Positions 1-64,000 of a DNA stretch of 64,000 nt are shown here, piece after piece. Origin of the DNA: Methanobrevibacter sp. (lineage in GTDB: Archaea; Methanobacteriota; Methanobacteria; Methanobacteriales; Methanobacteriaceae). Location of the stretch: positions 2,909 through 66,908 of the forward strand of contig NZ_JBGUIH010000002.1 in NCBI RefSeq assembly GCF_045112895.1. Direction: 5' to 3'. Position 1 is the first letter of the stretch, and every line of letters begins with the position of its first letter. Both the position numbers and the translations under genes were made by a program. The notes under the pieces were generated by a model. The model ran no database searches and was not told the DNA's origin. It saw only the letters and a list, made by a program, of their open reading frames with translations.

Positions 1-250
1 CAGCTGCTTTTCAACCATTTCCATTATGGGCTTAACCTCATCGGACAAGTTGATTTCAGTGATGTTTTTTGGAGACCTTCTTTTAGAGGCATAATAAGCC
101 TGTGCAAAACTCATGCTAATGAAAGAAACACCTTCAAAATCTATGATAAACTCAGATTCATTAATCCGATTAATCTTATCAAATAAATCTGTTGCCGACT
201 TATTGAAATCCAAAGATGAGTTAATTTCATCCTTTATCTTGATTATCATA
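1..250 (-). CDS. STAS-like (DUF4325-type) domain protein, 3' end cut by window edge
   Basis: Not in ORF track because it runs off the window. Own translation from ATG at 250: MIIKIKDEINSSLDFNKSATDLFDKINRINESEFIIDFEGVSFISMSFAQAYYASKRRSPKNITEINLSDEVKPIMEMVEKQL. Paralogous to the 1230..1487 product (shared DF-x-x-V-x-FI-x-M-x-FAQAYY core). Overlaps the upstream GHKL gene by 24 nt. Confidence 0.6.
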
Positions 251-1039
251 GTTTACACCATTATACTTATAATAATTTAATTTTTGAGGTTCGAGCAGAT
301 TATAGATATTCTGAATTTCATATTTGTTTAACATAACTGCAACTAATGTCCCATTAAACTTATGTTCGTCATCCAATAAATAATAGGTGTAATTTTCACC
401 AAAAATGTGTAATGTTCCCTTTCTAGAAACGATTAAAATCTCACCACAATTTCCTTCACCAATTAATCTAACGATTGTTCTCAAGCCGTTTCCTCTTTCA
501 AAAAATTCGTCTGAAACAGTTGAAAATGTGCCAATAGCTTGTTCAATGGCATGGCAATCATCATGAAAATCAACATTGCATCTTTCAAACAGACCCGGAA
601 TCGATAGCCCATCATCAACCATGCAAATTTCTAATTTTTCATAATGAGGATGCAATTTAGAATAGATGTAACTCTGAAGATTATTATTTTCAAAACGTGC
701 ATGATCATAAACATTATTCGCTAACTCGGAAATTATGTGCCTTAATGCAAAATAACTTCCATATCGAGAATCTAAATTTTCCATGTAATTTGTAATGAAA
801 TCTAATTCCTCACTTTCTGTTCTGGATTCTGGAAGATTGGAAAACATTATATCTTTCTTAAGAATATTATTTAGATACTCATATGCGCTTTTACCATTAA
901 ATTTCAAATCTTTATTTTTGCATCTGCACAACAATGGAAGCGTAGTTGTTGGATTCAGCTTTAAATTTCTCAAATCAATTTCATTACCTTCAGTTTTTTC
1001 ATTAACAATTTCTTCAAATTCCTTGTAATTATCAAACAA
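227..1039 (-). CDS. GHKL-superfamily ATP-binding protein (histidine kinase-like / SpoIIAB-RsbW-like ATPase)
   Basis: 270-aa ORF with Bergerat-fold motifs visible: N-box ELANNVYDHA, G1 MVDDGLSIPG, G2 ERGNGLRTI. The track start is TTG with no clear SD, so the 5' end is uncertain. Confidence 0.65.
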   Translation of the reverse strand: MFDNYKEFEEIVNEKTEGNEIDLRNLKLNPTTTLPLLCRCKNKDLKFNGKSAYEYLNNILKKDIMFSNLPESRTESEELDFITNYMENLDSRYGSYFALRHIISELANNVYDHARFENNNLQSYIYSKLHPHYEKLEICMVDDGLSIPGLFERCNVDFHDDCHAIEQAIGTFSTVSDEFFERGNGLRTIVRLIGEGNCGEILIVSRKGTLHIFGENYTYYLLDDEHKFNGTLVAVMLNKYEIQNIYNLLEPQKLNYYKYNGVNYDNQDKG

Positions 1040-1229
1040 GTTTTTAAGTGTTATATTAACACCACCACATATTTAATAATTAACTGGAATGAAAAAATCC
1101 GGACCTTAACATAACAGTTAACAAAACTAATTTGGACTGAAAAGTATTTAAAACAAGCAGTTATTAATTAGAACAATTTTACGAAACCAAAACAATATTT
1201 TAAAGTGAATACAATTAAAAAAAAAAGAA

Positions 1230-1487
1230 TTAAGGATTGCATGCCTCATCGGCAGCACCCATCACAACGCTGATTTCATCGGAAATGTTGATTTCTGATA
1301 TCCTCTTTTCGGATTGGTATTTTGAATTGTAGTATGCCTGTGCAAAATTCATAGTGATGAATGTAACATCCTTAAAATCAAGTATAAAGTCATCTTTTGG
1401 TATCTTATTTAGAATATCTATCAATTCCACTGCAATTTCGCTTGTTTCCAAATGTGTGCCGAATTCGGCTCCAATATTAATAAGCAT
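1230..1487 (-). CDS. STAS-like (DUF4325-type) domain protein, stand-alone paralog
   Basis: 85-aa ORF with GGTG SD 5 nt before the ATG. Core LDFKDVTFITMNFAQAYY matches IDFEGVSFISMSFAQAYY of the 1..250 product. Confidence 0.6.
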   Translation of the reverse strand: MLINIGAEFGTHLETSEIAVELIDILNKIPKDDFILDFKDVTFITMNFAQAYYNSKYQSEKRISEINISDEISVVMGAADEACNP

Positions 1488-1538
1488 ATTTACACCTACA
1501 ATAATATTTAAAATTCATTATTAATATAATTAGATTAT

Positions 1539-1706
1539 ATGAAAACCTGTCCAAAATGCAATAGGGAACTGAAAAGGGTATTTCATGGCGAACCGACAGA
1601 CGAACTTGCAATAGAATCTATAGAAAATGAAATTATTATCGGAAACTGCTGTGAAAGCGATTATAATTACTATTGCGAGTACTGCGACGAATTTTTCCAA
1701 TTATAA
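1539..1706 (+). CDS. 55-aa zinc-ribbon-like small protein (CPKC...CC...CEYC)
   Basis: Below the track size cut-off. Own translation: MKTCPKCNRELKRVFHGEPTDELAIESIENEIIIGNCCESDYNYYCEYCDEFFQL. There is no SD, and TTTAAAAT about 28 nt upstream would fit a leaderless mRNA. The stop overlaps the convergent 1701..2027 ORF. Confidence 0.4.
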   Translation: MKTCPKCNRELKRVFHGEPTDELAIESIENEIIIGNCCESDYNYYCEYCDEFFQL

Positions 1707-2027
1707 CCCCAACAGGTCCTTGTCGGGATTTGCATGTTTGAAGAGATTAATCTTAACATCCCTTTTCCATGTGAATTTCAAAAGACCGGCATGAACTAAT
1801 TTTAATTCATCATCAGAAAAGCCGTCCAGATAATAGATTTTTCCCCTATGGCCTACATTCATCATGAATCTGATTAGATGCCTATATACAAATACTGCAT
1901 GGGGCTTGTAAACGACAATATCATCGGTAATGTACTCAATCAATGTTTCCAACTCAAAAACATCGGGCGTAATAACCTCAACATTGCAATTTGGAAATTT
2001 CTCAGAAATTATGGCTTCATAATCCAC
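1701..2027 (-). CDS. hypothetical protein
   Basis: 108-aa ORF. GTG start preceded by AGGTGAT SD. I recognise no family. Confidence 0.5.
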   Translation of the reverse strand: MDYEAIISEKFPNCNVEVITPDVFELETLIEYITDDIVVYKPHAVFVYRHLIRFMMNVGHRGKIYYLDGFSDDELKLVHAGLLKFTWKRDVKINLFKHANPDKDLLGL

Positions 2028-2187
2028 AATATCACCTACTATTAACTATGGCAACAACAGATATAAAACTATTTTAAGATAATTGTTTATCGATGAACAG
2101 TTTCTCAGGAAACATTTATATGCTATTTATTACAGAATTAATTTCAGATATCAAATTATATCAAAATGATTAGTTGCTAGTGAAAAC

Positions 2188-2640
2188 ATGACTCAAGAAA
2201 ACAGTAATATCGATAAATTTGATTCAATGCCTTTTATTGCATTAATTCATCATATATCCAGAAATAAACTAAAATACTCAATGAAAAATCCGAATCACAT
2301 GGATATGGTTCATGAAGGCCGCTATCTGATGGAGATACATAAAAGGAAGAATTTATCTCAGGACGATCTTGCAAATATTTTCGGCCAAAGCAAAGGAACA
2401 ATAGCTAAAGCATTAAGAAAATTAGAAGACAAGGAATATGTCGAAAGAGAGATTGATGAAAACAATAGAAGGAAATACATTTTAAATACAACAGAAAAAG
2501 GAGAGGAACTGGCTATTTTACTAACAAAAGATTTGGAAGACTGGGAGAAAACCGTTGGAATCGACAAATTGGATGAAAAAACAAAAAGTCAGTTAAGAAA
2601 GATAGCTAGAAAAAGCGAAGAGATACTTAATGATAATTAA
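2188..2640 (+). CDS. MarR-family transcriptional regulator
   Basis: 150 aa. Winged-HTH core LSQDDLANIFGQSKGTIAKALRKLEDKEYVEREIDENNRRKYILNTTEKG. The stop is 2 nt before the MATE gene. Confidence 0.85.
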   Translation: MTQENSNIDKFDSMPFIALIHHISRNKLKYSMKNPNHMDMVHEGRYLMEIHKRKNLSQDDLANIFGQSKGTIAKALRKLEDKEYVEREIDENNRRKYILNTTEKGEELAILLTKDLEDWEKTVGIDKLDEKTKSQLRKIARKSEEILNDN

Positions 2641-2642
2641 AG

Positions 2643-4019
2643 ATGGGATTCAACATGGCAAACAAAAACGTGGAGTTAATGAGAGGAGAACCTGAAAAGG
2701 CTGTAAAGAAATTGGCTATACCAATCATGATATCAATGATTCTGACCGCTTTATACAATATCGTTGACGGAATTTGGGTGGCCGGGCTCGGTCCGACAGC
2801 CATTGCAGGAATCGGATTTGTAACACCTATTTTCATGGTGTTGAACGGAGCAAGCGTTGGGCTTGGAAACGGTGCGACAAGCAGCATTTCAAGGTTTATT
2901 GGAGCGAAAAATAAGGAGATGGCAACAAAGTCAGCGACACAGGCTTTGTTCATTTTTTTAATAGCCTCAATCGTATTGACAATTATTTTCATCATAATAC
3001 AAAGGCCATTGCTTGAAAGCTATGGTGCAACAGGACAAACATTAAATGAGGCTGTGGCCTATGCAACACCTTTATTTTTAGGTTTAATCGCTTTGATGTT
3101 TGGAAATGGCTGCAGCGGAATCCTTCGTGGCGAAGGCGATATGAAACGTGCAATGTATGTTGTAATCGCCACAGTCATTTTGAATGCTTCACTGGATCCT
3201 ATATTCATCTACACATTCGGTTTGGGTTCAGCAGGCGCATCACTTGCAACAGTCGTCAGCTCCGCCATTGCGGCAATAATAATCCTATACTGGATTCTAA
3301 TTAAAAAGGACACATATATTGACGTTACTCTCAAGAACTTTAAATTCGACTCAAAATTGACAAAGGACATTCTTAAGGTTGGAATTCCATCAGCGCTGGA
3401 CATGCTGATTATGGCAATTGCAATGTCAATCTATTTAATTGTTATTTCAATGGTCGGAGGAGATTACGGAATAGCAACATTCACTTCCGGCCAAAGGCTA
3501 TACCTGTTTGCAATAATGCCTTTAACCGCAATCGGATCTGCCGTTATTGCAGTATCCGGAAGTGCATACGGTGCCCGAAACGGCGATTATCTATCCAGAA
3601 CACATATGTACGGCGTCAAATTCGGTCTGGCATTAGGGACTGCAATTACATTAATTCTGATAATATTTGCAACCCCATTGGCTACAATATTTGCATACAC
3701 CCCTGAAACCGCAAATCTGGTTCCGGGAATTGCCGAATATCTCCAATTGGTCTGCCCATGTTTGATTCTGACAGGTATCGGAATACCTTCAAGCTTTTTA
3801 TATCAGGGAATTGGAAAGGGAATGTACAGCCTAATGTTCACCATCTTAAGAGAAATCCTGTTTGTCGTTCCTTTAATCTATCTATTCGTATTCATCTTCC
3901 ATTGGGACCTTGTAGGTATTTGGTTGGGCTTATGTATCGGAAGAGCAATAGCCAGTGTCATCAACTACCTCTTTGCAAGATACGAAATCAGAAGGACAAG
4001 AGAGAAATTCGGAAATTAA
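2643..4019 (+). CDS. MATE-family multidrug efflux transporter
   Basis: 458 aa with about 12 hydrophobic segments. N-terminal KLAIPIMISMILTALYNIVDGIWVAGLG is typical of MATE/NorM. Coupled to marR. Confidence 0.9.
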   Translation: MGFNMANKNVELMRGEPEKAVKKLAIPIMISMILTALYNIVDGIWVAGLGPTAIAGIGFVTPIFMVLNGASVGLGNGATSSISRFIGAKNKEMATKSATQALFIFLIASIVLTIIFIIIQRPLLESYGATGQTLNEAVAYATPLFLGLIALMFGNGCSGILRGEGDMKRAMYVVIATVILNASLDPIFIYTFGLGSAGASLATVVSSAIAAIIILYWILIKKDTYIDVTLKNFKFDSKLTKDILKVGIPSALDMLIMAIAMSIYLIVISMVGGDYGIATFTSGQRLYLFAIMPLTAIGSAVIAVSGSAYGARNGDYLSRTHMYGVKFGLALGTAITLILIIFATPLATIFAYTPETANLVPGIAEYLQLVCPCLILTGIGIPSSFLYQGIGKGMYSLMFTILREILFVVPLIYLFVFIFHWDLVGIWLGLCIGRAIASVINYLFARYEIRRTREKFGN

Positions 4020-4171
4020 GAGTTTTTTTAACTCTTAAACCCTTTTTTTATTTTTGATTGAAATCATTTTTGATTTAACCTTGTTAAATTGCTTTAATTA
4101 ATTACTTACTAATTTATTAATCTTAAAATAAAATATAACCAATACAGATTAAAATTTGTAAAGGTTAAACT

Positions 4172-4699
4172 ATGAACGAACAAGATTTTAAGATAAGAAC
4201 AGAAATCATACGAGAAACATTTAATGACACAAGAAAGATAAAATGCATTACGCCTGAAGAAGACAGAAAGTTAGGTGAGGACATCTACCCCGGTGGAGAT
4301 ATATTTACAACTGAAGATGGCGAATTCATTGACCTTGAATTTCAGATTGTCGATTTTACAATAGACGAGCTCGTCAAATACGTGGAATTTGCAGAAGAGC
4401 TATATGAAAAGCACCACCAGCATGTCTCCATATACCTGCTATGCCCCGATCTTGTCAACGTATGTGTAAGGGAAGGTGAAATCAAATCCAAAGCCGATTT
4501 CACAATCAAACTGGCATGCGTCGAGCAAAATCTGGCGCAGATAACATTGGACATTATAAAAAACAAGCTAAAAAAGGAAGGATTTCTCGACAAGGAAGAT
4601 CTGGACATCCTGGAAATGCTCCCCATAGTATGTAAAAGAGATGAGAGAAATTATTTCAGAAGAGAGTATTTGAAAATTATGAATGGATTTGATTATTAG
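4172..4699 (+). CDS. hypothetical protein, possibly PD-(D/E)XK nuclease fold (Rpn/YhgA-like)
   Basis: 175-aa ORF with AAGGT SD-like element. DGEFIDLEFQ resembles the D...E-x-Q core of Rpn/PDDEXK_2 proteins. The family call is weak. Confidence 0.45.
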   Translation: MNEQDFKIRTEIIRETFNDTRKIKCITPEEDRKLGEDIYPGGDIFTTEDGEFIDLEFQIVDFTIDELVKYVEFAEELYEKHHQHVSIYLLCPDLVNVCVREGEIKSKADFTIKLACVEQNLAQITLDIIKNKLKKEGFLDKEDLDILEMLPIVCKRDERNYFRREYLKIMNGFDY

Positions 4700-5716
4700 T
4701 TATTTATTCCATTTTAGAATAGTTTTGCCAAAGATAGAAATATAATCTTTGTCAAATGCCTCTTTCAAGTCATTCAGAGAGTTTATTTCACATACGTTGG
4801 TAACCAATTTTTCCAAATATTCAAACAGTTTTGGGTTTTGTTTGAGAGTTTCAACAACTCCGACAAAATCTTCCCTTTCAGACCGGCTGTTTCCCTGAAT
4901 GGTCAGTCCCTTTTCCAAAACCATCCTGGTGTTAACAGGTACCGGATATTCGCTGACTCCAAACAAGTTGATTGTTCCTTGCGGATTAATAAGATCAATT
5001 ATCTGTTCAATGGCCGATTGCGATGCACTTGAACCCACACATTCGAATGCATGGTCTATTCTTAAATCATCAGGCACCATATGAATCTGATAAGTCTCAT
5101 CGGCAAATGAAAACAGGTTTAGATTATCCAAATGCTTTCCAAACACGACAACCTTAGACTCAGGGAACTTCTCTTTTAAAAGTAATGCTGTAATGAAACC
5201 CACATTTCCATCTCCCCAAACGCCCAATGCGTCCTTTGGAGTGATGGCCAATTCATCAAACCTGGAGATTCCCTGATATGCTACTGAAATCAATTCAATG
5301 AATGCCGCAACATGAGGATTGAACTCATCAGGAATTTTGACAACCCTATCAGATTCCAGTTTAATCAGATCGGATGTGAATCCGTCAAAACCGCTTCCCC
5401 TAAACTTGGAACTATAAGAATAGTTTGGCCTGCAGACATCATCTTCCACTGGAGTGTTTGGAATCATCACAACCATATCACCGGATTTATATTCTCCGGA
5501 ATCATCAAAGACAACTTCCCCAATCCCTTCATGAATCAAAGCCATCGGCAATTTTTTTTCTAAAATTTCGGCCGGACGTGATCCCTGATAGTATCTTTGG
5601 TCCGCCTGACAGATTGAAAGATAGCTTGGCCTTACTATAACTCCATCCAATTCGATTTCATCAATGGCCTCCTCAAAGAATTTTGGGGACTTTAACCTGT
5701 AAACAATGTTAATCAT
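4700..5716 (-). CDS. tarJ: ribulose-5-phosphate reductase (ribitol-5-phosphate dehydrogenase), TarJ-like, MDR zinc-ADH family
   Basis: 338 aa. Strong resemblance to Gram-positive TarJ as I remember it (MINxVYxL, SICQADQRYYQG, KLPMALIHEG, FECVG). Has an 8-nt ATGATTAA overlap with tarI. Confidence 0.85.
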   Translation of the reverse strand: MINIVYRLKSPKFFEEAIDEIELDGVIVRPSYLSICQADQRYYQGSRPAEILEKKLPMALIHEGIGEVVFDDSGEYKSGDMVVMIPNTPVEDDVCRPNYSYSSKFRGSGFDGFTSDLIKLESDRVVKIPDEFNPHVAAFIELISVAYQGISRFDELAITPKDALGVWGDGNVGFITALLLKEKFPESKVVVFGKHLDNLNLFSFADETYQIHMVPDDLRIDHAFECVGSSASQSAIEQIIDLINPQGTINLFGVSEYPVPVNTRMVLEKGLTIQGNSRSEREDFVGVVETLKQNPKLFEYLEKLVTNVCEINSLNDLKEAFDKDYISIFGKTILKWNK

Positions 5717-6419
5717 GAATATCCTCTAGTATTGTATTTGCTAATTTCAAGTCATAAGGGTATGTAATCTTAATATTTGTCACTTCCCCCTTCACTAGAT
5801 GTACATCTTCGTCCTTAAGTGTGAATATTTTGCATGCATCTGTAAGTATATTGGATTCTTCTTCCGTTAAACTGTTGATTAAGTTGAAAAGTTTTTTTAT
5901 ATTGAAGCTCTGTGGCGTTTGGCCTTGGTAATAATAATCCCTTACAGGGATGCTTTCAATAGTCTCGCCATTGATGCTTTCAACGATTGTATCGGTAGCC
6001 GGAACTACAGTATCGCAGGCACCATACTTTCTTGCAACATCAATATTGTCCTCGATAATCCTATGGGTTACGAATGGGCGCACTGAGTCATGAGTAAGGA
6101 TTATGGAATCATCATCAATTCCGAAATTTTCATCAATATAATTAATACTATTCATTATAGTATCGTTTCTAGTTTCTCCACCTTCAATTACAATAATGTC
6201 CTCCTTATTCGGAATATGCATCTCAATCAGGTGATTAGTATGATTGATATAGTTTTGAGGTGTTAAAACAATAATCTTGTCAATCTTTTCATTGATTGCA
6301 AATTTCTCGATAGTGTGGACAATAACGGGCTTATCCCCTAAAGTCAAAAATTGTTTTGGGATGTCTGTACCGCCCATCCTTGATCCGATTCCTCCTGCCA
6401 AAATTGCTGCAAAAATCAT
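5709..6419 (-). CDS. tarI: ribitol-5-phosphate cytidylyltransferase (IspD/TarI family)
   Basis: 236 aa. N-terminus AAILAGGIGSRMGGTDIPKQFLTLGDKPVIVHTIEKF is typical of TarI/IspD. The start directly abuts the stop of the upstream methyltransferase. Confidence 0.85.
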   Translation of the reverse strand: MIFAAILAGGIGSRMGGTDIPKQFLTLGDKPVIVHTIEKFAINEKIDKIIVLTPQNYINHTNHLIEMHIPNKEDIIVIEGGETRNDTIMNSINYIDENFGIDDDSIILTHDSVRPFVTHRIIEDNIDVARKYGACDTVVPATDTIVESINGETIESIPVRDYYYQGQTPQSFNIKKLFNLINSLTEEESNILTDACKIFTLKDEDVHLVKGEVTNIKITYPYDLKLANTILEDIHD

Positions 6420-7022
6420 TTACATTTGCTCCTTTTCAAATATTATTATGTAATGGGACCTTTTGCCGTCTTCGTCCGGACCCATCTCTTCATTTAAGTA
6501 AGTCAATTTAAAGTTAAATTTAGTGAAAATCTCTTCCAATTCTATTGGAGAGCATTTGATTTCAATTGGCGGGCCGACTGACCATTCAATTGGATTGAAA
6601 TCGACTATGGCAAACTTGCCGCCGACTTTCAATAGTTTTGACATTTCGCCAATGACTTGCCCCATATTTTCGGATGCCTTGAATCCATGAACCACGTTAA
6701 CCATCAAGATTACATCAACAGACCCGTCTTCAACGCCAGGAATCCTTTCGCCGACATCCGCTTCAATGGCTATTAAATTATCAATATTGTTTTTTTCAGC
6801 ATAATCCTTCAGGTTTTCAATGCAAGGGCTGTAAACATCAACCGCGTAGGCCTTTCCATCAGGGATGAATTCCTCCAAAGCCCTGACTGCAATGTGGCCG
6901 TCACCACATCCCGCATCCATAAAGGTTTCATTTCCTGCAAAACCCAACTGTTTTAAAATATCATCAGTTTCAAAGAATTTTATGCTAGATTTGGCATGAT
7001 GCTTATGTTCCAATGAAATCAC
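6420..7022 (-). CDS. class I SAM-dependent methyltransferase (paralog A)
   Basis: 200 aa with motif I FMDAGCGDGHIA. About 55% identical by eye to the 8456..9058 product. The track start GTG lies inside AGGTGAT, so the real start may be TTG at 7013. Confidence 0.85.
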   Translation of the reverse strand: MISLEHKHHAKSSIKFFETDDILKQLGFAGNETFMDAGCGDGHIAVRALEEFIPDGKAYAVDVYSPCIENLKDYAEKNNIDNLIAIEADVGERIPGVEDGSVDVILMVNVVHGFKASENMGQVIGEMSKLLKVGGKFAIVDFNPIEWSVGPPIEIKCSPIELEEIFTKFNFKLTYLNEEMGPDEDGKRSHYIIIFEKEQM

Positions 7023-7181
7023 CTATAGTTATCTAGATAATAATTTTTAAAAAATAGTATATAATAATTTTCAGAAAAGTCATGAATCTTAAACATATAT
7101 ATAATTAAAAAAATATAAAATAAATGGGTTATTGGGAATTTATTCCAATAGCAGACTTATGGTAATTAGGAGTAATAAAAA

Positions 7182-8366
7182 ATGAGATGTGTTGGTACTG
7201 TCGTACGTGGAATAAGAACACCGATTATTAAGGAAAACGATGATTTGGCAACAATAGTTGTGGATTCACTTATGGCCGCAAAAGAAAGTGAAGGATTCGA
7301 ATTCAAAGACAAGGACATCGTTGCAATTACAGAAGCGGTTGTCGGTATTTCAGAAGGAAACTATGTGACCGTGGATGATGTCGCACAAGATGTGCAAAAC
7401 AAATTCCCATCTAAAAATATTGGAGTGACAAATCCTATCTTAAGCAGAAACAGATTCTCCATTATATTGAAAGGTATTGCAAGGGGAATGGATAAGATAA
7501 CACTTTTAACATCTTTCCCTTCAGATGAAGTGGGAAACGGCATTTTAGATGAAGATATTTTGGAAAAAAGCGAATATAACCTAGGAAGCGTCATCACTGA
7601 AGAAGAATACAATGAAACCTTCGGTTCATGGAAACATCCATTTACCGGAATCAACATGATTGACTTCTACAGGGAACTGATTGAAAGCGAAGACTGTGAA
7701 GTTGAATTTGTCTTCTCCAACGATGTGAAAACAATTCTTGATTATAATAATGACGTTTTGACCTGTGATATCCATACCAGAGAAAAAACCACAAAATTCC
7801 TTAAAGAGGAAGGCGCCAATGTTTACGGATTACATCAAATTCTAGTTGAACCTATTGGAGATTCAGGTTTTAACCCTGACTACGGATTGCTCGGTTCTAA
7901 CAAGGCAACAGAAGAAAAATTGAAATTATTCCCAAAAACCGGAGATGCATTAGTTAGAGAAGTTCAAAAAAGATTGATTGACATTACCGGCAAACAAATA
8001 GAAGTGATGGTCTACGGTGATGGGGCATTCAAAGATCCTGTCGGAAAGATTTGGGAACTTGCAGATCCTGTTGTTTCACCAGCACATACCGATGGACTTG
8101 TAGGATATCCAAACGAAATCAAATTGAAATATGTTTCCGATAATAAATTCGCTGATTTGAAAGGCGATGAATTGAAAGAAGCTATTAAAGAAGAAATCAA
8201 ACAGAAAGATGAAGACTTGACTGGACAAATGATTACCGAAGGAACAACACCAAGAGTATTGACTGATTTAATCGGTTCATTATGCGACTTGACAAGCGGT
8301 TCCGGAGATAAGGGAACACCAGTTGTATTCATCCAAGGATATTTCGATAATTTATCACACGATTAA
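7182..8366 (+). CDS. CofE / F420-0:gamma-glutamyl ligase-family protein (long form)
   Basis: 394 aa with TAGGAG SD. N-terminal VRGIRTPIIKENDDLATIVVD...DKDIVAITEAVVGISEG resembles the CofE ligase fold. Assigned from memory only. Confidence 0.5.
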   Translation: MRCVGTVVRGIRTPIIKENDDLATIVVDSLMAAKESEGFEFKDKDIVAITEAVVGISEGNYVTVDDVAQDVQNKFPSKNIGVTNPILSRNRFSIILKGIARGMDKITLLTSFPSDEVGNGILDEDILEKSEYNLGSVITEEEYNETFGSWKHPFTGINMIDFYRELIESEDCEVEFVFSNDVKTILDYNNDVLTCDIHTREKTTKFLKEEGANVYGLHQILVEPIGDSGFNPDYGLLGSNKATEEKLKLFPKTGDALVREVQKRLIDITGKQIEVMVYGDGAFKDPVGKIWELADPVVSPAHTDGLVGYPNEIKLKYVSDNKFADLKGDELKEAIKEEIKQKDEDLTGQMITEGTTPRVLTDLIGSLCDLTSGSGDKGTPVVFIQGYFDNLSHD

Positions 8367-8455
8367 ATATCGAAAACCTTACTTTTTTTATTTTTAAATT
8401 TTATTATTGCAAAAAAAGAAATAAATGGGAATTTAATCCCCTCTAATCTAAACGA

Positions 8456-9058
8456 CTATTCTTTTTGAAATACGATAAAGTAGTGAGATTTGCCTTCAGG
8501 AATATCCTCGCCAATCTCTTCATTCAAATAAGTCATTTTAAGACCATGATTATTGAATAGTTCTTCCAAATCGCTTGGAGAACTTCTCATTTTAGTCGGA
8601 GGCCCATTAGGTACATCCCAAGCCTTATAATCCATAATAGCTATTTTACCGTCTTGTTTGATTATTCTTTTAAGCTCCAAAACTGCTTCATCCAGTTTTC
8701 TTGATGCTTTAAATCCATGGAATACATTAACCATCAAAACAACATCAATCGAATCGTCCTCCACACCGGGAATTCCTTCAGTGATGTCGGCTTCAACATT
8801 AATCAGATTGTCAACATTGTTCTCTTGCTTATATGTTTCCATATCCTCTATTGACGCATCATAAACATCCACTGCATAAACAGTTCCCCTGTGATTGTAA
8901 TCTTCCAGGACTTTGATTGCAATGTGGCCATCACCGCATCCTGCATCCATAAAAACTTCATCACCGCTGAGATCCAATTCGGCTAAAATCTCATCGGAAT
9001 CTAAAAAATAAGCACTTGAAAATCCATGAGCTCTGTGTCCATTTTCAGGCATCATCAT
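8456..9058 (-). CDS. class I SAM-dependent methyltransferase (paralog B)
   Basis: 200 aa with motif I FMDAGCGDGHIA. AGGTGAT SD 4 nt before the ATG. Confidence 0.85.
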   Translation of the reverse strand: MMMPENGHRAHGFSSAYFLDSDEILAELDLSGDEVFMDAGCGDGHIAIKVLEDYNHRGTVYAVDVYDASIEDMETYKQENNVDNLINVEADITEGIPGVEDDSIDVVLMVNVFHGFKASRKLDEAVLELKRIIKQDGKIAIMDYKAWDVPNGPPTKMRSSPSDLEELFNNHGLKMTYLNEEIGEDIPEGKSHYFIVFQKE

Positions 9059-9171
9059 TTTATCACCTAAATAATAATCTTTAAAAAATAGTATTTAATA
9101 ATTTTCAATATGATGATGATTTCACAACAGTTTAAAAATAGGTATGATTAATAAAAAAAGTTATAAGAGGA

Positions 9172-9276
9172 TTATTTTTTCCAGGTTTGTTTAACTCCTC
9201 TTCCTCTTTTACTACCAGGTTTGGTATAACTTCTTTTTTGTCTGGTTCTTCTGTTAGTTCCTTTAACTTTTGCCAT
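9172..9276 (-). CDS. 34-aa highly basic small protein
   Basis: Below the track cut-off. Own translation: MAKVKGTNRRTRQKRSYTKPGSKRGRGVKQTWKK (14 K/R, no acidic residues). Strong SD AAGGAGGG 6 nt upstream of the ATG, and a T7 run just after the stop. Confidence 0.5.
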   Translation of the reverse strand: MAKVKGTNRRTRQKRSYTKPGSKRGRGVKQTWKK

Positions 9277-9368
9277 GATTTTCCCTCCTTACAATTGATA
9301 ATAAAAATAAATTAGAATTATATATATAACAAAAAAATATTTGTTTTTAATATATTTAAAGGTTTTCT

Positions 9369-10592
9369 TTAAGTGGTATATTCTGCATTGATTTTGACAT
9401 AATCGTAAGTTAAATCACAACCCCATGCAGTAGCTTCACCTTCACCTAAATGCATATCAATATTCACAATAACATTTTTAGACTGCATTATCTTTTCGGC
9501 CCTTTCAAGATAAGGAGTATCTTCAAATGCTAAGATTTCCCCTTTTCTGACCAGATCCACTTCATCTGCATCACTTGCAACGGATATTGTTACAATATCG
9601 GGATTCAAATCACAACCGGAGTATCCGATTGCAGAAACTATCCTTCCCCAATTAGGATCGCCGCCAAATACTGCAGATTTAAAAAGACTGGAAGAGATGA
9701 TGGATTTAGCGGCCAATTTCGCATCTTCAAAATCTTTAGCCCCATAAACATTTGCTTCAATGAATTTTGTTGCCCCTTCACCATCACGAGCCATTTTTTT
9801 AGCCAAGTCAATGCAAAGATAATTAAGGGCTTCCTGGAAATTGGAATCCAATTTACCGTCTTTGACAACATCAACGCCTGATGCTCCATTCGCCATCATA
9901 AGGCAGGTGTCATTTGTACTTTCATCACCGTCAACGACAATCATGTTAAAGCTAATGTCGGCGGCTTTTTTTAATGCCTTATTGATTTCATCAGATGGGA
10001 TAACGGCATCACTAACAATAAATGACAGCATTGTTCCCATGTTCGGCGCAATCATTCCGCTTCCTTTTGTAATTCCTGCAATCTTAACAACTTCACCTGT
10101 TGTTAAAGTAACTTCAACTGCACATTCTTTTGGAAATGTATCGGTTGTCATTATGGCTTTTGCAGCGGCAAGGGAATTTTCTGGATTGTTGCCTAATTTG
10201 GAAAGGGAATCATATGCCACTTTGGAAATAATGTCAATTGGCATTTCACGGCCAATGACCCCTGTTGAAGAAATGGCAATTTCATCTGAAGGAATATCCA
10301 AATCCTTAGATACCAGATCAACCAAAGTTTCACAATCCTTTAAACCCTGTTGACCTGTAAAGCAATTTGCATTGCCACTATTTACAAAAACAGCTGAAAT
10401 AATGCCTTTTTTAAGTACATTTTTTGTATATTTGACTGGAGCCGCAACTACCTTATTTGAAGTAAAGACAGCTGACGCAGTACTATTCGGTGAAAGAATT
10501 ATAGATACTCCATATTTGCCTTCACGTGATCCAGATACTTTAAGATTTTCAATGACAGAAAATCCACCCTCTAATTCTTTAATAAAATCCAT
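9369..10592 (-). CDS. argJ: bifunctional ornithine acetyltransferase / N-acetylglutamate synthase
   Basis: ArgJ motifs IMTTDTFPKE and TKGSGMIAPNMGTML. I prefer ATG at 10592 (MDFIKEL) over the track GTG at 10601. Confidence 0.9.
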   Translation of the reverse strand: MDFIKELEGGFSVIENLKVSGSREGKYGVSIILSPNSTASAVFTSNKVVAAPVKYTKNVLKKGIISAVFVNSGNANCFTGQQGLKDCETLVDLVSKDLDIPSDEIAISSTGVIGREMPIDIISKVAYDSLSKLGNNPENSLAAAKAIMTTDTFPKECAVEVTLTTGEVVKIAGITKGSGMIAPNMGTMLSFIVSDAVIPSDEINKALKKAADISFNMIVVDGDESTNDTCLMMANGASGVDVVKDGKLDSNFQEALNYLCIDLAKKMARDGEGATKFIEANVYGAKDFEDAKLAAKSIISSSLFKSAVFGGDPNWGRIVSAIGYSGCDLNPDIVTISVASDADEVDLVRKGEILAFEDTPYLERAEKIMQSKNVIVNIDMHLGEGEATAWGCDLTYDYVKINAEYTT

Positions 10593-10610
10593 AAAAATCA
10601 CTAAAATTTA

Positions 10611-10979
10611 TTAATATGATGGTTCGACCGTTACATTCAGTTTTGTTAATGTATCATTGCTGTTGAAATCGACATTATCCAAATTACTGTCATAATAAAC
10701 CGGCTCTGTTTCATTAAGACCTGTAGTCATTTCCTCTGTAACATTTATCCAATGAGGACCATCACTACTGCCATTATCAAAAGATAAAGAGATTCCGATT
10801 CCTGCACCAATAACAAATGCAACTAAAGCTAGAATCACCAAAAAAACTGTGCGTCCACTACGTTTATGTTTATTCCCAGCATTCCTAGTGGGTTTCATTC
10901 TTTTTTGTCTTCTTGAAGTTTTTTGACGATTGTCTCTTGGAGAAACCAAAACTCTTTTATCATCTTTTTTTCGTCTCAT
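10611..10979 (-). CDS. single-pass membrane protein with strongly basic N-terminus
   Basis: 122 aa. About 44 K/R-rich residues, then the TM segment VFLVILALVAFVIGAGIGISL, then an extracytoplasmic tail with N-x-T/S sequons. Starts 21 nt after the upstream gene's stop. Confidence 0.6.
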   Translation of the reverse strand: MRRKKDDKRVLVSPRDNRQKTSRRQKRMKPTRNAGNKHKRSGRTVFLVILALVAFVIGAGIGISLSFDNGSSDGPHWINVTEEMTTGLNETEPVYYDSNLDNVDFNSNDTLTKLNVTVEPSY

Positions 10980-11000
10980 TTTAATACTCTTTTCAATTTC

Positions 11001-12203
11001 TTAAGCAATAAATGCATAACCTAAAGCAATAATAACTCCCACAAAACTAAACATTCCAAGTCCCAAAACAGACATCAAATATGCAAATATGAATACAAAT
11101 GCAAAAACACCAATCAGTTTTGCTTTTTCATTTTCTATTAGATTAATTAATGTCCTTGTGAACTCTGATGGAATATTATAAGCATACAAACCATTGGCTA
11201 ATTCAAATACCACTAATGACAATGGGGCAGTTGAGCTTACATCATCTACAAGCTGAGCTCTCTCACCCGCTTCTCTTCTACTTCTTCCAACACCGGCTCT
11301 AATTTTTGCGCCGTTGTCAAGTGCAAACCATGCGGCATCAAGTCCGGCACGTATTGCCAAATCCTTAGATGGGAATCTTGCAATAAAATCATCACCGCCT
11401 TCACGATAGCCTTCAAGCTCTCCGTCACATTCGCTTTCGATGAAATTCTTAATGCCTGTCATCAACTCGACAAGCTGATTTCTGCCATGCTTGTCAATGA
11501 ATTTAGTGGAATCGATTAAATCAATGAACAGATAATTCTCCAAATCGACAGGATGTGATTCCTGAAGCAGGAATGGTGAATCAAAGACAAGCGCATATTC
11601 TCCGCCCAGTTTTGTAAATGCAATGCCTGGAAAACTGCCTACGTTTTGAGTGTAATGAATAGCACGTTCAATTGCTGCTGCACCGGTCATTCCAACAGCG
11701 GAAATTACCTGAACATCTTTGGACAATCCTATTCCAATCAGTTCGATAGCTACACGAATTGCATCATTTTTGCTTAACATTTTAGCAATCAGTTCTGTTG
11801 CGGTTTTTTCGACAACCTCACCGTTTTCGTTTTCAATAATCTTTACGAAAATATTAATTAAGTTAGATGGGTTGGGAATCTCAATGTAGAAGTAACGATC
11901 GCTACCCATAATAATATTACTTACAAGCGCATATTCCTCAATTCTGTTTTCAGCAGGAGCCAATTCATAAAATGTATAGTCTTTAGGAATATTTTCTCCA
12001 CCGACATCCCGAATAAGGTTCTGTTGAATTGAATCGGAAGTAATTTCGGCTTTTTCAAGCTCGAAAAGAATGGTTTGAGTGTAATTGAACAACTCAACAT
12101 ATTCTGTTTCTAAAGAATTTGTAGGAAAGAATTTTGTTCCAACAGCGATTGGATTTAATTTAGTAGTCAACCTGATTATTGCCTTGGTTAAAAAATTAAC
12201 CAT
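11001..12203 (-). CDS. membrane-anchored protein with GGDEF/Cas10-Palm-like nucleotide-cyclase core (GGDD motif)
   Basis: 400 aa. Residues about 222-315 read FIDLIDSTKFIDKHG ... REGGDDFIARF ... IRAGVGRS, the pattern of Palm-domain cyclases. C-terminal TM residues are about 362-400. Has an 8-nt overlap with the NYN gene. Confidence 0.55.
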   Translation of the reverse strand: MVNFLTKAIIRLTTKLNPIAVGTKFFPTNSLETEYVELFNYTQTILFELEKAEITSDSIQQNLIRDVGGENIPKDYTFYELAPAENRIEEYALVSNIIMGSDRYFYIEIPNPSNLINIFVKIIENENGEVVEKTATELIAKMLSKNDAIRVAIELIGIGLSKDVQVISAVGMTGAAAIERAIHYTQNVGSFPGIAFTKLGGEYALVFDSPFLLQESHPVDLENYLFIDLIDSTKFIDKHGRNQLVELMTGIKNFIESECDGELEGYREGGDDFIARFPSKDLAIRAGLDAAWFALDNGAKIRAGVGRSRREAGERAQLVDDVSSTAPLSLVVFELANGLYAYNIPSEFTRTLINLIENEKAKLIGVFAFVFIFAYLMSVLGLGMFSFVGVIIALGYAFIA

Positions 12204-13221
12204 CTAAGCCCCCTCCCTTCTCGAGCTCTATTTCGAACTCGCCAGGTTTTTCTAAAAGCATATCCGGCTTTACAGAAACGAAAGGAAACTTCCAGGACCC
12301 CAGTCTTCCAGCTATTGTACTTGCAATATTTCTGGAATTCCTTTTGATGAATACCTCATCATGAGCGCTTACTCGAACTAGAATATTATATGGTGCATAT
12401 TCTGTAACTTCATCAGCCAGCATAATATTCAATTCGAAATTGCCTGGTTTTGTAAATAAATCGTTGCGAACTGCAATCAAAGGTTTTTTCTCAAGACCTA
12501 ATCTGTCAGCAACAGTAACTGAAATGTTTCCTGCATTTTTAACCGCAACCTTATAATCTTTAGGATGAACAAGTACAAAAATCACATATGGAGCGGCTGT
12601 TTCAACATCATCAACCATCTCTACAATCTTGTTGAACATTGGAATTTTTGCAAAAATGTTTTCAAGCTTGGATTGTGCATTGCTATCATTATCAATACGG
12701 ATAATGGCCTGTTTAGCGATGTTTAAAGGAGAAATTTCCAAGCCTTCCTTACCTGTGTATATTTCCCATTTCTTAAAGGTCAATTCTTTAATAATCTCTT
12801 CACATATGTGCTGAAGGATATTTTTATCCTTTTTAGGTTTTTTTGGTTTTCCAAATGTGAGTCTGTCGTTTTCGATGACAAATGGAATTCTCATAGAAGA
12901 GATATTCCTGAATTCAGCAGCATAATCTCTGAATTTATCATTAGACAGAATTTTAGCTTTTTCGCGAGTAGCAATATCTAAAATAAAATGATCTGCATCA
13001 TTACCTGCTGGAACCTCTTCTACATTTTCACTTTCCAGCAATCTTAAAAATTTTTCCTTATCGTCAATGTCATGACGAAGTGATGCATCGGCAATAATTA
13101 CAAATTCATCTTCACTTTCTTCTAATGCCTTGACCGCAGCAAGAATATTAGACATTTGAGGCTGTCCATTTTCGTTTTTTACATGATATGCAACATTAGA
13201 AGCATCTACGACCACTTTCAT
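12196..13221 (-). CDS. NYN (Zc3h12a-like) ribonuclease-domain protein with tandem C-terminal repeat domains
   Basis: N-terminus VVVDASNVA...FVIIADASLRHD...GNDADHFILD...ILSNDKFRDY matches the NYN/PIN-like acidic residue pattern. The track start GTG (13230) sits inside AGGTGA, so ATG at 13221 is preferred. Confidence 0.7.
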   Translation of the reverse strand: MKVVVDASNVAYHVKNENGQPQMSNILAAVKALEESEDEFVIIADASLRHDIDDKEKFLRLLESENVEEVPAGNDADHFILDIATREKAKILSNDKFRDYAAEFRNISSMRIPFVIENDRLTFGKPKKPKKDKNILQHICEEIIKELTFKKWEIYTGKEGLEISPLNIAKQAIIRIDNDSNAQSKLENIFAKIPMFNKIVEMVDDVETAAPYVIFVLVHPKDYKVAVKNAGNISVTVADRLGLEKKPLIAVRNDLFTKPGNFELNIMLADEVTEYAPYNILVRVSAHDEVFIKRNSRNIASTIAGRLGSWKFPFVSVKPDMLLEKPGEFEIELEKGGGLDG

Positions 13222-13302
13222 AATAATCACCTAATAATAATATGTAACATAAATATTCAATTCGGTATAATATATTTTAATATTCTATTATTTAAACTTA
13301 AT

Positions 13303-14046
13303 TTATAGTTCATTTCTCGGATATTTTCCAAATAACAATTTTTCTCCACCGACATTATTTAGAAAAATCTCTATTTCATCATCTGTAATGTTATACACAT
13401 TATAAGAATTCCTGATGTTTCCCCTAAGCTTTGTAGAACATAGGGAACCGGCATTAACAACAATAGTTTCGTTTATTCTCCATATATTCGGAACATGCTT
13501 GTGTCCGGATAAAATCAAATCAACTTCATGTGTTGTTAAAGTTTTTAGAATATCGCCTGCATCTGATAAAACATTACGTTCACGACCAGTTTGTGGAATG
13601 GAAATCACATGGTGGTGCAAAGCAACAATAGAGAAATTTTCATTTATTACGCATTCATCCAATTGGTGTTCCAACCACATATGTTGAGGGCCTCCGATAT
13701 GGCCTCTATCCTCATCGGGAGAACTGCTGTCCAAACCTATTACTGTAAGGTCTTCACCAACACTCAATTTCCAGCTTCTCTCACCAATCAGCTCTTCAAA
13801 GGTCTGATAACCTAAATTACGTGCATCATGGTTTCCAGGAACTACAAATAATGGAGCTTCAAACATTTCCAAATATTTTTTTGCCTGTTCAAATTCAACA
13901 TAATAGCCGTGACCAGTCAAATCGCCGGTTAAAACTATCATATCCGGTTTTAGGTTATTGATTTCGCTTGCTGCCTGCATGAAAACTTCTTCATCAAAAT
14001 CCGATTTTGATGTGTGCAGATCTGAAATATGTGCAATTACAGTCAT
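13303..14046 (-). CDS. calcineurin-like metallophosphoesterase
   Basis: 247 aa with motifs ISDLH, TGDLT, PGNHD, LHHH and SGHKH. Starts 5 nt after the nac stop. Confidence 0.85.
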   Translation of the reverse strand: MTVIAHISDLHTSKSDFDEEVFMQAASEINNLKPDMIVLTGDLTGHGYYVEFEQAKKYLEMFEAPLFVVPGNHDARNLGYQTFEELIGERSWKLSVGEDLTVIGLDSSSPDEDRGHIGGPQHMWLEHQLDECVINENFSIVALHHHVISIPQTGRERNVLSDAGDILKTLTTHEVDLILSGHKHVPNIWRINETIVVNAGSLCSTKLRGNIRNSYNVYNITDDEIEIFLNNVGGEKLLFGKYPRNEL

Positions 14047-14051
14047 TTTAT

Positions 14052-14411
14052 CTATTGATTCAATTTCATGATGGCTTCTGCAAGGTCTCCTTTACACTCT
14101 TCAAGTGCGGCTCTTGCTTCGTCTTCGGAAACGTTAGCGCTATTGGCTACCATTTCAACATCTTCATCAGGAATTTCAACCTCGTATTCAAGTTCAACTT
14201 CACGAGCCTTACCCTCAATTTGGTAAGTTTCCTGACCCATTACATTCATTAAGCTTACGCTAGGATTGTCGATGATTAATTCTTTTTCATCAAAACGGAT
14301 AATGACTTCACGGGCACCTTCAAGTTCTTCCATTTTCATGCCCATCTTTTTCATTTGCCTTTCCATCTGTTTCATTTGTTTTTTATTCATACCAGGTATC
14401 ATAGTAAACAC
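14052..14411 (-). CDS. nac: nascent polypeptide-associated complex protein (archaeal NAC)
   Basis: 119 aa. Has an MNKKQMKQMERQMKKMGMKMEEL leader, a NAC beta-barrel segment and a C-terminal UBA-like SEDEARAALEECKGDLAEAIMKL. Confidence 0.85.
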   Translation of the reverse strand: MFTMIPGMNKKQMKQMERQMKKMGMKMEELEGAREVIIRFDEKELIIDNPSVSLMNVMGQETYQIEGKAREVELEYEVEIPDEDVEMVANSANVSEDEARAALEECKGDLAEAIMKLNQ

Positions 14412-14489
14412 TCAATAAAATAACTATTTATAAATATATTTTTAATTATTATTAAAACTTGCTTAATTCTAAAAAAATAAGAAGAGGGA

Positions 14490-15629
14490 TTAATTTTCAA
14501 ATCCATAAATCTCGGTTTCGAATGTTTTTGCAACATCCTTTAGTACTTCAGGAATGTTGATTTGCTGAGGGCATTCCTCTATGCAATTTTCACATTCTAT
14601 GCAATCGGAAGCTATTCCAACACCAGGGAGCTTAGAATAGTTTAAATAAGCATTTCCAAATTGTGTCCAATCATCCTTCTCTAGAAGTTTATGCTTATTG
14701 TACAAGTCAAACAGCTTAGCAATATCAATCTCTTCAGAGCATGTATCAACACAATATCTGCATTTTGTACAGTCCACAGTGATGTTGCTGTTAATGATTT
14801 CTGACACCTTCTCGAGAAGTTCCAATTCTTCCTCATTTAACGGATCCGCATTTTCAAATTCATGAATATTATCTTCAAGCTGCTTCAAATTGCTTGCTCC
14901 GGTTAAAACAACACAAGCATCCAGGTTAGCTACAAACCTCATCGCCCATGAAACGACTGATTTATCAGGATTATATTCCTTCATTAATTTTTCAGCCTCC
15001 TCTGGCACATCTGCCAAAAATCCCCCTTTATACGGCTCCATAATCATTACTTGTTTATTGTATTTTTTTGCAACTTCCAAACATTTCCTAGATTCGATTC
15101 CCTCATCTTCCCAATCAAGATAGTTTATTTGAAGCAAAACAAATTCCAATTCCGGATGCTCAAATAGGATCTCTTCTAGGAATTCCGCATCACCATGGGT
15201 TGATAGGCCAATGTGTCTGATATATCCTTCTTCCTTTTTCTTTTGGATGAATGAATACAAGTCAACATTTTTCCAGGCGGTTTCCGTAAAACCGCTTACA
15301 TTATGCAGCATGTAATAATCAAAATATTCGACACCGCAATTCTTGAGCTGTTCAGCAAATAGCGGCTCCAATTGTGATTCTTCTGTAATTACAAATAAAG
15401 GCAATTTAGTTGCAATTTTAAATGATTCACGAGGATATCTCTCAACGACACATTTTTTAAATGCATCCTCCCCTACGCCTTCATGATAAACATATGCGGT
15501 GTCGAAGTAATCGAAACCCGCATCCATATATTTATCCACCATCTGATTAACCTGTTCATAATCAATGCTTGTAAAATCGTTTTCATCCAGAAGCGGAAGC
15601 CTCATCATTCCCATACCTAATTTGACCAT
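14490..15629 (-). CDS. aldo/keto reductase with C-terminal 4Fe-4S ferredoxin-like domain
   Basis: 379 aa with AKR N-terminus GMMRLP...YFDTAYVYHEG. The C-terminus carries CTKCRYCVDTC and CIECENCIEECP cysteine clusters. Confidence 0.85.
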   Translation of the reverse strand: MVKLGMGMMRLPLLDENDFTSIDYEQVNQMVDKYMDAGFDYFDTAYVYHEGVGEDAFKKCVVERYPRESFKIATKLPLFVITEESQLEPLFAEQLKNCGVEYFDYYMLHNVSGFTETAWKNVDLYSFIQKKKEEGYIRHIGLSTHGDAEFLEEILFEHPELEFVLLQINYLDWEDEGIESRKCLEVAKKYNKQVMIMEPYKGGFLADVPEEAEKLMKEYNPDKSVVSWAMRFVANLDACVVLTGASNLKQLEDNIHEFENADPLNEEELELLEKVSEIINSNITVDCTKCRYCVDTCSEEIDIAKLFDLYNKHKLLEKDDWTQFGNAYLNYSKLPGVGIASDCIECENCIEECPQQINIPEVLKDVAKTFETEIYGFEN

Positions 15630-15647
15630 AATTTTCCCTCTTTATAT

Positions 15648-16733
15648 TTATTTTGCACCTATAACCTCTTTGACATATGGAACTTTGCTAAGCAAATGCA
15701 TTGTTATAAGTGAACTAGCCACAATTAAAATGAACATTGCAATTACATGACTGTAAAATTCCCCATATGGTAATATTTTTGCGTATATGCATAAAAACAT
15801 TCCTTGAATTAAATATATTCCATAGCTATATCTTGCCAGATATGCCACCAGTTTCCTAAATAAATTTTCTAAAGGCTTTATAGCATCGAAATGCAAATTG
15901 AATTTTTCAAAATTCTTGAACAATAAGAATATGCCTGCCACTTCCAAAGCCATAGGTAAAGAATAGCGATCCAATGTCACCATATTGTTTGGTGAAGATA
16001 AATAACAGACAATAACCAGCATGCCTATTGCAGATATCAGTACTAATGCCAAATCAAAATAAGGATTGTTTAGAATTTTCCTCTCGGTATGCCTTAAATA
16101 ATAACCCAAAACAGTCAGACCAATTGGGCTTGTAAAATAGGACAATTTAATTGGAAAAGACATGTTTAAAGTGTAGTCAAACAAACAGGTAATCAGCCAT
16201 ATCATCAAAAAGTATTCCACTTCGCCCAATTCGCAATTCGCAAGCCATTTATTGAAAATCGGCATGATTAGATAAGTGCCCAAAATCATCCAAAAGAACC
16301 AATAGGGCGTAAAACCCGGTGAAGTGGACATGAAAGCGCCATAAACAAATTTTAGTATTGAATATGCATCAAAGGAATACAAAAACTTAAATCCAAAATA
16401 ATAAGACAATAAAATTCCAATTGCACTTAGTATTAAACCCCAGAATATAAACGGGGAGACAATTCGTGGAATCTTCTTTCCTAGAAATTCCCTAATCGTC
16501 CAGACACGCCCCAATGACAGCGCCCCAGCCAACATCAAAAATAAATCTACACCTATCCTAAAGCAGTTTCCAAGAGTTTGAGAGAAAATCCAACCTAAAG
16601 AAGGAATTACATCATATTCCGCCATCACATATGTCCTGGTTACTGCATAAACATGGACTACAATAACACAAATAATGGCCAATGCCCTTAATGCATCAAA
16701 ATAGAAAATCCTCTTTGATTTAGCAACAGTCAT
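15648..16733 (-). CDS. acyltransferase family 3 integral membrane protein
   Basis: 361 aa, polytopic. N-terminal RIFYFDALRALAIICVIVVHV signature. Confidence 0.8.
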   Translation of the reverse strand: MTVAKSKRIFYFDALRALAIICVIVVHVYAVTRTYVMAEYDVIPSLGWIFSQTLGNCFRIGVDLFLMLAGALSLGRVWTIREFLGKKIPRIVSPFIFWGLILSAIGILLSYYFGFKFLYSFDAYSILKFVYGAFMSTSPGFTPYWFFWMILGTYLIMPIFNKWLANCELGEVEYFLMIWLITCLFDYTLNMSFPIKLSYFTSPIGLTVLGYYLRHTERKILNNPYFDLALVLISAIGMLVIVCYLSSPNNMVTLDRYSLPMALEVAGIFLLFKNFEKFNLHFDAIKPLENLFRKLVAYLARYSYGIYLIQGMFLCIYAKILPYGEFYSHVIAMFILIVASSLITMHLLSKVPYVKEVIGAK

Positions 16734-16773
16734 ATGAAAATATATTTAAATAAAGCTTTTAATAATAATTTCT

Positions 16774-17310
16774 ATGACTAATAAACGATGCAGTTGGGTA
16801 ACTGATGATGAAATATACGTCAGATACCATGATGAGGAATGGGGAGTTCCAACTCATGATGATCAGGAACTGTTTGAAATGCTGGTGCTGGAGTCATTTC
16901 AAGCGGGACTTTCATGGATTACGATTCTTAAAAAAAGGGAAAACTTTAAAAAAGCTTTTGACAACTTTGATTATGAAAAAATAGCCGAATATGGTGAGGA
17001 TAAAATCGAAGAACTGCGATTAGATGCTGGAATTATTCGCCATAAAGGAAAAATCAGTGCCGCAATCAACAATGCAGAGATATTTATCGATATTCAAAAA
17101 GAGTTTGGAAGCTTTGATGAATACATTTGGGGTTTTACTGATGGTGAAATCATTAAAGCGGAATTTGAAACCGAATCAGAACTATCCAAAAACATTTCTA
17201 AAGATTTGAAAAAGCGCGGAATGAAATTTGTTGGCCCGACAATAATCTATTCTTATCTCGAATCCATTGGAATCATTGACAATCACGAAAAGGAGTGCTT
17301 CAAGTTCTAG
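16774..17310 (+). CDS. tag: DNA-3-methyladenine glycosylase I
   Basis: 178 aa with RCSWVTDDEIYVRYHDEEWGVP and LSWITILKKRENF motifs of Tag. No SD, and a TATA-like TTTAAATAAA lies about 26 nt upstream. Confidence 0.9.
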   Translation: MTNKRCSWVTDDEIYVRYHDEEWGVPTHDDQELFEMLVLESFQAGLSWITILKKRENFKKAFDNFDYEKIAEYGEDKIEELRLDAGIIRHKGKISAAINNAEIFIDIQKEFGSFDEYIWGFTDGEIIKAEFETESELSKNISKDLKKRGMKFVGPTIIYSYLESIGIIDNHEKECFKF

Positions 17311-18348
17311 CTACTCCTCCAACAATATTATATTTTTAGGATCCACTTTCAAATATGGGGGAATCTCGAATTCGTGCTCGCGAATCTGTTTATCATATTT
17401 CCACCATAAGCCGTTTGCCAAAGTTATTTCCCATTCAAAGGGCATCTCCAATTTTGTTGCATTTGTAGTGTCTAGCACATTTACATCATTCTTTTCAGCC
17501 GGAGCAAAATCATGTGCCCTTATTCCAATATGAGTAATATTAGGGGAAATCTCTTCAGATACCTCAAAAGTTACTCCCCAATCCAAAGACTTGAGATGAT
17601 AATCATCTATAACCTCTATTCTAGAAATATTTTTACATCCGGTAAGCCTTGCAACCTGGACTTTTCCAGGATTCTCAAATATCTCGTTAGTATCTCCTTT
17701 TGCTATGATTTTACCTTTGTCCAATATTATCAGTTCATCACAGAACTGGAATGCCTCATCACGATTATGAGTAACCATGATTGAAAATCCGTCAAAGTCC
17801 TTTAGAGAATTAACAAGTTCAATACGCAACTGTTCCTTTAGGAAAGTATCCATAGCGCTGAACGGTTCATCCAACAGTATAACATCAGGACTATACGCCA
17901 ATATACGAGCTAAAGCCACCCTTTGCTGCTGACCACCTGACAATTGTCGAGGATACCTTTTTTCCAATCCCTCCAAATGAAAACGACGAATCATTTCAGA
18001 TACGATTCTCTCATCATATCCTTTAGACAACCCCGCGGCAACATTCTCTTCAACAGTCATGTTTGGAAATAGGGCATAATTCTGAAATAAATAACCGACA
18101 TTTCTTTTTTGAGGTTTTAAATTAATTTTATTATTAGAATCAAAATAGACCTTTTCTTCATCAGTTGTTAAACTTACAACACCCTTATCTGGAGTTACAA
18201 TACCTGCAATAGATTTCAAGGTCATGCTTTTGCCACAACCAGAAGGACCTAGAATACCCAAACGTCCCCTTTTCAATTCAAAATCAACATCTAAATCAAA
18301 TTCTTTAAGTTTTTTTTGAATATTTACCCTTAACAATTTATTACCCAT
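17311..18348 (-). CDS. modC: molybdate/tungstate-type ABC transporter ATP-binding protein, tandem paralog 2
   Basis: Walker A GPSGCGKS, signature LSGGQQQRV, Walker B ILLDEP. About 85% identical by eye to 18768..19805. The track start (18423) adds 25 Cys/Trp-rich residues that look spurious, so ATG at 18348 (MGNKLL) is preferred. Confidence 0.8.
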   Translation of the reverse strand: MGNKLLRVNIQKKLKEFDLDVDFELKRGRLGILGPSGCGKSMTLKSIAGIVTPDKGVVSLTTDEEKVYFDSNNKINLKPQKRNVGYLFQNYALFPNMTVEENVAAGLSKGYDERIVSEMIRRFHLEGLEKRYPRQLSGGQQQRVALARILAYSPDVILLDEPFSAMDTFLKEQLRIELVNSLKDFDGFSIMVTHNRDEAFQFCDELIILDKGKIIAKGDTNEIFENPGKVQVARLTGCKNISRIEVIDDYHLKSLDWGVTFEVSEEISPNITHIGIRAHDFAPAEKNDVNVLDTTNATKLEMPFEWEITLANGLWWKYDKQIREHEFEIPPYLKVDPKNIILLEE

Positions 18349-18767
18349 AGTCCATCTCTCGCAACATATACTCTCAATGAAATAACACCATAAAAATCTG
18401 ATTAAGATTATTTTAAATTTCATTATTTAAATAATTTTACTCTGATTTAACACCGATTTAACGATGTGAAAATAGGATAATAACAAAAAAAAGAATTTGA
18501 GATAAATTTAGAATATTTTGACATCAAAATAACTTACTTAAGAGATTTAAAGATTAGATAGGTCCCTATAGCTAAACTATAAATCAAGGTTTTCCAATGG
18601 AGTTTCCTGCAACAGAATAGCTGCAAACTATTTGCACGCTTTAAAAATACTTAAAGAACAAAGCAAAGGATAGTATCAGACAAATAAACAATAACACAAA
18701 AAATAGAAAAGAAATCAAAACCAAAAAAAATAAGAAGATAAATTAGAAAATAAGAGATATGATTGAG

Positions 18768-19805
18768 CTATTCTTCCAATAGGATAATATTCTTAGGATC
18801 AACTTTCAGATATTCCGGAATCTCAAATTCATGCTCTTGAATTTCTTTATCAAATTTCCACCATAACCCATTTGCCAAGGTGATTTCCCATTCAAAAGGC
18901 ATTTCCAATTTTGTTGCATTCTTAGTATCGAATGCATTGACATCATCTTCTTTAGCAGAAACAAAATCATGTGCCCTTATTCCAATATGAGTAATGTTCG
19001 GCGGAATCTCTTCAGATACCTCAAAAGTTACTCCCCAATCCAAAGACTTAAGATGATAATTATCAATGATTTCTACTTTGGAAATATTTTTACACCCTGT
19101 AAGTCTTGCAACCTGAACTTTTCTTGGATTCTCGAATATATCATAAGTATCCCCTTTCGCTATGATTTTGCCTTGATCAAGCACTATAAGTTCATCACAG
19201 AACTGGAATGCCTCATCACGGTCATGAGTGACCATTACAGAAAATCCGTCGAAATCTTTCAGGGAATTTACAAGTTCAATACGCAACTGTTCCTTTAGGA
19301 AAGTATCCATAGCGCTGAAAGGCTCATCTAACAATATAACATCCGGACCGTAAGCCAATATTCTAGCCAAAGCAACCCTTTGCTGCTGACCCCCAGACAA
19401 TTGTCGGGGATATCGCTTTTCTAAGCCATCTAAATGAAAACGCTTAATCATTTCAGATACTGTTTTCTTATCCGAATCATTTGATAAACCAATTGCAATA
19501 TTTTCTTCAACAGTCATGTTGGGAAACAGGGCATAATTCTGAAATAGGTAACCTACATTTCTACTTTGAGGTTTTAGATTAATCTTTTTTTCAGAATCAA
19601 AATAAACATTTTCATCATCTGTAATTACACTTACAACACCCTCATCCGGAGTTACAATGCCTGCAATAGACTTCAAGGTCATGCTTTTACCACAACCAGA
19701 AGGGCCAAGAATACCCAAACGCCCTCTTCTCAATTCAAAATCAACATCCAAGTCAAATTCCTTAAGTTCCTTGAGGATATCTACCTTCAACAATTTATTA
19801 TCCAT
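18768..19805 (-). CDS. modC: molybdate/tungstate-type ABC transporter ATP-binding protein, tandem paralog 1
   Basis: 345 aa with the same ABC motifs. Follows modB after 47 nt. Confidence 0.85.
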   Translation of the reverse strand: MDNKLLKVDILKELKEFDLDVDFELRRGRLGILGPSGCGKSMTLKSIAGIVTPDEGVVSVITDDENVYFDSEKKINLKPQSRNVGYLFQNYALFPNMTVEENIAIGLSNDSDKKTVSEMIKRFHLDGLEKRYPRQLSGGQQQRVALARILAYGPDVILLDEPFSAMDTFLKEQLRIELVNSLKDFDGFSVMVTHDRDEAFQFCDELIVLDQGKIIAKGDTYDIFENPRKVQVARLTGCKNISKVEIIDNYHLKSLDWGVTFEVSEEIPPNITHIGIRAHDFVSAKEDDVNAFDTKNATKLEMPFEWEITLANGLWWKFDKEIQEHEFEIPEYLKVDPKNIILLEE

Positions 19806-19852
19806 AACATACCCCGTACATGAAAAAAAGTTCTAATATCATCAATAGAAAA

Positions 19853-20530
19853 TTATTTCCATTGCCTTTCCTTACGTATAGAAACATAATCCATGATGAA
19901 AATAGCTATAAACGATATGATGACAATGACTATAACATAATTAAAAGCCTCCCCCATATTACCAGCAGCTACTTCAGAATAAACTGCCATAGGGAGTGTC
20001 CTGGTTTGTCCCGCGATATTACCTGCAAGCATTGCTGTAGCACCGAATTCTCCTAAACCACGGGCAAAAGCAAGAATTCCACCACTAATAATTCCCGGCA
20101 ATGCATTAGCAAATAAAATCTTCCAAAAAATTTTCCACTCGGACATACCTAATGTCCGACCGGCATCCAGTAAGTTTGAATCAACTTGTTCAAAAGCTCC
20201 TCTAGAAGATCGGTACATCAAAGGGAAAGACATGACTACTGCAGCAATAACTGTTGCAGGCCATGAAAAAGCGATTTTCACAGCAAAGAAGTCTATAAAA
20301 AAACTACCTATTGGTCCTCTAACACCAAAAATCCACAACAAAAAGAACCCTACTACAGTAGGCGGCAGTACAATCGGCAGTGTAAAAATACCATCAAGTA
20401 CAATTTTTATTGTATCATTTTTAATCTTAACAATACCCCAAGCAACAATCAAACCTACAAAAAAGGTTACAAAAATTGATAAGCTTGCAGTTTTCATTGA
20501 AATGAAAACCGGGGACCAATCAGTAGTCAT
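19853..20530 (-). CDS. modB: molybdate ABC transporter permease
   Basis: 225 aa, 5-6 TM segments. EAA-loop-like LLDAGRTLGMSEWKIFWKILFANALPG is typical of ModB/CysTW permeases. Confidence 0.9.
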   Translation of the reverse strand: MTTDWSPVFISMKTASLSIFVTFFVGLIVAWGIVKIKNDTIKIVLDGIFTLPIVLPPTVVGFFLLWIFGVRGPIGSFFIDFFAVKIAFSWPATVIAAVVMSFPLMYRSSRGAFEQVDSNLLDAGRTLGMSEWKIFWKILFANALPGIISGGILAFARGLGEFGATAMLAGNIAGQTRTLPMAVYSEVAAGNMGEAFNYVIVIVIISFIAIFIMDYVSIRKERQWK

Positions 20531-20585
20531 GTCTATATCACCTTCAATAATATATATTACTCATATGAACTATTTAATATTGAAT

Positions 20586-21398
20586 CTATTCATGAAGAGT
20601 AAAACCGTATTCAACGAATACATCTTTAGCTTCTTGAGATTGTAAGAAGTCCATGAATGCGTTTGCAGCATCTGAATCGGTTGAGTTTTTAAGTTCAGCT
20701 ATAGGATAAATAACTGGAGTGTCTAAAACTTCTTCAGGAGCTTCACAAATAACTTTAACGTCATCAGTGGATTTAGCATCGGTAGCATATACGATACCGC
20801 ATTCAGCGGATCCTTGAGCTACTTGGTTTAATACTGCAGTTACATCAGTACCTAAAGATAATTTAGATTCAACATCATCCCAAATACCAGTATTGTTTAA
20901 TACTTGCTCAGCGTATTGACCTGCAGGTACGGATTCAGGGTCACCAATAGCGATGTTACCATCGATGTCTTTTAAATCTTCAAATGAAGATATGTTAGCG
21001 TCTGAGTCAGCAGGTACAATTAAAACAACTTTATTTTCTAAGAATTGGAGATTAGTGTCGTTATCAATTATATCTTCTTCTACTAAAGCATCCATCTGTT
21101 TGTTTGCAGCAGACATGAATACATCTGTTGCTAAACCGTTTTCAATTTGAGTTTGTAAATCCCCACTTGAAGCATAAGTAGGAGTAACTTTTACACCAGG
21201 ATATTTTTCTTCAAACATAGGAATTAAATCATTATCGAAAGCATTTTTTAAACTAGCTGCAGCAGCTAAATTAACTTCTTGTCCGTCTAAGTCAGGTTCG
21301 CCGCCAAGGAAGTCGAAAATACCTGCAGCACATGAACCAATACTAACAATAGCTACTAAAGCTATGATACCAATAAATAATATTTTCTTAGAGTCCAT
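20586..21398 (-). CDS. modA: molybdate ABC transporter substrate-binding protein
   Basis: 270 aa with an N-terminal signal/anchor. ModA-like NLAAAASLKNAF...YASSGDLQTQIENG...DVFMSA...GDPESVPAGQYA. Confidence 0.85.
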   Translation of the reverse strand: MDSKKILFIGIIALVAIVSIGSCAAGIFDFLGGEPDLDGQEVNLAAAASLKNAFDNDLIPMFEEKYPGVKVTPTYASSGDLQTQIENGLATDVFMSAANKQMDALVEEDIIDNDTNLQFLENKVVLIVPADSDANISSFEDLKDIDGNIAIGDPESVPAGQYAEQVLNNTGIWDDVESKLSLGTDVTAVLNQVAQGSAECGIVYATDAKSTDDVKVICEAPEEVLDTPVIYPIAELKNSTDSDAANAFMDFLQSQEAKDVFVEYGFTLHE

Positions 21399-22035
21399 AT
21401 TTTTTCCTCCTTTTTGAATAATTTATAACTAACACCATCCAGATATTAAACATGATAATCAAAGATTTGTAAAAAAAGCAATGATGAATAAAGTTTTTTG
21501 CGACCACCAACCTAATATGCAGTGCTATCAATATTCTGCTTTCATTTACATCTGCTAGTGTAACTGCAGATAATAAAATTATAGAAATCTGAAATAATAT
21601 TATCAATTTATAATCCTTATAAAAATTCCCAATATTTTTTCATTCATTTCCAAATCCCTAATTAAAATTTGAATATCTTGATTAGTATATAATATTTAAT
21701 TAACAATAGACATATATATTTTTTCATAACGAGTTAGAACTAAGAAATAAAAAACTGCAATAATATATTTATTTAAATTATAAATTTTTAATTTCTAGTT
21801 TATTTATTTTATATTAATTAATTATTATTTTAATCTTATTTTAATAAGATTTAGAAACATATTTAAAAATTAAATAAAAATTAGAATGTTATAAAATAAA
21901 TGTTAAATCATTATAAAACCTATATTAAAAAAAGCCGAAATCCCTTAATAAATTATCGAAAAGAATAAAAATTAATAAAGAAAAGGTCAATTATCGCAAA
22001 ATTCCACGATAATAAACACGATTTTAAATTATAGT

Positions 22036-22335
22036 TCAACCCGATACCATTACAAGTTCGCCAGTGGTCGGATCCTCATATACTTTACCAACTTCACTAA
22101 ATCCGCTATCTTCAAGCCCTCCGGCATCAGTATAGTTTTGAGTAAAAGTTTCTGCAGATGAGACATCCTGAGTATGACTTTGATTTGAAATCATGTCCGG
22201 ATTTACGGATAAAGCCATTATAGCAAAAATCAAAAAGCCCAAAGCTAAAACAAGCATTGCATCTGAAAGATTGTTTAACCCACTCATTGGATCATCATCA
22301 CTTGATGAAGAAATTCTCCTTTTTTTCCTAAGCAT
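22036..22335 (-). CDS. ExbD/TolR-like small membrane protein (DUF2149-like)
   Basis: 99 aa. Basic N-terminus then LSDAMLVLALGFLIFAIMAL, resembling the ExbD/TolR N-terminal anchor. Starts 4 nt after the ExbB-like gene. Confidence 0.55.
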   Translation of the reverse strand: MLRKKRRISSSSDDDPMSGLNNLSDAMLVLALGFLIFAIMALSVNPDMISNQSHTQDVSSAETFTQNYTDAGGLEDSGFSEVGKVYEDPTTGELVMVSG

Positions 22336-22339
22336 ATTA

Positions 22340-22981
22340 TCACCACTTATTTATAGCTTCAAGTTCCGCCTCAGCGACTGTTTCAACAGTTATCAAGTCT
22401 GATTCATACCATTGCTTTTTGTATTTAGAAATCAAATATGACAAGGCCCCAATAGATAAACCGGTGACAGTTGTATCAAATGCGATTGTTAATGATTCGG
22501 CAAGGGTTAGAATATCTCCACTGCCCAGTGCGGCCAAACCTGGCCCCAATGGAATCAAAGTTCCTAAAAGACCTAAAATTGGACCTACTTTAACAAGAAT
22601 ATCCGTTTTATTAGTTCTCTTAATTAATCTTGTTTCCTCACTTGAAATTAACTCACTTGCAAGAGCCTTTCTAGCATCACTACCAATATCATGATTGTTA
22701 GCTATCCTAATCAATATTTCCTTTTGATAAGAGAATAAATTACTATCTTCAATTTTATTTTTCATTTCTGAAACATTATTTGAAAATGAAACGTTTCTTA
22801 TTAACTCCTCTAATTCATTTGATTTTATTGGTTTTCTTGATATATATTCATTGATTAATCCTCCAAATGAAAGAATGACAATTACTACAGATACGACCAG
22901 CAAAATAACAACGGGAGTTAATAAACTTTCTGAAAGAATATGAATCAATGAAGTTAATGTTTCAGTTCCTTGAATTATCAT
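22340..22981 (-). CDS. MotA/TolQ/ExbB proton-channel family protein
   Basis: 213 aa. C-terminal signature GPILGLLGTLIPLGPGLAAL...AFDTTVTGLSIG. Confidence 0.8.
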   Translation of the reverse strand: MIIQGTETLTSLIHILSESLLTPVVILLVVSVVIVILSFGGLINEYISRKPIKSNELEELIRNVSFSNNVSEMKNKIEDSNLFSYQKEILIRIANNHDIGSDARKALASELISSEETRLIKRTNKTDILVKVGPILGLLGTLIPLGPGLAALGSGDILTLAESLTIAFDTTVTGLSIGALSYLISKYKKQWYESDLITVETVAEAELEAINKW

Positions 22982-23628
22982 GAATTTCCCCCATAACTTT
23001 CATTCAAAAGCACCCCTACAACCATTAAAACAACAATCCCAATAATAAGATACATCAATTGATACAATGGAGTCAAAATCAGAAATGAGCTGAACATTGA
23101 ATAATCAAGAGTAAATGTGGAATAGTAAGTTAATGCGAAAATAAACAATAATATAGCAAATAGACTCATGAACTCACCGATAATTACTGGGTACGGCCGT
23201 TTGGCGTGCATTAATAATTTTGAAAGTTGATAAACGACAAAGAATACAATAAATACAAACAAAGAATATAATATTGTGTCAAAAAACGTTAAACTGGATT
23301 GTGATGATAAAAGAACACTTAAAACCATGGCTATAGCTGAAATTGAATATATTGGAAGCATAATCTCTTCTTTTTTTAAATAATATAACATTATCAGAAA
23401 GACAGCAATGGCAATTATCAGAAAAATAAACGTAAAATATCCCAATAAAAACAATAAGTGCTGTTTTATTTGATTTGAGGCATTTATTAAAACAAAAGCA
23501 ACAATAGCGCTTATGAGAGATAGAACAACAACCTTTAAATTGTCTAATTTAAAATTACCTATTAAAAGCGCCAAATTAGCAGAAAATAATATTGAACATA
23601 TTAATAAATATCCTCCCATCAAATCCAT
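22978..23628 (-). CDS. polytopic membrane protein (DUF2162-like predicted transporter)
   Basis: About 6-7 TM segments. ATGA overlap with the ExbB-like gene. ATG at 23628 (MDLMGGYLL) is preferred over the track start 23691. Confidence 0.55.
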   Translation of the reverse strand: MDLMGGYLLICSILFSANLALLIGNFKLDNLKVVVLSLISAIVAFVLINASNQIKQHLLFLLGYFTFIFLIIAIAVFLIMLYYLKKEEIMLPIYSISAIAMVLSVLLSSQSSLTFFDTILYSLFVFIVFFVVYQLSKLLMHAKRPYPVIIGEFMSLFAILLFIFALTYYSTFTLDYSMFSSFLILTPLYQLMYLIIGIVVLMVVGVLLNESYGGNS

Positions 23629-23843
23629 ATTTTTCGACCTATTTAATTCCTTATTACAATTTAATATTAAACAACATGAATATATAAACATATCGTAATG
23701 AATTATTAAAAAATAAATTAATGGATAAATTAATCTTTAAATCATAAATAAAATAATTAAATACAACTAAACAAAAAAATAGTAAAAAATATCAATGAAA
23801 AATAAGAATAAAAAAATTTAAAGATTAATTTAAAAACATGTTA

Positions 23844-24416
23844 TTAATCTTCAATTAATTCATAATAGGATCCTTCAGCACAGGATCTGCATAGCGGTCT
23901 TCCGCCCCTAAGCACATGACGGCCATCAGATACTTTTTCACCGCAGACAGAACAGAATGTTGTAGTGTAAGGTTTGCCCGGCATGTCTCCTGGAGACAAT
24001 TCAATCTTAACTTTATCCACTTTAAACAACTCTTCAGGAGGAGTGCGTCTAAAGCGAGCAATCATTTCCTCTTTTGTTTCCTCATCCTTGAATTTTTTGT
24101 TTGCATCCGCATCAGTAATCCTTAAAGCCTCGCCAGTATCAGTATTATAAAATGTAGCTGCGAATTTTCCATAATACATTTGTTTCAATGTTCTTTTACC
24201 CATGGAACATCCTGTAACGGATTGAACCGCATCAGACATGCATCTGTCAATTTCCAAAAATACAATTAGATTTTTATGTCTTTTATTTAGCTCCATTCCA
24301 AGAAGTTCAAGACCATACATGGCCAATTTAGTGCCAATAGCTATTCCACCACAGACATGACCATGAAAATTAGCCGCTTTTGTTAACTGTTCATCATACT
24401 CTTGTTCGTTCATCAT
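23844..24416 (-). CDS. FmdE/FwdE-domain protein with C-terminal zinc ribbon
   Basis: 190 aa. FHGHVCGGIAIGTKLA is the FmdE hallmark, and the C-terminus carries CSVCGEKV...LCRSC. Starts 6 nt after the ABC ATPase stop. Confidence 0.8.
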   Translation of the reverse strand: MMNEQEYDEQLTKAANFHGHVCGGIAIGTKLAMYGLELLGMELNKRHKNLIVFLEIDRCMSDAVQSVTGCSMGKRTLKQMYYGKFAATFYNTDTGEALRITDADANKKFKDEETKEEMIARFRRTPPEELFKVDKVKIELSPGDMPGKPYTTTFCSVCGEKVSDGRHVLRGGRPLCRSCAEGSYYELIED

Positions 24417-24422
24417 ATCACC

Positions 24423-25226
24423 TTATAAATCCAATTTCAAGTTTGTTTTTAAAGGCACACATACCTTTCTGTTATTATCCAACTCAATTAATTTGACATC
24501 AATTGAATAAGCTTTTTTTAAGTTACTTTCAGTTACAACTTCATCTGGACTTCCAAAATCAATGAATTTTTTATTTTTCATTATTGCTACTTTAGTTGAG
24601 CTTAAAAATGCATGATCCGGAAAATGTGATGACATTATAATTGAAAGACCTGCTTTTGACAAATTATCAATAATCTCTAAAAGTTTAATCTGGTTTCCGA
24701 AGTCCAAATGTGAAGTTGGTTCATCTAATATCAATATGTCAGGTTTTTGACAAAGGACTCTTGCTAAAAATACCAATTGTCTTTCACCACCACTCAAATT
24801 TGTATATTCCTTATCTTTGAGATGATCAATTCCTAGAGTTTTAAGGGAATTCATTGCAATTTCCATATCCTCTTTTTTAGGAGAATCTGTTAAATTCAAA
24901 TAAGGAGCTCTTCCCATAACCACAACATCTAGAACCTTAAATGGAAAAGACGGAACATGTGATTGCGGAATGTATCCTATATGAGTTGAAATCTCCTTAA
25001 AGGATATTTTTTTAATAGATTTTCCATTGATTAATATTTCTCCGGAATCAATATCGTGCAGACCATTAAGGCATTTTATTAATGTTGTCTTTCCAGTCCC
25101 GTTTGGTCCCAAAATACATAAGACATCACCCCTGTCAATGGAAAAGCTGATATCTGAAAATATTTCATCGCCATCATATGAAAATGAAATATTTTTAACT
25201 TCAAACAATTTAGTGTCTAAGACCAT
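24423..25226 (-). CDS. ABC transporter ATP-binding protein (FepC/BtuD iron-siderophore/cobalamin type)
   Basis: 267 aa. Walker A GPNGTGKTT, signature LSGGERQ, Walker B ILILDEP. Confidence 0.9.
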   Translation of the reverse strand: MVLDTKLFEVKNISFSYDGDEIFSDISFSIDRGDVLCILGPNGTGKTTLIKCLNGLHDIDSGEILINGKSIKKISFKEISTHIGYIPQSHVPSFPFKVLDVVVMGRAPYLNLTDSPKKEDMEIAMNSLKTLGIDHLKDKEYTNLSGGERQLVFLARVLCQKPDILILDEPTSHLDFGNQIKLLEIIDNLSKAGLSIIMSSHFPDHAFLSSTKVAIMKNKKFIDFGSPDEVVTESNLKKAYSIDVKLIELDNNRKVCVPLKTNLKLDL

Positions 25227-26230
25227 TCTGAATACCCCTTTTTAAGTAGATATAAAAATATTGGAACTCCAATAATCGCCGTTAATATCCCTATCGGAAT
25301 TTCAATTGAAATTACTGCACGTGAAATATTATCAATAAGCAACAGGAAACTAGCTCCAAAGCTCAGGGAAGCCGGAATCAAGATTCTATTGTCGGGGCCC
25401 ACAATCATACGAGTCATATGAGGTATAACAAGCCCAATCCAACCGATAACTCCACTGATTGATACTGCTGCTGAAGTGAGCAGTGTACAGCCCATTATAA
25501 TTAATAATCTTACTCTTGAAGGATTTAAACCCAAAGATTGTGCTTCCTCATCCCCCATTGCGAGCAAATTCATATGCCATCTTAAAGCAAGCAGAATTGC
25601 AAAGCCAATAATGATAGGGATTAGAATCATTATCAATTTATCCATAGTAACGGACGCCAGACTGCCCATTAGCCAATAGACAATTTCAGGCAATTTATCA
25701 TCAGGGTCAGCTATAAACTTAATGGCTGATATTAATGCATTGAAAAAAGCGGAAATTGCAACACCTGATAAAACTAATATCAATATTCCGCCTGCTTTGT
25801 AAGCTCTTGAAATTAAGTATGTAATGGATACTGAAATCAATCCAAATAAAAATGCAAAAATCTGAATTACCGCATTAGAACCGCTTAAGATAATTGCAAG
25901 AGCCGCTCCAAAACCAGCTCCATTTGACACACCGAGCAAATCTGAGGATACGAGAGGGTTTTTAAAGATGCTTTGAAATGCCGCTCCTGCCATTGCAAGG
26001 GCCGCACCTACAACAATAGCAGCAATAATCCTCGGAAGACGTATTTCAAATACTATTGTTGTTATTGTTGGAGAGACTTCCAATTGCGGAAAAATTGGAC
26101 ATAAAATTGTACTTACAACATCGACCGGACTAATCGGATATCTTCCAATTAGAAAAGATGCGAAAAATAAAAGAATTGGAAGAAAAATCAAAAGTACAAT
26201 ACTAATAATTTCCTTTGTATCTTCATTCAT
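25217..26230 (-). CDS. FecCD-family ABC permease (BtuC/FepD-like)
   Basis: 337 aa with about 9-10 TM segments. RLPRIIAAIVVGAALAMAGAAFQSIFKNPLVSSDLLGVSNGA is typical of FecCD. Confidence 0.9.
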   Translation of the reverse strand: MNEDTKEIISIVLLIFLPILLFFASFLIGRYPISPVDVVSTILCPIFPQLEVSPTITTIVFEIRLPRIIAAIVVGAALAMAGAAFQSIFKNPLVSSDLLGVSNGAGFGAALAIILSGSNAVIQIFAFLFGLISVSITYLISRAYKAGGILILVLSGVAISAFFNALISAIKFIADPDDKLPEIVYWLMGSLASVTMDKLIMILIPIIIGFAILLALRWHMNLLAMGDEEAQSLGLNPSRVRLLIIMGCTLLTSAAVSISGVIGWIGLVIPHMTRMIVGPDNRILIPASLSFGASFLLLIDNISRAVISIEIPIGILTAIIGVPIFLYLLKKGYSEWS

Positions 26231-26239
26231 GAAAATCCT

Positions 26240-27346
26240 CTATAAATTTGACTCCTTAAGTCCTGAACCTAGTAAGATATCTTTTGCGTCATCATCACTT
26301 AAATCAATGTGATAGAACTCGCTGTAGAACTCTTTTGTAGCATCAACCATATCAATATCCTTATAGTCTTCCGGATAAATTACCTTTGCGGTCCATGGAA
26401 CACCAATAATCATGTTTGCACCAACCGGCCTATCAAACCATTTGAATGGAGACTGTGGTGAAACATAAACTTCCTTATTCTGAACTGCCTTGATATGAGC
26501 CCAATTTGAGTTATTGTAAACATTATCATAGAAATTCTGATTGTTGGTGATAATGATATCCGGATTCCACTTGATTATCTGCTCAATTGACACTTGTACA
26601 CCGCTTGTTGTATTTCCCTGATTTAGGGAATCCGCTACATTTTTTCCGCCAATCAAATCAATCAACTGGCCATGGGTTGAATGGGAAGGACTTGTCTGTA
26701 GCCCATCATCACCGTATGCATAATAAACAGTCTTCCTATCGCCATCAGATAGCTTAGATGATCTGTCATGAACAATGTCCAAGTATTTATTATTGAAGTC
26801 ATTAAGCTGATTGGCCTTATCCTCAGCACCAACTACCTTGCCTATAAATGAAATGGATTCACCTACCTTTTCAACATTTGTTGTGTCTTTAACTGCAATT
26901 ACAGGTATTGTGCCGAACTTTTCTTGACGTTCATCGACTGTTGAGAGATCGCCATCCCCTCCTTCATCAATGGATTCAATTACAACATCAGGTTCTGCAG
27001 CTATAAATTCCTCATAACTACCATCTTGAGTTCCATACCAACCACCGACAACAGGATAATTTGCATATTGGCCTGGAACATATTTTAACTCGCCTTCTGT
27101 CCATTGGAAGTTAACTGCTTTTAATTTATCGGGAGCAATCATATACAGCACAGTAGTCATTGGCGGAGAGGTTGCCACAACATTATCAACTTCTGACGGA
27201 ATTTCCACACTCCTATTAATCATATCAGTTACATTTTCATGATTGCCACTCTTAACGCTTGAAGGAGTCAAGAACAAGTGAGTGGCCAAACCCAAACAAA
27301 CCAATAGAATCAATATTAAAATAATTACTTTAACTTTCTTTTCCAT
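26240..27346 (-). CDS. ABC transporter substrate-binding protein (Peripla_BP_2, iron-chelate/cobalamin type), N-terminally anchored
   Basis: 368 aa with an N-terminal TM/signal. Position and size fit the binding component of the FecCD/FepC operon. Confidence 0.75.
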   Translation of the reverse strand: MEKKVKVIILILILLVCLGLATHLFLTPSSVKSGNHENVTDMINRSVEIPSEVDNVVATSPPMTTVLYMIAPDKLKAVNFQWTEGELKYVPGQYANYPVVGGWYGTQDGSYEEFIAAEPDVVIESIDEGGDGDLSTVDERQEKFGTIPVIAVKDTTNVEKVGESISFIGKVVGAEDKANQLNDFNNKYLDIVHDRSSKLSDGDRKTVYYAYGDDGLQTSPSHSTHGQLIDLIGGKNVADSLNQGNTTSGVQVSIEQIIKWNPDIIITNNQNFYDNVYNNSNWAHIKAVQNKEVYVSPQSPFKWFDRPVGANMIIGVPWTAKVIYPEDYKDIDMVDATKEFYSEFYHIDLSDDDAKDILLGSGLKESNL

Positions 27347-27624
27347 TTAAATCCCCAAATAAAATAACATTCGATAGGAATATATATTCATTAAGTTATT
27401 TAAATAACTTTTCAAAAAAAATATATCCATATTAAACTAATTAATATGATTTATTTATAGTTTTAAAATAATATAATTCTTAATATCGAAATTTAAATTA
27501 TTTATTGACTAATAATTTAAGAATAAAATAAATATTTACGTTATTATAATATTTACCATTGAATGAAAAAAAATAAAAACATAGAAATATTAAATCAATT
27601 TAATATAAAACCAGAGGTGTAAAA

Positions 27625-28032
27625 ATGTCAGATATACAAAAAGTAGACGAACTTTTAACAAAAGCACAAGTATTTTACCTTGCAACAGTAAATGAAGACA
27701 AACCAAAAGTAAGGCCTTTAGGTTTCCACTTATTATTCGAAGACAAAATCTATTTCGGAGTAGGAAAACATAAAGACGTTTACAAACAAATGGAAGCCAA
27801 TCCAAATGTGGAAATAGCTGCATGGGACGGAGAACACTTTTTAAGATACTACGGAACAGCCGACTTATCCGGAAATGATGCGGTTGTTGAAAAAGCATTT
27901 GAATTGATGCCTGAAATAGCTGAAGCATACAAAGCCAACAACTGGGAAATGGGAGTATTCTTCCTCAACGATGCAACCGCCGAATTCAGAAACATGTTCG
28001 CAATTGAAGAATCCTATGAATTCAAATATTAA
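27625..28032 (+). CDS. pyridoxamine 5'-phosphate oxidase-family flavoprotein
   Basis: 135 aa with GAGGTG SD. FYLATVNEDKPKVRPLG...NPNVEI pattern of the PNPOx-like split barrel. Confidence 0.75.
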   Translation: MSDIQKVDELLTKAQVFYLATVNEDKPKVRPLGFHLLFEDKIYFGVGKHKDVYKQMEANPNVEIAAWDGEHFLRYYGTADLSGNDAVVEKAFELMPEIAEAYKANNWEMGVFFLNDATAEFRNMFAIEESYEFKY

Positions 28033-28059
28033 TGTTAAAAAACATTAATATTCCTTTTT

Positions 28060-28779
28060 TTATTCGCAGATTTCATTAACTATCGCCAATGCATTTAATG
28101 TCCTTGGAAAACCAATATAAGGCATTATTACAGTAATTGCTGAGACTAATTTCTCCTTTTCATTGCCAACACTTAGGTTACCCTGGGTATGGCCTCTGAG
28201 CTGATTTTCACATCCTCCCAAGGATGCAATGAAAACAAATGTAATCAATTCCCTTTGCTGATCATCCAAACCATCGCGAGTGTAGAAATCACCAAAACAA
28301 AATCCTTCTAAGAATCTGTTGAAGTGCTGTTGACCATCCGGAGTGTTGTCATTCATCATCTGAATCATTTCAGCTCCAAAATACCTGTCCTGAAGTTCGC
28401 GGCCTTTTTTGTGCCTATTTTGAGGATTTGTATTTGATTGCGGCACTAAGGGATAATCGATTCCTTTCTTATCAAAGACCTTAGTTACGACGCCAAAGAA
28501 GTTGTGGGCTCTTGCAAAGCCAACATAAGGAACGGACTGGTACAATAATTCCTTTACCTCTATTGGAGAGATATCTTTATCTAAAGCAGATCTTAAAATC
28601 TTTTTAAATGCTTTTGGTGATTGGCATGCAATCAAACAAGCCAAAGTCACCAGAATGGATTCCTTTTCTGTCAATGTTGAATATTCAAAGACTTCGCCAT
28701 AAGCAAAATTCTTAAAAATTTCATAAAATTCAGGGTCATTCTTTTCAAATTTATTAAAATACTTGAATAGGTCATTCAT
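28060..28779 (-). CDS. carboxymuconolactone decarboxylase (AhpD-like) family protein
   Basis: 239 aa with two CMD-like helical halves (LTEKESILVTLACLIACQS; RELITFVFIASLGGCENQLRGH). Confidence 0.75.
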   Translation of the reverse strand: MNDLFKYFNKFEKNDPEFYEIFKNFAYGEVFEYSTLTEKESILVTLACLIACQSPKAFKKILRSALDKDISPIEVKELLYQSVPYVGFARAHNFFGVVTKVFDKKGIDYPLVPQSNTNPQNRHKKGRELQDRYFGAEMIQMMNDNTPDGQQHFNRFLEGFCFGDFYTRDGLDDQQRELITFVFIASLGGCENQLRGHTQGNLSVGNEKEKLVSAITVIMPYIGFPRTLNALAIVNEICE

Positions 28780-28807
28780 GAAGATAGTTTAAAAAGGAAA
28801 GTTAATA

Positions 28808-29989
28808 TTATTTTCTAATCTTCAAAGCATACAGGCAAATCGGCAATGCCAATATTGTAATTATTGATGATATGAAATACAAAGGAGCATATCCTGTGCT
28901 GGCGGATACAAAGCAGCCCAACAATGCCGGTCCGAAGCCCATTGTCGCATCACAGAATATGAAAAATGTTGAAAGCGCATAGGAACGGCGCTCTTGAGTG
29001 GAGTTTCTTGTAATTATAGTGGTGCATGCAGAGTTGAGTGTACCGAATCCCAATGCGGTGCCCAATGCACATAAGACAACAGTGACAGTAGATGGAATCA
29101 AAGCAATCAGCAGAAGCCCAATGCTTTGCGCTACAATGCCCACTACACAGACAATCAAATCTCCTCCCCTGTCCTGGATTTTACCTGCAACAGGCCTTGA
29201 TAAAACCAGAATAACCGAATAGATTATGAAAAACCATGAAAAGATGCCAGTTAAATTGACTTCAACTGCATAAAGCCTGTAAAAGGATAGAATTGAAACA
29301 TAACCCAGACTTGTAAGGGCTGTGAATAATGAAACTGGAATGGCCTTAAACTCTAAAACCCTTTCAATGCCAGAATAGGTGATTCTTTTAGTATCAGATG
29401 AATCGTTTACCGGGTCATGGTGGCTTACATCAATGAAATACATGCAAATCAATGCGATAGCTGAAAATATGCTGGCTAATAAAAAACAGCCCGCCGAACC
29501 TGCAGCATCATATGCAAAACCACCAATGTAAGGGCCTAAACCAACGGCCAATGTAGTTCCAAGCATAAAGTACCCGAACGCTTCTCCAAAACGCTTTTGA
29601 GGAAGAATTGCAGAAGCAATAGTTACGATTGCATTTGCTGAGGCTCCAAAGCCGATTCCATGAATGAATCTGATGATAATCAATGTTGTAACGTCATTTA
29701 CCAAGAAGTATAAAAGACAGACTAAAAAATGAATGCTCATGAAAATCAATGCAATCCTTTTCCAGCCAACCCTTTCAAGAGCATCCCCCGAATAGACTCT
29801 TGAACAAAGCCCTCCAAAGACATATATTCCAGATACAAGCCCTGCAATAGTGGCAGTTGAGCCCATAGATGTAGCATACTCAGTTACGGTAGACATGAGC
29901 GCGTACATAACTAGTGCCGTGAACAATAATGCTCCAAAAATTAGGAAAAAGGATTTTGTAAAAATTTTTTCAGATTCATTTGATGTCAT
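28808..29989 (-). CDS. MFS transporter
   Basis: 393 aa with about 12 TM segments. MFS loop motif GDALERVGWKR between TM2 and TM3. Confidence 0.85.
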   Translation of the reverse strand: MTSNESEKIFTKSFFLIFGALLFTALVMYALMSTVTEYATSMGSTATIAGLVSGIYVFGGLCSRVYSGDALERVGWKRIALIFMSIHFLVCLLYFLVNDVTTLIIIRFIHGIGFGASANAIVTIASAILPQKRFGEAFGYFMLGTTLAVGLGPYIGGFAYDAAGSAGCFLLASIFSAIALICMYFIDVSHHDPVNDSSDTKRITYSGIERVLEFKAIPVSLFTALTSLGYVSILSFYRLYAVEVNLTGIFSWFFIIYSVILVLSRPVAGKIQDRGGDLIVCVVGIVAQSIGLLLIALIPSTVTVVLCALGTALGFGTLNSACTTIITRNSTQERRSYALSTFFIFCDATMGFGPALLGCFVSASTGYAPLYFISSIITILALPICLYALKIRK

Positions 29990-30081
29990 TGATTAAAAAT
30001 TTTTACTTTGATTTATATAAATTTTATATTTTCAAATTTGATTTTAAAAAAAAAGAAAAGAAGAAAAAAATAATATTTTTC

Positions 30082-30297
30082 TTATGCTGCCATTTCGTGT
30101 GCGTCATATGCTGCATAAATGGCATAAAGTAGATTTAAAATATAAACGAGCCAATCCTTAAAGATTAATGATGCAATTATAGCAATTACAATAGCAATCA
30201 CGAAAAATATTATACCTTTTTTAATATCACCAGCAACAGCTTGACCTAATCCAGGTATGATAAAGGATAATACAGCAGGGATTAAAGGGTGTACCAT
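30082..30297 (-). CDS. small two-TM membrane protein
   Basis: 71 aa with an IIPGLGQAVAG motif and two hydrophobic helices. Separate transcription unit: a terminator hairpin lies upstream. Confidence 0.5.
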   Translation of the reverse strand: MVHPLIPAVLSFIIPGLGQAVAGDIKKGIIFFVIAIVIAIIASLIFKDWLVYILNLLYAIYAAYDAHEMAA

Positions 30298-30371
30298 AAT
30301 CTTACCTCCATTTAACTAGTTATTATTAATATTGGCAGATAGTATTAATAAACTTTTCAGTTGATAACCTA

Positions 30372-30407
30372 TTCAAAAAAATATAAAAAGAAGTTGAAAA
30401 ACTTCTA
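30372..30407 (-). terminator. hairpin + oligo-T terminator after the YhgE/Pip gene
   Basis: Coding-strand read: TAGAAGTTTTTCAACTTCTTTTTATATTTTTTTG. It has a 7-bp stem AGAAGTT/AACTTCT starting in the stop codon, followed by T runs. Confidence 0.6.
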
Positions 30408-32243
30408 AAATAGTCCACTTTCCTCTAAACATTCTTCAAAGTAATGTGCAGTATGGTCCGCCTTTTCCTTAACGATAATGGCAACAATGACAGTTAAGAT
30501 TCCCATAGCCAAAAGAATCACCAATGCAGGTAGGTAATTGGACCAAACCAAACCTAATTGCGCTTCGCGTATCAGAGTAATCGCATAAGTCATCGGCAGG
30601 TACGGATTAAGCACCCTGAAAATCGGATCCATAATTTGAACGGGATAAATTCCACCGGTTCCGGATATCTGAATTACCAGAAGAACAATTGCAATCGCCT
30701 TTCCGACATTTCCCAATGCGGAAGCCAATGAATATATGAATACCATAAACACTACAGAGACTATCAGCGCCGAAAGTATGAATAACGGCACATTATCGAC
30801 ATATATTCCTAAAATAAAGGCACCTATTAATGTAACGCCAACTTGAAGAATGCTCAACACTACAAATAAAGCCAATTTGCCGAAATACATTTCAAGCGGA
30901 GAATATTTGGTTCCTTTGCTGATTCCAGTTTTCAGCATTGCGCATGAAATCAGAGCACCGACCCACATGGACAATACCAGATAGAATGGAGCGACCTGGG
31001 ATCCGTAATTCGGAACCGGGAATAGCTCATGTTTATCTAATTTTACAGGTGCCAAGAAATAATCTCCAAGTATTGTTTCATTGATGCCTGTGATGCCTGA
31101 AAGTGAATTGGCAGATGACCCTAAGGCGGCTGCTGCTGAATATAGTGCCTGTGATGCTGAATTTCCAAGCAATTGTGCGCCTGCTGCGAGACTTAACGAA
31201 CCTTCCGCAAGGTCAACTGACCCGCTAGCCAAATCACTTGCACCTTTTGCAACATCACTGGAACCGTTTGCAAGCCTTGATGAACCTTCCGCAAGGTCAA
31301 CTGAACCGTCGGCCAATTCACTGGAGCCTTTAGCTACTTCACCACTGGCATTTGCAAGTTTAATATTCCCTTCCGCATAATCTTTCATAGGTCCTTCAGG
31401 CATTGTAGACGGGTCAATTGCTGATTGTAACTGTTTTGAACCCTGTTCGACTTCACTTGCACTTTGCTTTACAACGGATGAGCCCTGTTTTATTTGGCTT
31501 GCACCATCATTGACATCTGATGCTCCTTCTTGCACTTGACTAGCGCCTTCCTGAACTTGACTTGCTCCGTCCTTAACCTGGCTTGCGCCTGAAGATACCT
31601 GGCCTGCACCTGAAGATATCTGTGCCGAACCCGCCTGAATCTGGCTTCCGCCACTAGCAAGTTGGCTTGCACCTGAAGAGAGACCTTCCTGCAATTCACC
31701 AAGCTTTCCATAAGCTGCAATATTTATAATTTCAACAATTTTTGCATTTAAAGAGGTATAAACTGAATTTGCAGCGGAATCAGTTAATTTAGCTGCAACC
31801 GGATTTGCCTTAACATTTACGATATACTCCAGTTTCGCTTGTTTAGGGTCATCGCCCATAATTGAAACGACATTTTCACTCAGATTCTTGGGCAGTATAA
31901 TGCCCGCATAATACTCGCCGCTATAAACACCGTCCCGCAGTTCGTCTTCCGTTACAAATGTCCAATCAAATTTATCATTCTTCTTAAGTTCTTTGGCCAA
32001 TTCATTTCCAATGTTTAACTGATTGCCCTCAAAATCTGTTCCATTATCCAAATTGGCAATGGCAAAATCCAAATCGTCTGTTTTTTCATAAGGATCCCAA
32101 CATGCCTGAATATTTATAAGTGCATAAAGCGAAGGCACGATAATTATCCCAATCAAAACAAGCGATACGATAGGATTTGAAAATGCTGACTTAAAATCAT
32201 CTCTAATAATTTCTATAATATTTCCAATATCTCTTCCGCTCAT
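30405..32243 (-). CDS. YhgE/Pip-domain membrane protein (ABC-2-like C-terminal membrane domain)
   Basis: 612 aa. N-terminal TM, a large extracytoplasmic region with degenerate G-A/S-S-Q/D-V/L repeats, and a C-terminal 5-TM ABC-2-type block. Confidence 0.8.
   Translation of the reverse strand: MSGRDIGNIIEIIRDDFKSAFSNPIVSLVLIGIIIVPSLYALINIQACWDPYEKTDDLDFAIANLDNGTDFEGNQLNIGNELAKELKKNDKFDWTFVTEDELRDGVYSGEYYAGIILPKNLSENVVSIMGDDPKQAKLEYIVNVKANPVAAKLTDSAANSVYTSLNAKIVEIINIAAYGKLGELQEGLSSGASQLASGGSQIQAGSAQISSGAGQVSSGASQVKDGASQVQEGASQVQEGASDVNDGASQIKQGSSVVKQSASEVEQGSKQLQSAIDPSTMPEGPMKDYAEGNIKLANASGEVAKGSSELADGSVDLAEGSSRLANGSSDVAKGASDLASGSVDLAEGSLSLAAGAQLLGNSASQALYSAAAALGSSANSLSGITGINETILGDYFLAPVKLDKHELFPVPNYGSQVAPFYLVLSMWVGALISCAMLKTGISKGTKYSPLEMYFGKLALFVVLSILQVGVTLIGAFILGIYVDNVPLFILSALIVSVVFMVFIYSLASALGNVGKAIAIVLLVIQISGTGGIYPVQIMDPIFRVLNPYLPMTYAITLIREAQLGLVWSNYLPALVILLAMGILTVIVAIIVKEKADHTAHYFEECLEESGLF
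31164..31688 (-). repeat. degenerate in-frame peptide repeats (SGASQV / GSxDLA heptad-like units) inside the YhgE/Pip gene
   Basis: Protein residues about 186-360: GASQLASGGSQIQAGSAQISSGAGQVSSGASQVKDGASQVQEGASQVQEGASDVNDGASQI..., then ADGSVDLAEGSSRLANGSSDVAKGASDLASGSVDLAEGS. This is the locally GC-richest stretch of the window. Confidence 0.75.
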
Positions 32244-32361
32244 TTAATACCCCTTTTTAAAAAACAATTGTTTAATTCTACTTTAATATTTGTAATTTAA
32301 TTATTATAAAAATTATGTTACATAAATCTAATTTATTAGTAATTTAAAAAGAGAATATTAA

Positions 32362-32404
32362 GCTTTAAAAAAAAGAAAAAAATAAGGAGACCTAATCTCC
32401 CTTA
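32362..32404 (-). terminator. hairpin + oligo-T terminator of the symporter operon
   Basis: Imperfect stem TAAGGAGA/TCTCCCTTA at 32383..32404 spans the small-ORF stop. The coding strand continues with ATTTTTTTCTTTTTTTT. Confidence 0.5.
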
Positions 32405-32505
32405 TTCCAATTTATAATACCATAAACAACACATAAAAGTGTAGATAAGATAATTCCGAGATAGACTCCCCAAATCCAAGGGTCTTCAATTCCTAAAATC
32501 ATCAT
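32392..32505 (-). CDS. 37-aa symporter small accessory-type membrane peptide
   Basis: Below the track cut-off. Own translation: MMILGIEDPWIWGVYLGIILSTLLCVVYGIINWNKGD. Its ATG overlaps the symporter stop by 1 nt (TAATG). Resembles the small accessory peptides annotated next to SSS transporters. Confidence 0.55.
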   Translation of the reverse strand: MMILGIEDPWIWGVYLGIILSTLLCVVYGIINWNKGD

Positions 32506-34115
32506 TATGCATCACTTCCTTTAGTGTCTATATTTTCAAATGACTTATCGATAACCTCTTGGGCAGGAGGTTTTGTAAGCAGACTCACAACAATAGTGAA
32601 TATTGCAGAAATCGGAACGGCAATCAACATCACATCAATGAACGGCCATGGTGCTGCTGGGATTAATGTCTCTACACCACAAATGAATTGGCATAAACCA
32701 AGTCCTACTGCAGTTTTCTTGAATACGAACACCATCCAGAAAAGACTTGTCAATGTTCCGGACAATATTCCCGCAATAGCTCCAAGTCTTGTAATTCCTT
32801 TCCAGTAAAGGGCTCCTAAGAACACCGGCAGGAAAGCCGCAGCACAGATTTCAAAGAATAGGCTTGTTCCGAGTGCAACCACACTTCCAGGAAGTGAATA
32901 TGCCATCACTAATGCCAGGATAATAGCTATTAGAATACCGACTCTTGAAATGCTTACCTGATCCAGTTTCTGTTTGGACTTATCCCTTATTTGTCCATAA
33001 ATATCCACACCGAATGCAGTTCCTTGAGTGTGCAATTGTGAAGATATTGTTGACATTGCCGCTGCAATCAATGATAACAGGAAGATGTAGACAAACCATT
33101 CAGGCAGCGCCATTGTGATGAATGTCGGAATGACCTTATCAATGTTTCCGCCGACCACATCCACAGCAATTTTGCCTAATGTATCATAGAAATATACGTT
33201 TGAAAGTGATCCTACGATATATGCGGTGGTAGGCATGATTGCGATGAAAATACCTCCAATCAAGACAGACCTGTTCAATTCCTTATCTGATTTGACTGTC
33301 ATGAATCTCACAATCAATGAAGGTTGGGCGAGTACCCCAATACCCACACCGATAAGTGTTGAAGATACTAAAGACCACCAGAATGGAGTTCCGAACTCTG
33401 GGAATGCCGTCCAGCCCGTACCTCCTGTTGCCAGAGCATCTGCAGGATATAAATTAACCATATTGGTCAGTGCAGTGTTTGCGGTATCCACTCCTCCAAG
33501 TATCCAATATACAAATACAAGCAAGAATATCATTGCCACAACCATGATGGTTCCTTGGAGCGCATCAGTATACATTACACCACGAATACCACCGAACAAT
33601 ACATAAAATGTAATGATGATTGATAAGATGAGTAATGCAATACTGAAATCAATCAGCAATGATGATTCCAAAAATCTTGCAGCTCCAATCAATACTACAG
33701 CTGCATAAAGTGGCATTGCACAGAAAATAATCAATCCTGAGAAATAATGAATAAATTTACTGTCAAAACGTTTACCTAAAAACTCAGGGAATGTCAAAGA
33801 GCCTAAAGAGTGACCCATCCTACGAGTTCTTTTACCTAAAAATACGAATGCGATGAATACCCCAATAATAATGTTCAAGAATGCTAACCATAAAACACTC
33901 ATACCATATTCACTGGCAACTCCTCCAAAACCAACGATAGCTGCTGTCGAAATAAATGTGGCCCCATAACTCATTGCCATAATAAATGGGTGTGTGTCCT
34001 TACCAGCAATCATAAAGTCTTCAGAGGAATTAGTTTTTTTGTATGCATAATAACCTACAAAAACAAGTGCGAATATGTAGATTATAAATACAATTGCTAA
34101 AATCATTACGTTCAT
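32505..34115 (-). CDS. sodium:solute symporter (SSS) family transporter
   Basis: 536 aa with about 13-14 TM segments. N-terminal YYAYKKTNSSEDFMIAGKDTHPFIMAMSYGATFIS is typical of the SSS family (PutP/PanF-like). Confidence 0.9.
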   Translation of the reverse strand: MNVMILAIVFIIYIFALVFVGYYAYKKTNSSEDFMIAGKDTHPFIMAMSYGATFISTAAIVGFGGVASEYGMSVLWLAFLNIIIGVFIAFVFLGKRTRRMGHSLGSLTFPEFLGKRFDSKFIHYFSGLIIFCAMPLYAAVVLIGAARFLESSLLIDFSIALLILSIIITFYVLFGGIRGVMYTDALQGTIMVVAMIFLLVFVYWILGGVDTANTALTNMVNLYPADALATGGTGWTAFPEFGTPFWWSLVSSTLIGVGIGVLAQPSLIVRFMTVKSDKELNRSVLIGGIFIAIMPTTAYIVGSLSNVYFYDTLGKIAVDVVGGNIDKVIPTFITMALPEWFVYIFLLSLIAAAMSTISSQLHTQGTAFGVDIYGQIRDKSKQKLDQVSISRVGILIAIILALVMAYSLPGSVVALGTSLFFEICAAAFLPVFLGALYWKGITRLGAIAGILSGTLTSLFWMVFVFKKTAVGLGLCQFICGVETLIPAAPWPFIDVMLIAVPISAIFTIVVSLLTKPPAQEVIDKSFENIDTKGSDA

Positions 34116-34353
34116 AAATAATTACCTCTAATAAATATAACAGAATTATACAATCAATATATATAGTATAAATACATATATAAATATTAGCATAAAGATA
34201 CATTGATGTACATTTTTGTACAACAACACCATTTAAATGCTATTTTGCGATTATTTGTACATTATAATAATAATATTAAAATAAAATTGCATAATTATAT
34301 ATAAATCAAATTCAAAATTTAAACATGTTTATAAAAATTGAAATAGGGATAAT

Positions 34354-35655
34354 ATGTTTTGGGATGAAAAAGCCGAATGTATGAGCAGAGAAGAGAAAGA
34401 AGAATTGCAACTTAAAAGGCTGCAAGAAACTGTAAAATTGGCATATGAAAATGTTGAATTTTACAAAAAAAGATTTGATGAAATTGGTCTAAAGCCAGAA
34501 GACATTGAAACTCTGGAAGATATCGAAAAAATACCATTTACAACAAAAAGCGATTTGAGAGAAGCATATCCTTTGGGTTTGCTTGCAGTTCCTCGTGAAG
34601 AGATTGTAGAAGTCCATGCATCATCCGGAACAACCGGAAAACCAACCGTAACTGCATACACCCAAAATGATTTGGACATTTGGGGAGAATGTATTGCACG
34701 TGGGCTTAAAATGGCTGGTGCAGAAAAAGAATACATCATTCAAAATGCATATGGATACGGATTATTTACCGGAGGATTCGGAATTCACCATGGCGGAAAT
34801 CGAATGGGCGCAATTACAATTCCCATTTCTGCAGGAAACACTCAAAGGCAACTTGATACAATGGTGGATTTCCAAAGTGATATCTTAACATGCACCCCAT
34901 CCTATGCAATGTATCTCGGAGAATCAAGAGAAAAGGCAGGAATTTCCCTTGATGACATCAATTTGAAAATCGGTATCCACGGTGCCGAAATGTGGACCGA
35001 TGAGATGAGAAAAAGAATTGAAGCATCCCTTGGAATAAAAACCCACAACATCTACGGATTAACTGAAGTTATGGGTCCAGGTGTTGCTCAGGAATGCGAT
35101 GAGCAAAACGGAATGCACATTCAAGACGATCATTTCTACCCTGAAATCATCAACCCCGAAACTGGAGAAACCATCGGATATGGTAAAAAAGGAGAGCTTG
35201 TCCTAACATCCCTTACCAAAACTGGAATGCCTATCCTAAGATTCAGAACAAAAGACCTGACTTCTTTAATAGAAGAAAAATGTGAATGCGGAAGAACAAC
35301 AGTGAGAATGACTAGAATCACAGGTAGAAGCGACGATATGTTGAAAATCAAAGGTGTTATGGTATTCCCATCACAAATCGAAAAGGCATTGCTTAAGATT
35401 AAAGGTATCAGCCCTAATTACATGATTCATGTAACAAGACCAGATATTCTGGATGAAGTGGAAGTTAAAGTGGAGGCTTCAAAAGACTTGTTTTTCGATG
35501 AAATGAAAGAAATGGAAAAAGTGGAAAAACAGATTCAATCATCCATCAGGTCAGAAACCGGCCTTAGAGTGGATGTGACAATCTGTGAACCTGAAACACT
35601 TCCAAGAAGTGAAGGAAAGGCTGTTCGTGTAATTGATGAAAGGAATTTTGACTAG
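34354..35655 (+). CDS. phenylacetate--CoA ligase family protein (PaaK / F390-synthetase-like)
   Basis: 433 aa. [27 protein letters not shown] start and AMP-binding motif [10 protein letters not shown]. Confidence 0.9.
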
Positions 35656-35663
35656 GTGATAAA

Positions 35664-36095
35664 ATGGCAGTGAAACAAATTTCAATTTTCGTAGAAAACA
35701 AAGAAGGAAGGATTAAAAAAGCTATTGATACATTAGGAAGGTCAAACATTAACATTCGCGCACTTTCAATAGCTGACACTAGCAAATATGGAATTTTAAG
35801 ATTAATCGTTTCTGATAATGAAAAGGCAATAGAGGCATTGGAAAATGATGGTTTTATTGTAAAGGAAAATGAGGTCATTATTTTAGCAGTTCCAGATGAA
35901 CCTAATGGATTAAATTCTACACTAGCTGTATTCGATGAAAAAGGAATTAACTTAGAATACCTATATGCTTTTGTAAGCAGCAAAACCGATGAGGCTATTG
36001 TGGTTATGAGATTGGAAAATATGGAAAATGCTATTGAAGCACTTGAAAATAGCAATGTTAAAATATTAGATGAGAACGATATTAAAGAAATATAG
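35664..36095 (+). CDS. ACT-domain protein (tandem ACT)
   Basis: 143 aa. QISIFVENKEGRIKKAIDTLGRSNINIRALS is the ACT pattern. Follows the paaK-like gene after 8 nt. Confidence 0.85.
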   Translation: MAVKQISIFVENKEGRIKKAIDTLGRSNINIRALSIADTSKYGILRLIVSDNEKAIEALENDGFIVKENEVIILAVPDEPNGLNSTLAVFDEKGINLEYLYAFVSSKTDEAIVVMRLENMENAIEALENSNVKILDENDIKEI

Positions 36096-36140
36096 AAAAG
36101 ATTTGAATCTTTTCTACAATTTATTTTTATTTTTTATTTC
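36095..36140 (+). terminator. hairpin + oligo-T terminator after the paaK-ACT operon
   Basis: Perfect 9-bp inverted repeat GAAAAGATT-TG-AATCTTTTC at 36095..36114 begins in the stop codon. It is followed by TTATTTTTATTTTTTATTT. Confidence 0.6.
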
Positions 36141-36162
36141 AATTAATTTTTCCAAGGAAACA

Positions 36163-36296
36163 TCAGTTATTGGCGATTTCTTCAGGCATTTCTCCAGACT
36201 TTAACAAATTAACTATTATTTTTTCTATACCTGCTCGATACCTTCATCTTTACCATCTTTATACTTGTTTTCACCATATTCAAGAATTAGACTCAT
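36163..36296 (-). pseudogene. possible remnant of the 3' end of an Rpn-family (PD-(D/E)XK putative transposase) gene
   Basis: Own translation gives MSLILEYGENKYKDGKDEGIEQV*. After a 1-nt frame change it continues GIEKIIVNLLKSGEMPEEIANN*. Joined, ...EGIEQGIEK..NLLKSG...EEIA resembles the repetitive C-terminal tail of Rpn/YhgA-like proteins. No N-terminal nuclease part is present. Confidence 0.3.
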
Positions 36297-36484
36297 TCTA
36301 CCACCCAACAAATCACAAATATGGATAAATATATTAAAAATAGACTATAATAACCTTTATATTCAAATCAAAGCATGTAATTTAAATAATTTGGTTTTTT
36401 CGAGTAAATTTTATAAAATGAGAGCAATAAAACTAAATGAAAGCAATTTTATAAAAATTAAAAAAAATAAGTAAAGAAAAATAG

Positions 36485-36763
36485 CTAGAACTCTTTTAAC
36501 ATTTTAGCTATATCTTCTCTTGAATAACCTAAGCGGACAAATAGGCTTTTAATTGGTTCACTATCTGGAATAGTGCCTAATTCCTTCCAACTTTTAAAAT
36601 CATTTTTCATTATACTGTTGATTAAAAGCTGAATAGTAATCAAATCATCACTTTTAATTGCTATAAATGCATCTACATCTCCAAATACATTTTCAGGATC
36701 AATCAAGGATATTTTTCCATCCTTATCTTTTTTTATAATAGCATTGTCAATTTTGTAAGCCAT
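36485..36763 (-). CDS. hypothetical protein
   Basis: 92-aa ORF downstream of iorB. I recognise no family. Confidence 0.45.
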   Translation of the reverse strand: MAYKIDNAIIKKDKDGKISLIDPENVFGDVDAFIAIKSDDLITIQLLINSIMKNDFKSWKELGTIPDSEPIKSLFVRLGYSREDIAKMLKEF

Positions 36764-36817
36764 AATACCACACTTTTATTATCTAATTAAATTTTTAGTT
36801 TAAATAGTATTTAAAAT

Positions 36818-37402
36818 TTAACCTTTGATGGATTTGTATCCACTCTCTATTGCTTTTAAATTCATGTCGTGGAATTTAGGTTTTAGATTATTTTTCATTG
36901 CATCAATGACTGATTCCTTTGTTAGCGGGAATTTGTCATCGGCAGTGACAGCACCTAAAAGAACCATATTCAAAGATAAAACGCTTCCAGCATCAATAGC
37001 CAGCTTTGTCCCATCAATCGGAAGAACATATTTGAAATTTTCCTTCAAGGTTTTGGTTATGCCATCTACACTTGGATAAGGTTTATTGGTTGAAGACGGT
37101 ATAATCGGATGAGTGTTATAGACAATCTTTGTATCGCTGTTTACCTTGTCAAGACCTCTTATTGTTTCAATCGGTTCAAAAGAAAGCAACATATCTGCAC
37201 CTTTTTTAGGAATGATAGATGAGTTGTATCCACCTATCTTTAACTCGGTTGATACGGATCCTCCCCTCTGAGACATACCATGAATTTCACTCATTACCAC
37301 ATCCAAACCCTGATTCATTGCAGCTTCGCCAATGATTGTTGAAGTCTTGATAATTCCCTGACCTCCAACACCGCAAATATAAATATTATAATGATTATCC
37401 AT
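36818..37402 (-). CDS. iorB: indolepyruvate:ferredoxin oxidoreductase subunit beta
   Basis: 194 aa. YNIYICGVGGQGIIKTSTIIGEAA is typical of the IorB/POR-gamma fold. Starts 4 nt after iorA. Confidence 0.9.
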   Translation of the reverse strand: MDNHYNIYICGVGGQGIIKTSTIIGEAAMNQGLDVVMSEIHGMSQRGGSVSTELKIGGYNSSIIPKKGADMLLSFEPIETIRGLDKVNSDTKIVYNTHPIIPSSTNKPYPSVDGITKTLKENFKYVLPIDGTKLAIDAGSVLSLNMVLLGAVTADDKFPLTKESVIDAMKNNLKPKFHDMNLKAIESGYKSIKG

Positions 37403-37406
37403 TTTC

Positions 37407-39299
37407 TCACCTACCTGCCTCTAAAGCGCCATATTTACAGACCTGAATACAAACATTGCATCCGTCGCATTGTGCTGCATCAACAGTGATTTTTCCATTG
37501 ATTTTTGAAATTGCAGGACATGCAAGTTCACTTACACATTTATCGCAATAGTTACAATTACCTTCAACAAAGTTAACTGGAGGCTTTTTAGTCAAGCCTT
37601 TGATTAAAGTACATGGGGCCTTTGATACGATGACTGCAGTATCATTTCTCTCAAATGCCTCTTTATAGGTTTTTACGACCTGGTCCAGGTTAAATGGATT
37701 GATTACACGCACATAATCACATCCGCAGGCAATGGCCAATTTGCGAATTGACACCTCAGGTGCCTCATCACCCATCCCATCAATCGGAATGCCCGGATTT
37801 GGCTGACCGCCAGTCATTGCAGTAATTCTGTTATCCAAAACAGTCAAGACAAAATTGTGTTTGTTGTGAACTGCATTGATCAATGGAGAAATACCGCTGT
37901 GGAAAAATGTGGAGTCCCCAATGAAGCTTGCTACCTTCTGGTCGGTTGAAACCGAAAATCCGCAGCCGTCCCCGACACTTGAACCCATTGACAGCAAGTA
38001 ATCGGCGGCATTGTAAGGAGGATTGATACCTAAAGTATAACATCCGATGTCTGATGCGAAAATCACATCTGAAGTTTTGAGGCCCAACTCTTCAATGGCC
38101 TTGTTTATTCCATAGTACATTGCTCTGTGAGGGCATCCTGCACATAGGACCGGAGCGCGGGACGGAATGTCTTCGCTTAATTTCTCTAAACTTTCAGAAA
38201 ATCCAATATTTTCATCATCCTTAAAGTTCAATATTTTATTAAATCCTTCTGCCACAACATCTGAATTGAATTCGTGATAAAGAGGGAATGTTCCATCTAA
38301 CTTACCATGTACGATAACATCAAGCTGCTTTGCGCCAATGCAAGCCAACACATCCCTTTCAATTATCGGATCGACTTCCTCAACTATGAATACTTCATCC
38401 AAATCTTTTAGAAATTCAGCCACCTTATCCTGTGGGAAAGGATATGAAAATCCTAATTTTAAAATATCAACATCCAACTCATTGAATTTGATAACATCAT
38501 GAGCATAATTATAGGCGCTGCTTGAAGCGATGGCGCCATATTTTTTATCACTTGAGAAATCAATTTCACAGTTGAAATCGCTTTTATTGGTTAATTCTTC
38601 CAATTTATGAATCTTATCCCATAACCTGACGTGCATATCCCCCGCAAATGCAGGAACCGGAACGTATTTTGATGGATCTTTATTGAAGTGACCTCTCTTC
38701 CAGTGATTATCATTATTTGATGAATTATCCTTAACATCTCCAAATTCGACAACTCCCCTCATGTGAGATACGCGAGTGGTTGTTCTGACAATTACCGGTA
38801 ATTTGAACTGTTCGGACAAATCAAATGCATATTTAACCATGTCCTTTACTTCCTGACAATTGGAAGGTTCTAAAACAGGCACATTTGCCAATCTTGCATA
38901 ATTACGGGTGTCCTGTTCATTTTGAGATGAAAATAAAGATGGGTCATCAGCAGACAAGATAACCATTCCCCCATTGACTCCGGAATATGCGGTTGTCATG
39001 AATGAATCGCTGGCTACATTCATGCCTACATGCTTCATGAATGTAAATGACCTGAGTCCTGAAGCGGCTGCAGTAGCTGCAACCTCCATTGCGACCTTTT
39101 CATTAGTAGAAAATTCAAAATAAATATTGGCATCCTTAGCCAATACTGATAATACATTTCCAATTTCTGATGAAGGAGTTCCTGGATATGTCGCTGCAAT
39201 AGAAACACCTGCCTCTATAACACCTCTTACAGCAGCTTCATTACCTAGCAAAAATTGTTTTTCACCAGACCCTCCTGTGACTAATTCTTTTAAATTCAT
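37407..39299 (-). CDS. iorA: indolepyruvate:ferredoxin oxidoreductase subunit alpha
   Basis: 630 aa. N-terminal LLGNEAAVRGVIEAGVSIAATYPGTPSSEI, TPP motif GDSTFFHSG, and C-terminal 2x[4Fe-4S] CDKCVSELACP / CDGCNVCIQVC. Confidence 0.9.
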   Translation of the reverse strand: MNLKELVTGGSGEKQFLLGNEAAVRGVIEAGVSIAATYPGTPSSEIGNVLSVLAKDANIYFEFSTNEKVAMEVAATAAASGLRSFTFMKHVGMNVASDSFMTTAYSGVNGGMVILSADDPSLFSSQNEQDTRNYARLANVPVLEPSNCQEVKDMVKYAFDLSEQFKLPVIVRTTTRVSHMRGVVEFGDVKDNSSNNDNHWKRGHFNKDPSKYVPVPAFAGDMHVRLWDKIHKLEELTNKSDFNCEIDFSSDKKYGAIASSSAYNYAHDVIKFNELDVDILKLGFSYPFPQDKVAEFLKDLDEVFIVEEVDPIIERDVLACIGAKQLDVIVHGKLDGTFPLYHEFNSDVVAEGFNKILNFKDDENIGFSESLEKLSEDIPSRAPVLCAGCPHRAMYYGINKAIEELGLKTSDVIFASDIGCYTLGINPPYNAADYLLSMGSSVGDGCGFSVSTDQKVASFIGDSTFFHSGISPLINAVHNKHNFVLTVLDNRITAMTGGQPNPGIPIDGMGDEAPEVSIRKLAIACGCDYVRVINPFNLDQVVKTYKEAFERNDTAVIVSKAPCTLIKGLTKKPPVNFVEGNCNYCDKCVSELACPAISKINGKITVDAAQCDGCNVCIQVCKYGALEAGR

Positions 39300-39407
39300 T
39301 ATATTTTCCTCAAAAATATCGTTAATAACAATATATTATATAGTACATCAATACTATAAATATTATAGTATAATATTTTACAAGCTTTTAAAGATAGAGG
39401 GATAAAA

Positions 39408-40883
39408 ATGATTAAAGTTTATGTTTCAAGATTTAATAGTGAAACAGATGCTGAACCGCATTTGGAGTGTTATGAAATTGAAAAGACACCCCATATGAAA
39501 GTTCTCGATGCCTTGCAAGCTATTAATGAGAAATACGATGCAGACATTAGTTTTAGAAGTTCCTGTAGAGCAGGCCAATGCGGATCCTGCGGAATTCTAT
39601 TCAAAGGAAATGGAGCTCTTGCATGCCAGAAAGAAATTGTGGATGGAGCGATAATTGAACCCCTCAAATTCCCGGTTATTAAAGATTTGATTGTTGACAA
39701 ATCAAGCATTGAAGCTAAAGTCAAAGATTTGGAACTATCTCTTCAATGTGACCATAAATGCGATGAACTTGACACAAGCATAACAAAAGAAGATTCAAAA
39801 GAAACCAAAAAAGTCAGAAGCTGTATTGAATGTTATTCCTGTCTCTCATCCTGTCCAGTTGTTAACATTGCAACTGAAGAATTTGGCGGGCCATACTTAA
39901 TGAGATATATCGATAAATTTGAAACCGACCCTAGAGATAAATTCGATAGGCTTAAAGAAGCTTTAGATGAAGGTTTGTATAACTGTACCAGTTGCGGCAA
40001 GTGCTTAGCAGTCTGTCCTAAAAACATCAATACATTTGGAGACGCAATAGAAAAAATGAGAGCTATTGCAGTTGCAAATGGTTCAGGGCCTCTTCCAGAG
40101 CATGTTGCATTTAAAGAAAATATCCTGGAAACCGGAAGGTCTGTTAAAACTGATAAGACTCCGTTTATTGAAGAGGCTGATAATTACACCGGCTCAAAAA
40201 TAGCTTTCTTTACAGGATGCATGATTGATTATAAATTCCCTGAACTTGGCCATAAGTTAGTCAAAATTCTAAAAGAAAATGGAATCGAAATCGACGTTCC
40301 GGAAGGCCAGGTCTGCTGCGGGTCTCCACTTTTAAGAACAGGACAAACCGATATTGTCCAGGAACTTGTTGATAAAAACAAGGAAGTCTTTAAAGACTAT
40401 GACACCATAATCACAATCTGTTCCGGTTGTGGAGCTACTTTAAAGAACAATCATCCTGAATTCGGTTCAAAATTACATGTAATGGACATCAGTGAATTCT
40501 TGGTCGATAAGCTTGATGAAAGCAAACTTAAAGAAGTCAAGATGACCGTCACATACCATGACCCTTGCCATTTGGGTAGAGGACAGGGAATTAAAGATGC
40601 ACCGAGAGACATTATCGAAAAGATTCCCGGCATTGAATTCAAAGAGATGTTGTATCCTTGCCAATGCTGCGGTGCCGGCGGCGGAATTAAATCTGGAAAA
40701 CCTGAAATTGCAATGGAACTGTCAAAAGCAAAAGCAGAAATGATTAAAGATACCGGTTCTGATGCAGTAATTACAATATGTCCATTTTGCCAGCTGAACT
40801 TGCAAGATGGTCTTGATGCAATTGGATGTGAAGATATAAAATGTATGCACATCCTGGAATTGTTAGATAAGGCTTATGAATAA
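39408..40883 (+). CDS. tfrB: thiol:fumarate reductase subunit B (SdhB-like Fe-S domain fused to HdrB-like CCG domains)
   Basis: 491 aa. N-terminal 2Fe-2S CRAGQCGSCG, ferredoxin-type CIECYSCLSSCP and CTSCGKCLAVCP, then two CCG motifs (GQVCCGSPL, PCQCCGAGGG). Confidence 0.8.
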   Translation: MIKVYVSRFNSETDAEPHLECYEIEKTPHMKVLDALQAINEKYDADISFRSSCRAGQCGSCGILFKGNGALACQKEIVDGAIIEPLKFPVIKDLIVDKSSIEAKVKDLELSLQCDHKCDELDTSITKEDSKETKKVRSCIECYSCLSSCPVVNIATEEFGGPYLMRYIDKFETDPRDKFDRLKEALDEGLYNCTSCGKCLAVCPKNINTFGDAIEKMRAIAVANGSGPLPEHVAFKENILETGRSVKTDKTPFIEEADNYTGSKIAFFTGCMIDYKFPELGHKLVKILKENGIEIDVPEGQVCCGSPLLRTGQTDIVQELVDKNKEVFKDYDTIITICSGCGATLKNNHPEFGSKLHVMDISEFLVDKLDESKLKEVKMTVTYHDPCHLGRGQGIKDAPRDIIEKIPGIEFKEMLYPCQCCGAGGGIKSGKPEIAMELSKAKAEMIKDTGSDAVITICPFCQLNLQDGLDAIGCEDIKCMHILELLDKAYE

Positions 40884-40894
40884 TTAAATAGGAG

Positions 40895-41803
40895 TTGATT
40901 AAAATAGGAGATGCTGCTGTAAGCGAAGAAAAAGTGGTTGAAACAACTACTATGACCGCGCCTGAAAAAAAAGAAGAAAGCAGCACAGAAAAGGAATCAA
41001 CTTCAACAAAAAAATCCAAAGCAAAGAAGCAGGCTAGAGGAACTGCCAGGTCTAAGATTGTAAGAGAACAGGAGCAAAATGAGATTAATCTCTTCAAAGA
41101 GAATATCTACATTGTTTTTGTTGAATGTGAAACTCCAGGAAACATAGGTTTTCTTGCAAGGACAATGGCTAACTTTGGGCTGAAAAATCTAGTGCTAATC
41201 AATCCTCCAACATTGACAAACGAAGCATTCTATCAGGCCACCCATGGGAAATACATTGTTGAAAATGCAAAAATATATCCTACATTAGATGATTTCTATC
41301 AATCCCAAAGGATTGATTTTAAGGTTGCTTCAACAGGAATGGCCGGAGGAAGCTATAACTTATCAAGAATTCCCCTAAGGCCGGAACAACTTGGTGAATC
41401 AATGAATGTTTCAAATAAAATTGCAATTCTATTTGGAAGAGAAGGTGACGGACTTACAAATAAGGAAATTGAGGACTGCGATATTTGCGTGTCAATACCG
41501 ACAGACCCCACTTACCCGATAATGAATATCTCGCATGCCGCTGCGATAATATTCTATGAAATGTTCAAAAATAAGCATGACTTTGGAGTTGAAGGCGTTA
41601 GTGAAAGCAGCGACTTAGAGAAAGATTATCTTATTAAGGATATGAATTCATTAATTGACTCACTGGATATTCCGGAACACAAAAAGAAAAACGGTAAAAA
41701 GACCTTTAGAAATATTATTTCAAGAGCATTCATTACAGGCAGAGAATCACATACCATGAAAGGTATTTTAAGAAGATTAAACAATAAAATTGGTGAACAA
41801 TGA
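40895..41803 (+). CDS. SPOUT (TrmH/TrmJ-type) RNA 2'-O-methyltransferase with K/E/S/T-rich N-terminal extension
   Basis: 302 aa. SPOUT core IVFVECETPGNIGFLARTMANFGL...ILFGREGDGL...SIPT...MNISHAAAIIFYE. Start uncertain: TTG 40895 with AGGAG SD, or internal ATG at codon 20. Confidence 0.75.
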   Translation: MIKIGDAAVSEEKVVETTTMTAPEKKEESSTEKESTSTKKSKAKKQARGTARSKIVREQEQNEINLFKENIYIVFVECETPGNIGFLARTMANFGLKNLVLINPPTLTNEAFYQATHGKYIVENAKIYPTLDDFYQSQRIDFKVASTGMAGGSYNLSRIPLRPEQLGESMNVSNKIAILFGREGDGLTNKEIEDCDICVSIPTDPTYPIMNISHAAAIIFYEMFKNKHDFGVEGVSESSDLEKDYLIKDMNSLIDSLDIPEHKKKNGKKTFRNIISRAFITGRESHTMKGILRRLNNKIGEQ

Positions 41804-42630
41804 GAAGACCTAGACTAGTAGATTTCAGCAGATTCATCCTTAAATACATCTTCAATTGGAGATTCAGGATAGCAGAATATACCAAAAAATCAAATATCTA
41901 TAAGAAAATAGTTGATACATTGTTATTCAAAGATGACGAAATCATCGTTATACCAAATACTATTAATATTAATAAAAAAATCGAATCTGAAGGCTCTGAA
42001 TTCCTGCCGACTGAAATAATTAAAGATGTTATAATACGCAGCAATGACATAGTCATAATGAACAGTTGCCTCTGCAGGACATCTAACAACTGTCAGGACT
42101 ACCCGCAGGATATCGGATGCATTTTCCTTGGTCCGACAACAAGAAAGATTCCAAAACATATCGGCCATAAAGCAACCGTTGAAGAAGCTTTAGCCCAAGT
42201 AGATAAGGCTGATGAAGCTGGATTAAGCCATATTATCGGAAGAAATAAAATCGATACCGTTTGGATGAATGTGCATCCTGGAAAAGGACTTCTGACAATT
42301 TGCCATTGCTGTCCATGTTGCTGCCTGTGGAAAGTTTATCCGAATTTGGATACTGACATTAGCGATAAATTAGAAAAACTTGATGGCGTTGAAGTCAAGC
42401 TTCATGAAGACAAATGCAAACTTTGTAAAAAGTGTTTAGATGAAGTCTGTATGTTTAAAGCCATCAGCTTAAAAGACAATAAGATTACTATTGATCATGA
42501 CATATGCAGGGGCTGCGGCCTTTGCGTCAATACTTGTAAATTTGATGCCATTACAATTGACTACACCGAAGAAACCATTGATAATGTAGTTAATAGAATG
42601 GATAATTTAATTGAAATAAAAGAGTTATAA
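41800..42630 (+). CDS. cysteine-rich Fe-S protein with C-terminal 2x[4Fe-4S] ferredoxin domain
   Basis: 276 aa. [17 protein letters not shown] (42301..42324), then [12 protein letters not shown] and [15 protein letters not shown] overlap with the upstream gene. Confidence 0.7.
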
Positions 42631-42648
42631 TACTATTTGCGTGAAAAA

Positions 42649-43233
42649 ATGGCAATTTTAAGTGATAAAACTATAAAAGAATATCTGAAAGAAGGCAAGA
42701 TTGGTTTTGAACCCCTTTTGGATGAAAAGCAAATACAACCATCTTCAGTAGATATGAGATTGGGAGATGAATTTAAGGTATTTAAAGTAATCAGAAAACC
42801 ATACATTGACCCGAAAGATGAAGAGGAAGTTGCATCTTACATGGAATCAACAACCGTTGAAGACGGCGATGCATTCATAATTCACCCAAATGAATTTGCC
42901 CTCGCTACAACTTTAGAGTATGTTAAAATACCGGATGATTTAGTTGCAAGGGTGGAAGGTCGTTCAAGTATGGGAAGGCTAGGCGTTACAATGCATGTTA
43001 CTGCAGGATTTATTGACCCTGGTTTTGAAGGAAAGATTACTTTAGAAATATCCAACATCGGCGCAATGCCTGTTGCATTATATCCTGGTCAGAGAGTATG
43101 CCAAATCGTATTTGAAACCATGACAACACCATCAGAAGTTCCCTACGGACATCCTGATAGAAACAGTAAGTATATGGGTCAAACTCGCCCTGAAAGCAGT
43201 AGAGTTAAATTAGACTATGAATTAAAAAAATAA
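42649..43233 (+). CDS. dcd: dCTP deaminase (dUTPase-superfamily)
   Basis: MAILSDKTIKEY...QPSSVDMRLG...VEGRSSMGRLG motifs. The track TTG at 42637 is probably an over-extension. Confidence 0.9.
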   Translation: MAILSDKTIKEYLKEGKIGFEPLLDEKQIQPSSVDMRLGDEFKVFKVIRKPYIDPKDEEEVASYMESTTVEDGDAFIIHPNEFALATTLEYVKIPDDLVARVEGRSSMGRLGVTMHVTAGFIDPGFEGKITLEISNIGAMPVALYPGQRVCQIVFETMTTPSEVPYGHPDRNSKYMGQTRPESSRVKLDYELKK

Positions 43234-43248
43234 GCGGAGTTAATATTT

Positions 43249-44943
43249 ATGAATCATGATAAAATGACCAACATCAGTGCAAAAAGAGGATTTTTATGGC
43301 CGTCCTTTGAGATCTACTCCGGAGTATCCGGTTTTACAGACTATGGTCCTCTTGGAGCAAGCCTAAAAAACAACATTATGCAGAAATGGAGAAAACAATA
43401 TGTTTCCGGTGAAGGATTTTATGAAATCGAAGGCCCGACCGTAATGCCTGAAGAAGTCCTGAAGGCATCAGGACATGTTGACAACTTCACAGACCCGATG
43501 TGCAAATGTGAAAAATGCGGAGAGGTATTTAGAGCAGACCACATTATTGAAGATGTTATCGGCGAAGATGTGGAAAGCCTTGAAAACGAAGAACTTGACC
43601 AAATCGTAATCGACAACAATATTGTCTGTCCGGAATGTGGAGGCAAGCTATCAAATATTTGGAATTACAACTTAATGTTTAAAACCTCAATTGGCGCTAA
43701 AGGAGATAAGGTAGGCTACATGAGGCCTGAAACCGCACAAGGAATATTCATCTTATTCAAACGTTTGGAAAGATTTTTCAGAGGAAAACTTCCATTTGGT
43801 GCAGTTCAACTTGGAAAAGCATACAGAAATGAAATTTCACCAAGACAAGGAGTCATTAGGCTCAGAGAATTCACTCAGGCAGAAGCTGAAATCTTTTTAA
43901 ACCCTAAAGATAAAACTCATCCTAAATTTTCACAAATTGAAGATGTGATTTTGCGCTTGAATTCACAGGAAGTTCAGGAAAATGACTTGGAACCTTTAGA
44001 GATAACTGCCCGTGAAGCGCTTGATAAGGGAATTGTAGCCAATGAAATGCTGATTTACCAGTTATATTTAGCCCGCAAATTCTTAACAGAAATTGGAATT
44101 CCAGAAGAGGTATTGAGATTCAGACAACACTTGGCAGGGGAAATGGCCCATTATGCACTTGACTGCTGGGATGTTGAAGTTAAAACCGACAAATACGGTT
44201 GGGTTGAAATTATCGGAATAGCAGATAGGGGAGATTACGATTTAACATCACACTCCCAGTACAGTAACGATGATTTGAATGTATTCATTGAGTACGATGA
44301 ACCTAAAAAAGTCCAAAAGACTATTGTTAAACCGAACTTGTCCAAATTCGGACCAATATTCAAAGGTGACTCACCTAAAGTAAAACAAGCCATTGAAGAT
44401 GCCGATATTGAAGAAATCAAAGCTGCAATAGAAAGTGAAGGCAAGTTTACTGTTGAGTTAGACAAAACCTATGAAGTAAGCGAAGACCTGCTCATCTTTG
44501 AAGATATCGAAGAGGAGATAACTGGTGAAAAAGTGGTGCCTCATGTCATTGAACCTTCATTCGGTATTGATCGTATCACATATTCTGTTTTATTGCACTC
44601 ATTTGCCGAAACCGAAGAGAAGGACTATTTCAAATTTGATAAGTCCGTAGCTCCAGTGCAGCTTGGAATATTCCCCCTTGTAAACAAAGAAGGCCCTCGT
44701 GAAATAGCTCAAGAATTAACAGAAAATCTAAGAATGGCAGGATTCACTGTTGAATATGATGCAACTGGAACTATCGGAAAGAGATATGCTAGAGCTGATG
44801 AGATTGGAATTCCTCTTGCAATAACAGTTGATTTCGATACATTAGATGACAATCAGGTAACTGTTAGGGATAGGGACACAGAAGCTCAAGAAAGAATTCC
44901 TATTGAAGAGCTGAATGACTATCTCGAAAAATATTATAAATGA
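43249..44943 (+). CDS. glyS: glycine--tRNA ligase (archaeal/eukaryotic alpha2 type)
   Basis: 564 aa. RGFLWPSFEIYSGVSGFTDYGPLG, class II motifs FRNEISPRQGVIRLREFTQAE, and a C-terminal anticodon-binding domain. Confidence 0.95.
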   Translation: MNHDKMTNISAKRGFLWPSFEIYSGVSGFTDYGPLGASLKNNIMQKWRKQYVSGEGFYEIEGPTVMPEEVLKASGHVDNFTDPMCKCEKCGEVFRADHIIEDVIGEDVESLENEELDQIVIDNNIVCPECGGKLSNIWNYNLMFKTSIGAKGDKVGYMRPETAQGIFILFKRLERFFRGKLPFGAVQLGKAYRNEISPRQGVIRLREFTQAEAEIFLNPKDKTHPKFSQIEDVILRLNSQEVQENDLEPLEITAREALDKGIVANEMLIYQLYLARKFLTEIGIPEEVLRFRQHLAGEMAHYALDCWDVEVKTDKYGWVEIIGIADRGDYDLTSHSQYSNDDLNVFIEYDEPKKVQKTIVKPNLSKFGPIFKGDSPKVKQAIEDADIEEIKAAIESEGKFTVELDKTYEVSEDLLIFEDIEEEITGEKVVPHVIEPSFGIDRITYSVLLHSFAETEEKDYFKFDKSVAPVQLGIFPLVNKEGPREIAQELTENLRMAGFTVEYDATGTIGKRYARADEIGIPLAITVDFDTLDDNQVTVRDRDTEAQERIPIEELNDYLEKYYK

Positions 44944-44956
44944 GTTTGAAACTCAT
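44940..44956. terminator. 17-nt palindrome containing both convergent stop codons (glyS and regulator)
   Basis: ATGAGTTTGAAACTCAT. The TGA of glyS (44941..44943) and the TGA of the minus-strand gene (44953..44955) form the two arms. T runs follow on both strands. Confidence 0.45.
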
Positions 44957-45729
44957 TTATTTTCATTTTTAAAATTTGCAAACAGATTATTCGCCCAGGC
45001 GATTGAATCCGAATCTTTAGATGTCAATAATCTGTTTTGATCAAAATAGCCATCATCCCTGAACAAACCTAAAATCACCACCTCATCCGTAACAATCAAT
45101 AAAAAGTTTTGTTCGCCTCCAAATGTGGTTAGGCTCTCAATTTTGGATTTTTCCTCAAAAATATCAAAAACGACTTCCGGCACTATTGCCTCAACTTTTT
45201 TCTTGTCCACAACCAAATCATTTAATTTTTCATTGAATATTTTATGATAAAACGGCAAAACACATTTTACTTCATTAGCACTGGTTAAAACATCTTCAAT
45301 GTAGTTATACATCTTATATACATCAATACTATCGGATTCTATGAGATTTGCCTTTCCAAGCAGATACAGCTCGGCAACTGATTTGTTCGGAATCATTTTC
45401 ACTAGATGTTTATCTAAGATATTGAAAAATTCATTTAACAAGTTTATGATGTTGTCGAGTTCTATAATCTCTTCAATTTTCAATTTTGTTGAATTGGATA
45501 AAAAATATTTATTCCTATATCTGTATACATGGTCTTTTAATTCCAAATAATGCATATTGCTTGATATTGAACTGTAACTTAACCCTGTACTGTCATTCAA
45601 GTCTTTCATGTTTAAAGGCTCCTCATATAGGATAGCCAATATCTTTAACCTTATCAATGAATTAGTCAAGTACTTAACTTCTTCTGAAATCGAATCATAG
45701 CTTTCTAAATAACTTTTGTTGTCTTCCAT
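44953..45729 (-). CDS. winged-HTH transcriptional regulator with DUF1724 (FilR1-like) C-terminal domain
   Basis: 258 aa. N-terminal SLIRLKILAILYEEPLNMKDLNDSTGLSYSSISSNMHYLELKDHV is an ArsR-like wHTH. Overall architecture is typical of methanogen DUF1724 regulators. Confidence 0.7.
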   Translation of the reverse strand: MEDNKSYLESYDSISEEVKYLTNSLIRLKILAILYEEPLNMKDLNDSTGLSYSSISSNMHYLELKDHVYRYRNKYFLSNSTKLKIEEIIELDNIINLLNEFFNILDKHLVKMIPNKSVAELYLLGKANLIESDSIDVYKMYNYIEDVLTSANEVKCVLPFYHKIFNEKLNDLVVDKKKVEAIVPEVVFDIFEEKSKIESLTTFGGEQNFLLIVTDEVVILGLFRDDGYFDQNRLLTSKDSDSIAWANNLFANFKNENK

Positions 45730-45910
45730 GTTATCACCAAGTAGTATTACTTACATCGTTATTTTTATTACTAAAAAATATAAAATCTATTGAAGTGAAC
45801 AAATGCGACAAGTAGCACTTGCAATAAATTTAAATGTAAAAAAACAATTCAGTAATTTTTTTAAAACAAGAGAAACAAAATAAGATTAACTAAACATTAT
45901 ATGTGATAAT

Positions 45911-46663
45911 ATGATTGATACACACATCCATGCAGATTCAAGAAGTAGTGAAGATTTCAAGGATATGTATTTGGCCGGAATAGACACCGCCATAACATGC
46001 AGTTTCTATCCGTACAAAGTTAACGAAGAAATTCTCTTAAACCATTTGAATAGAATTTTGGAATTTGATACCAATAGAGCATCAAAATATGGCATTGACT
46101 TGAAAGTTGCATTGGGAATCCATCCTACAAACACCGTGAAAAATCCGGAAGTAATATTTAATGAATTATATTCATGGATAGACAACAAGCAAATTGTGGC
46201 TATCGGGGAAATCGGTCTGGAAGACCTGACGGATATTGAAATAGAGACATTCAAAAAACAGCTGATTATTGCCGATGAAACCGAATCTAAAGTAATCATT
46301 CACACACCAAGAAAAAACAAATTGGAAGTTTTGAAAGTGATTTTGGATATTGTTCCACAATATCTGGATGAAAAGCAGGCTGTGATTGATCATATTAATC
46401 CGAACGTCATTGGTGAAGTTATTGACAAGGAATATATGTTAGGCCTAACCGTACAACCTCAGAAACTGGATGTTGCTGGAGCAATAGCCATTTTAGATGA
46501 ATTCGGATTCGATAGATTCTTTTTAGATAGCGACATGAGCAATAATCCGTCAGACCACCTTTCAGTTCCAAAAACTATTCGAGAACTAACAAGGCTTGGT
46601 TACAAACAAAGCGATATCGAAAAGGTATCCCAGAATAATGCCAAAGAATTCTACAAAATATAA
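45911..46663 (+). CDS. TatD-related metal-dependent hydrolase
   Basis: 250 aa. MIDTHIHAD start, GEIGLE, and IIHTPR motifs. Confidence 0.75.
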   Translation: MIDTHIHADSRSSEDFKDMYLAGIDTAITCSFYPYKVNEEILLNHLNRILEFDTNRASKYGIDLKVALGIHPTNTVKNPEVIFNELYSWIDNKQIVAIGEIGLEDLTDIEIETFKKQLIIADETESKVIIHTPRKNKLEVLKVILDIVPQYLDEKQAVIDHINPNVIGEVIDKEYMLGLTVQPQKLDVAGAIAILDEFGFDRFFLDSDMSNNPSDHLSVPKTIRELTRLGYKQSDIEKVSQNNAKEFYKI

Positions 46664-46672
46664 TCAGGTACC

Positions 46673-47590
46673 ATGAATATCATTAGACAATTGCCCCTAC
46701 CAGTTTCCGGATTGATTCTCGCATTGTTATCTCTCGGTAACCTCCTGCAGGACATTCATCCATACATAAGATACCTGTTTGGGGCAATAGGCTGCATATT
46801 TTTAATCTTAATAGTTTTAAAAGCTGCATTATATCCTCAAGACATTAAAAGTGATTTTGAAAATCCGATAATCTTAAGCAGTTGCGGTACATTTTCCATG
46901 AGTTTGATGCTGTTATCTACATATCTTATACAATTTATGCCAAGTATCGCGTATACCATCTGGATAATTGGAATTGTCTTGCATATAATGTTAATGATTT
47001 ACTTTACCTATCGTTTTGTCATATCTTCCTTTGATATTTCAACAGTCTACCCAACATGGTGGATAGTCTATGTTGGAATTACGATGGGTGCAATTACAGC
47101 ACATATACATGGACTTAATGAAATTGGATTCATCTGTTTTGCAATCGGATTTGCGGCCATGCTGATTACAACACCATTAATGATTTACAGATATGTCAAG
47201 TACCAGGACATTCCAAACATGAACAAGCCGCTGATCTGCATCCATACTGCATTATTCAGCATATTGATTGTCGGTTATTTGAATTCCACAACGGACATCT
47301 CAAATGAATTCTTAATTGGAATATATCTGATAGCTTGCTTGATGTACCTGTTTTCGTTTTATAAGCTGGTTGAATATAGGAATCTGGAGTTTTATCCAAG
47401 CTTTTCAGCATTTACATTCCCATTTGTAATAAGTGCACTTGCAACAAAAGGAGTTTTGGATGTGATGCAGCCAAATATATTATTGTCTGCCATTTCAACA
47501 GCGCAAACATTAATAGCAGTGATTGCGGTATTCTATGTTATATCCGAATACATGAACTTTTTGAAAAATAGTGGAGGAAGTAGAAATTAA
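46673..47590 (+). CDS. TDT (TehA/SLAC1-like) family anion/dicarboxylate transporter
   Basis: 305 aa with about 10 TM segments. Family assigned from overall pattern only. Confidence 0.6.
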   Translation: MNIIRQLPLPVSGLILALLSLGNLLQDIHPYIRYLFGAIGCIFLILIVLKAALYPQDIKSDFENPIILSSCGTFSMSLMLLSTYLIQFMPSIAYTIWIIGIVLHIMLMIYFTYRFVISSFDISTVYPTWWIVYVGITMGAITAHIHGLNEIGFICFAIGFAAMLITTPLMIYRYVKYQDIPNMNKPLICIHTALFSILIVGYLNSTTDISNEFLIGIYLIACLMYLFSFYKLVEYRNLEFYPSFSAFTFPFVISALATKGVLDVMQPNILLSAISTAQTLIAVIAVFYVISEYMNFLKNSGGSRN

Positions 47591-47595
47591 TCTAC

Positions 47596-48090
47596 TTAAC
47601 CTTTGTTAACTAATTTTACCTTTTTAGGGGAGATAATGATTAAATTTTTCTCTTCGGAACGTGCGAGCAATAATGCTTGCGCATCATAGTTTGCCCTTAG
47701 CAATTTAATCTTATCGCCAGCCAATTTGAAGTTAGCAGGACTTTCCTTTTCTAAAAAAGATAGATCTACAATAATAGGATTCTTTTCTTCGATTATTTGG
47801 TCGACCATATAATTTATATCATCAAGAGTTTTGGGCCTGATTAGAACAATTTCATAAAAGGGTTGTTCCGGTACAATCACATAGTCATAATCATCATAAA
47901 TCGGCACTTGAACTTGATTCTGTGCGGTTCCAGACTCAGATGCATCTTGAACATTTTGTTCATCGCTGTTAGAAGATTTAATAAAGCTATTAATAAACTC
48001 ATTTAAATTAAAACCTTCACCGCCATTGCTGTCTTTTGATTCTGTTTCCTCAAAGCCTAAGCTTCTTTTTATAGTGTCAGTAAAGCTCAT
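47596..48090 (-). CDS. sepF: cell division protein SepF
   Basis: 164 aa. Disordered N-terminal half, then a SepF/DUF552 core: VLIRPKTLDDINYMVDQIIEEKNPIIVDLSFLEKE...LLRANYDAQALLLA. Confidence 0.8.
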   Translation of the reverse strand: MSFTDTIKRSLGFEETESKDSNGGEGFNLNEFINSFIKSSNSDEQNVQDASESGTAQNQVQVPIYDDYDYVIVPEQPFYEIVLIRPKTLDDINYMVDQIIEEKNPIIVDLSFLEKESPANFKLAGDKIKLLRANYDAQALLLARSEEKNLIIISPKKVKLVNKG

Positions 48091-48096
48091 TTAAAA

Positions 48097-49158
48097 CTAC
48101 TCCTCTAAATATTTAAATATTGCATCTAATAATTTGGAAGCTCCATTTTTATAAACGTCTTCCGCAGGCAAATTATAAGTTGATTCAAAGTATTCAGGGC
48201 ATAAATCTAAACTAGCATTTTTAAGATTGACTGATAATCCGACAACTTTTGTAGGTTCGACAGCTTCAATAGCCTTAATCTCTTCTTCAATGCCTCTAGG
48301 TTCCCTATATGGGTGATTTGGTCTGTGTCCAACAATTACTGCATCAGGAGCGCATCCAATTAAAATGGCTGCTGATAAACCTCTAGGGTGAGGGTTTCCT
48401 TTTTCAGTTAAACTGGATTGACCTTCAATAAAAATAATGTCTGGTTGTTTTGTCTCTTCAACATATTTGATTGCAGATAATACTGCTGCCGGAACATCCA
48501 TTGCAGATAAACTTCCAGCTCTAAAATTAAAATCAGTAGGTTCTTCTAATCCCATCTCATCAGTTGATATGATTGCAGGTTTTAAACCCCTTTCAACACT
48601 TGCCAAACCAAGCATTTTGGTGGTGGTTCTTTTACCGCATTCCTGAGAAGTTCCGCCAACAAAGATTACCGGCGCTTTTGCTTTGTAAGATATCTTCGGC
48701 AATACTTCACATGATTTCTCAGGAGCGACACCAGCTATCTTTTCTACAACATCTAATCTAGGGCCGATTTCCTTTATAACTACATTTTTGGAATCAGCAA
48801 ATTTCTTTAAAGACAAATTTTCACTAATGGATAATGATCTAAAGGAAGTAATTACGTTTAACCCTGCATCAATAGCTTGAACTGCGTATTTTAAGGCTGT
48901 TCCTTCAGCACCTATTGGCAACATTATAACTAAAGATTTGGCATCCGGTGCGCCTTTTAAACAGTTTTCCAAGCCATCTGCCACCATATGGCCACAAAAT
49001 TCTTTTCCTTGTTTTCTAACATCATCATCGATGAATCCTATCGCTTCAATTCCTTCAAGATTAGAGAATTTCTCTCCTCCACCCCCACAACCAACAACGA
49101 GGAATGGATTTAACTCTTGAATCTCTTTAACTGATTTTACTGAATACAAAAATTTCAA
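48097..49158 (-). CDS. DUF1611-family P-loop protein
   Basis: 353 aa. N-terminal Rossmann-like VVGCGGGG and [19 protein letters not shown], resembling the GT-x-x-x-x-GK(R/M)TT loop of DUF1611. Confidence 0.65.
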
Positions 49159-49289
49159 CCCCTATAACTTATAATTTATAACAACCATGTAAATTTATTA
49201 TCTTAAGATTTTTCTGAAATATTCGAAAAAAATGTTACATTATTAATTATAATTTTTCATATTAATAAATGTAAATGTTTTAGGGAAAA

Positions 49290-49351
49290 AATTTATTGAA
49301 AAAAATAGTGAAAAAATAGTGAAAAAATAAAATGAAATCCCTTAAGATTTC
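49290..49351 (-). terminator. hairpin + multiple oligo-T terminator after the Ser-rich protein gene
   Basis: 6-bp stem GAAATC/GATTTC at 49334..49351. The coding strand continues CATTTTATTTTTTCACTATTTTTTCACTATTTTTTTC, which includes a 12-nt direct duplication. Confidence 0.55.
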
Positions 49352-49354
49352 AAA

Positions 49355-50233
49355 TTATTCATTTATAAAATCAGGACCGCCACTACCTCCGGAACCAGAT
49401 GAAGATCCTCCGCCAGAAGAAGAACCCCCATGAGAAGAGGAACCACTACCAGAAGAAGAACCACTATGAGAAGAGGAACCGCTAGATGAAGAACTACTAC
49501 TTGATTGTTGGCTACTTCCGGAACTGGAAGAAGAACTACTACTTGATTGTTGGTTGCTTCCGGAACTGGAAGAAGAACTACCACTTGATGAGCCACTACC
49601 TGAACTGGATGATGAACTGGAGCTTGTTTGACTTGAACTGCTTGAATAATCATCTGAATAGTCACTGTCATCGTAAGTAGTATAGTTTGATGAAGTATCC
49701 TCAACCGCATCATCATAGTCTTCAGCTTCTACAGGAGCTGTGAAAACAAGACTGTCAACCATATGTTTGAGAATATCCAAATCTTCACTTCCTATGATGA
49801 TATTGTCATGAGTGGTTTCATTTCCGATACTGGCAATATAATAATCGGTACCATTGATGTGGTTTTGCTTAATATTATATCCGTGATAGCTTTCCACATC
49901 CTCTGCACCATCAAACAGGGTATTATGCATTAATGAAAATCCGTCAGAACCCTCCATGCTTAAATCTTCAGCACTATTGTATGCATTCATGAATACTTTT
50001 TTAGAAGGGCATTGATATGTTTTAATTCCATTTTCGTTTACTGTCCATGCCACATCATCAGTACTAGGCACTTCCATCATAGCGCTACTGCTAATATTTA
50101 GTGTTTCATACGTAACTTCCGATTGGGAAGTTAATGCGATACCAATGCCAACAACAAGGGCGATTGCTATTAGAATTAATGGTATTAAAATGTAATTGTC
50201 AAGTTTCACGTAAATCACCTTTTTAAATATCAC
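49355..50233 (-). CDS. N-terminally anchored extracytoplasmic protein with ~95-aa Ser/Gly-rich C-terminal tail
   Basis: 292 aa. TM segment ILIPLILIAIALVVGIGIAL, a globular middle, an acidic D/Y/S stretch, then SSSSQTSSSSSSSSGSGSSSGSSSSSSGSNQQSSSS...GGSGGPDFINE. Confidence 0.7.
   Translation of the reverse strand: MIFKKVIYVKLDNYILIPLILIAIALVVGIGIALTSQSEVTYETLNISSSAMMEVPSTDDVAWTVNENGIKTYQCPSKKVFMNAYNSAEDLSMEGSDGFSLMHNTLFDGAEDVESYHGYNIKQNHINGTDYYIASIGNETTHDNIIIGSEDLDILKHMVDSLVFTAPVEAEDYDDAVEDTSSNYTTYDDSDYSDDYSSSSSQTSSSSSSSSGSGSSSGSSSSSSGSNQQSSSSSSSSSGSSQQSSSSSSSSGSSSHSGSSSGSGSSSHGGSSSGGGSSSGSGGSGGPDFINE
49488..49585 (-). repeat. 42-nt tandem repeat (about 2.3 copies) encoding the Ser-rich tail
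   Basis: TTGATTGTTGG recurs at 49501 and 49543 (period 42 nt = 14 aa). The units are GAAGAACTACTACTTGATTGTTGG(C/T)T(A/G)CTTCCGGAACTG. Confidence 0.7.
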
Positions 50234-50406
50234 TCACATTTGTGGTTATTTATAATATTTTAAAATCACTCATATTTATTTATTTTTGATTTTTAAGCAA
50301 TAGTTTTTTTACTATAACGAAAAAATATAATCTTAATAAGTATCGAAAATAATATTCATGACTAATAAAATTATTGATGAATTTAAAGTTAAGGGGTATG
50401 TTTTAG

Positions 50407-50982
50407 ATGGATGAGGAAAACCTTGGAGAAATGATTATCAAATGTCCCGCATGCGGTGTTGAAGGTGTAGCGAAATCAATAATGAAAGAGCTTGATATTC
50501 CCCATTTTGGAAAGGTCCTGGAAACAACACTGCAATGCCCTAAATGCGGATTTAGGCATAGCGACGTAATAGCCTTAGAACAGAAGGATCCTGCTAAATA
50601 TGTAATTGAAATTAATAAAAACAATTTGTCCGTGAGAGTTGTTAGGTCACAGTCTGCAACCGTTGAAATACCTGAACTTGGCGTTAAAGTAGAGCCTGGA
50701 CCAAAATCCGAAGGATATGTAACCAATATAGAGGGCGTACTTACCCGTTTTGAGGATGCGGTCAAAAAAGCATTGAATCTGTTTGAGGATGCACAATCTC
50801 AGGAAAATGCAAAGATTGCTCTTGAGAGAATCCAAAAGCTAAAAAAAGGAAATGGAACTGCTACTTTGATTATTCTTGATCCATTTGGTCAAAGTAACGT
50901 TGTAAGTGAAAAGGCTGAAATTTCTGAAATTCCAGAAGAGGAATTGAAACAATTAAAAACAGGTTTTAGTCATATTGAATAA
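50407..50982 (+). CDS. ZPR1-type zinc-finger protein
   Basis: 191 aa. CPACG...(24 aa)...CPKCG zinc ribbon followed by a ZPR1-like beta domain (SVRVVRSQSATVEIPELGVKVEPG). Confidence 0.8.
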   Translation: MDEENLGEMIIKCPACGVEGVAKSIMKELDIPHFGKVLETTLQCPKCGFRHSDVIALEQKDPAKYVIEINKNNLSVRVVRSQSATVEIPELGVKVEPGPKSEGYVTNIEGVLTRFEDAVKKALNLFEDAQSQENAKIALERIQKLKKGNGTATLIILDPFGQSNVVSEKAEISEIPEEELKQLKTGFSHIE

Positions 50983-51000
50983 TGAAAAAAAAGAAGAAAT

Positions 51001-51435
51001 TTATTCTTCTAATTCTTCTTCATCTTCATCAGGTGCTGTGAAGCTGAATGTGGTGTCTTCAACAACATCCTTTAATTTTAATGTTTTTTGTACATCCATA
51101 GCTAATGCATTACAGTCAGCTTTGATAGCTTCTAAGTGTAATAAAATTCTTTCTTTTTCTTGATTGATTCTAGTAATGTTGGTGTATGGGTAAGTACATT
51201 CTTTAAACATTTCATATTCAATAGTAGTGTATGGGTAATCGTTTAATTGTTCACATACATTTTTTAAAACTGAATATAGGAAATTGTTCATTTCTACTTT
51301 TACTCTTTCCCTAATCATTTTGTCATCATCAAGATTTTCTTTCATTAAACGTACAACTTCTGCTTTAGCGAAAGGTAATTTCTCTTCTTCGATTAATTCT
51401 TCAGAAGTTCCATCAATCATTTCTTCTTCAGACAT
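51001..51435 (-). CDS. acidic hypothetical protein, possibly histone-fold-like N-terminal half
   Basis: 144 aa. [41 protein letters not shown] resembles the helix1-loop-helix2 of archaeal histone/NF-YB folds. Both termini are poly-acidic. The family call is weak. Confidence 0.4.
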
Positions 51436-51654
51436 AATTACACCTCATTAGTTCATTTAAGAATATTGATTCACTCTACGATTTTTTAAAAAAAATATCA
51501 TTTCATCAATATCTAATATAATATTTAACCCAAGTATTATATAAAGGTTTCGTTTAAATTGAAAAAACGGAACAGTATTTGATAGTTTTTATACATAACT
51601 TGTAGAATAATCAAGTGTAAAATTGATAATTTTAATACTTTCAAAATTTTGAAA

Positions 51655-51697
51655 AACCGTTTTAAAAAAATAAGAAAAAGTAGCTTGAAAGCTACTT
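51655..51697 (-). terminator. hairpin + oligo-T terminator after the adhesin-like gene
   Basis: Perfect 9-bp inverted repeat AAGTAGCTT-GA-AAGCTACTT at 51678..51697. The coding strand continues CTTTTTCTTATTTTTTTAAAA. Confidence 0.6.
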
Positions 51698-51702
51698 AAA
51701 TT

Positions 51703-54700
51703 TTATCTTTTTTTGAAAATATCACCGCTTCCAAAGATTATGGAAACCAATGCAGAAACAATCAATAATGCAATAAGGTTTGCAGTAGAGTATTTTCCAA
51801 GGCTTGGTGTTGGATGTTTGATATTCATAGCTTTTGATAGCTTATGCTTTGTCAATTTATCAGTAAAGTTGTTACTAGGATTTTTAACAATTTTTACCAA
51901 GGCAAAATCTTCATTATTGCTCAAATCAATGTCAAATGTATCGCTTACTACATTTACAATATTCCTGAAGACTCCATCCTTAATTGCTTCGAATTTCAAT
52001 AACAGTTTTTCTTCACCGCCCGCAGCAAGTTCATCAATGGACCATTCATAAGTTGAAGTATCGAATATGCCTCTTGTCGCTTTAACGGATTTTAAAATCA
52101 AAGATTTATCAAATATTTCCCTAACTTTAACATTCAAAGCATCGTCCGGGCCTGCATTAGTCAACTTGATTGAATAGGCTACCAAGTCTCCAACCTTATA
52201 TTGATATTTTGAAACTGTCTTTGTAATAGCCAAATCGGCTGCAGGATAAACATGAATCATATCTTCAGCCTCATTGTTCTCAGGATTAGGATCCTCTTCA
52301 TTGCCGGAAACGATAGCGAAATTAGTAATATCGCCAGTTTCGACAACTTTTGATGTAATCTCTAATTTTTTAAAGTCACCGACTTCCAGTTCGCCGATAT
52401 ACCATATTCCAGCTTCATAGATTCCATAACCCTCTGCACTAATGAATTTTAAGCCGTCAGGCAATAAGTCCTCAACAATGACACCAGTTGCATCATTCAG
52501 ACCTTCATTTGAAACTATCAATGTCCATTTGACAATGTCCCCATAATTTGCATTGGAAACATTGGCTGACTTTTCAATTGAAAGATCTGAAACTGGAAAT
52601 GCGTCAATTGACTCATTATCATAGTTATTGGACATGTTAATATCATATTCATTGGCTATTGCAGATATGTTGTTGGTAATGGTTCCCAAACCATTTACAT
52701 AACAACTAATATTCAGATATTCAACTCCTCCTTTGATTAAATAATCCAAGCTCCAGACACCATTTTCATAAGTTCCTCTACTTGACACATAGCCATTAAA
52801 GATCAATTCTTTAGGCAACTCATCATATACACGAACATCTGTTGCATTATCAGGACCGATATTCATAACAGTGATTCTCCAAGTAATCACATCTCCGAAG
52901 AACAGATTATCATCATTAACTTCTTTTAAAACAGCAATATCAGCAGCTGACGGCACATCGATAGATTCATTATCAACATTATTAGTTAAATCAGGGTCAT
53001 ATTCGTTTCCGGAAATCTTAGCTATATTTGTTAAATGACCTGTTTCATTAACTTTACATATGATTTCTAATCTTTCTGTTTCATCCTTTTCAAGACAACA
53101 TACGTTCCATATGCCCTCATCATAAAATCCTTTACTTGCTGTATAATTTAACAATATCAATCCATTCGGCAAAGCATCTTCTACAACGATGCCGGTTACT
53201 TTATCCGGACCTTTGTTTGATGCGATTAATGTCCATTTGACTAAATCACCATAATTGACCTCACTATCATTAACCGTTTTGATAATGGTCAAATCACCAG
53301 AGTTATTAACAACAATAGATTTACCATCCTTGTTATTTTTCAGATTATAATCAAATTCTTTGGCGCTGACTTTAGCATTGTTTGTAATATTGCCGGTTGC
53401 ATTTACTCTAGATATGATATTCAGTTCAATTGATTTTCCTTTGTTTAAAGTGCCAATATTCCAAACTCCAGCATTATGATTATACTTGTTGTGTGAATCA
53501 TCACTAACCCAAATTAAAGATTCTGGGAGAAAATCGATAACCTTGACATCATGGGCATCATCAGGACCGTTATTCTTGACTGTTAAAGTCCATTTGACTA
53601 AGTCTCTGAAATTATGATTTGAATTATTCACCAATTTTAGAACTTCCATATCTGATGCTGGATTGATGGTGATTGATTTATTGGCAACATTATTCGTTAA
53701 GTTATAATCATATTCATTGCCGGTTATATTTGCAGAATTGACAAATTTGCCTGTTTTATTTGCTTGTGTAATAATGGTTATCTTTAATGTTTCGCCAACA
53801 TCCAAATTACCAATATTGAACACATTATTGGAGTAGGAACCTTTATCTAAAGTAGAATTTATATAAACAAATCCTTTCGGCAATATGTCCACTACCTTAA
53901 CGCCGGTTGCCTTGTTTGGACCATTATTCTTAATGGTTAATGTCCATTTGACTAAACTGGTGTAATTTGCAGTTGAAGCATTAACTGATTTTGTAATTTC
54001 CAAATCCGCTGAAGGTTTAACATTGATTTGCTCATCATCATAATTATTGGTCAAATCATAATCAAACTCGCGAGAAGTTACATTAACCTTATTGGTAATT
54101 TTTCCTGTTGCATTGACTTTACAGATTATTGAAATTTGAACAGATGCTAAAGGATTTAAAGTTCCAATATTCCAAATACCATTACTTTTATTATAATTTC
54201 CATTACAGCTAACAAATATCAATGATTTAGGAAGGATATCAACCACTTTTACATCATGAGCAACATTCGGACCATTATTTAAAACTTTAATAATCCATTT
54301 AATTGAATCTGCGTAATTTGGATTTGAATTATTGACTAGTTTTTGAACTTCCAAATCACAAGCGGGATTAACATTGACCGCTTTTTGATCATTATTATTA
54401 GTAAAATCATAATCAAACTCACTGGAGGATACATTGACCTTATTAGTTATTTTTCCTGTCGAATCGGCCTTAGCGACAATATTCAACTTAACGGACTTGC
54501 CAACACCTAAAGTGCCAACAGTCCAGACCCCAGTCCTATTATTGTAAGCAGACTGGTCACAACTAATAAATTTTAAGGAATTTGGAAGCACATCCACAAC
54601 TCTCACATCATGAGCAACATCAGGACCGTTATTTGAAACTTTAATAGTCCATTTAACCAAATCATGATAATTAAGACTAGTTACATTAGCAGATTTTACA

Positions 54701-57700
54701 ACACCCACATCAACAGCAGGATTGACATTGACTGCTTTTTGATCCTTATTATTAGTCAAATCATAATCGAACTCACGAGAAGTTACATTAACATTATTAA
54801 CAATTTTACCGGTCACATCGACCTTGCAAACAATATTCAGCTTAACAGACTTACCGACACCCAAAGTGCCAACAGTCCAAACGCCAGTCTTATTATTGTA
54901 AGCAGACAAATCACAACTAATAAATTTTAAGGAACTTGGAAGCACATCCACAACTTTCACATCATGAGCAACATCCGGACCATTATTCTTAACAGTCAAA
55001 GTCCACTTAACCAAATCACCATAATTAGGAGCAGTCACATTAACCTTTTTCACAACACTCACATCCACAGCTGATGTAACACCAACCTGTGCCTCATCAA
55101 AATTATTGGATAAGTCATAATCAAACTCCTTCAAAGACACAGTAGCATTATTCTTAATAACACCAGTACCATTAACCCTAGCAACAATATTCAATTTAAC
55201 AGACTTACCGACACCTAAAGTACCAACAGTCCAAACACCAGTCTTATTATTATAATTTCCATCACTACTGACAAAAATCAAAGACCCTGGAAGAACATCA
55301 GCAACTTTAACGCTATGGGCAACATCAGGACCATTATTCTTAACAGTCAAAGTCCACTTAACCAAATCACCATAATTAGGAGCAGTAACATTAACCTTTT
55401 TCACAACAGCCACATCAGCTGCTTGGGGAACTGTGATTGATTTTTCATCATGATTATTGTTAAGGTTGGTATCAAATTCAATTCCTGTAACATTTGCTTT
55501 ATTTACAATATCACCAGTTTTATTTACTAAAGTTACAATATTTACAACAAATGTTTTTCCAACATTTAATGATTCTATTTTCAAGACGCCTGTTTTTGGA
55601 TTAAATTTACCATTACTATCGTCGCTTTTCCAGATTAGACCATCCGGCAATAAGTCATTTACAACGACACCAGTAGCATTATTCGGACCATTATTAGCAA
55701 TACTTAATGTCCAAACAATCAAATCCCCATAATTGACTGAATCTTTATTGGAAGATTTAGTTATCCTATTGTCAATTTTCGGATAAACATTAAATACTGT
55801 GGTGTTTGTAATTGCTTTATAATAGTTGTCTTCAAAGTGTTTTGCTGTAACATAGTATTTTCCAGGCTTCAAGTTAGTTAAATTGGCTGATACTTCACCT
55901 AAATAATTTGATTTTAAAGTTTTATTATAAACAACAGTACCATCCTCATGTTTAACGGTCATTAATATTTTCATATTATATTCCCTATCATCCTGATATA
56001 ACTTACCGCTCATTGTGGCGCCAGAAACAGGGTGTTCTCCGTCGATTTCAATTTTATTATAATTGGCGGCATTATAAATTGCATTTGAAACAGCCAAATT
56101 ATCATAATCTGCAATATTATTTCCACCATAAATGACAGAACTAACTCTTTCCACTTCGCCATAGTAAATATCCTGAGCAGAGACTGGCAAATGATAAACC
56201 CATGCCTGATTTTGGTATAGGGTGTTGTTTTTTAATTTGAATTCAACCCCATGTTTATCAAAATAAATTGCACTACCATTCCTTGCAGTATTGTACTTGA
56301 AAATATTATTCTGAGCCAATACTTTTGTAGAATTGACATAGATAGCGCCACCCAATCCGTCATTCAACTTTTTGACATCAGGTATTGCTTCGTTTGCAAT
56401 GAATTTAGAATTTTTAACTGTTGTGTCATTGCCTTTAATAAATACGGCACCACCATCAATATTAGCAATGTTTCTGTTAAATTCAGACTTTATGATTTTG
56501 ACATTGTTCGCCTCAATATTCACGGCACCACCATATTCTGATGCATAATTATCATCAAATGTTGACTTTTCGATTTTAATATTAAATCCATCTAATTTGA
56601 CTGCACCTCCTAAAGGAGCTTTATTACCTTTAAAAACACTATTAGTAATGTTCAAATCCATATAATCCTGATAATCCATCAATATGGATACCGCTCCACC
56701 AAAAACATTTGCAGTATTGTTTATTAATGTGCAGTTGTTTAGGTTTCCGGATGCATGATATGTCAAAGCACCTCCATGATCGGCCGTATTGTTTATGAAA
56801 ACACAGTTGTAATAAGATGAACCATTTCTAACACATCCTGCACCTGCATGACCTGAACCGTCAGATGTCACAACTATATTGTTTTTGAATAAACAATCCC
56901 GAACAACACCATAAGATGGTTCCGTATCCAATCCAATCTGTATTGCTCCGCCACATAGGGCATCAGGTCCGCGAATATAGTTTGAATCAAAAATACAGTT
57001 TATTATTTTAAAGTCATGACTAAACGCTCCCACTGCCCCTGCAGCAATTCCGGCACCATTCTTTGTGAAATTACAGTTTTTCAATGTCAGGCCTTGAGCG
57101 GTCTCTGCTTTATAGGGAGTATGTATTGCACCTGATGTAACATTTGCAAAGTTATTTTCAAAAACGCAATTATCAAATGTTATGAATTTGGCCGATACTC
57201 TCACAGCCGCACCTCTAGCATCCGTATATCCGTTGATGAATTTCAGATTGCTGAAACTGGATTGGGCTCCTCCGGAAGTAATCTTTAAAATGGCTGTAGA
57301 TTTTTTGCCGTTTAGAGTAGCCTTAGATGATGAAGTGAAAGTCAACTTTTTGTTGAGTGTAATCGTATCATCCGCACTTGCCGGGACAAATGTTCCGCTG
57401 AGCTTTATTGTATCTCCACTATCCGCATTATCTATCACCCTCTGAATATCACTAAATGTTCCGCCATTTAGCGAGTAGGAATTTGCTTGCAATATTTCAT
57501 TTTCTTGAGTATTCGACAGTCTTATTTCATTTTCTTGAGAATTCTCCATCATATCTTCTAAATCAACTTCCACACTAACATCATCAGTCTCATTTAAATC
57601 TAAAGCATAGGCCTGATCGATATTTAAGCCTACAGCAGTGAACATTAAAAAGATGAGAGCTAATGAAATGAGGAAGGTTTTGCTAATAGCTATCTTTTGA

Positions 57701-57714
57701 ATAGTTTCTAACAT
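51703..57714 (-). CDS. adhesin-like surface protein: signal/anchor, right-handed beta-helix (PbH1-type) region, Ig-like domain, 11 DUF11-type repeats, C-terminal TM anchor
   Basis: 2003 aa. N-terminal hydrophobic FLISLALIFLMFTAVGL. Residues about 150-500 carry repeated N-x-F/A-x-x-G-G-A-h turns typical of beta-helix. There are 11 W-T/I-h-x-V-x-N-x-G-P-x-x-A units, and a C-terminal LIALLIVSALVSIIFG + KKR. Confidence 0.9.
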   Translation of the reverse strand: MLETIQKIAISKTFLISLALIFLMFTAVGLNIDQAYALDLNETDDVSVEVDLEDMMENSQENEIRLSNTQENEILQANSYSLNGGTFSDIQRVIDNADSGDTIKLSGTFVPASADDTITLNKKLTFTSSSKATLNGKKSTAILKITSGGAQSSFSNLKFINGYTDARGAAVRVSAKFITFDNCVFENNFANVTSGAIHTPYKAETAQGLTLKNCNFTKNGAGIAAGAVGAFSHDFKIINCIFDSNYIRGPDALCGGAIQIGLDTEPSYGVVRDCLFKNNIVVTSDGSGHAGAGCVRNGSSYYNCVFINNTADHGGALTYHASGNLNNCTLINNTANVFGGAVSILMDYQDYMDLNITNSVFKGNKAPLGGAVKLDGFNIKIEKSTFDDNYASEYGGAVNIEANNVKIIKSEFNRNIANIDGGAVFIKGNDTTVKNSKFIANEAIPDVKKLNDGLGGAIYVNSTKVLAQNNIFKYNTARNGSAIYFDKHGVEFKLKNNTLYQNQAWVYHLPVSAQDIYYGEVERVSSVIYGGNNIADYDNLAVSNAIYNAANYNKIEIDGEHPVSGATMSGKLYQDDREYNMKILMTVKHEDGTVVYNKTLKSNYLGEVSANLTNLKPGKYYVTAKHFEDNYYKAITNTTVFNVYPKIDNRITKSSNKDSVNYGDLIVWTLSIANNGPNNATGVVVNDLLPDGLIWKSDDSNGKFNPKTGVLKIESLNVGKTFVVNIVTLVNKTGDIVNKANVTGIEFDTNLNNNHDEKSITVPQAADVAVVKKVNVTAPNYGDLVKWTLTVKNNGPDVAHSVKVADVLPGSLIFVSSDGNYNNKTGVWTVGTLGVGKSVKLNIVARVNGTGVIKNNATVSLKEFDYDLSNNFDEAQVGVTSAVDVSVVKKVNVTAPNYGDLVKWTLTVKNNGPDVAHDVKVVDVLPSSLKFISCDLSAYNNKTGVWTVGTLGVGKSVKLNIVCKVDVTGKIVNNVNVTSREFDYDLTNNKDQKAVNVNPAVDVGVVKSANVTSLNYHDLVKWTIKVSNNGPDVAHDVRVVDVLPNSLKFISCDQSAYNNRTGVWTVGTLGVGKSVKLNIVAKADSTGKITNKVNVSSSEFDYDFTNNNDQKAVNVNPACDLEVQKLVNNSNPNYADSIKWIIKVLNNGPNVAHDVKVVDILPKSLIFVSCNGNYNKSNGIWNIGTLNPLASVQISIICKVNATGKITNKVNVTSREFDYDLTNNYDDEQINVKPSADLEITKSVNASTANYTSLVKWTLTIKNNGPNKATGVKVVDILPKGFVYINSTLDKGSYSNNVFNIGNLDVGETLKITIITQANKTGKFVNSANITGNEYDYNLTNNVANKSITINPASDMEVLKLVNNSNHNFRDLVKWTLTVKNNGPDDAHDVKVIDFLPESLIWVSDDSHNKYNHNAGVWNIGTLNKGKSIELNIISRVNATGNITNNAKVSAKEFDYNLKNNKDGKSIVVNNSGDLTIIKTVNDSEVNYGDLVKWTLIASNKGPDKVTGIVVEDALPNGLILLNYTASKGFYDEGIWNVCCLEKDETERLEIICKVNETGHLTNIAKISGNEYDPDLTNNVDNESIDVPSAADIAVLKEVNDDNLFFGDVITWRITVMNIGPDNATDVRVYDELPKELIFNGYVSSRGTYENGVWSLDYLIKGGVEYLNISCYVNGLGTITNNISAIANEYDINMSNNYDNESIDAFPVSDLSIEKSANVSNANYGDIVKWTLIVSNEGLNDATGVIVEDLLPDGLKFISAEGYGIYEAGIWYIGELEVGDFKKLEITSKVVETGDITNFAIVSGNEEDPNPENNEAEDMIHVYPAADLAITKTVSKYQYKVGDLVAYSIKLTNAGPDDALNVKVREIFDKSLILKSVKATRGIFDTSTYEWSIDELAAGGEEKLLLKFEAIKDGVFRNIVNVVSDTFDIDLSNNEDFALVKIVKNPSNNFTDKLTKHKLSKAMNIKHPTPSLGKYSTANLIALLIVSALVSIIFGSGDIFKKR
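51886..55767 (-). repeat. array of 11 in-frame ~112-118-aa DUF11-type domain repeats
   Basis: Protein residues about 650-1943. Hallmarks counted directly: NNGPNNATGV, NNGPDVAHSV, NNGPDVAHDV (x2), NNGPNVAHDV, NNGPNKATGV, NNGPDDAHDV, NKGPDKVTGI, NIGPDNATDV, NEGLNDATGV, NAGPDDALNV. Confidence 0.85.
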
Positions 57715-58176
57715 TGTATTACCTCGAATGAGGACATTTACCTGCTATTAATTAACAAAAGTTATCAATCAGCAATTAAACTTTTTATTTCAAGTTTGAT
57801 TTGAAAATAATAAATCTATACAATTAAATTTGGAAAATAACCCTAATTAAAAAGCAAGCTATGATCTAGTCGCCTTTCACGAATGATTTTTTAATTAAAT
57901 TATCGCCATAATTAAAAATTACCATCCAATTTGAGATGCAGAAATATACTTTTTCAAATCAGCACATAATTTAACCGAAAATAAAAGATAATCTCTTTAA
58001 ATCCTCAAAAAAATTATTGGAGGATTAATTATTTAAATTTTTTGTATTAAATGAATTAAATATCTTTAATTTAAAAAATATGTTGTTTCAAGAGAAATAT
58101 TATATTGAAACGTTGAAAAAATATTTTATTGATGAAGTTGATAAATAATTAACAAATAACATCAAGGAAATAAAAT

Positions 58177-59310
58177 ATGAAAAAACAAATTGCAATACTT
58201 ATAATGGCATTATTAATAATTGCACCAGTTATACAAGACGTATCTGCATCAAAAACCGTCTTTATAACTTCAGACAATATTATAAACCATGACCAAGATG
58301 TAAAATTATTGAATTCACTTAAAGAGTATATAGAAGAGATAAGTGGCGGAGAACTGCAAGTAATTGTTGACAATCAGGCTCCTGCTGCTGGAGAGGGATG
58401 GCGATCTATAAACGTGACAAGTGATGTAAGTGTTGACATTGCCGCATCCGATGCCGGAAACTATTATCAGCTAGCTTCATCAACTGTTAATTCAGATAAG
58501 CAAATTGTTTTTGTAAATATAGGCAGTTATGATTTAGACAACCATTCAAACTTCCTTAGAAGAGCATGGGATGACAATTATTCAAATGAATCCCTTGCCG
58601 GAATGCATGACCCAGGAACATTTCTCAAAAATGCTGGAATTTATTATATCCAGCCGACCAAAGAGTTCCCGGATAATGTTGACGATGGTGTCTTATCCAG
58701 ATATGACGAAGATATGAACAGGCAGATGGCACAGGAAATTGTAGACATCATCAATGGATACGGAAATGATACAAAAGTTTTAAGTAATGAACTGGTTACA
58801 ACAAATAAGCTATCTCCACAAGGAATGGCAAATGCAAGCAAAATGCTTGTTGAAAGTGGTGATAAAGAAATGAACGGACCATATGGCTCATATTCCACCC
58901 CACAATTACTCTATCAAACCAGCGCCTACTTAAATGGAGATGGAATTGACATACCTAAAGAATATGCCGGCCCTGAAAATCCATTGGGAATTTCATTCTT
59001 AACAAAAAGCACATACTCAATATATGACTATTTCAATATGGCAGGCATTGTCAAAAACTATATGGATGAAAATGGAAGAGCTCCTGATTCAATAGAATAT
59101 CAGGGAGCACATATAAGCTATTATGACCTTGTATACAACTTTGCAAAAATTACACAAAATCATACTGATGCAAAACATATGGGCTTTGAAAGCGAATATC
59201 ACTTCGATAAAGTTAACGATTCAATATTATTACATATCTTCCCATTTGTCCTAATATTGCTCGTGCTTTTCATTGCTTATAAATTTTATAAAAAGATAAG
59301 AAGATTCTAA
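58177..59310 (+). CDS. surface protein with signal peptide, pseudomurein-binding-repeat-like segment and C-terminal TM anchor
   Basis: 377 aa. MKKQIAILIMALLIIAPVIQDVSA signal. IYDYFNMAGIVKNYMDENGRAPDSIEYQGAHISYYDLVYNFAKI resembles the PMBR motif. C-terminal FPFVLILLVLFIAYKF + KKIRRF. Confidence 0.55.
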   Translation: MKKQIAILIMALLIIAPVIQDVSASKTVFITSDNIINHDQDVKLLNSLKEYIEEISGGELQVIVDNQAPAAGEGWRSINVTSDVSVDIAASDAGNYYQLASSTVNSDKQIVFVNIGSYDLDNHSNFLRRAWDDNYSNESLAGMHDPGTFLKNAGIYYIQPTKEFPDNVDDGVLSRYDEDMNRQMAQEIVDIINGYGNDTKVLSNELVTTNKLSPQGMANASKMLVESGDKEMNGPYGSYSTPQLLYQTSAYLNGDGIDIPKEYAGPENPLGISFLTKSTYSIYDYFNMAGIVKNYMDENGRAPDSIEYQGAHISYYDLVYNFAKITQNHTDAKHMGFESEYHFDKVNDSILLHIFPFVLILLVLFIAYKFYKKIRRF

Positions 59311-59343
59311 AAGGATAATGAATAAAATTAACGAGGAAAAATC

Positions 59344-60027
59344 ATGAAAAGATATATATCAGAATTAATAGGAACAATGGTTCTTGTATTATTCGGTTGC
59401 GGAAGCGCCGCAATAGCCGGATCAGTGCTAGGTACCGTTGGAATTGCATTGGCATTCGGTCTTTCCATTGTTGCCATGGCTTATGTAATTGGTGACATAT
59501 CAGGATGCCACATCAATCCTGCCGTTTCAATCGGAATGTGGATTGATGGAAGATTAGAAACAAAAGATTTGCTTATGTACATTGTATTCCAATGTATCGG
59601 TGCGATAATAGGTATTGCTCTTTTAGTAGCAATCATCAATTCAATTCCAAACCTTGGAGGATATGCCGTAACCGGACTTGGCCAAAATGGATTTGGAACC
59701 GCATCAAGCGTAGGCATCAATGTTGTGGGAGCAATCATTGTTGAAATTATTTTAACATTTGTATTTGTATTTACCGTCCTTGGCGTTACTAAAAAAGCGG
59801 AAAACAGTGCTGTTGCAGGTATTGTAATAGGTTTGACACTTGCATTCGTGCATATCATGGGAATTCCATTAACCGGAACTTCAGTAAACCCTGCACGTAG
59901 TTTAGCACCTGCGTTATTCCTTGGCGGACAAGCTTTAAATCAGGTTTGGGTATTCATTTTAGCGCCGATTGTTGGTGCAGTAATCGCAGGTTTGCTATAC
60001 AAAGGATTAACCTTAGAGGATGCTTAA
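59344..60027 (+). CDS. aqpM: aquaporin (MIP family, AqpM-like)
   Basis: 227 aa, six TM segments, two NPA boxes (HINPAVS and SVNPARS). Confidence 0.9.
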   Translation: MKRYISELIGTMVLVLFGCGSAAIAGSVLGTVGIALAFGLSIVAMAYVIGDISGCHINPAVSIGMWIDGRLETKDLLMYIVFQCIGAIIGIALLVAIINSIPNLGGYAVTGLGQNGFGTASSVGINVVGAIIVEIILTFVFVFTVLGVTKKAENSAVAGIVIGLTLAFVHIMGIPLTGTSVNPARSLAPALFLGGQALNQVWVFILAPIVGAVIAGLLYKGLTLEDA

Positions 60028-60048
60028 ATCCTCTCCCATTTCTTTTTT

Positions 60049-60738
60049 TTAAATCTTAATGCTGCCAACGTAAGTATGGCCTTTGATATTTTCAAAATCA
60101 GTTTTTTTATAGAATTCAAAAGTGTCCTCATTAGCCACATACATATGCGCTAAAGCTATTCCAACATCAATAGGATTCCATTTTTTAACGATTTGTCGTT
60201 TTAGGATATTGTGTTTTACCTGATAGACATCAAAACCGTCAGCAGAGTGTTTGAAATACCATGGCTGCATATTAATGGCTGACGGTGCAAGCTGTGCTGG
60301 AATCAAGCGTTCATCCCCCATATCGGAAATTTTAGACAAATGTTTCCTTTTGAATTTGTCCCTACTTCTAGTAAAATCATCAGATTTACCAAAAGCTATT
60401 GAAATTACAAAATCAGAACTTTTCTCTTTAGGTGCATCTATTCCAACCCAACAATTGCCAATGCCTATGCTTTGAAGATATAGGCAAAGCTGCTGGAATA
60501 TAAATCCCATATCAATATAATTTTCTTTTCTATCTGCAAATATTGCTAAATAATAAGGAGCAGAAAAACGATTGTGGTTATTGACATCATCAAGAGTCAA
60601 AATCTCATAATGATAGTTAACACCCTCATTTAACTGTTTAACTCTATTCATGAAATCATGTATCAGATTCAAATCTATTTCATCATCCAGATATTTTCTA
60701 CAGGATTTCCTAGTGTAGATTTGCTTTTCTAGATTCAT
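60049..60738 (-). CDS. nitroreductase-family protein
   Basis: 229 aa. N-terminal IYTRKSCRKY and SAINMQPWYF motifs of the nitroreductase fold. Confidence 0.75.
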   Translation of the reverse strand: MNLEKQIYTRKSCRKYLDDEIDLNLIHDFMNRVKQLNEGVNYHYEILTLDDVNNHNRFSAPYYLAIFADRKENYIDMGFIFQQLCLYLQSIGIGNCWVGIDAPKEKSSDFVISIAFGKSDDFTRSRDKFKRKHLSKISDMGDERLIPAQLAPSAINMQPWYFKHSADGFDVYQVKHNILKRQIVKKWNPIDVGIALAHMYVANEDTFEFYKKTDFENIKGHTYVGSIKI

Positions 60739-60780
60739 TAAGAATATTCCTCCTTATTAAAGTTTTAATGGATTACTGGC

Positions 60781-61362
60781 TTAACAGTATTTGCTGTATA
60801 ATTCATCCAAAGCTTCCGCAAGCTCATCTCCAGTTAGCAGCCTGGAATTGTAGCCGCTAAGACTATTCTCATCGAGTTCATAATAGGTAACATTAAGGTT
60901 TCCCATGTCAAAAGTAACGTTCTTATCAAAAACCAATTTTCCATCCGCATCATAGAGTTTTACTTCCTGAACACTGACATTTTTGAATCCTTCAATTTCA
61001 TTAGCGCCTAAACGTATGCCCTCAGATTTATTGGATGATGATATAATATCATCGATATCAGCCCACCCCTCGTCTTCTTGGATAAATGAACCGTTAGCAT
61101 CATAAATGGATGTGTTTAATGTATAATTTGTCATATTATCTGGCAATCCTTCAAAAATACCATTAATGCGATATACTGTAAATATGCCATCATCATCAGT
61201 GAAAACAACACAGTCAGAATCTGTGGATTCATTTGTCAATGTGATATTAGAGTTCAATTCAGCATTGTTGTCAGCAAACATGTCAAATATGCCTGCACTA
61301 ACGCAGGACATGCTTAATACAACCAAAATCAAGCTTATAATCAAAATATAACTTTTTTTCAT
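60781..61362 (-). CDS. secreted hypothetical protein
   Basis: 193 aa. Signal peptide MKKSYILIISLILVVLSMSCVSAG and many N-x-S/T sequons. I recognise no family. Confidence 0.55.
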   Translation of the reverse strand: MKKSYILIISLILVVLSMSCVSAGIFDMFADNNAELNSNITLTNESTDSDCVVFTDDDGIFTVYRINGIFEGLPDNMTNYTLNTSIYDANGSFIQEDEGWADIDDIISSSNKSEGIRLGANEIEGFKNVSVQEVKLYDADGKLVFDKNVTFDMGNLNVTYYELDENSLSGYNSRLLTGDELAEALDELYSKYC

Positions 61363-61521
61363 TATTCATCACCTGTGTATTGGATACTTTATTCAAATAA
61401 ATATAAATAGTTATAATCCTCATGACTAACCTTTCAGAATATGGCAAAACAACTAATTAGTTATCAGAATTGAGATATTATAAATAATACCTAAAAGATA
61501 CATTATACATAAGGTGAATAT

Positions 61522-62199
61522 ATGAAAATTGTTGTCGCAATTGGAGGATCTATTTTACTCAAGGAATATGATTGTAAGAAATTCCAAGAATACAGCGCTA
61601 TCCTAAAAGACTTAGCCGAAGAACACGAAATATTTGTTGTTATAGGTGGTGGAAAACCTGCCAGGGAATATATCAGCGTAGTTCGTGATTTGGGTGCCGG
61701 CGAAGCACAATGTGATGATATTGGAATTGAAGTTACAAGAATCAATGCAAAATTAATGTTGACCGCGCTTGGTGATGTGGCATATCAAAGAGTGCCTCAC
61801 AATTTCCAGGAAGCCTTGGAATTCTCAGCAACTGGAAAAATAGTTGTTATGGGTGGAACCGAACCTGCACACAGTACTGATGCAGTATCAGCAATCCTGG
61901 CAGAATACGTTCAAGCGGATAAGCTCATTAACCTGACTTCCGTTGATGGAATGTATACTAAAGACCCAAATAAATTTGATGACGCTGAACTCGTTCCTGA
62001 AATTACCGCAACTGATTTGCTTGAATTCTTAAGCGGCAAAGACGTGAAAGCCGGAACATATGAATTCTTCGACACCACTGCAGTGCAAATGATTAAAAGG
62101 TCAGACCTGGAAACCGTTATCACAAACGGTTTTGAACCTGAAAACCTAATCAAAGCGGTTAACGGCGAAAAGATAGGAACCAGAATCATTAACGAATAG
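61522..62199 (+). CDS. pyrH: UMP kinase (archaeal type)
   Basis: 225 aa. [12 protein letters not shown] and [12 protein letters not shown], the amino-acid-kinase fold typical of archaeal PyrH. AAGGTGA SD. Confidence 0.9.
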
Positions 62200-62204
62200 G
62201 TGAT

Positions 62205-62996
62205 TTGGTGGATAACCTTATTGATATTGGCTTAAACTTGATGCACTCTTCATTTAAAAAGGACCGGGTGGAAATCATCGAAGAAGCCAAAAAAGTTGGC
62301 GTTAATCAGTTCATCATTACAGGAACCAATGTCCATTCAAGCCACATGGCTGCAGAATATGCTTCAAAATATCCCGGAACCCTGTTTTCAACATCAGGAG
62401 TTCATCCCCATGATGCGAAGACATGCAATGGACATACCATGTTTGAACTTGAAAAGATATCCAAAAATGACTGCGTTGTAGCCATTGGCGAATGCGGCCT
62501 TGATTACAATAGAAACTTTTCACCGCAGGACCTTCAGAGAAAATGGTTTGAAGCCCAGGTCGAAGTTGCTGAAAGGACAAACATGCCCCTGTTTTTACAT
62601 GAGCGGGAAGCACACAAAGATTTATATGATATCCTGAAAAGACATGACAGCGTCATTGAAAAATCCGTTGTTCACTGTTTTACCGGAACCAAACAGGAAG
62701 CGCAGAATTACGTTGATTTGGGTTGCTTTATTGGAGTTACAGGTTGGATCTGTGACATGAAAAGGGGAAGAGACTTGCAGGAAGCTGTAAGCGTGATTCC
62801 ACCTGAAAAACTGATGATTGAAACCGATGCACCATTCCTGATACCGAAAAACTTTGAAAAAAAACCTAAAAAGAACAGGAACGAACCTAAATATTTACCT
62901 CACATCCTCGAAACAATTGCAATGTGCATGGGTCTTGATGCAGAAGACCTTGCAGTTCAAGTTACTAAAAATACAAAAGAATTCTTTAAAATATAA
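62205..62996 (+). CDS. TatD-family deoxyribonuclease/hydrolase
   Basis: 263 aa. LIDIGLNLMHSSF, AIGECGLDY, PLFLHEREAH, VVHCFTG and IETDAPFL motifs. The start is TTG 62205 or GTG 62208, directly after a TAGGTGAT that contains the pyrH stop. Confidence 0.9.
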   Translation: MVDNLIDIGLNLMHSSFKKDRVEIIEEAKKVGVNQFIITGTNVHSSHMAAEYASKYPGTLFSTSGVHPHDAKTCNGHTMFELEKISKNDCVVAIGECGLDYNRNFSPQDLQRKWFEAQVEVAERTNMPLFLHEREAHKDLYDILKRHDSVIEKSVVHCFTGTKQEAQNYVDLGCFIGVTGWICDMKRGRDLQEAVSVIPPEKLMIETDAPFLIPKNFEKKPKKNRNEPKYLPHILETIAMCMGLDAEDLAVQVTKNTKEFFKI

Positions 62997-63008
62997 GGAG
63001 ATGAAAAA

Positions 63009-63200
63009 ATGGCAGTAGAACCTCATAAACATTGTCCGATTTGTGGAACCCCGATTCCACTTAATGAACTTGTATGCTCACCAGATTGTCAAAAAGTCTG
63101 GGACGCAAGATTAAACCAAAGAAAAAGATCACAGATAATCCTATATATAGTAATTGCAATATTCTTAATAATCTGGGCAGTAATGACCTTTATGAAATAG
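63009..63200 (+). CDS. DUF2116-type zinc-ribbon protein with C-terminal TM helix
   Basis: 63 aa. [12 protein letters not shown]...CSPDC followed by [27 protein letters not shown]. Confidence 0.7.
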
Positions 63201-63210
63201 AGCGGTAAAA

Positions 63211-63534
63211 ATGATTTTAACATCTTCCAATACATTAGAAAACAAAAAAATTATAGATTACAAAGGGCTTGTAACAGGAGAGTCATTAATCGGCGCCAAT
63301 ATATACAAAGACATATTTTCAGGTGTTCGTGACGTTGTAGGTGGAAGAACCACAAGCTACGAAGAGGAACTAGAGAAAGCCCGTGACATCGCCTTTCAAA
63401 GCATGGAAGAAAAGGCAGAAAGCTTAGGGGCAAACGCAATAATAGGGCTTAAGATTTCTTATGACAATCTTGGAGGTACCATGGGAAATACAATTCTTGT
63501 AACCGCATACGGTACCGCAGTAAAATATGAGTAA
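63211..63534 (+). CDS. YbjQ-family (UPF0145) protein
   Basis: 107 aa. [23 protein letters not shown]...GGRT.SYEEEL.KAR..A...M...A..LGANAIIG is the classic YbjQ pattern. Confidence 0.85.
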
Positions 63535-63535
63535 A

Positions 63536-64000
63536 ATGAAAATTAAAGGCAAAGAGATTGATTTTACAGAATTCATTAAATCAGTCATATGTATTGGAAT
63601 AGGTACTGCAATAGGGCTTTATGTATACTGGCTCTTTTACGTAAACCATATAGCCATTTTAGGATATAATTTAGCACTTATATTTGCACCCATCATTGCA
63701 GGGCTTATTGAAACAGTCTTAGCAAACAAGCTTCTTGGCAGAAATCTGGGTGCCATAAGCGCAATTATCCTTTTTGTTGATACGACATTCCACAGCTTTA
63801 TTTTGAAAAATCCATCATTAGGAATGAACTTCATTACTGCAGGAACCATTGTTGTAATACTTCAAGCAGCATTTCCAACTGTGATAAATTATCTTATAAT
63901 AGTAGCTCTTAGTGCATCAATATCTAATTTTAAATGGATCAGGAACACCATTAGAAATATCTTCAAAAATCCTGACCCTGAGGAAACGCCTGTTGGAGAA
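63536..64000 (+). CDS. membrane protein, 3' end cut by window edge
   Basis: Not in the track. Own translation from ATG 63536 is open for 155 codons to the window end: MKIKGKEIDFTEFIKSVICIGIGTAIGLYVYWLFYVNHIAILGYNLALIFAPIIAGLIE... At least 4 hydrophobic helices. Confidence 0.6.
   Translation, partial: MKIKGKEIDFTEFIKSVICIGIGTAIGLYVYWLFYVNHIAILGYNLALIFAPIIAGLIETVLANKLLGRNLGAISAIILFVDTTFHSFILKNPSLGMNFITAGTIVVILQAAFPTVINYLIIVALSASISNFKWIRNTIRNIFKNPDPEETPVGE

Follow-up and report, generated by a model that had tools for sequence, protein, structure and literature searches.

The window analysed here is a 64,000-nucleotide stretch of Methanobrevibacter DNA, and all features given with coordinates below lie on its minus strand. 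Three open reading frames, all found where the original prediction had placed them, follow one another. Gene 1 (12196..13221) encodes 341 amino acids counted from its ATG, with a NYN RNase domain, a helical linker and a duplicated module. Gene 2 (11001..12203) encodes 400 amino acids comprising a domain termed N1, a degenerate CHD′, a CHD and a C-terminal transmembrane hairpin. Gene 3 (10611..10979) encodes a small single-pass membrane protein of 122 amino acids. The last 8 nt of gene 1 (ATGGTTAA, 12196..12203) are also the first 8 nt of gene 2, an overlap that we read as translational coupling, as had been proposed. The GGAGG Shine-Dalgarno sequence of gene 2 (12212..12216) lies 8 nt upstream of its ATG, embedded in the conserved C-terminal EKGG codons of gene 1, and this arrangement is repeated in related loci. 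The overlap measures 8 nt in 73/81 related loci and 11 nt in 4 more; an 8- or 11-nt overlap with an embedded Shine-Dalgarno sequence is thus present in 77/81. In Methanobacterium and Methanopyrus the two genes abut with a gap of 0-1 nt, and overall they are adjacent in 81 of 82 loci. The surroundings are housekeeping genes, with NAC and a metallophosphoesterase (MPE) upstream of gene 1 and argJ 10-19 nt downstream of gene 3, as previously described, and the order NAC-MPE-g1-g2-g3-argJ is kept in 75-81 of the 82 loci. The caveat that this might be a conserved methanogen housekeeping module proved to be the correct reading.

Residues 1-136 of gene 1 (12814..13221) form a NYN (PIN-like) RNase domain of the Zc3h12a/Regnase type. 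This nuclease had been proposed from the motifs VVVDASNVA, IIADASLRHD, GNDADHFILD and LSNDKFRDY, all of which are present, and it is borne out by Pfam PF11977 (E=2e-18; score 67 bits, cut-off 23) and by Foldseek matches to ZC3H12C, MCPIP1, Regnase and KHNYN (E about 1e-6, TM 0.63-0.70); the AF2 model has a pLDDT of 80-90 in this domain. Residues D6, N9, D45, D77, S93, N94 and D95 are invariant. The fold and the catalytic signature DxSN…D…SND are common to Regnase-1/MCPIP1, ZC3H12C and KHNYN, whereas gene 1 lacks the CCCH zinc finger or KH domain of these proteins, has a novel duplicated module fused to its NYN domain and shares an operon with a cyclase-like gene. Residues 137-204 (12610..12813) make up a predicted helical linker, modelled as helices at low confidence, for which family searches gave no match. 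The duplication in the C-terminal part was confirmed by hhalign, which aligned repeat 1 (residues 205-272, 12406..12609, …AGNISVTVADRLGLEKKPLIAVRNDLFTKPGNFEL…) with repeat 2 (residues 273-338, 12208..12405, …SRNIASTIAGRLGSWKFPFVSVKPDMLLEKPGEFEI…) at a probability of 97% (E=3e-11, 40% identity over 60 columns). Across three genera, P247, R252, N253, D254 and L255 are invariant in repeat 1; R297, I299, A300, S301, T302, K311, F312 and P313 are invariant in repeat 2. The module has no match in Pfam or PDB searches, and the best, non-significant match of its repeat is a nucleic-acid-binding helix-turn-helix segment. The 411 homologues of gene 1 are all of Methanobacteriaceae type. In Methanopyrus, the orthologue lacks the NYN domain and keeps the linker and the duplicated module; BLASTP of gene 1 against this partner (L081:5283-5999) gives an alignment that starts at residue 133. 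Because the Methanopyrus partner has only the duplicated module, it is this module, on the sequences compared, that is the conserved partner of gene 2, and not the nuclease, as had been supposed. A sensor role for the module is conjecture.

The AF2 model of gene 2 has a mean pLDDT of 84.6 and a pTM of 0.75. What had been taken as an unknown N-terminal domain of about 220 amino acids is divided into a domain of about 100 residues and a degenerate cyclase-like copy. The first of these, the alpha/beta domain N1 (residues 1-101, 11901..12203), is bounded according to DSSP and a dip in pLDDT at residues 91-100; G22, T23, P27, E34, N40, N62 and E90 are invariant within it, and PDB and Pfam searches gave no match. 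CHD′ (residues 102-211, 11571..11900) is an internal duplicate of the CHD (residues 216-350, 11154..11558, with an uncertain C-terminal boundary). Aligned by hhalign with residues 216-350 it scored a probability of 96% (E=2e-9), and E=1.5e-9 when the comparison was repeated with independent alignments; column-shuffled controls reached a probability of at most 1.4%. In CHD′ the helix α1 is deleted, and E108, T136 and E137 stand in place of D228, D271 and D272. In Foldseek, gene 2 matches best to enzymes with two CHDs, the alignments extending over about 455 columns. Since the N-terminal CHD copy is degenerate, gene 2 is an intramolecular, tandem pseudo-heterodimer with one apparently active CHD and a single catalytic site. 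It resembles in this mammalian AC C1-C2 and soluble AC, where there are also two CHDs per chain and metal ligands in one. The C-terminal membrane anchor of the original prediction corresponds to a hydrophobic helical hairpin (residues 359-400, 11004..11129) with about 38 hydrophobic residues and two AF2 helices, at 359-379 and 383-399. The same anchor module is also found joined to a vWA-like domain in protein P0152.

The CHD contains the motifs FIDLIDSTKFIDKHG, REGGDDFIARF and IRAGVGRS, as had been reported. In HMM alignments to 1YBT and Ma1120, D228 (codon 11520..11522) occupies the position of the first metal-binding Asp (FxDIxGFT), and in the GGDD motif (G269-D272, 11388..11399) G270-D271 match the 'GD' with which class III cyclases provide the second. 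GGDD is invariant in 20/20 aligned orthologues, and the invariant residues of the CHD are D228, S232, R267, G269, G270, D271, D272, G304, G306, S308 and R309. Four acidic residues had been singled out for a conservation check: D228, D271 and D272 hold from Methanobrevibacter to Methanopyrus, with orthologue identity down to 27%, whereas D231 is variable and is Gly in Methanopyrus.

The palm-type fold and its conserved acidic residues had been framed in terms of GGDEF and Cas10 enzymes. The fold stands, but the framing does not, the matches being to class III cyclases. Searched against the PDB, profiles of the gene 2 family found Rv1900c (E=1.6e-4 at full length, 2.3e-5 with the domain only), followed by four Ma1120 adenylyl cyclase sequences (E about 0.02). 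Among 55 Foldseek matches at E<1e-3, class III cyclases fill the first 40 places, and the CHD superposes on Rv1900c and Ma1120 with TM 0.5-0.57 and rmsd 3.3-4.8. GTP cyclohydrolase III ranks 41st (E=3e-4) and Csm1 44th (E=3.6e-4), and no GGDEF chain was found by the family profiles in the PDB at E<=10 or in the Foldseek top 50. InterProScan places the Methanopyrus member in Gene3D 3.30.70.1230 / SSF55073, and one orthologue is named 'adenylate/guanylate cyclase domain-containing protein' by NCBI. Profiles and predicted structure point to class III adenylyl cyclase catalytic domains, rather than GGDEF or Cas10, as the nearest relatives of gene 2. With the GGDEF diguanylate cyclases PleD and WspR it shares the palm superfamily and an R-x-G-G-D-[DE]-F sequence resembling RxGGDEF, but it does not match Pfam PF00990 and its first motif follows the class III pattern. 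A GGDEF identity for that first motif was considered and rejected, the pattern being DIxG[FS]T and not DxDxFK. GGDD and the palm fold are also found in Cas10/Csm1, to which the similarity is much weaker than to class III CHDs.

Class III cyclases such as Rv1900c and Ma1120 share with gene 2 the βααββαβ palm/CHD fold and two metal-binding Asp residues, the first placed in an F-x-D-[IL]-x-[GD]-S-[TS] loop and the other in a G-D hairpin. The differences from them are considerable. Gene 2 stays below the threshold of Pfam Guanylate_cyc (PF00211), with no match at E<=10 even for isolated domains. When the six canonical class III catalytic residues were sought, only the two Asp could be identified: the base-specifying Lys position is occupied by an invariant Arg (R267), gene 2 lacks the hairpin of the dimerisation arm, site of the second specificity residue, and no counterpart of the Asn/Arg transition-state pair could be mapped. 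The triphosphate-loop Ser/Thr are kept (S232, T233). In addition, gene 2 has an extra acidic residue (in GGDD), an extra N-terminal domain of about 100 residues and an anchor that is C-terminal instead of N-terminal, and it is archaeal and lineage-restricted.

The palm/cyclase fold of gene 2 also supports other chemistry, as in GTP cyclohydrolase III, a soluble enzyme of riboflavin/F420 biosynthesis (MJ0145). It is possible, though doubtful, that gene 2 performs non-cyclase NTP chemistry in nucleotide or RNA metabolism, with gene 1 as its RNA-handling partner, and makes no second messenger. Examples of such chemistry are GTP-cyclohydrolase-III-like hydrolysis and the transfer of a nucleotidyl group to RNA or a different acceptor. 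Consistent with this are the alignment of the two-domain, cyclase-like M. jannaschii enzyme over about 256 columns, the four of six class III catalytic positions that are unidentifiable, the RNase and helix-turn-helix resemblance of gene 1, and the lack of any recognisable cNMP-binding, CARF or SAVED domain. However, Foldseek E-values favour class III cyclases over GTP cyclohydrolase III by two orders of magnitude, the only significant sequence-profile matches are class III cyclases, the GTP cyclohydrolase III family is unmatched in Pfam, and the metal-binding Asp pair and triphosphate loop are set exactly as in cyclases. MJ0145 itself, unlike gene 2, has neither a membrane anchor nor a NYN partner. 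That gene 2 is instead an inactive pseudo-enzyme or scaffold, anchoring the gene 1 RNase (or an RNA-binding protein) at the membrane, we consider quite unlikely. Its divergence, with no Pfam model matched, the clear degeneration of one CHD copy and the stoichiometric complex suggested by translational coupling would all suit a scaffold. Against this, D228, S232, R267 and GGDD are strictly invariant among lineages of 27% overall identity, which is hard to explain without catalysis or nucleotide/metal binding.

Gene 3 does have the 44-residue K/R-rich head and single transmembrane segment attributed to it, but the head is limited to the closest clade. The gene occurs in 75/82 loci with identities of 33-70% and lengths of 80-161 amino acids, its conserved part being the transmembrane segment and an acidic tail with many N-x-S/T sequons, and it is absent from the Methanopyrus locus. 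Gene 3, once thought a functional partner, evolves fast; it is a neighbour by position and probably lies outside the core of the module. Upstream, the metallophosphoesterase (13303..14046; Pfam Metallophos E=4e-20) has GpdQ, Rv0805 and Icc as its best PDB relatives (E about 1e-8) and scores 58.8 bits against NCBIfam CpdA, below the cut-off of 225. It is syntenic in 76/82 loci, Methanobacterium included, and does not adjoin the gene pair in Methanopyrus. Tentatively, it may be an accessory of the module and a candidate cyclic-nucleotide phosphodiesterase.

The grouping of a cyclase-fold gene with genes for a nuclease and a small membrane protein recalls the logic of type III CRISPR, CBASS and Pycsar, and anti-virus signalling with nuclease and membrane effectors had been suggested. 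GGDD is the motif form of Cas10, and the Methanopyrus protein is faintly PycC-like (E=0.034). Nevertheless, PADLOC gave no significant match, a search for phage homologues was negative, the window contains no CRISPR array and related loci have no cas context; unlike Cas10/Csm1, gene 2 has no HD domain, cas neighbours or CARF/SAVED partner. Methanopyrus does without the nuclease domain, and the membrane protein is not conserved. The single-copy gene, with invariant housekeeping synteny, is inherited vertically across the whole lineage. This reading is hardly credible, being already effectively refuted by the distribution of the gene pair.

The gene 2 family is confined to Methanobacteriales and Methanopyrus, the pseudomurein-walled methanogens, and when 1.84 billion representatives were searched exhaustively, nothing beyond the family itself was found. 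The pair is core, vertically inherited and present as a single copy per genome. It is identical to the uncharacterised 'cluster D' (OG0001213 + OG0001214) that came out of a pangenomic search for genes specific to pseudomurein, in which OG0001214 was exclusive to archaea with pseudomurein and had one copy in each genome (Lupo et al., 2025, mSystems; PMC11915815). Their annotations are the same as ours, NYN and a nucleotide cyclase with more than one transmembrane segment, with 1-2 segments predicted for the orthologous group of gene 2 (PMC11915815); the Methanopyrus assembly (GCA/GCF_002201915.1) is common to both analyses. The pair is listed there without domain dissection, catalytic-residue analysis or mechanism. 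New here are CHD′ inside the N-terminal region of gene 2 and the NYN-less partner in Methanopyrus.

This distribution invites a link to the pseudomurein envelope, for instance in sensing or regulating, close to the membrane, how the wall is made or turned over. The phyletic pattern of the pair is identical to that of pseudomurein, gene 2 is membrane-anchored, and the Methanobacterium locus has a Mur-ligase gene a few kb further downstream. Yet cluster D was judged probably unrelated to pseudomurein synthesis (Lupo et al., 2025; PMC11915815), the catalytic bulk of gene 2 is cytoplasmic, no wall-related domain was detected, and the pattern fits equally any trait common to these two related orders. 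We regard an envelope role as unlikely. Such a role would be compatible with a signalling cyclase and does not exclude one.

The reading we favour, at a probability of roughly one half, is that genes 1 and 2 form a housekeeping module of a nucleotide cyclase and its partner/RNase in pseudomurein methanogens (Methanobacteriales and Methanopyrales). Gene 2 is tethered at the cytoplasmic face of the membrane through its C-terminal hairpin, and we infer that it uses an NTP to make a nucleotide signal that is cyclic or otherwise of cyclase type. Translational coupling would supply gene 1 at a fixed stoichiometry, and its duplicated module may bind the cyclase or the cyclase product. In Methanobacteriales, the signal would be coupled to the fused Regnase-type NYN endoribonuclease and so to post-transcriptional control, and the Rv0805/CpdA-like metallophosphoesterase next door may degrade it. 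The gene 2 family is absent from Haloferax and Sulfolobus, archaea in which cAMP has been detected, and therefore cannot be a general archaeal cyclase. cAMP has also been detected in Methanothermobacter, and no archaeal enzyme making, degrading or binding it has been characterised (PMC10249747). Gene 2 may bear on the unexplained origin of cAMP in Methanothermobacter.

The three consecutive open reading frames that had been predicted on the minus strand of the window were found in place: gene 1 (12196..13221, 341 aa), gene 2 (11001..12203, 400 aa) and gene 3 (10611..10979, 122 aa). The best homologues found for the window are 100% identical Methanobrevibacter proteins. The overlap described between genes 1 and 2 is real (ATGGTTAA), every peptide motif named in the original prediction is present (GGDD lies at 11388..11399), and the neighbours are those expected, with a metallophosphoesterase and NAC before gene 1 and ArgJ 10-19 nt after gene 3. 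The GGAGG ribosome-binding site of gene 2 (12212..12216, minus strand) is encoded by the C-terminal EKGG codons of gene 1. This coincidence of the Shine-Dalgarno sequence with the conserved Glu-Lys-Gly-Gly is seen in the window (12208-12216, minus strand) and at equivalent sites in related loci, and the protein sequence of gene 1 and the translational coupling signal are therefore jointly constrained.

Synteny was followed in 82 loci, made up of 80 genome loci from relatives and two distant loci. Gene 1 adjoins gene 2 in all but one (81/82), and the whole block of NAC, phosphoesterase, genes 1 to 3 and argJ is found in about 75. The two genes overlap by 8 nt in 73 of the 81 loci and by 11 nt in four, while they abut with zero gap in Methanobacterium and are separated by 1 nt in Methanopyrus. 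Mapping of the gene neighbourhood thus returned a core synteny kept in 75-81 of the 82 loci, and the caveat first attached to the module, that it is set among housekeeping genes, was well placed: the locus keeps a fixed place among them. One of the related loci, the 5239-bp contig CAVDAS010000116.1 (L051), was deposited as 'Bacteroidaceae bacterium' and carries the entire Methanobrevibacter block from NAC to argJ with 72-90% protein identity; the likeliest explanation is that an archaeal contig was mis-binned into a bacterial MAG.

The nature of the gene 2 protein was not evident from family databases. It has no Pfam or NCBIfam family match and no PDB chain is found by phmmer; Guanylate_cyc (PF00211) is likewise not matched in Pfam by the full-length protein (E<=1) or by the isolated domains of four orthologues (E<=10). 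Profile and structure comparisons yielded the match to palm-domain cyclases that had been anticipated, and it is to class III cyclase homology domains (CHDs). Searched against the PDB, the family profile of gene 2 finds M. tuberculosis Rv1900c (1YBT) with E=1.6e-4, or 2.3e-5 with the domain alone; M. avium Ma1120 comes next (E about 0.02), and CHDs take all of the first five places. The AF2 model is confident (pLDDT 84.6, pTM 0.75), and with Foldseek it gives 55 PDB matches below 1e-3, of which ranks 1-40 are all class III cyclases; the TM-scores against single CHDs are 0.5-0.57. Gene 2 has the CHD fold, together with significant similarity to solved CHDs.

Among the residues invariant in 20 aligned orthologues from three genera are D228, S232, G240, R267, G269, G270, D271, D272, G304, G306, S308 and R309. 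Three of the four acidic residues originally named for a check of conservation are conserved (D228, D271 and D272), but the fourth, D231, is Gly in Methanopyrus. In the profile alignments FxD228-L-I-x-S-T of gene 2 pairs with FtDIvGST, and G270-D271 pairs with the 'GD' hairpin. From these alignments, D228 and D271 are the counterparts of the two class III metal-binding aspartates, which lie in β1 ('DIxGFT') and in the β2-β3 hairpin ('GD') of these enzymes.

This assignment differs from the first description of the protein, which had been framed in terms of GGDEF and Cas10 proteins. The sequence R-E-G-G-D-D-F is invariant in gene 2 and resembles RxGG[DE]EF with Asp for the second Glu, a likeness that alone does not discriminate within the palm superfamily. 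A GGDEF diguanylate cyclase (PF00990) finds no backing: Pfam gives no match, profile searches of the PDB bring up no GGDEF chain at E<=10, and the Foldseek top 50 contain none. Cas10, the type III CRISPR enzyme, fares no better: the neighbours of gene 2 are NAC, phosphoesterase and ArgJ, not cas genes, and Csm1 is not reached in Foldseek until rank 44, three places after GTP cyclohydrolase III (rank 41). In the profile alignments, the catalytic residues map to class III instead.

The class III signature in gene 2 is nevertheless incomplete. The base-specifying pair (Lys/Asp for ATP, Glu/Cys-type for GTP) is not found, and an invariant arginine, R267, occupies the Lys position. The dimerisation-arm region with the second specificity residue is absent because β4 (301-306) passes directly into α4 (309-321). 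The α4 equivalents read SRREAGERA in the CHD and TGAAAIERA in a second, degenerate copy (CHD′, see below), with R309, E314, E179 and R180 invariant and no Asn alignable for the transition-state Asn/Arg pair. Altogether, four of the six canonical catalytic positions of class III enzymes are not identifiable. These unmatched positions, the missing arm and the sharing of the fold with non-cyclase enzymes are the main weaknesses of the cyclase reading, and gene 2 could be an NTP-using enzyme other than a cyclase; the two metal-binding aspartates and the ranking of class III cyclases in the searches point to a cyclase.

The best-scoring Foldseek targets were two-domain proteins (AC9 C1-C2 and soluble AC), which raised the suspicion of an internal repeat. 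Comparison with hhalign confirmed one: residues 216-350 have a degenerate copy at residues 102-211 (probability 96%, E=2e-9). The homology was found again with independent alignments (E=1.5e-9), and column-shuffled controls reached at most 1.4% probability. In this copy, CHD′, E108 stands for D228, T136 for D271 and E137 for D272, and helix α1 is deleted. What had been described as an unknown N-domain therefore resolves into an N-terminal region, N1 (residues 1-101), and CHD′ (residues 102-211); neither has any match in the PDB. The CHD follows (residues 216 to about 350), and the protein ends in a hydrophobic helical hairpin (residues 359-400). Judged from its sequence, gene 2 is a membrane-anchored protein with two CHDs paired in cis, one degenerate and one of class III type in which the metal and triphosphate-loop residues are intact.

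Gene 1 was predicted to begin with a Zc3h12a/NYN-type nuclease, and this is borne out. Residues 2-136 match Pfam RNase_Zc3h12a (PF11977) with E=2e-18 (67.1 bits against a cut-off of 23), and the model of this part is confident (AF2, pLDDT 80-90) and has a PIN-like fold, with ZC3H12C, MCPIP1/Regnase-1 and KHNYN as Foldseek matches (E about 1e-6, TM 0.63-0.70). The catalytic signature, acidic residues included, is invariant throughout (D6, N9, D45, D77, S93, N94 and D95). Beyond the NYN domain a helical linker leads to a pair of mutually homologous repeats, each about 65 aa long (hhalign probability 97%, E=3e-11). This duplicated module, like the single repeat, has no sequence relative in the PDB or Pfam by profile searches, the sole hint being a non-significant match (E about 0.8) of the repeat-unit profile to a Zα helix-turn-helix segment. 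Its AF2 model is poor (pLDDT 30-60), and Foldseek matches of the gene 1 model ranking below the NYN group are therefore taken as noise. The repeats were also considered as RNA-binding KH domains, an idea that found no support: a PDB search with the profile of the repeat unit gave no KH chain at E<=10, none of 16 repeat units matches a Pfam family, and the loops read NAGN and NSRN rather than GxxG. No relationship to the domains of gene 2 was found (hhalign probabilities below 3%), and a metagenome scan with the alignment of the module returned only rumen and gut relatives of 68-95% identity, with no other architecture or lineage.

It is the Methanopyrus locus that identifies which part of gene 1 belongs with gene 2. 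There, the gene abutting the gene 2 orthologue encodes a 238-aa protein whose homology to gene 1 is limited to residues 133-334 (E=2e-24) and which is without a NYN domain. In agreement with this, its InterProScan entry is blank in the supplement of Lupo et al. 2025 (PMC11915815). Since this partner keeps only the region of the duplicated module, the module is the evolutionarily conserved partner of gene 2, and the NYN domain is an effector domain present only in the sampled Methanobacteriales orthologues. What is conserved in the translationally coupled partner of gene 2 is thus a novel module with an internal duplication.

Gene 3, by comparison, was first proposed as the membrane partner of the other two. 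The small membrane protein does exist and its position is conserved, but a role as partner does not hold up, and we treat it as a neighbour rather than a component. In the same genomes in which genes 1 and 2 share 87-96% identity with the window, gene 3 shares only 33-70%, and its length varies across loci between 80 and 161 aa. A head rich in K/R, of variable length and with 15-28 basic residues, occurs only in the clade nearest the window; in more distant Methanobrevibacter the TM segment starts nearly immediately, with 1-4 basic residues ahead of it, and the head is a recent lineage-specific expansion. The orthologues in the related loci (L001-L077) have in common the TM segment as well as an acidic tail with many N-x-S/T sequons and the motif HVENVTxEMTTNL. 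The likeness of the Methanobacterium counterpart is confined to the TM segment, and the Methanopyrus locus has no counterpart.

The metallophosphoesterase directly upstream of gene 1 (13303-14046, minus strand) has GpdQ and the class III cyclic-nucleotide phosphodiesterases Rv0805 and Icc as its nearest solved relatives (E about 1e-8), and remains below the CpdA equivalog cut-off (NCBIfam PRK11148, 58.8 bits against 225). It is syntenic with the pair of genes 1 and 2 in 76 of the 82 loci and unlinked in Methanopyrus. With these relatives, the enzyme could hydrolyse the product of gene 2, of which it is a possible degradative partner.

The module had been put forward as a candidate for defence-type signalling, an idea that we reject. 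PADLOC gave nothing significant (a faint PycC match, E=0.034, came from the Methanopyrus protein only), phage homologues were absent among 50,697 phage records, no CRISPR-like array lies within the window, and Pfam searches of the locus proteins found no CARF or SAVED domain. A Pycsar- or CBASS-type system thus has no defence-model match, and the gene is single-copy and lineage-wide rather than island-like, with the synteny of the core genome. The Rfam scan of the window gave zero matches. Elsewhere in the window there are a large 354-bp tandem repeat (54205-55417, 3.4 copies, 78% matches) and several shorter repeats with periods in multiples of three, including 31198-31622 and 49394-49618, which probably lie in genes for repetitive surface or adhesin-like proteins.

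When gene 2 was searched exhaustively with phmmer against 1.84 billion representative proteins, only this family was found, and the other full-length clusters come solely from Methanobacterium (50% identity) and Methanopyrus (28%). Two partial matches were also seen. P0152, a 251-aa metagenomic protein, joins a vWA-like N-terminus (DRSGSMSG) to a C-terminal β-hairpin, helix and TM hairpin of the gene 2 type, 49% identical to gene 2 residues 332-398 (window 11010-11210); it suggests that the region of the membrane anchor can be separated as a module, with the end of the CHD near residue 330. In P0132, a metagenomic protein of 447 aa, the similarity is confined to 66 residues that match gene 2 residues 67-132 at 79% identity within otherwise unrelated sequence; a chimera from assembly or gene calling is the probable explanation.

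A pangenomic screen for genes that every pseudomurein archaeon carries had listed the pair as 'cluster D' (OG0001213, NYN; OG0001214, nucleotide cyclase), with OG0001214 limited to these archaea at one copy per genome (Lupo et al. 2025, PMC11915815). The gene pair itself is thus not new to the literature, and InterPro and NCBI annotate it in part. Literature searches by protein accession and for methanogen cAMP cyclases found nothing beyond that study and a 2023 review of archaeal second messengers. According to the review, archaea do contain cAMP, which has been measured in Methanothermobacter thermautotrophicus, no archaeal protein that synthesises, degrades or binds cAMP has been characterised, and the archaeal 'class IV' (CYTH) cyclases are really triphosphatases (PMC10249747). 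M. thermautotrophicus has the pair of genes 1 and 2. What appears to be new is the tandem CHD′-CHD architecture of gene 2, the assignment of its catalytic residues to the class III type and not to GGDEF or Cas10, and the duplicated module, not the NYN domain, as its conserved partner. The pair may be described as a highly divergent, lineage-specific class III-type cyclase module, its activity being predicted from sequence.

In the mechanism that we propose, gene 2 would be an active nucleotidyl cyclase with a single site, or a closely related NTP-using enzyme; the gene 1 partner would bind gene 2 or its product; and in Methanobacteriales the output would be RNA cleavage by the fused NYN domain. 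A more far-reaching reading, to which we give roughly one chance in five, is that gene 2 is the missing cyclic-nucleotide synthase of Methanobacteriales, the source of the Methanothermobacter cAMP reported in 1986 and, among lineages of functional class III-type cyclases, the first that is native to Archaea, with the gene 1 module as a new cyclic-nucleotide receptor or cyclase regulatory subunit directly gating a Regnase-type RNase and the phosphoesterase as the off-switch. Genetic tools now exist for Methanothermobacter, and the hypothesis for gene 2 is thus directly testable.

The family offers a concrete, testable candidate for the cAMP synthase of one major methanogen lineage, with conserved catalytic residues, a defined, predicted single active site in a tandem-domain layout and a putative built-in RNase output, and its obligate partner could be a new receptor or regulatory domain. 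If the reading is true, these archaea would have a housekeeping axis from membrane cyclase to RNA cleavage, with an Rv0805-like phosphoesterase alongside. Within Methanobacteriales and Methanopyrales, which include the dominant rumen and human-gut methanogens, the pair is universal and single-copy, and it is exclusive to these two orders. Given this distribution, it could be of interest in methane mitigation as a lineage-specific target.
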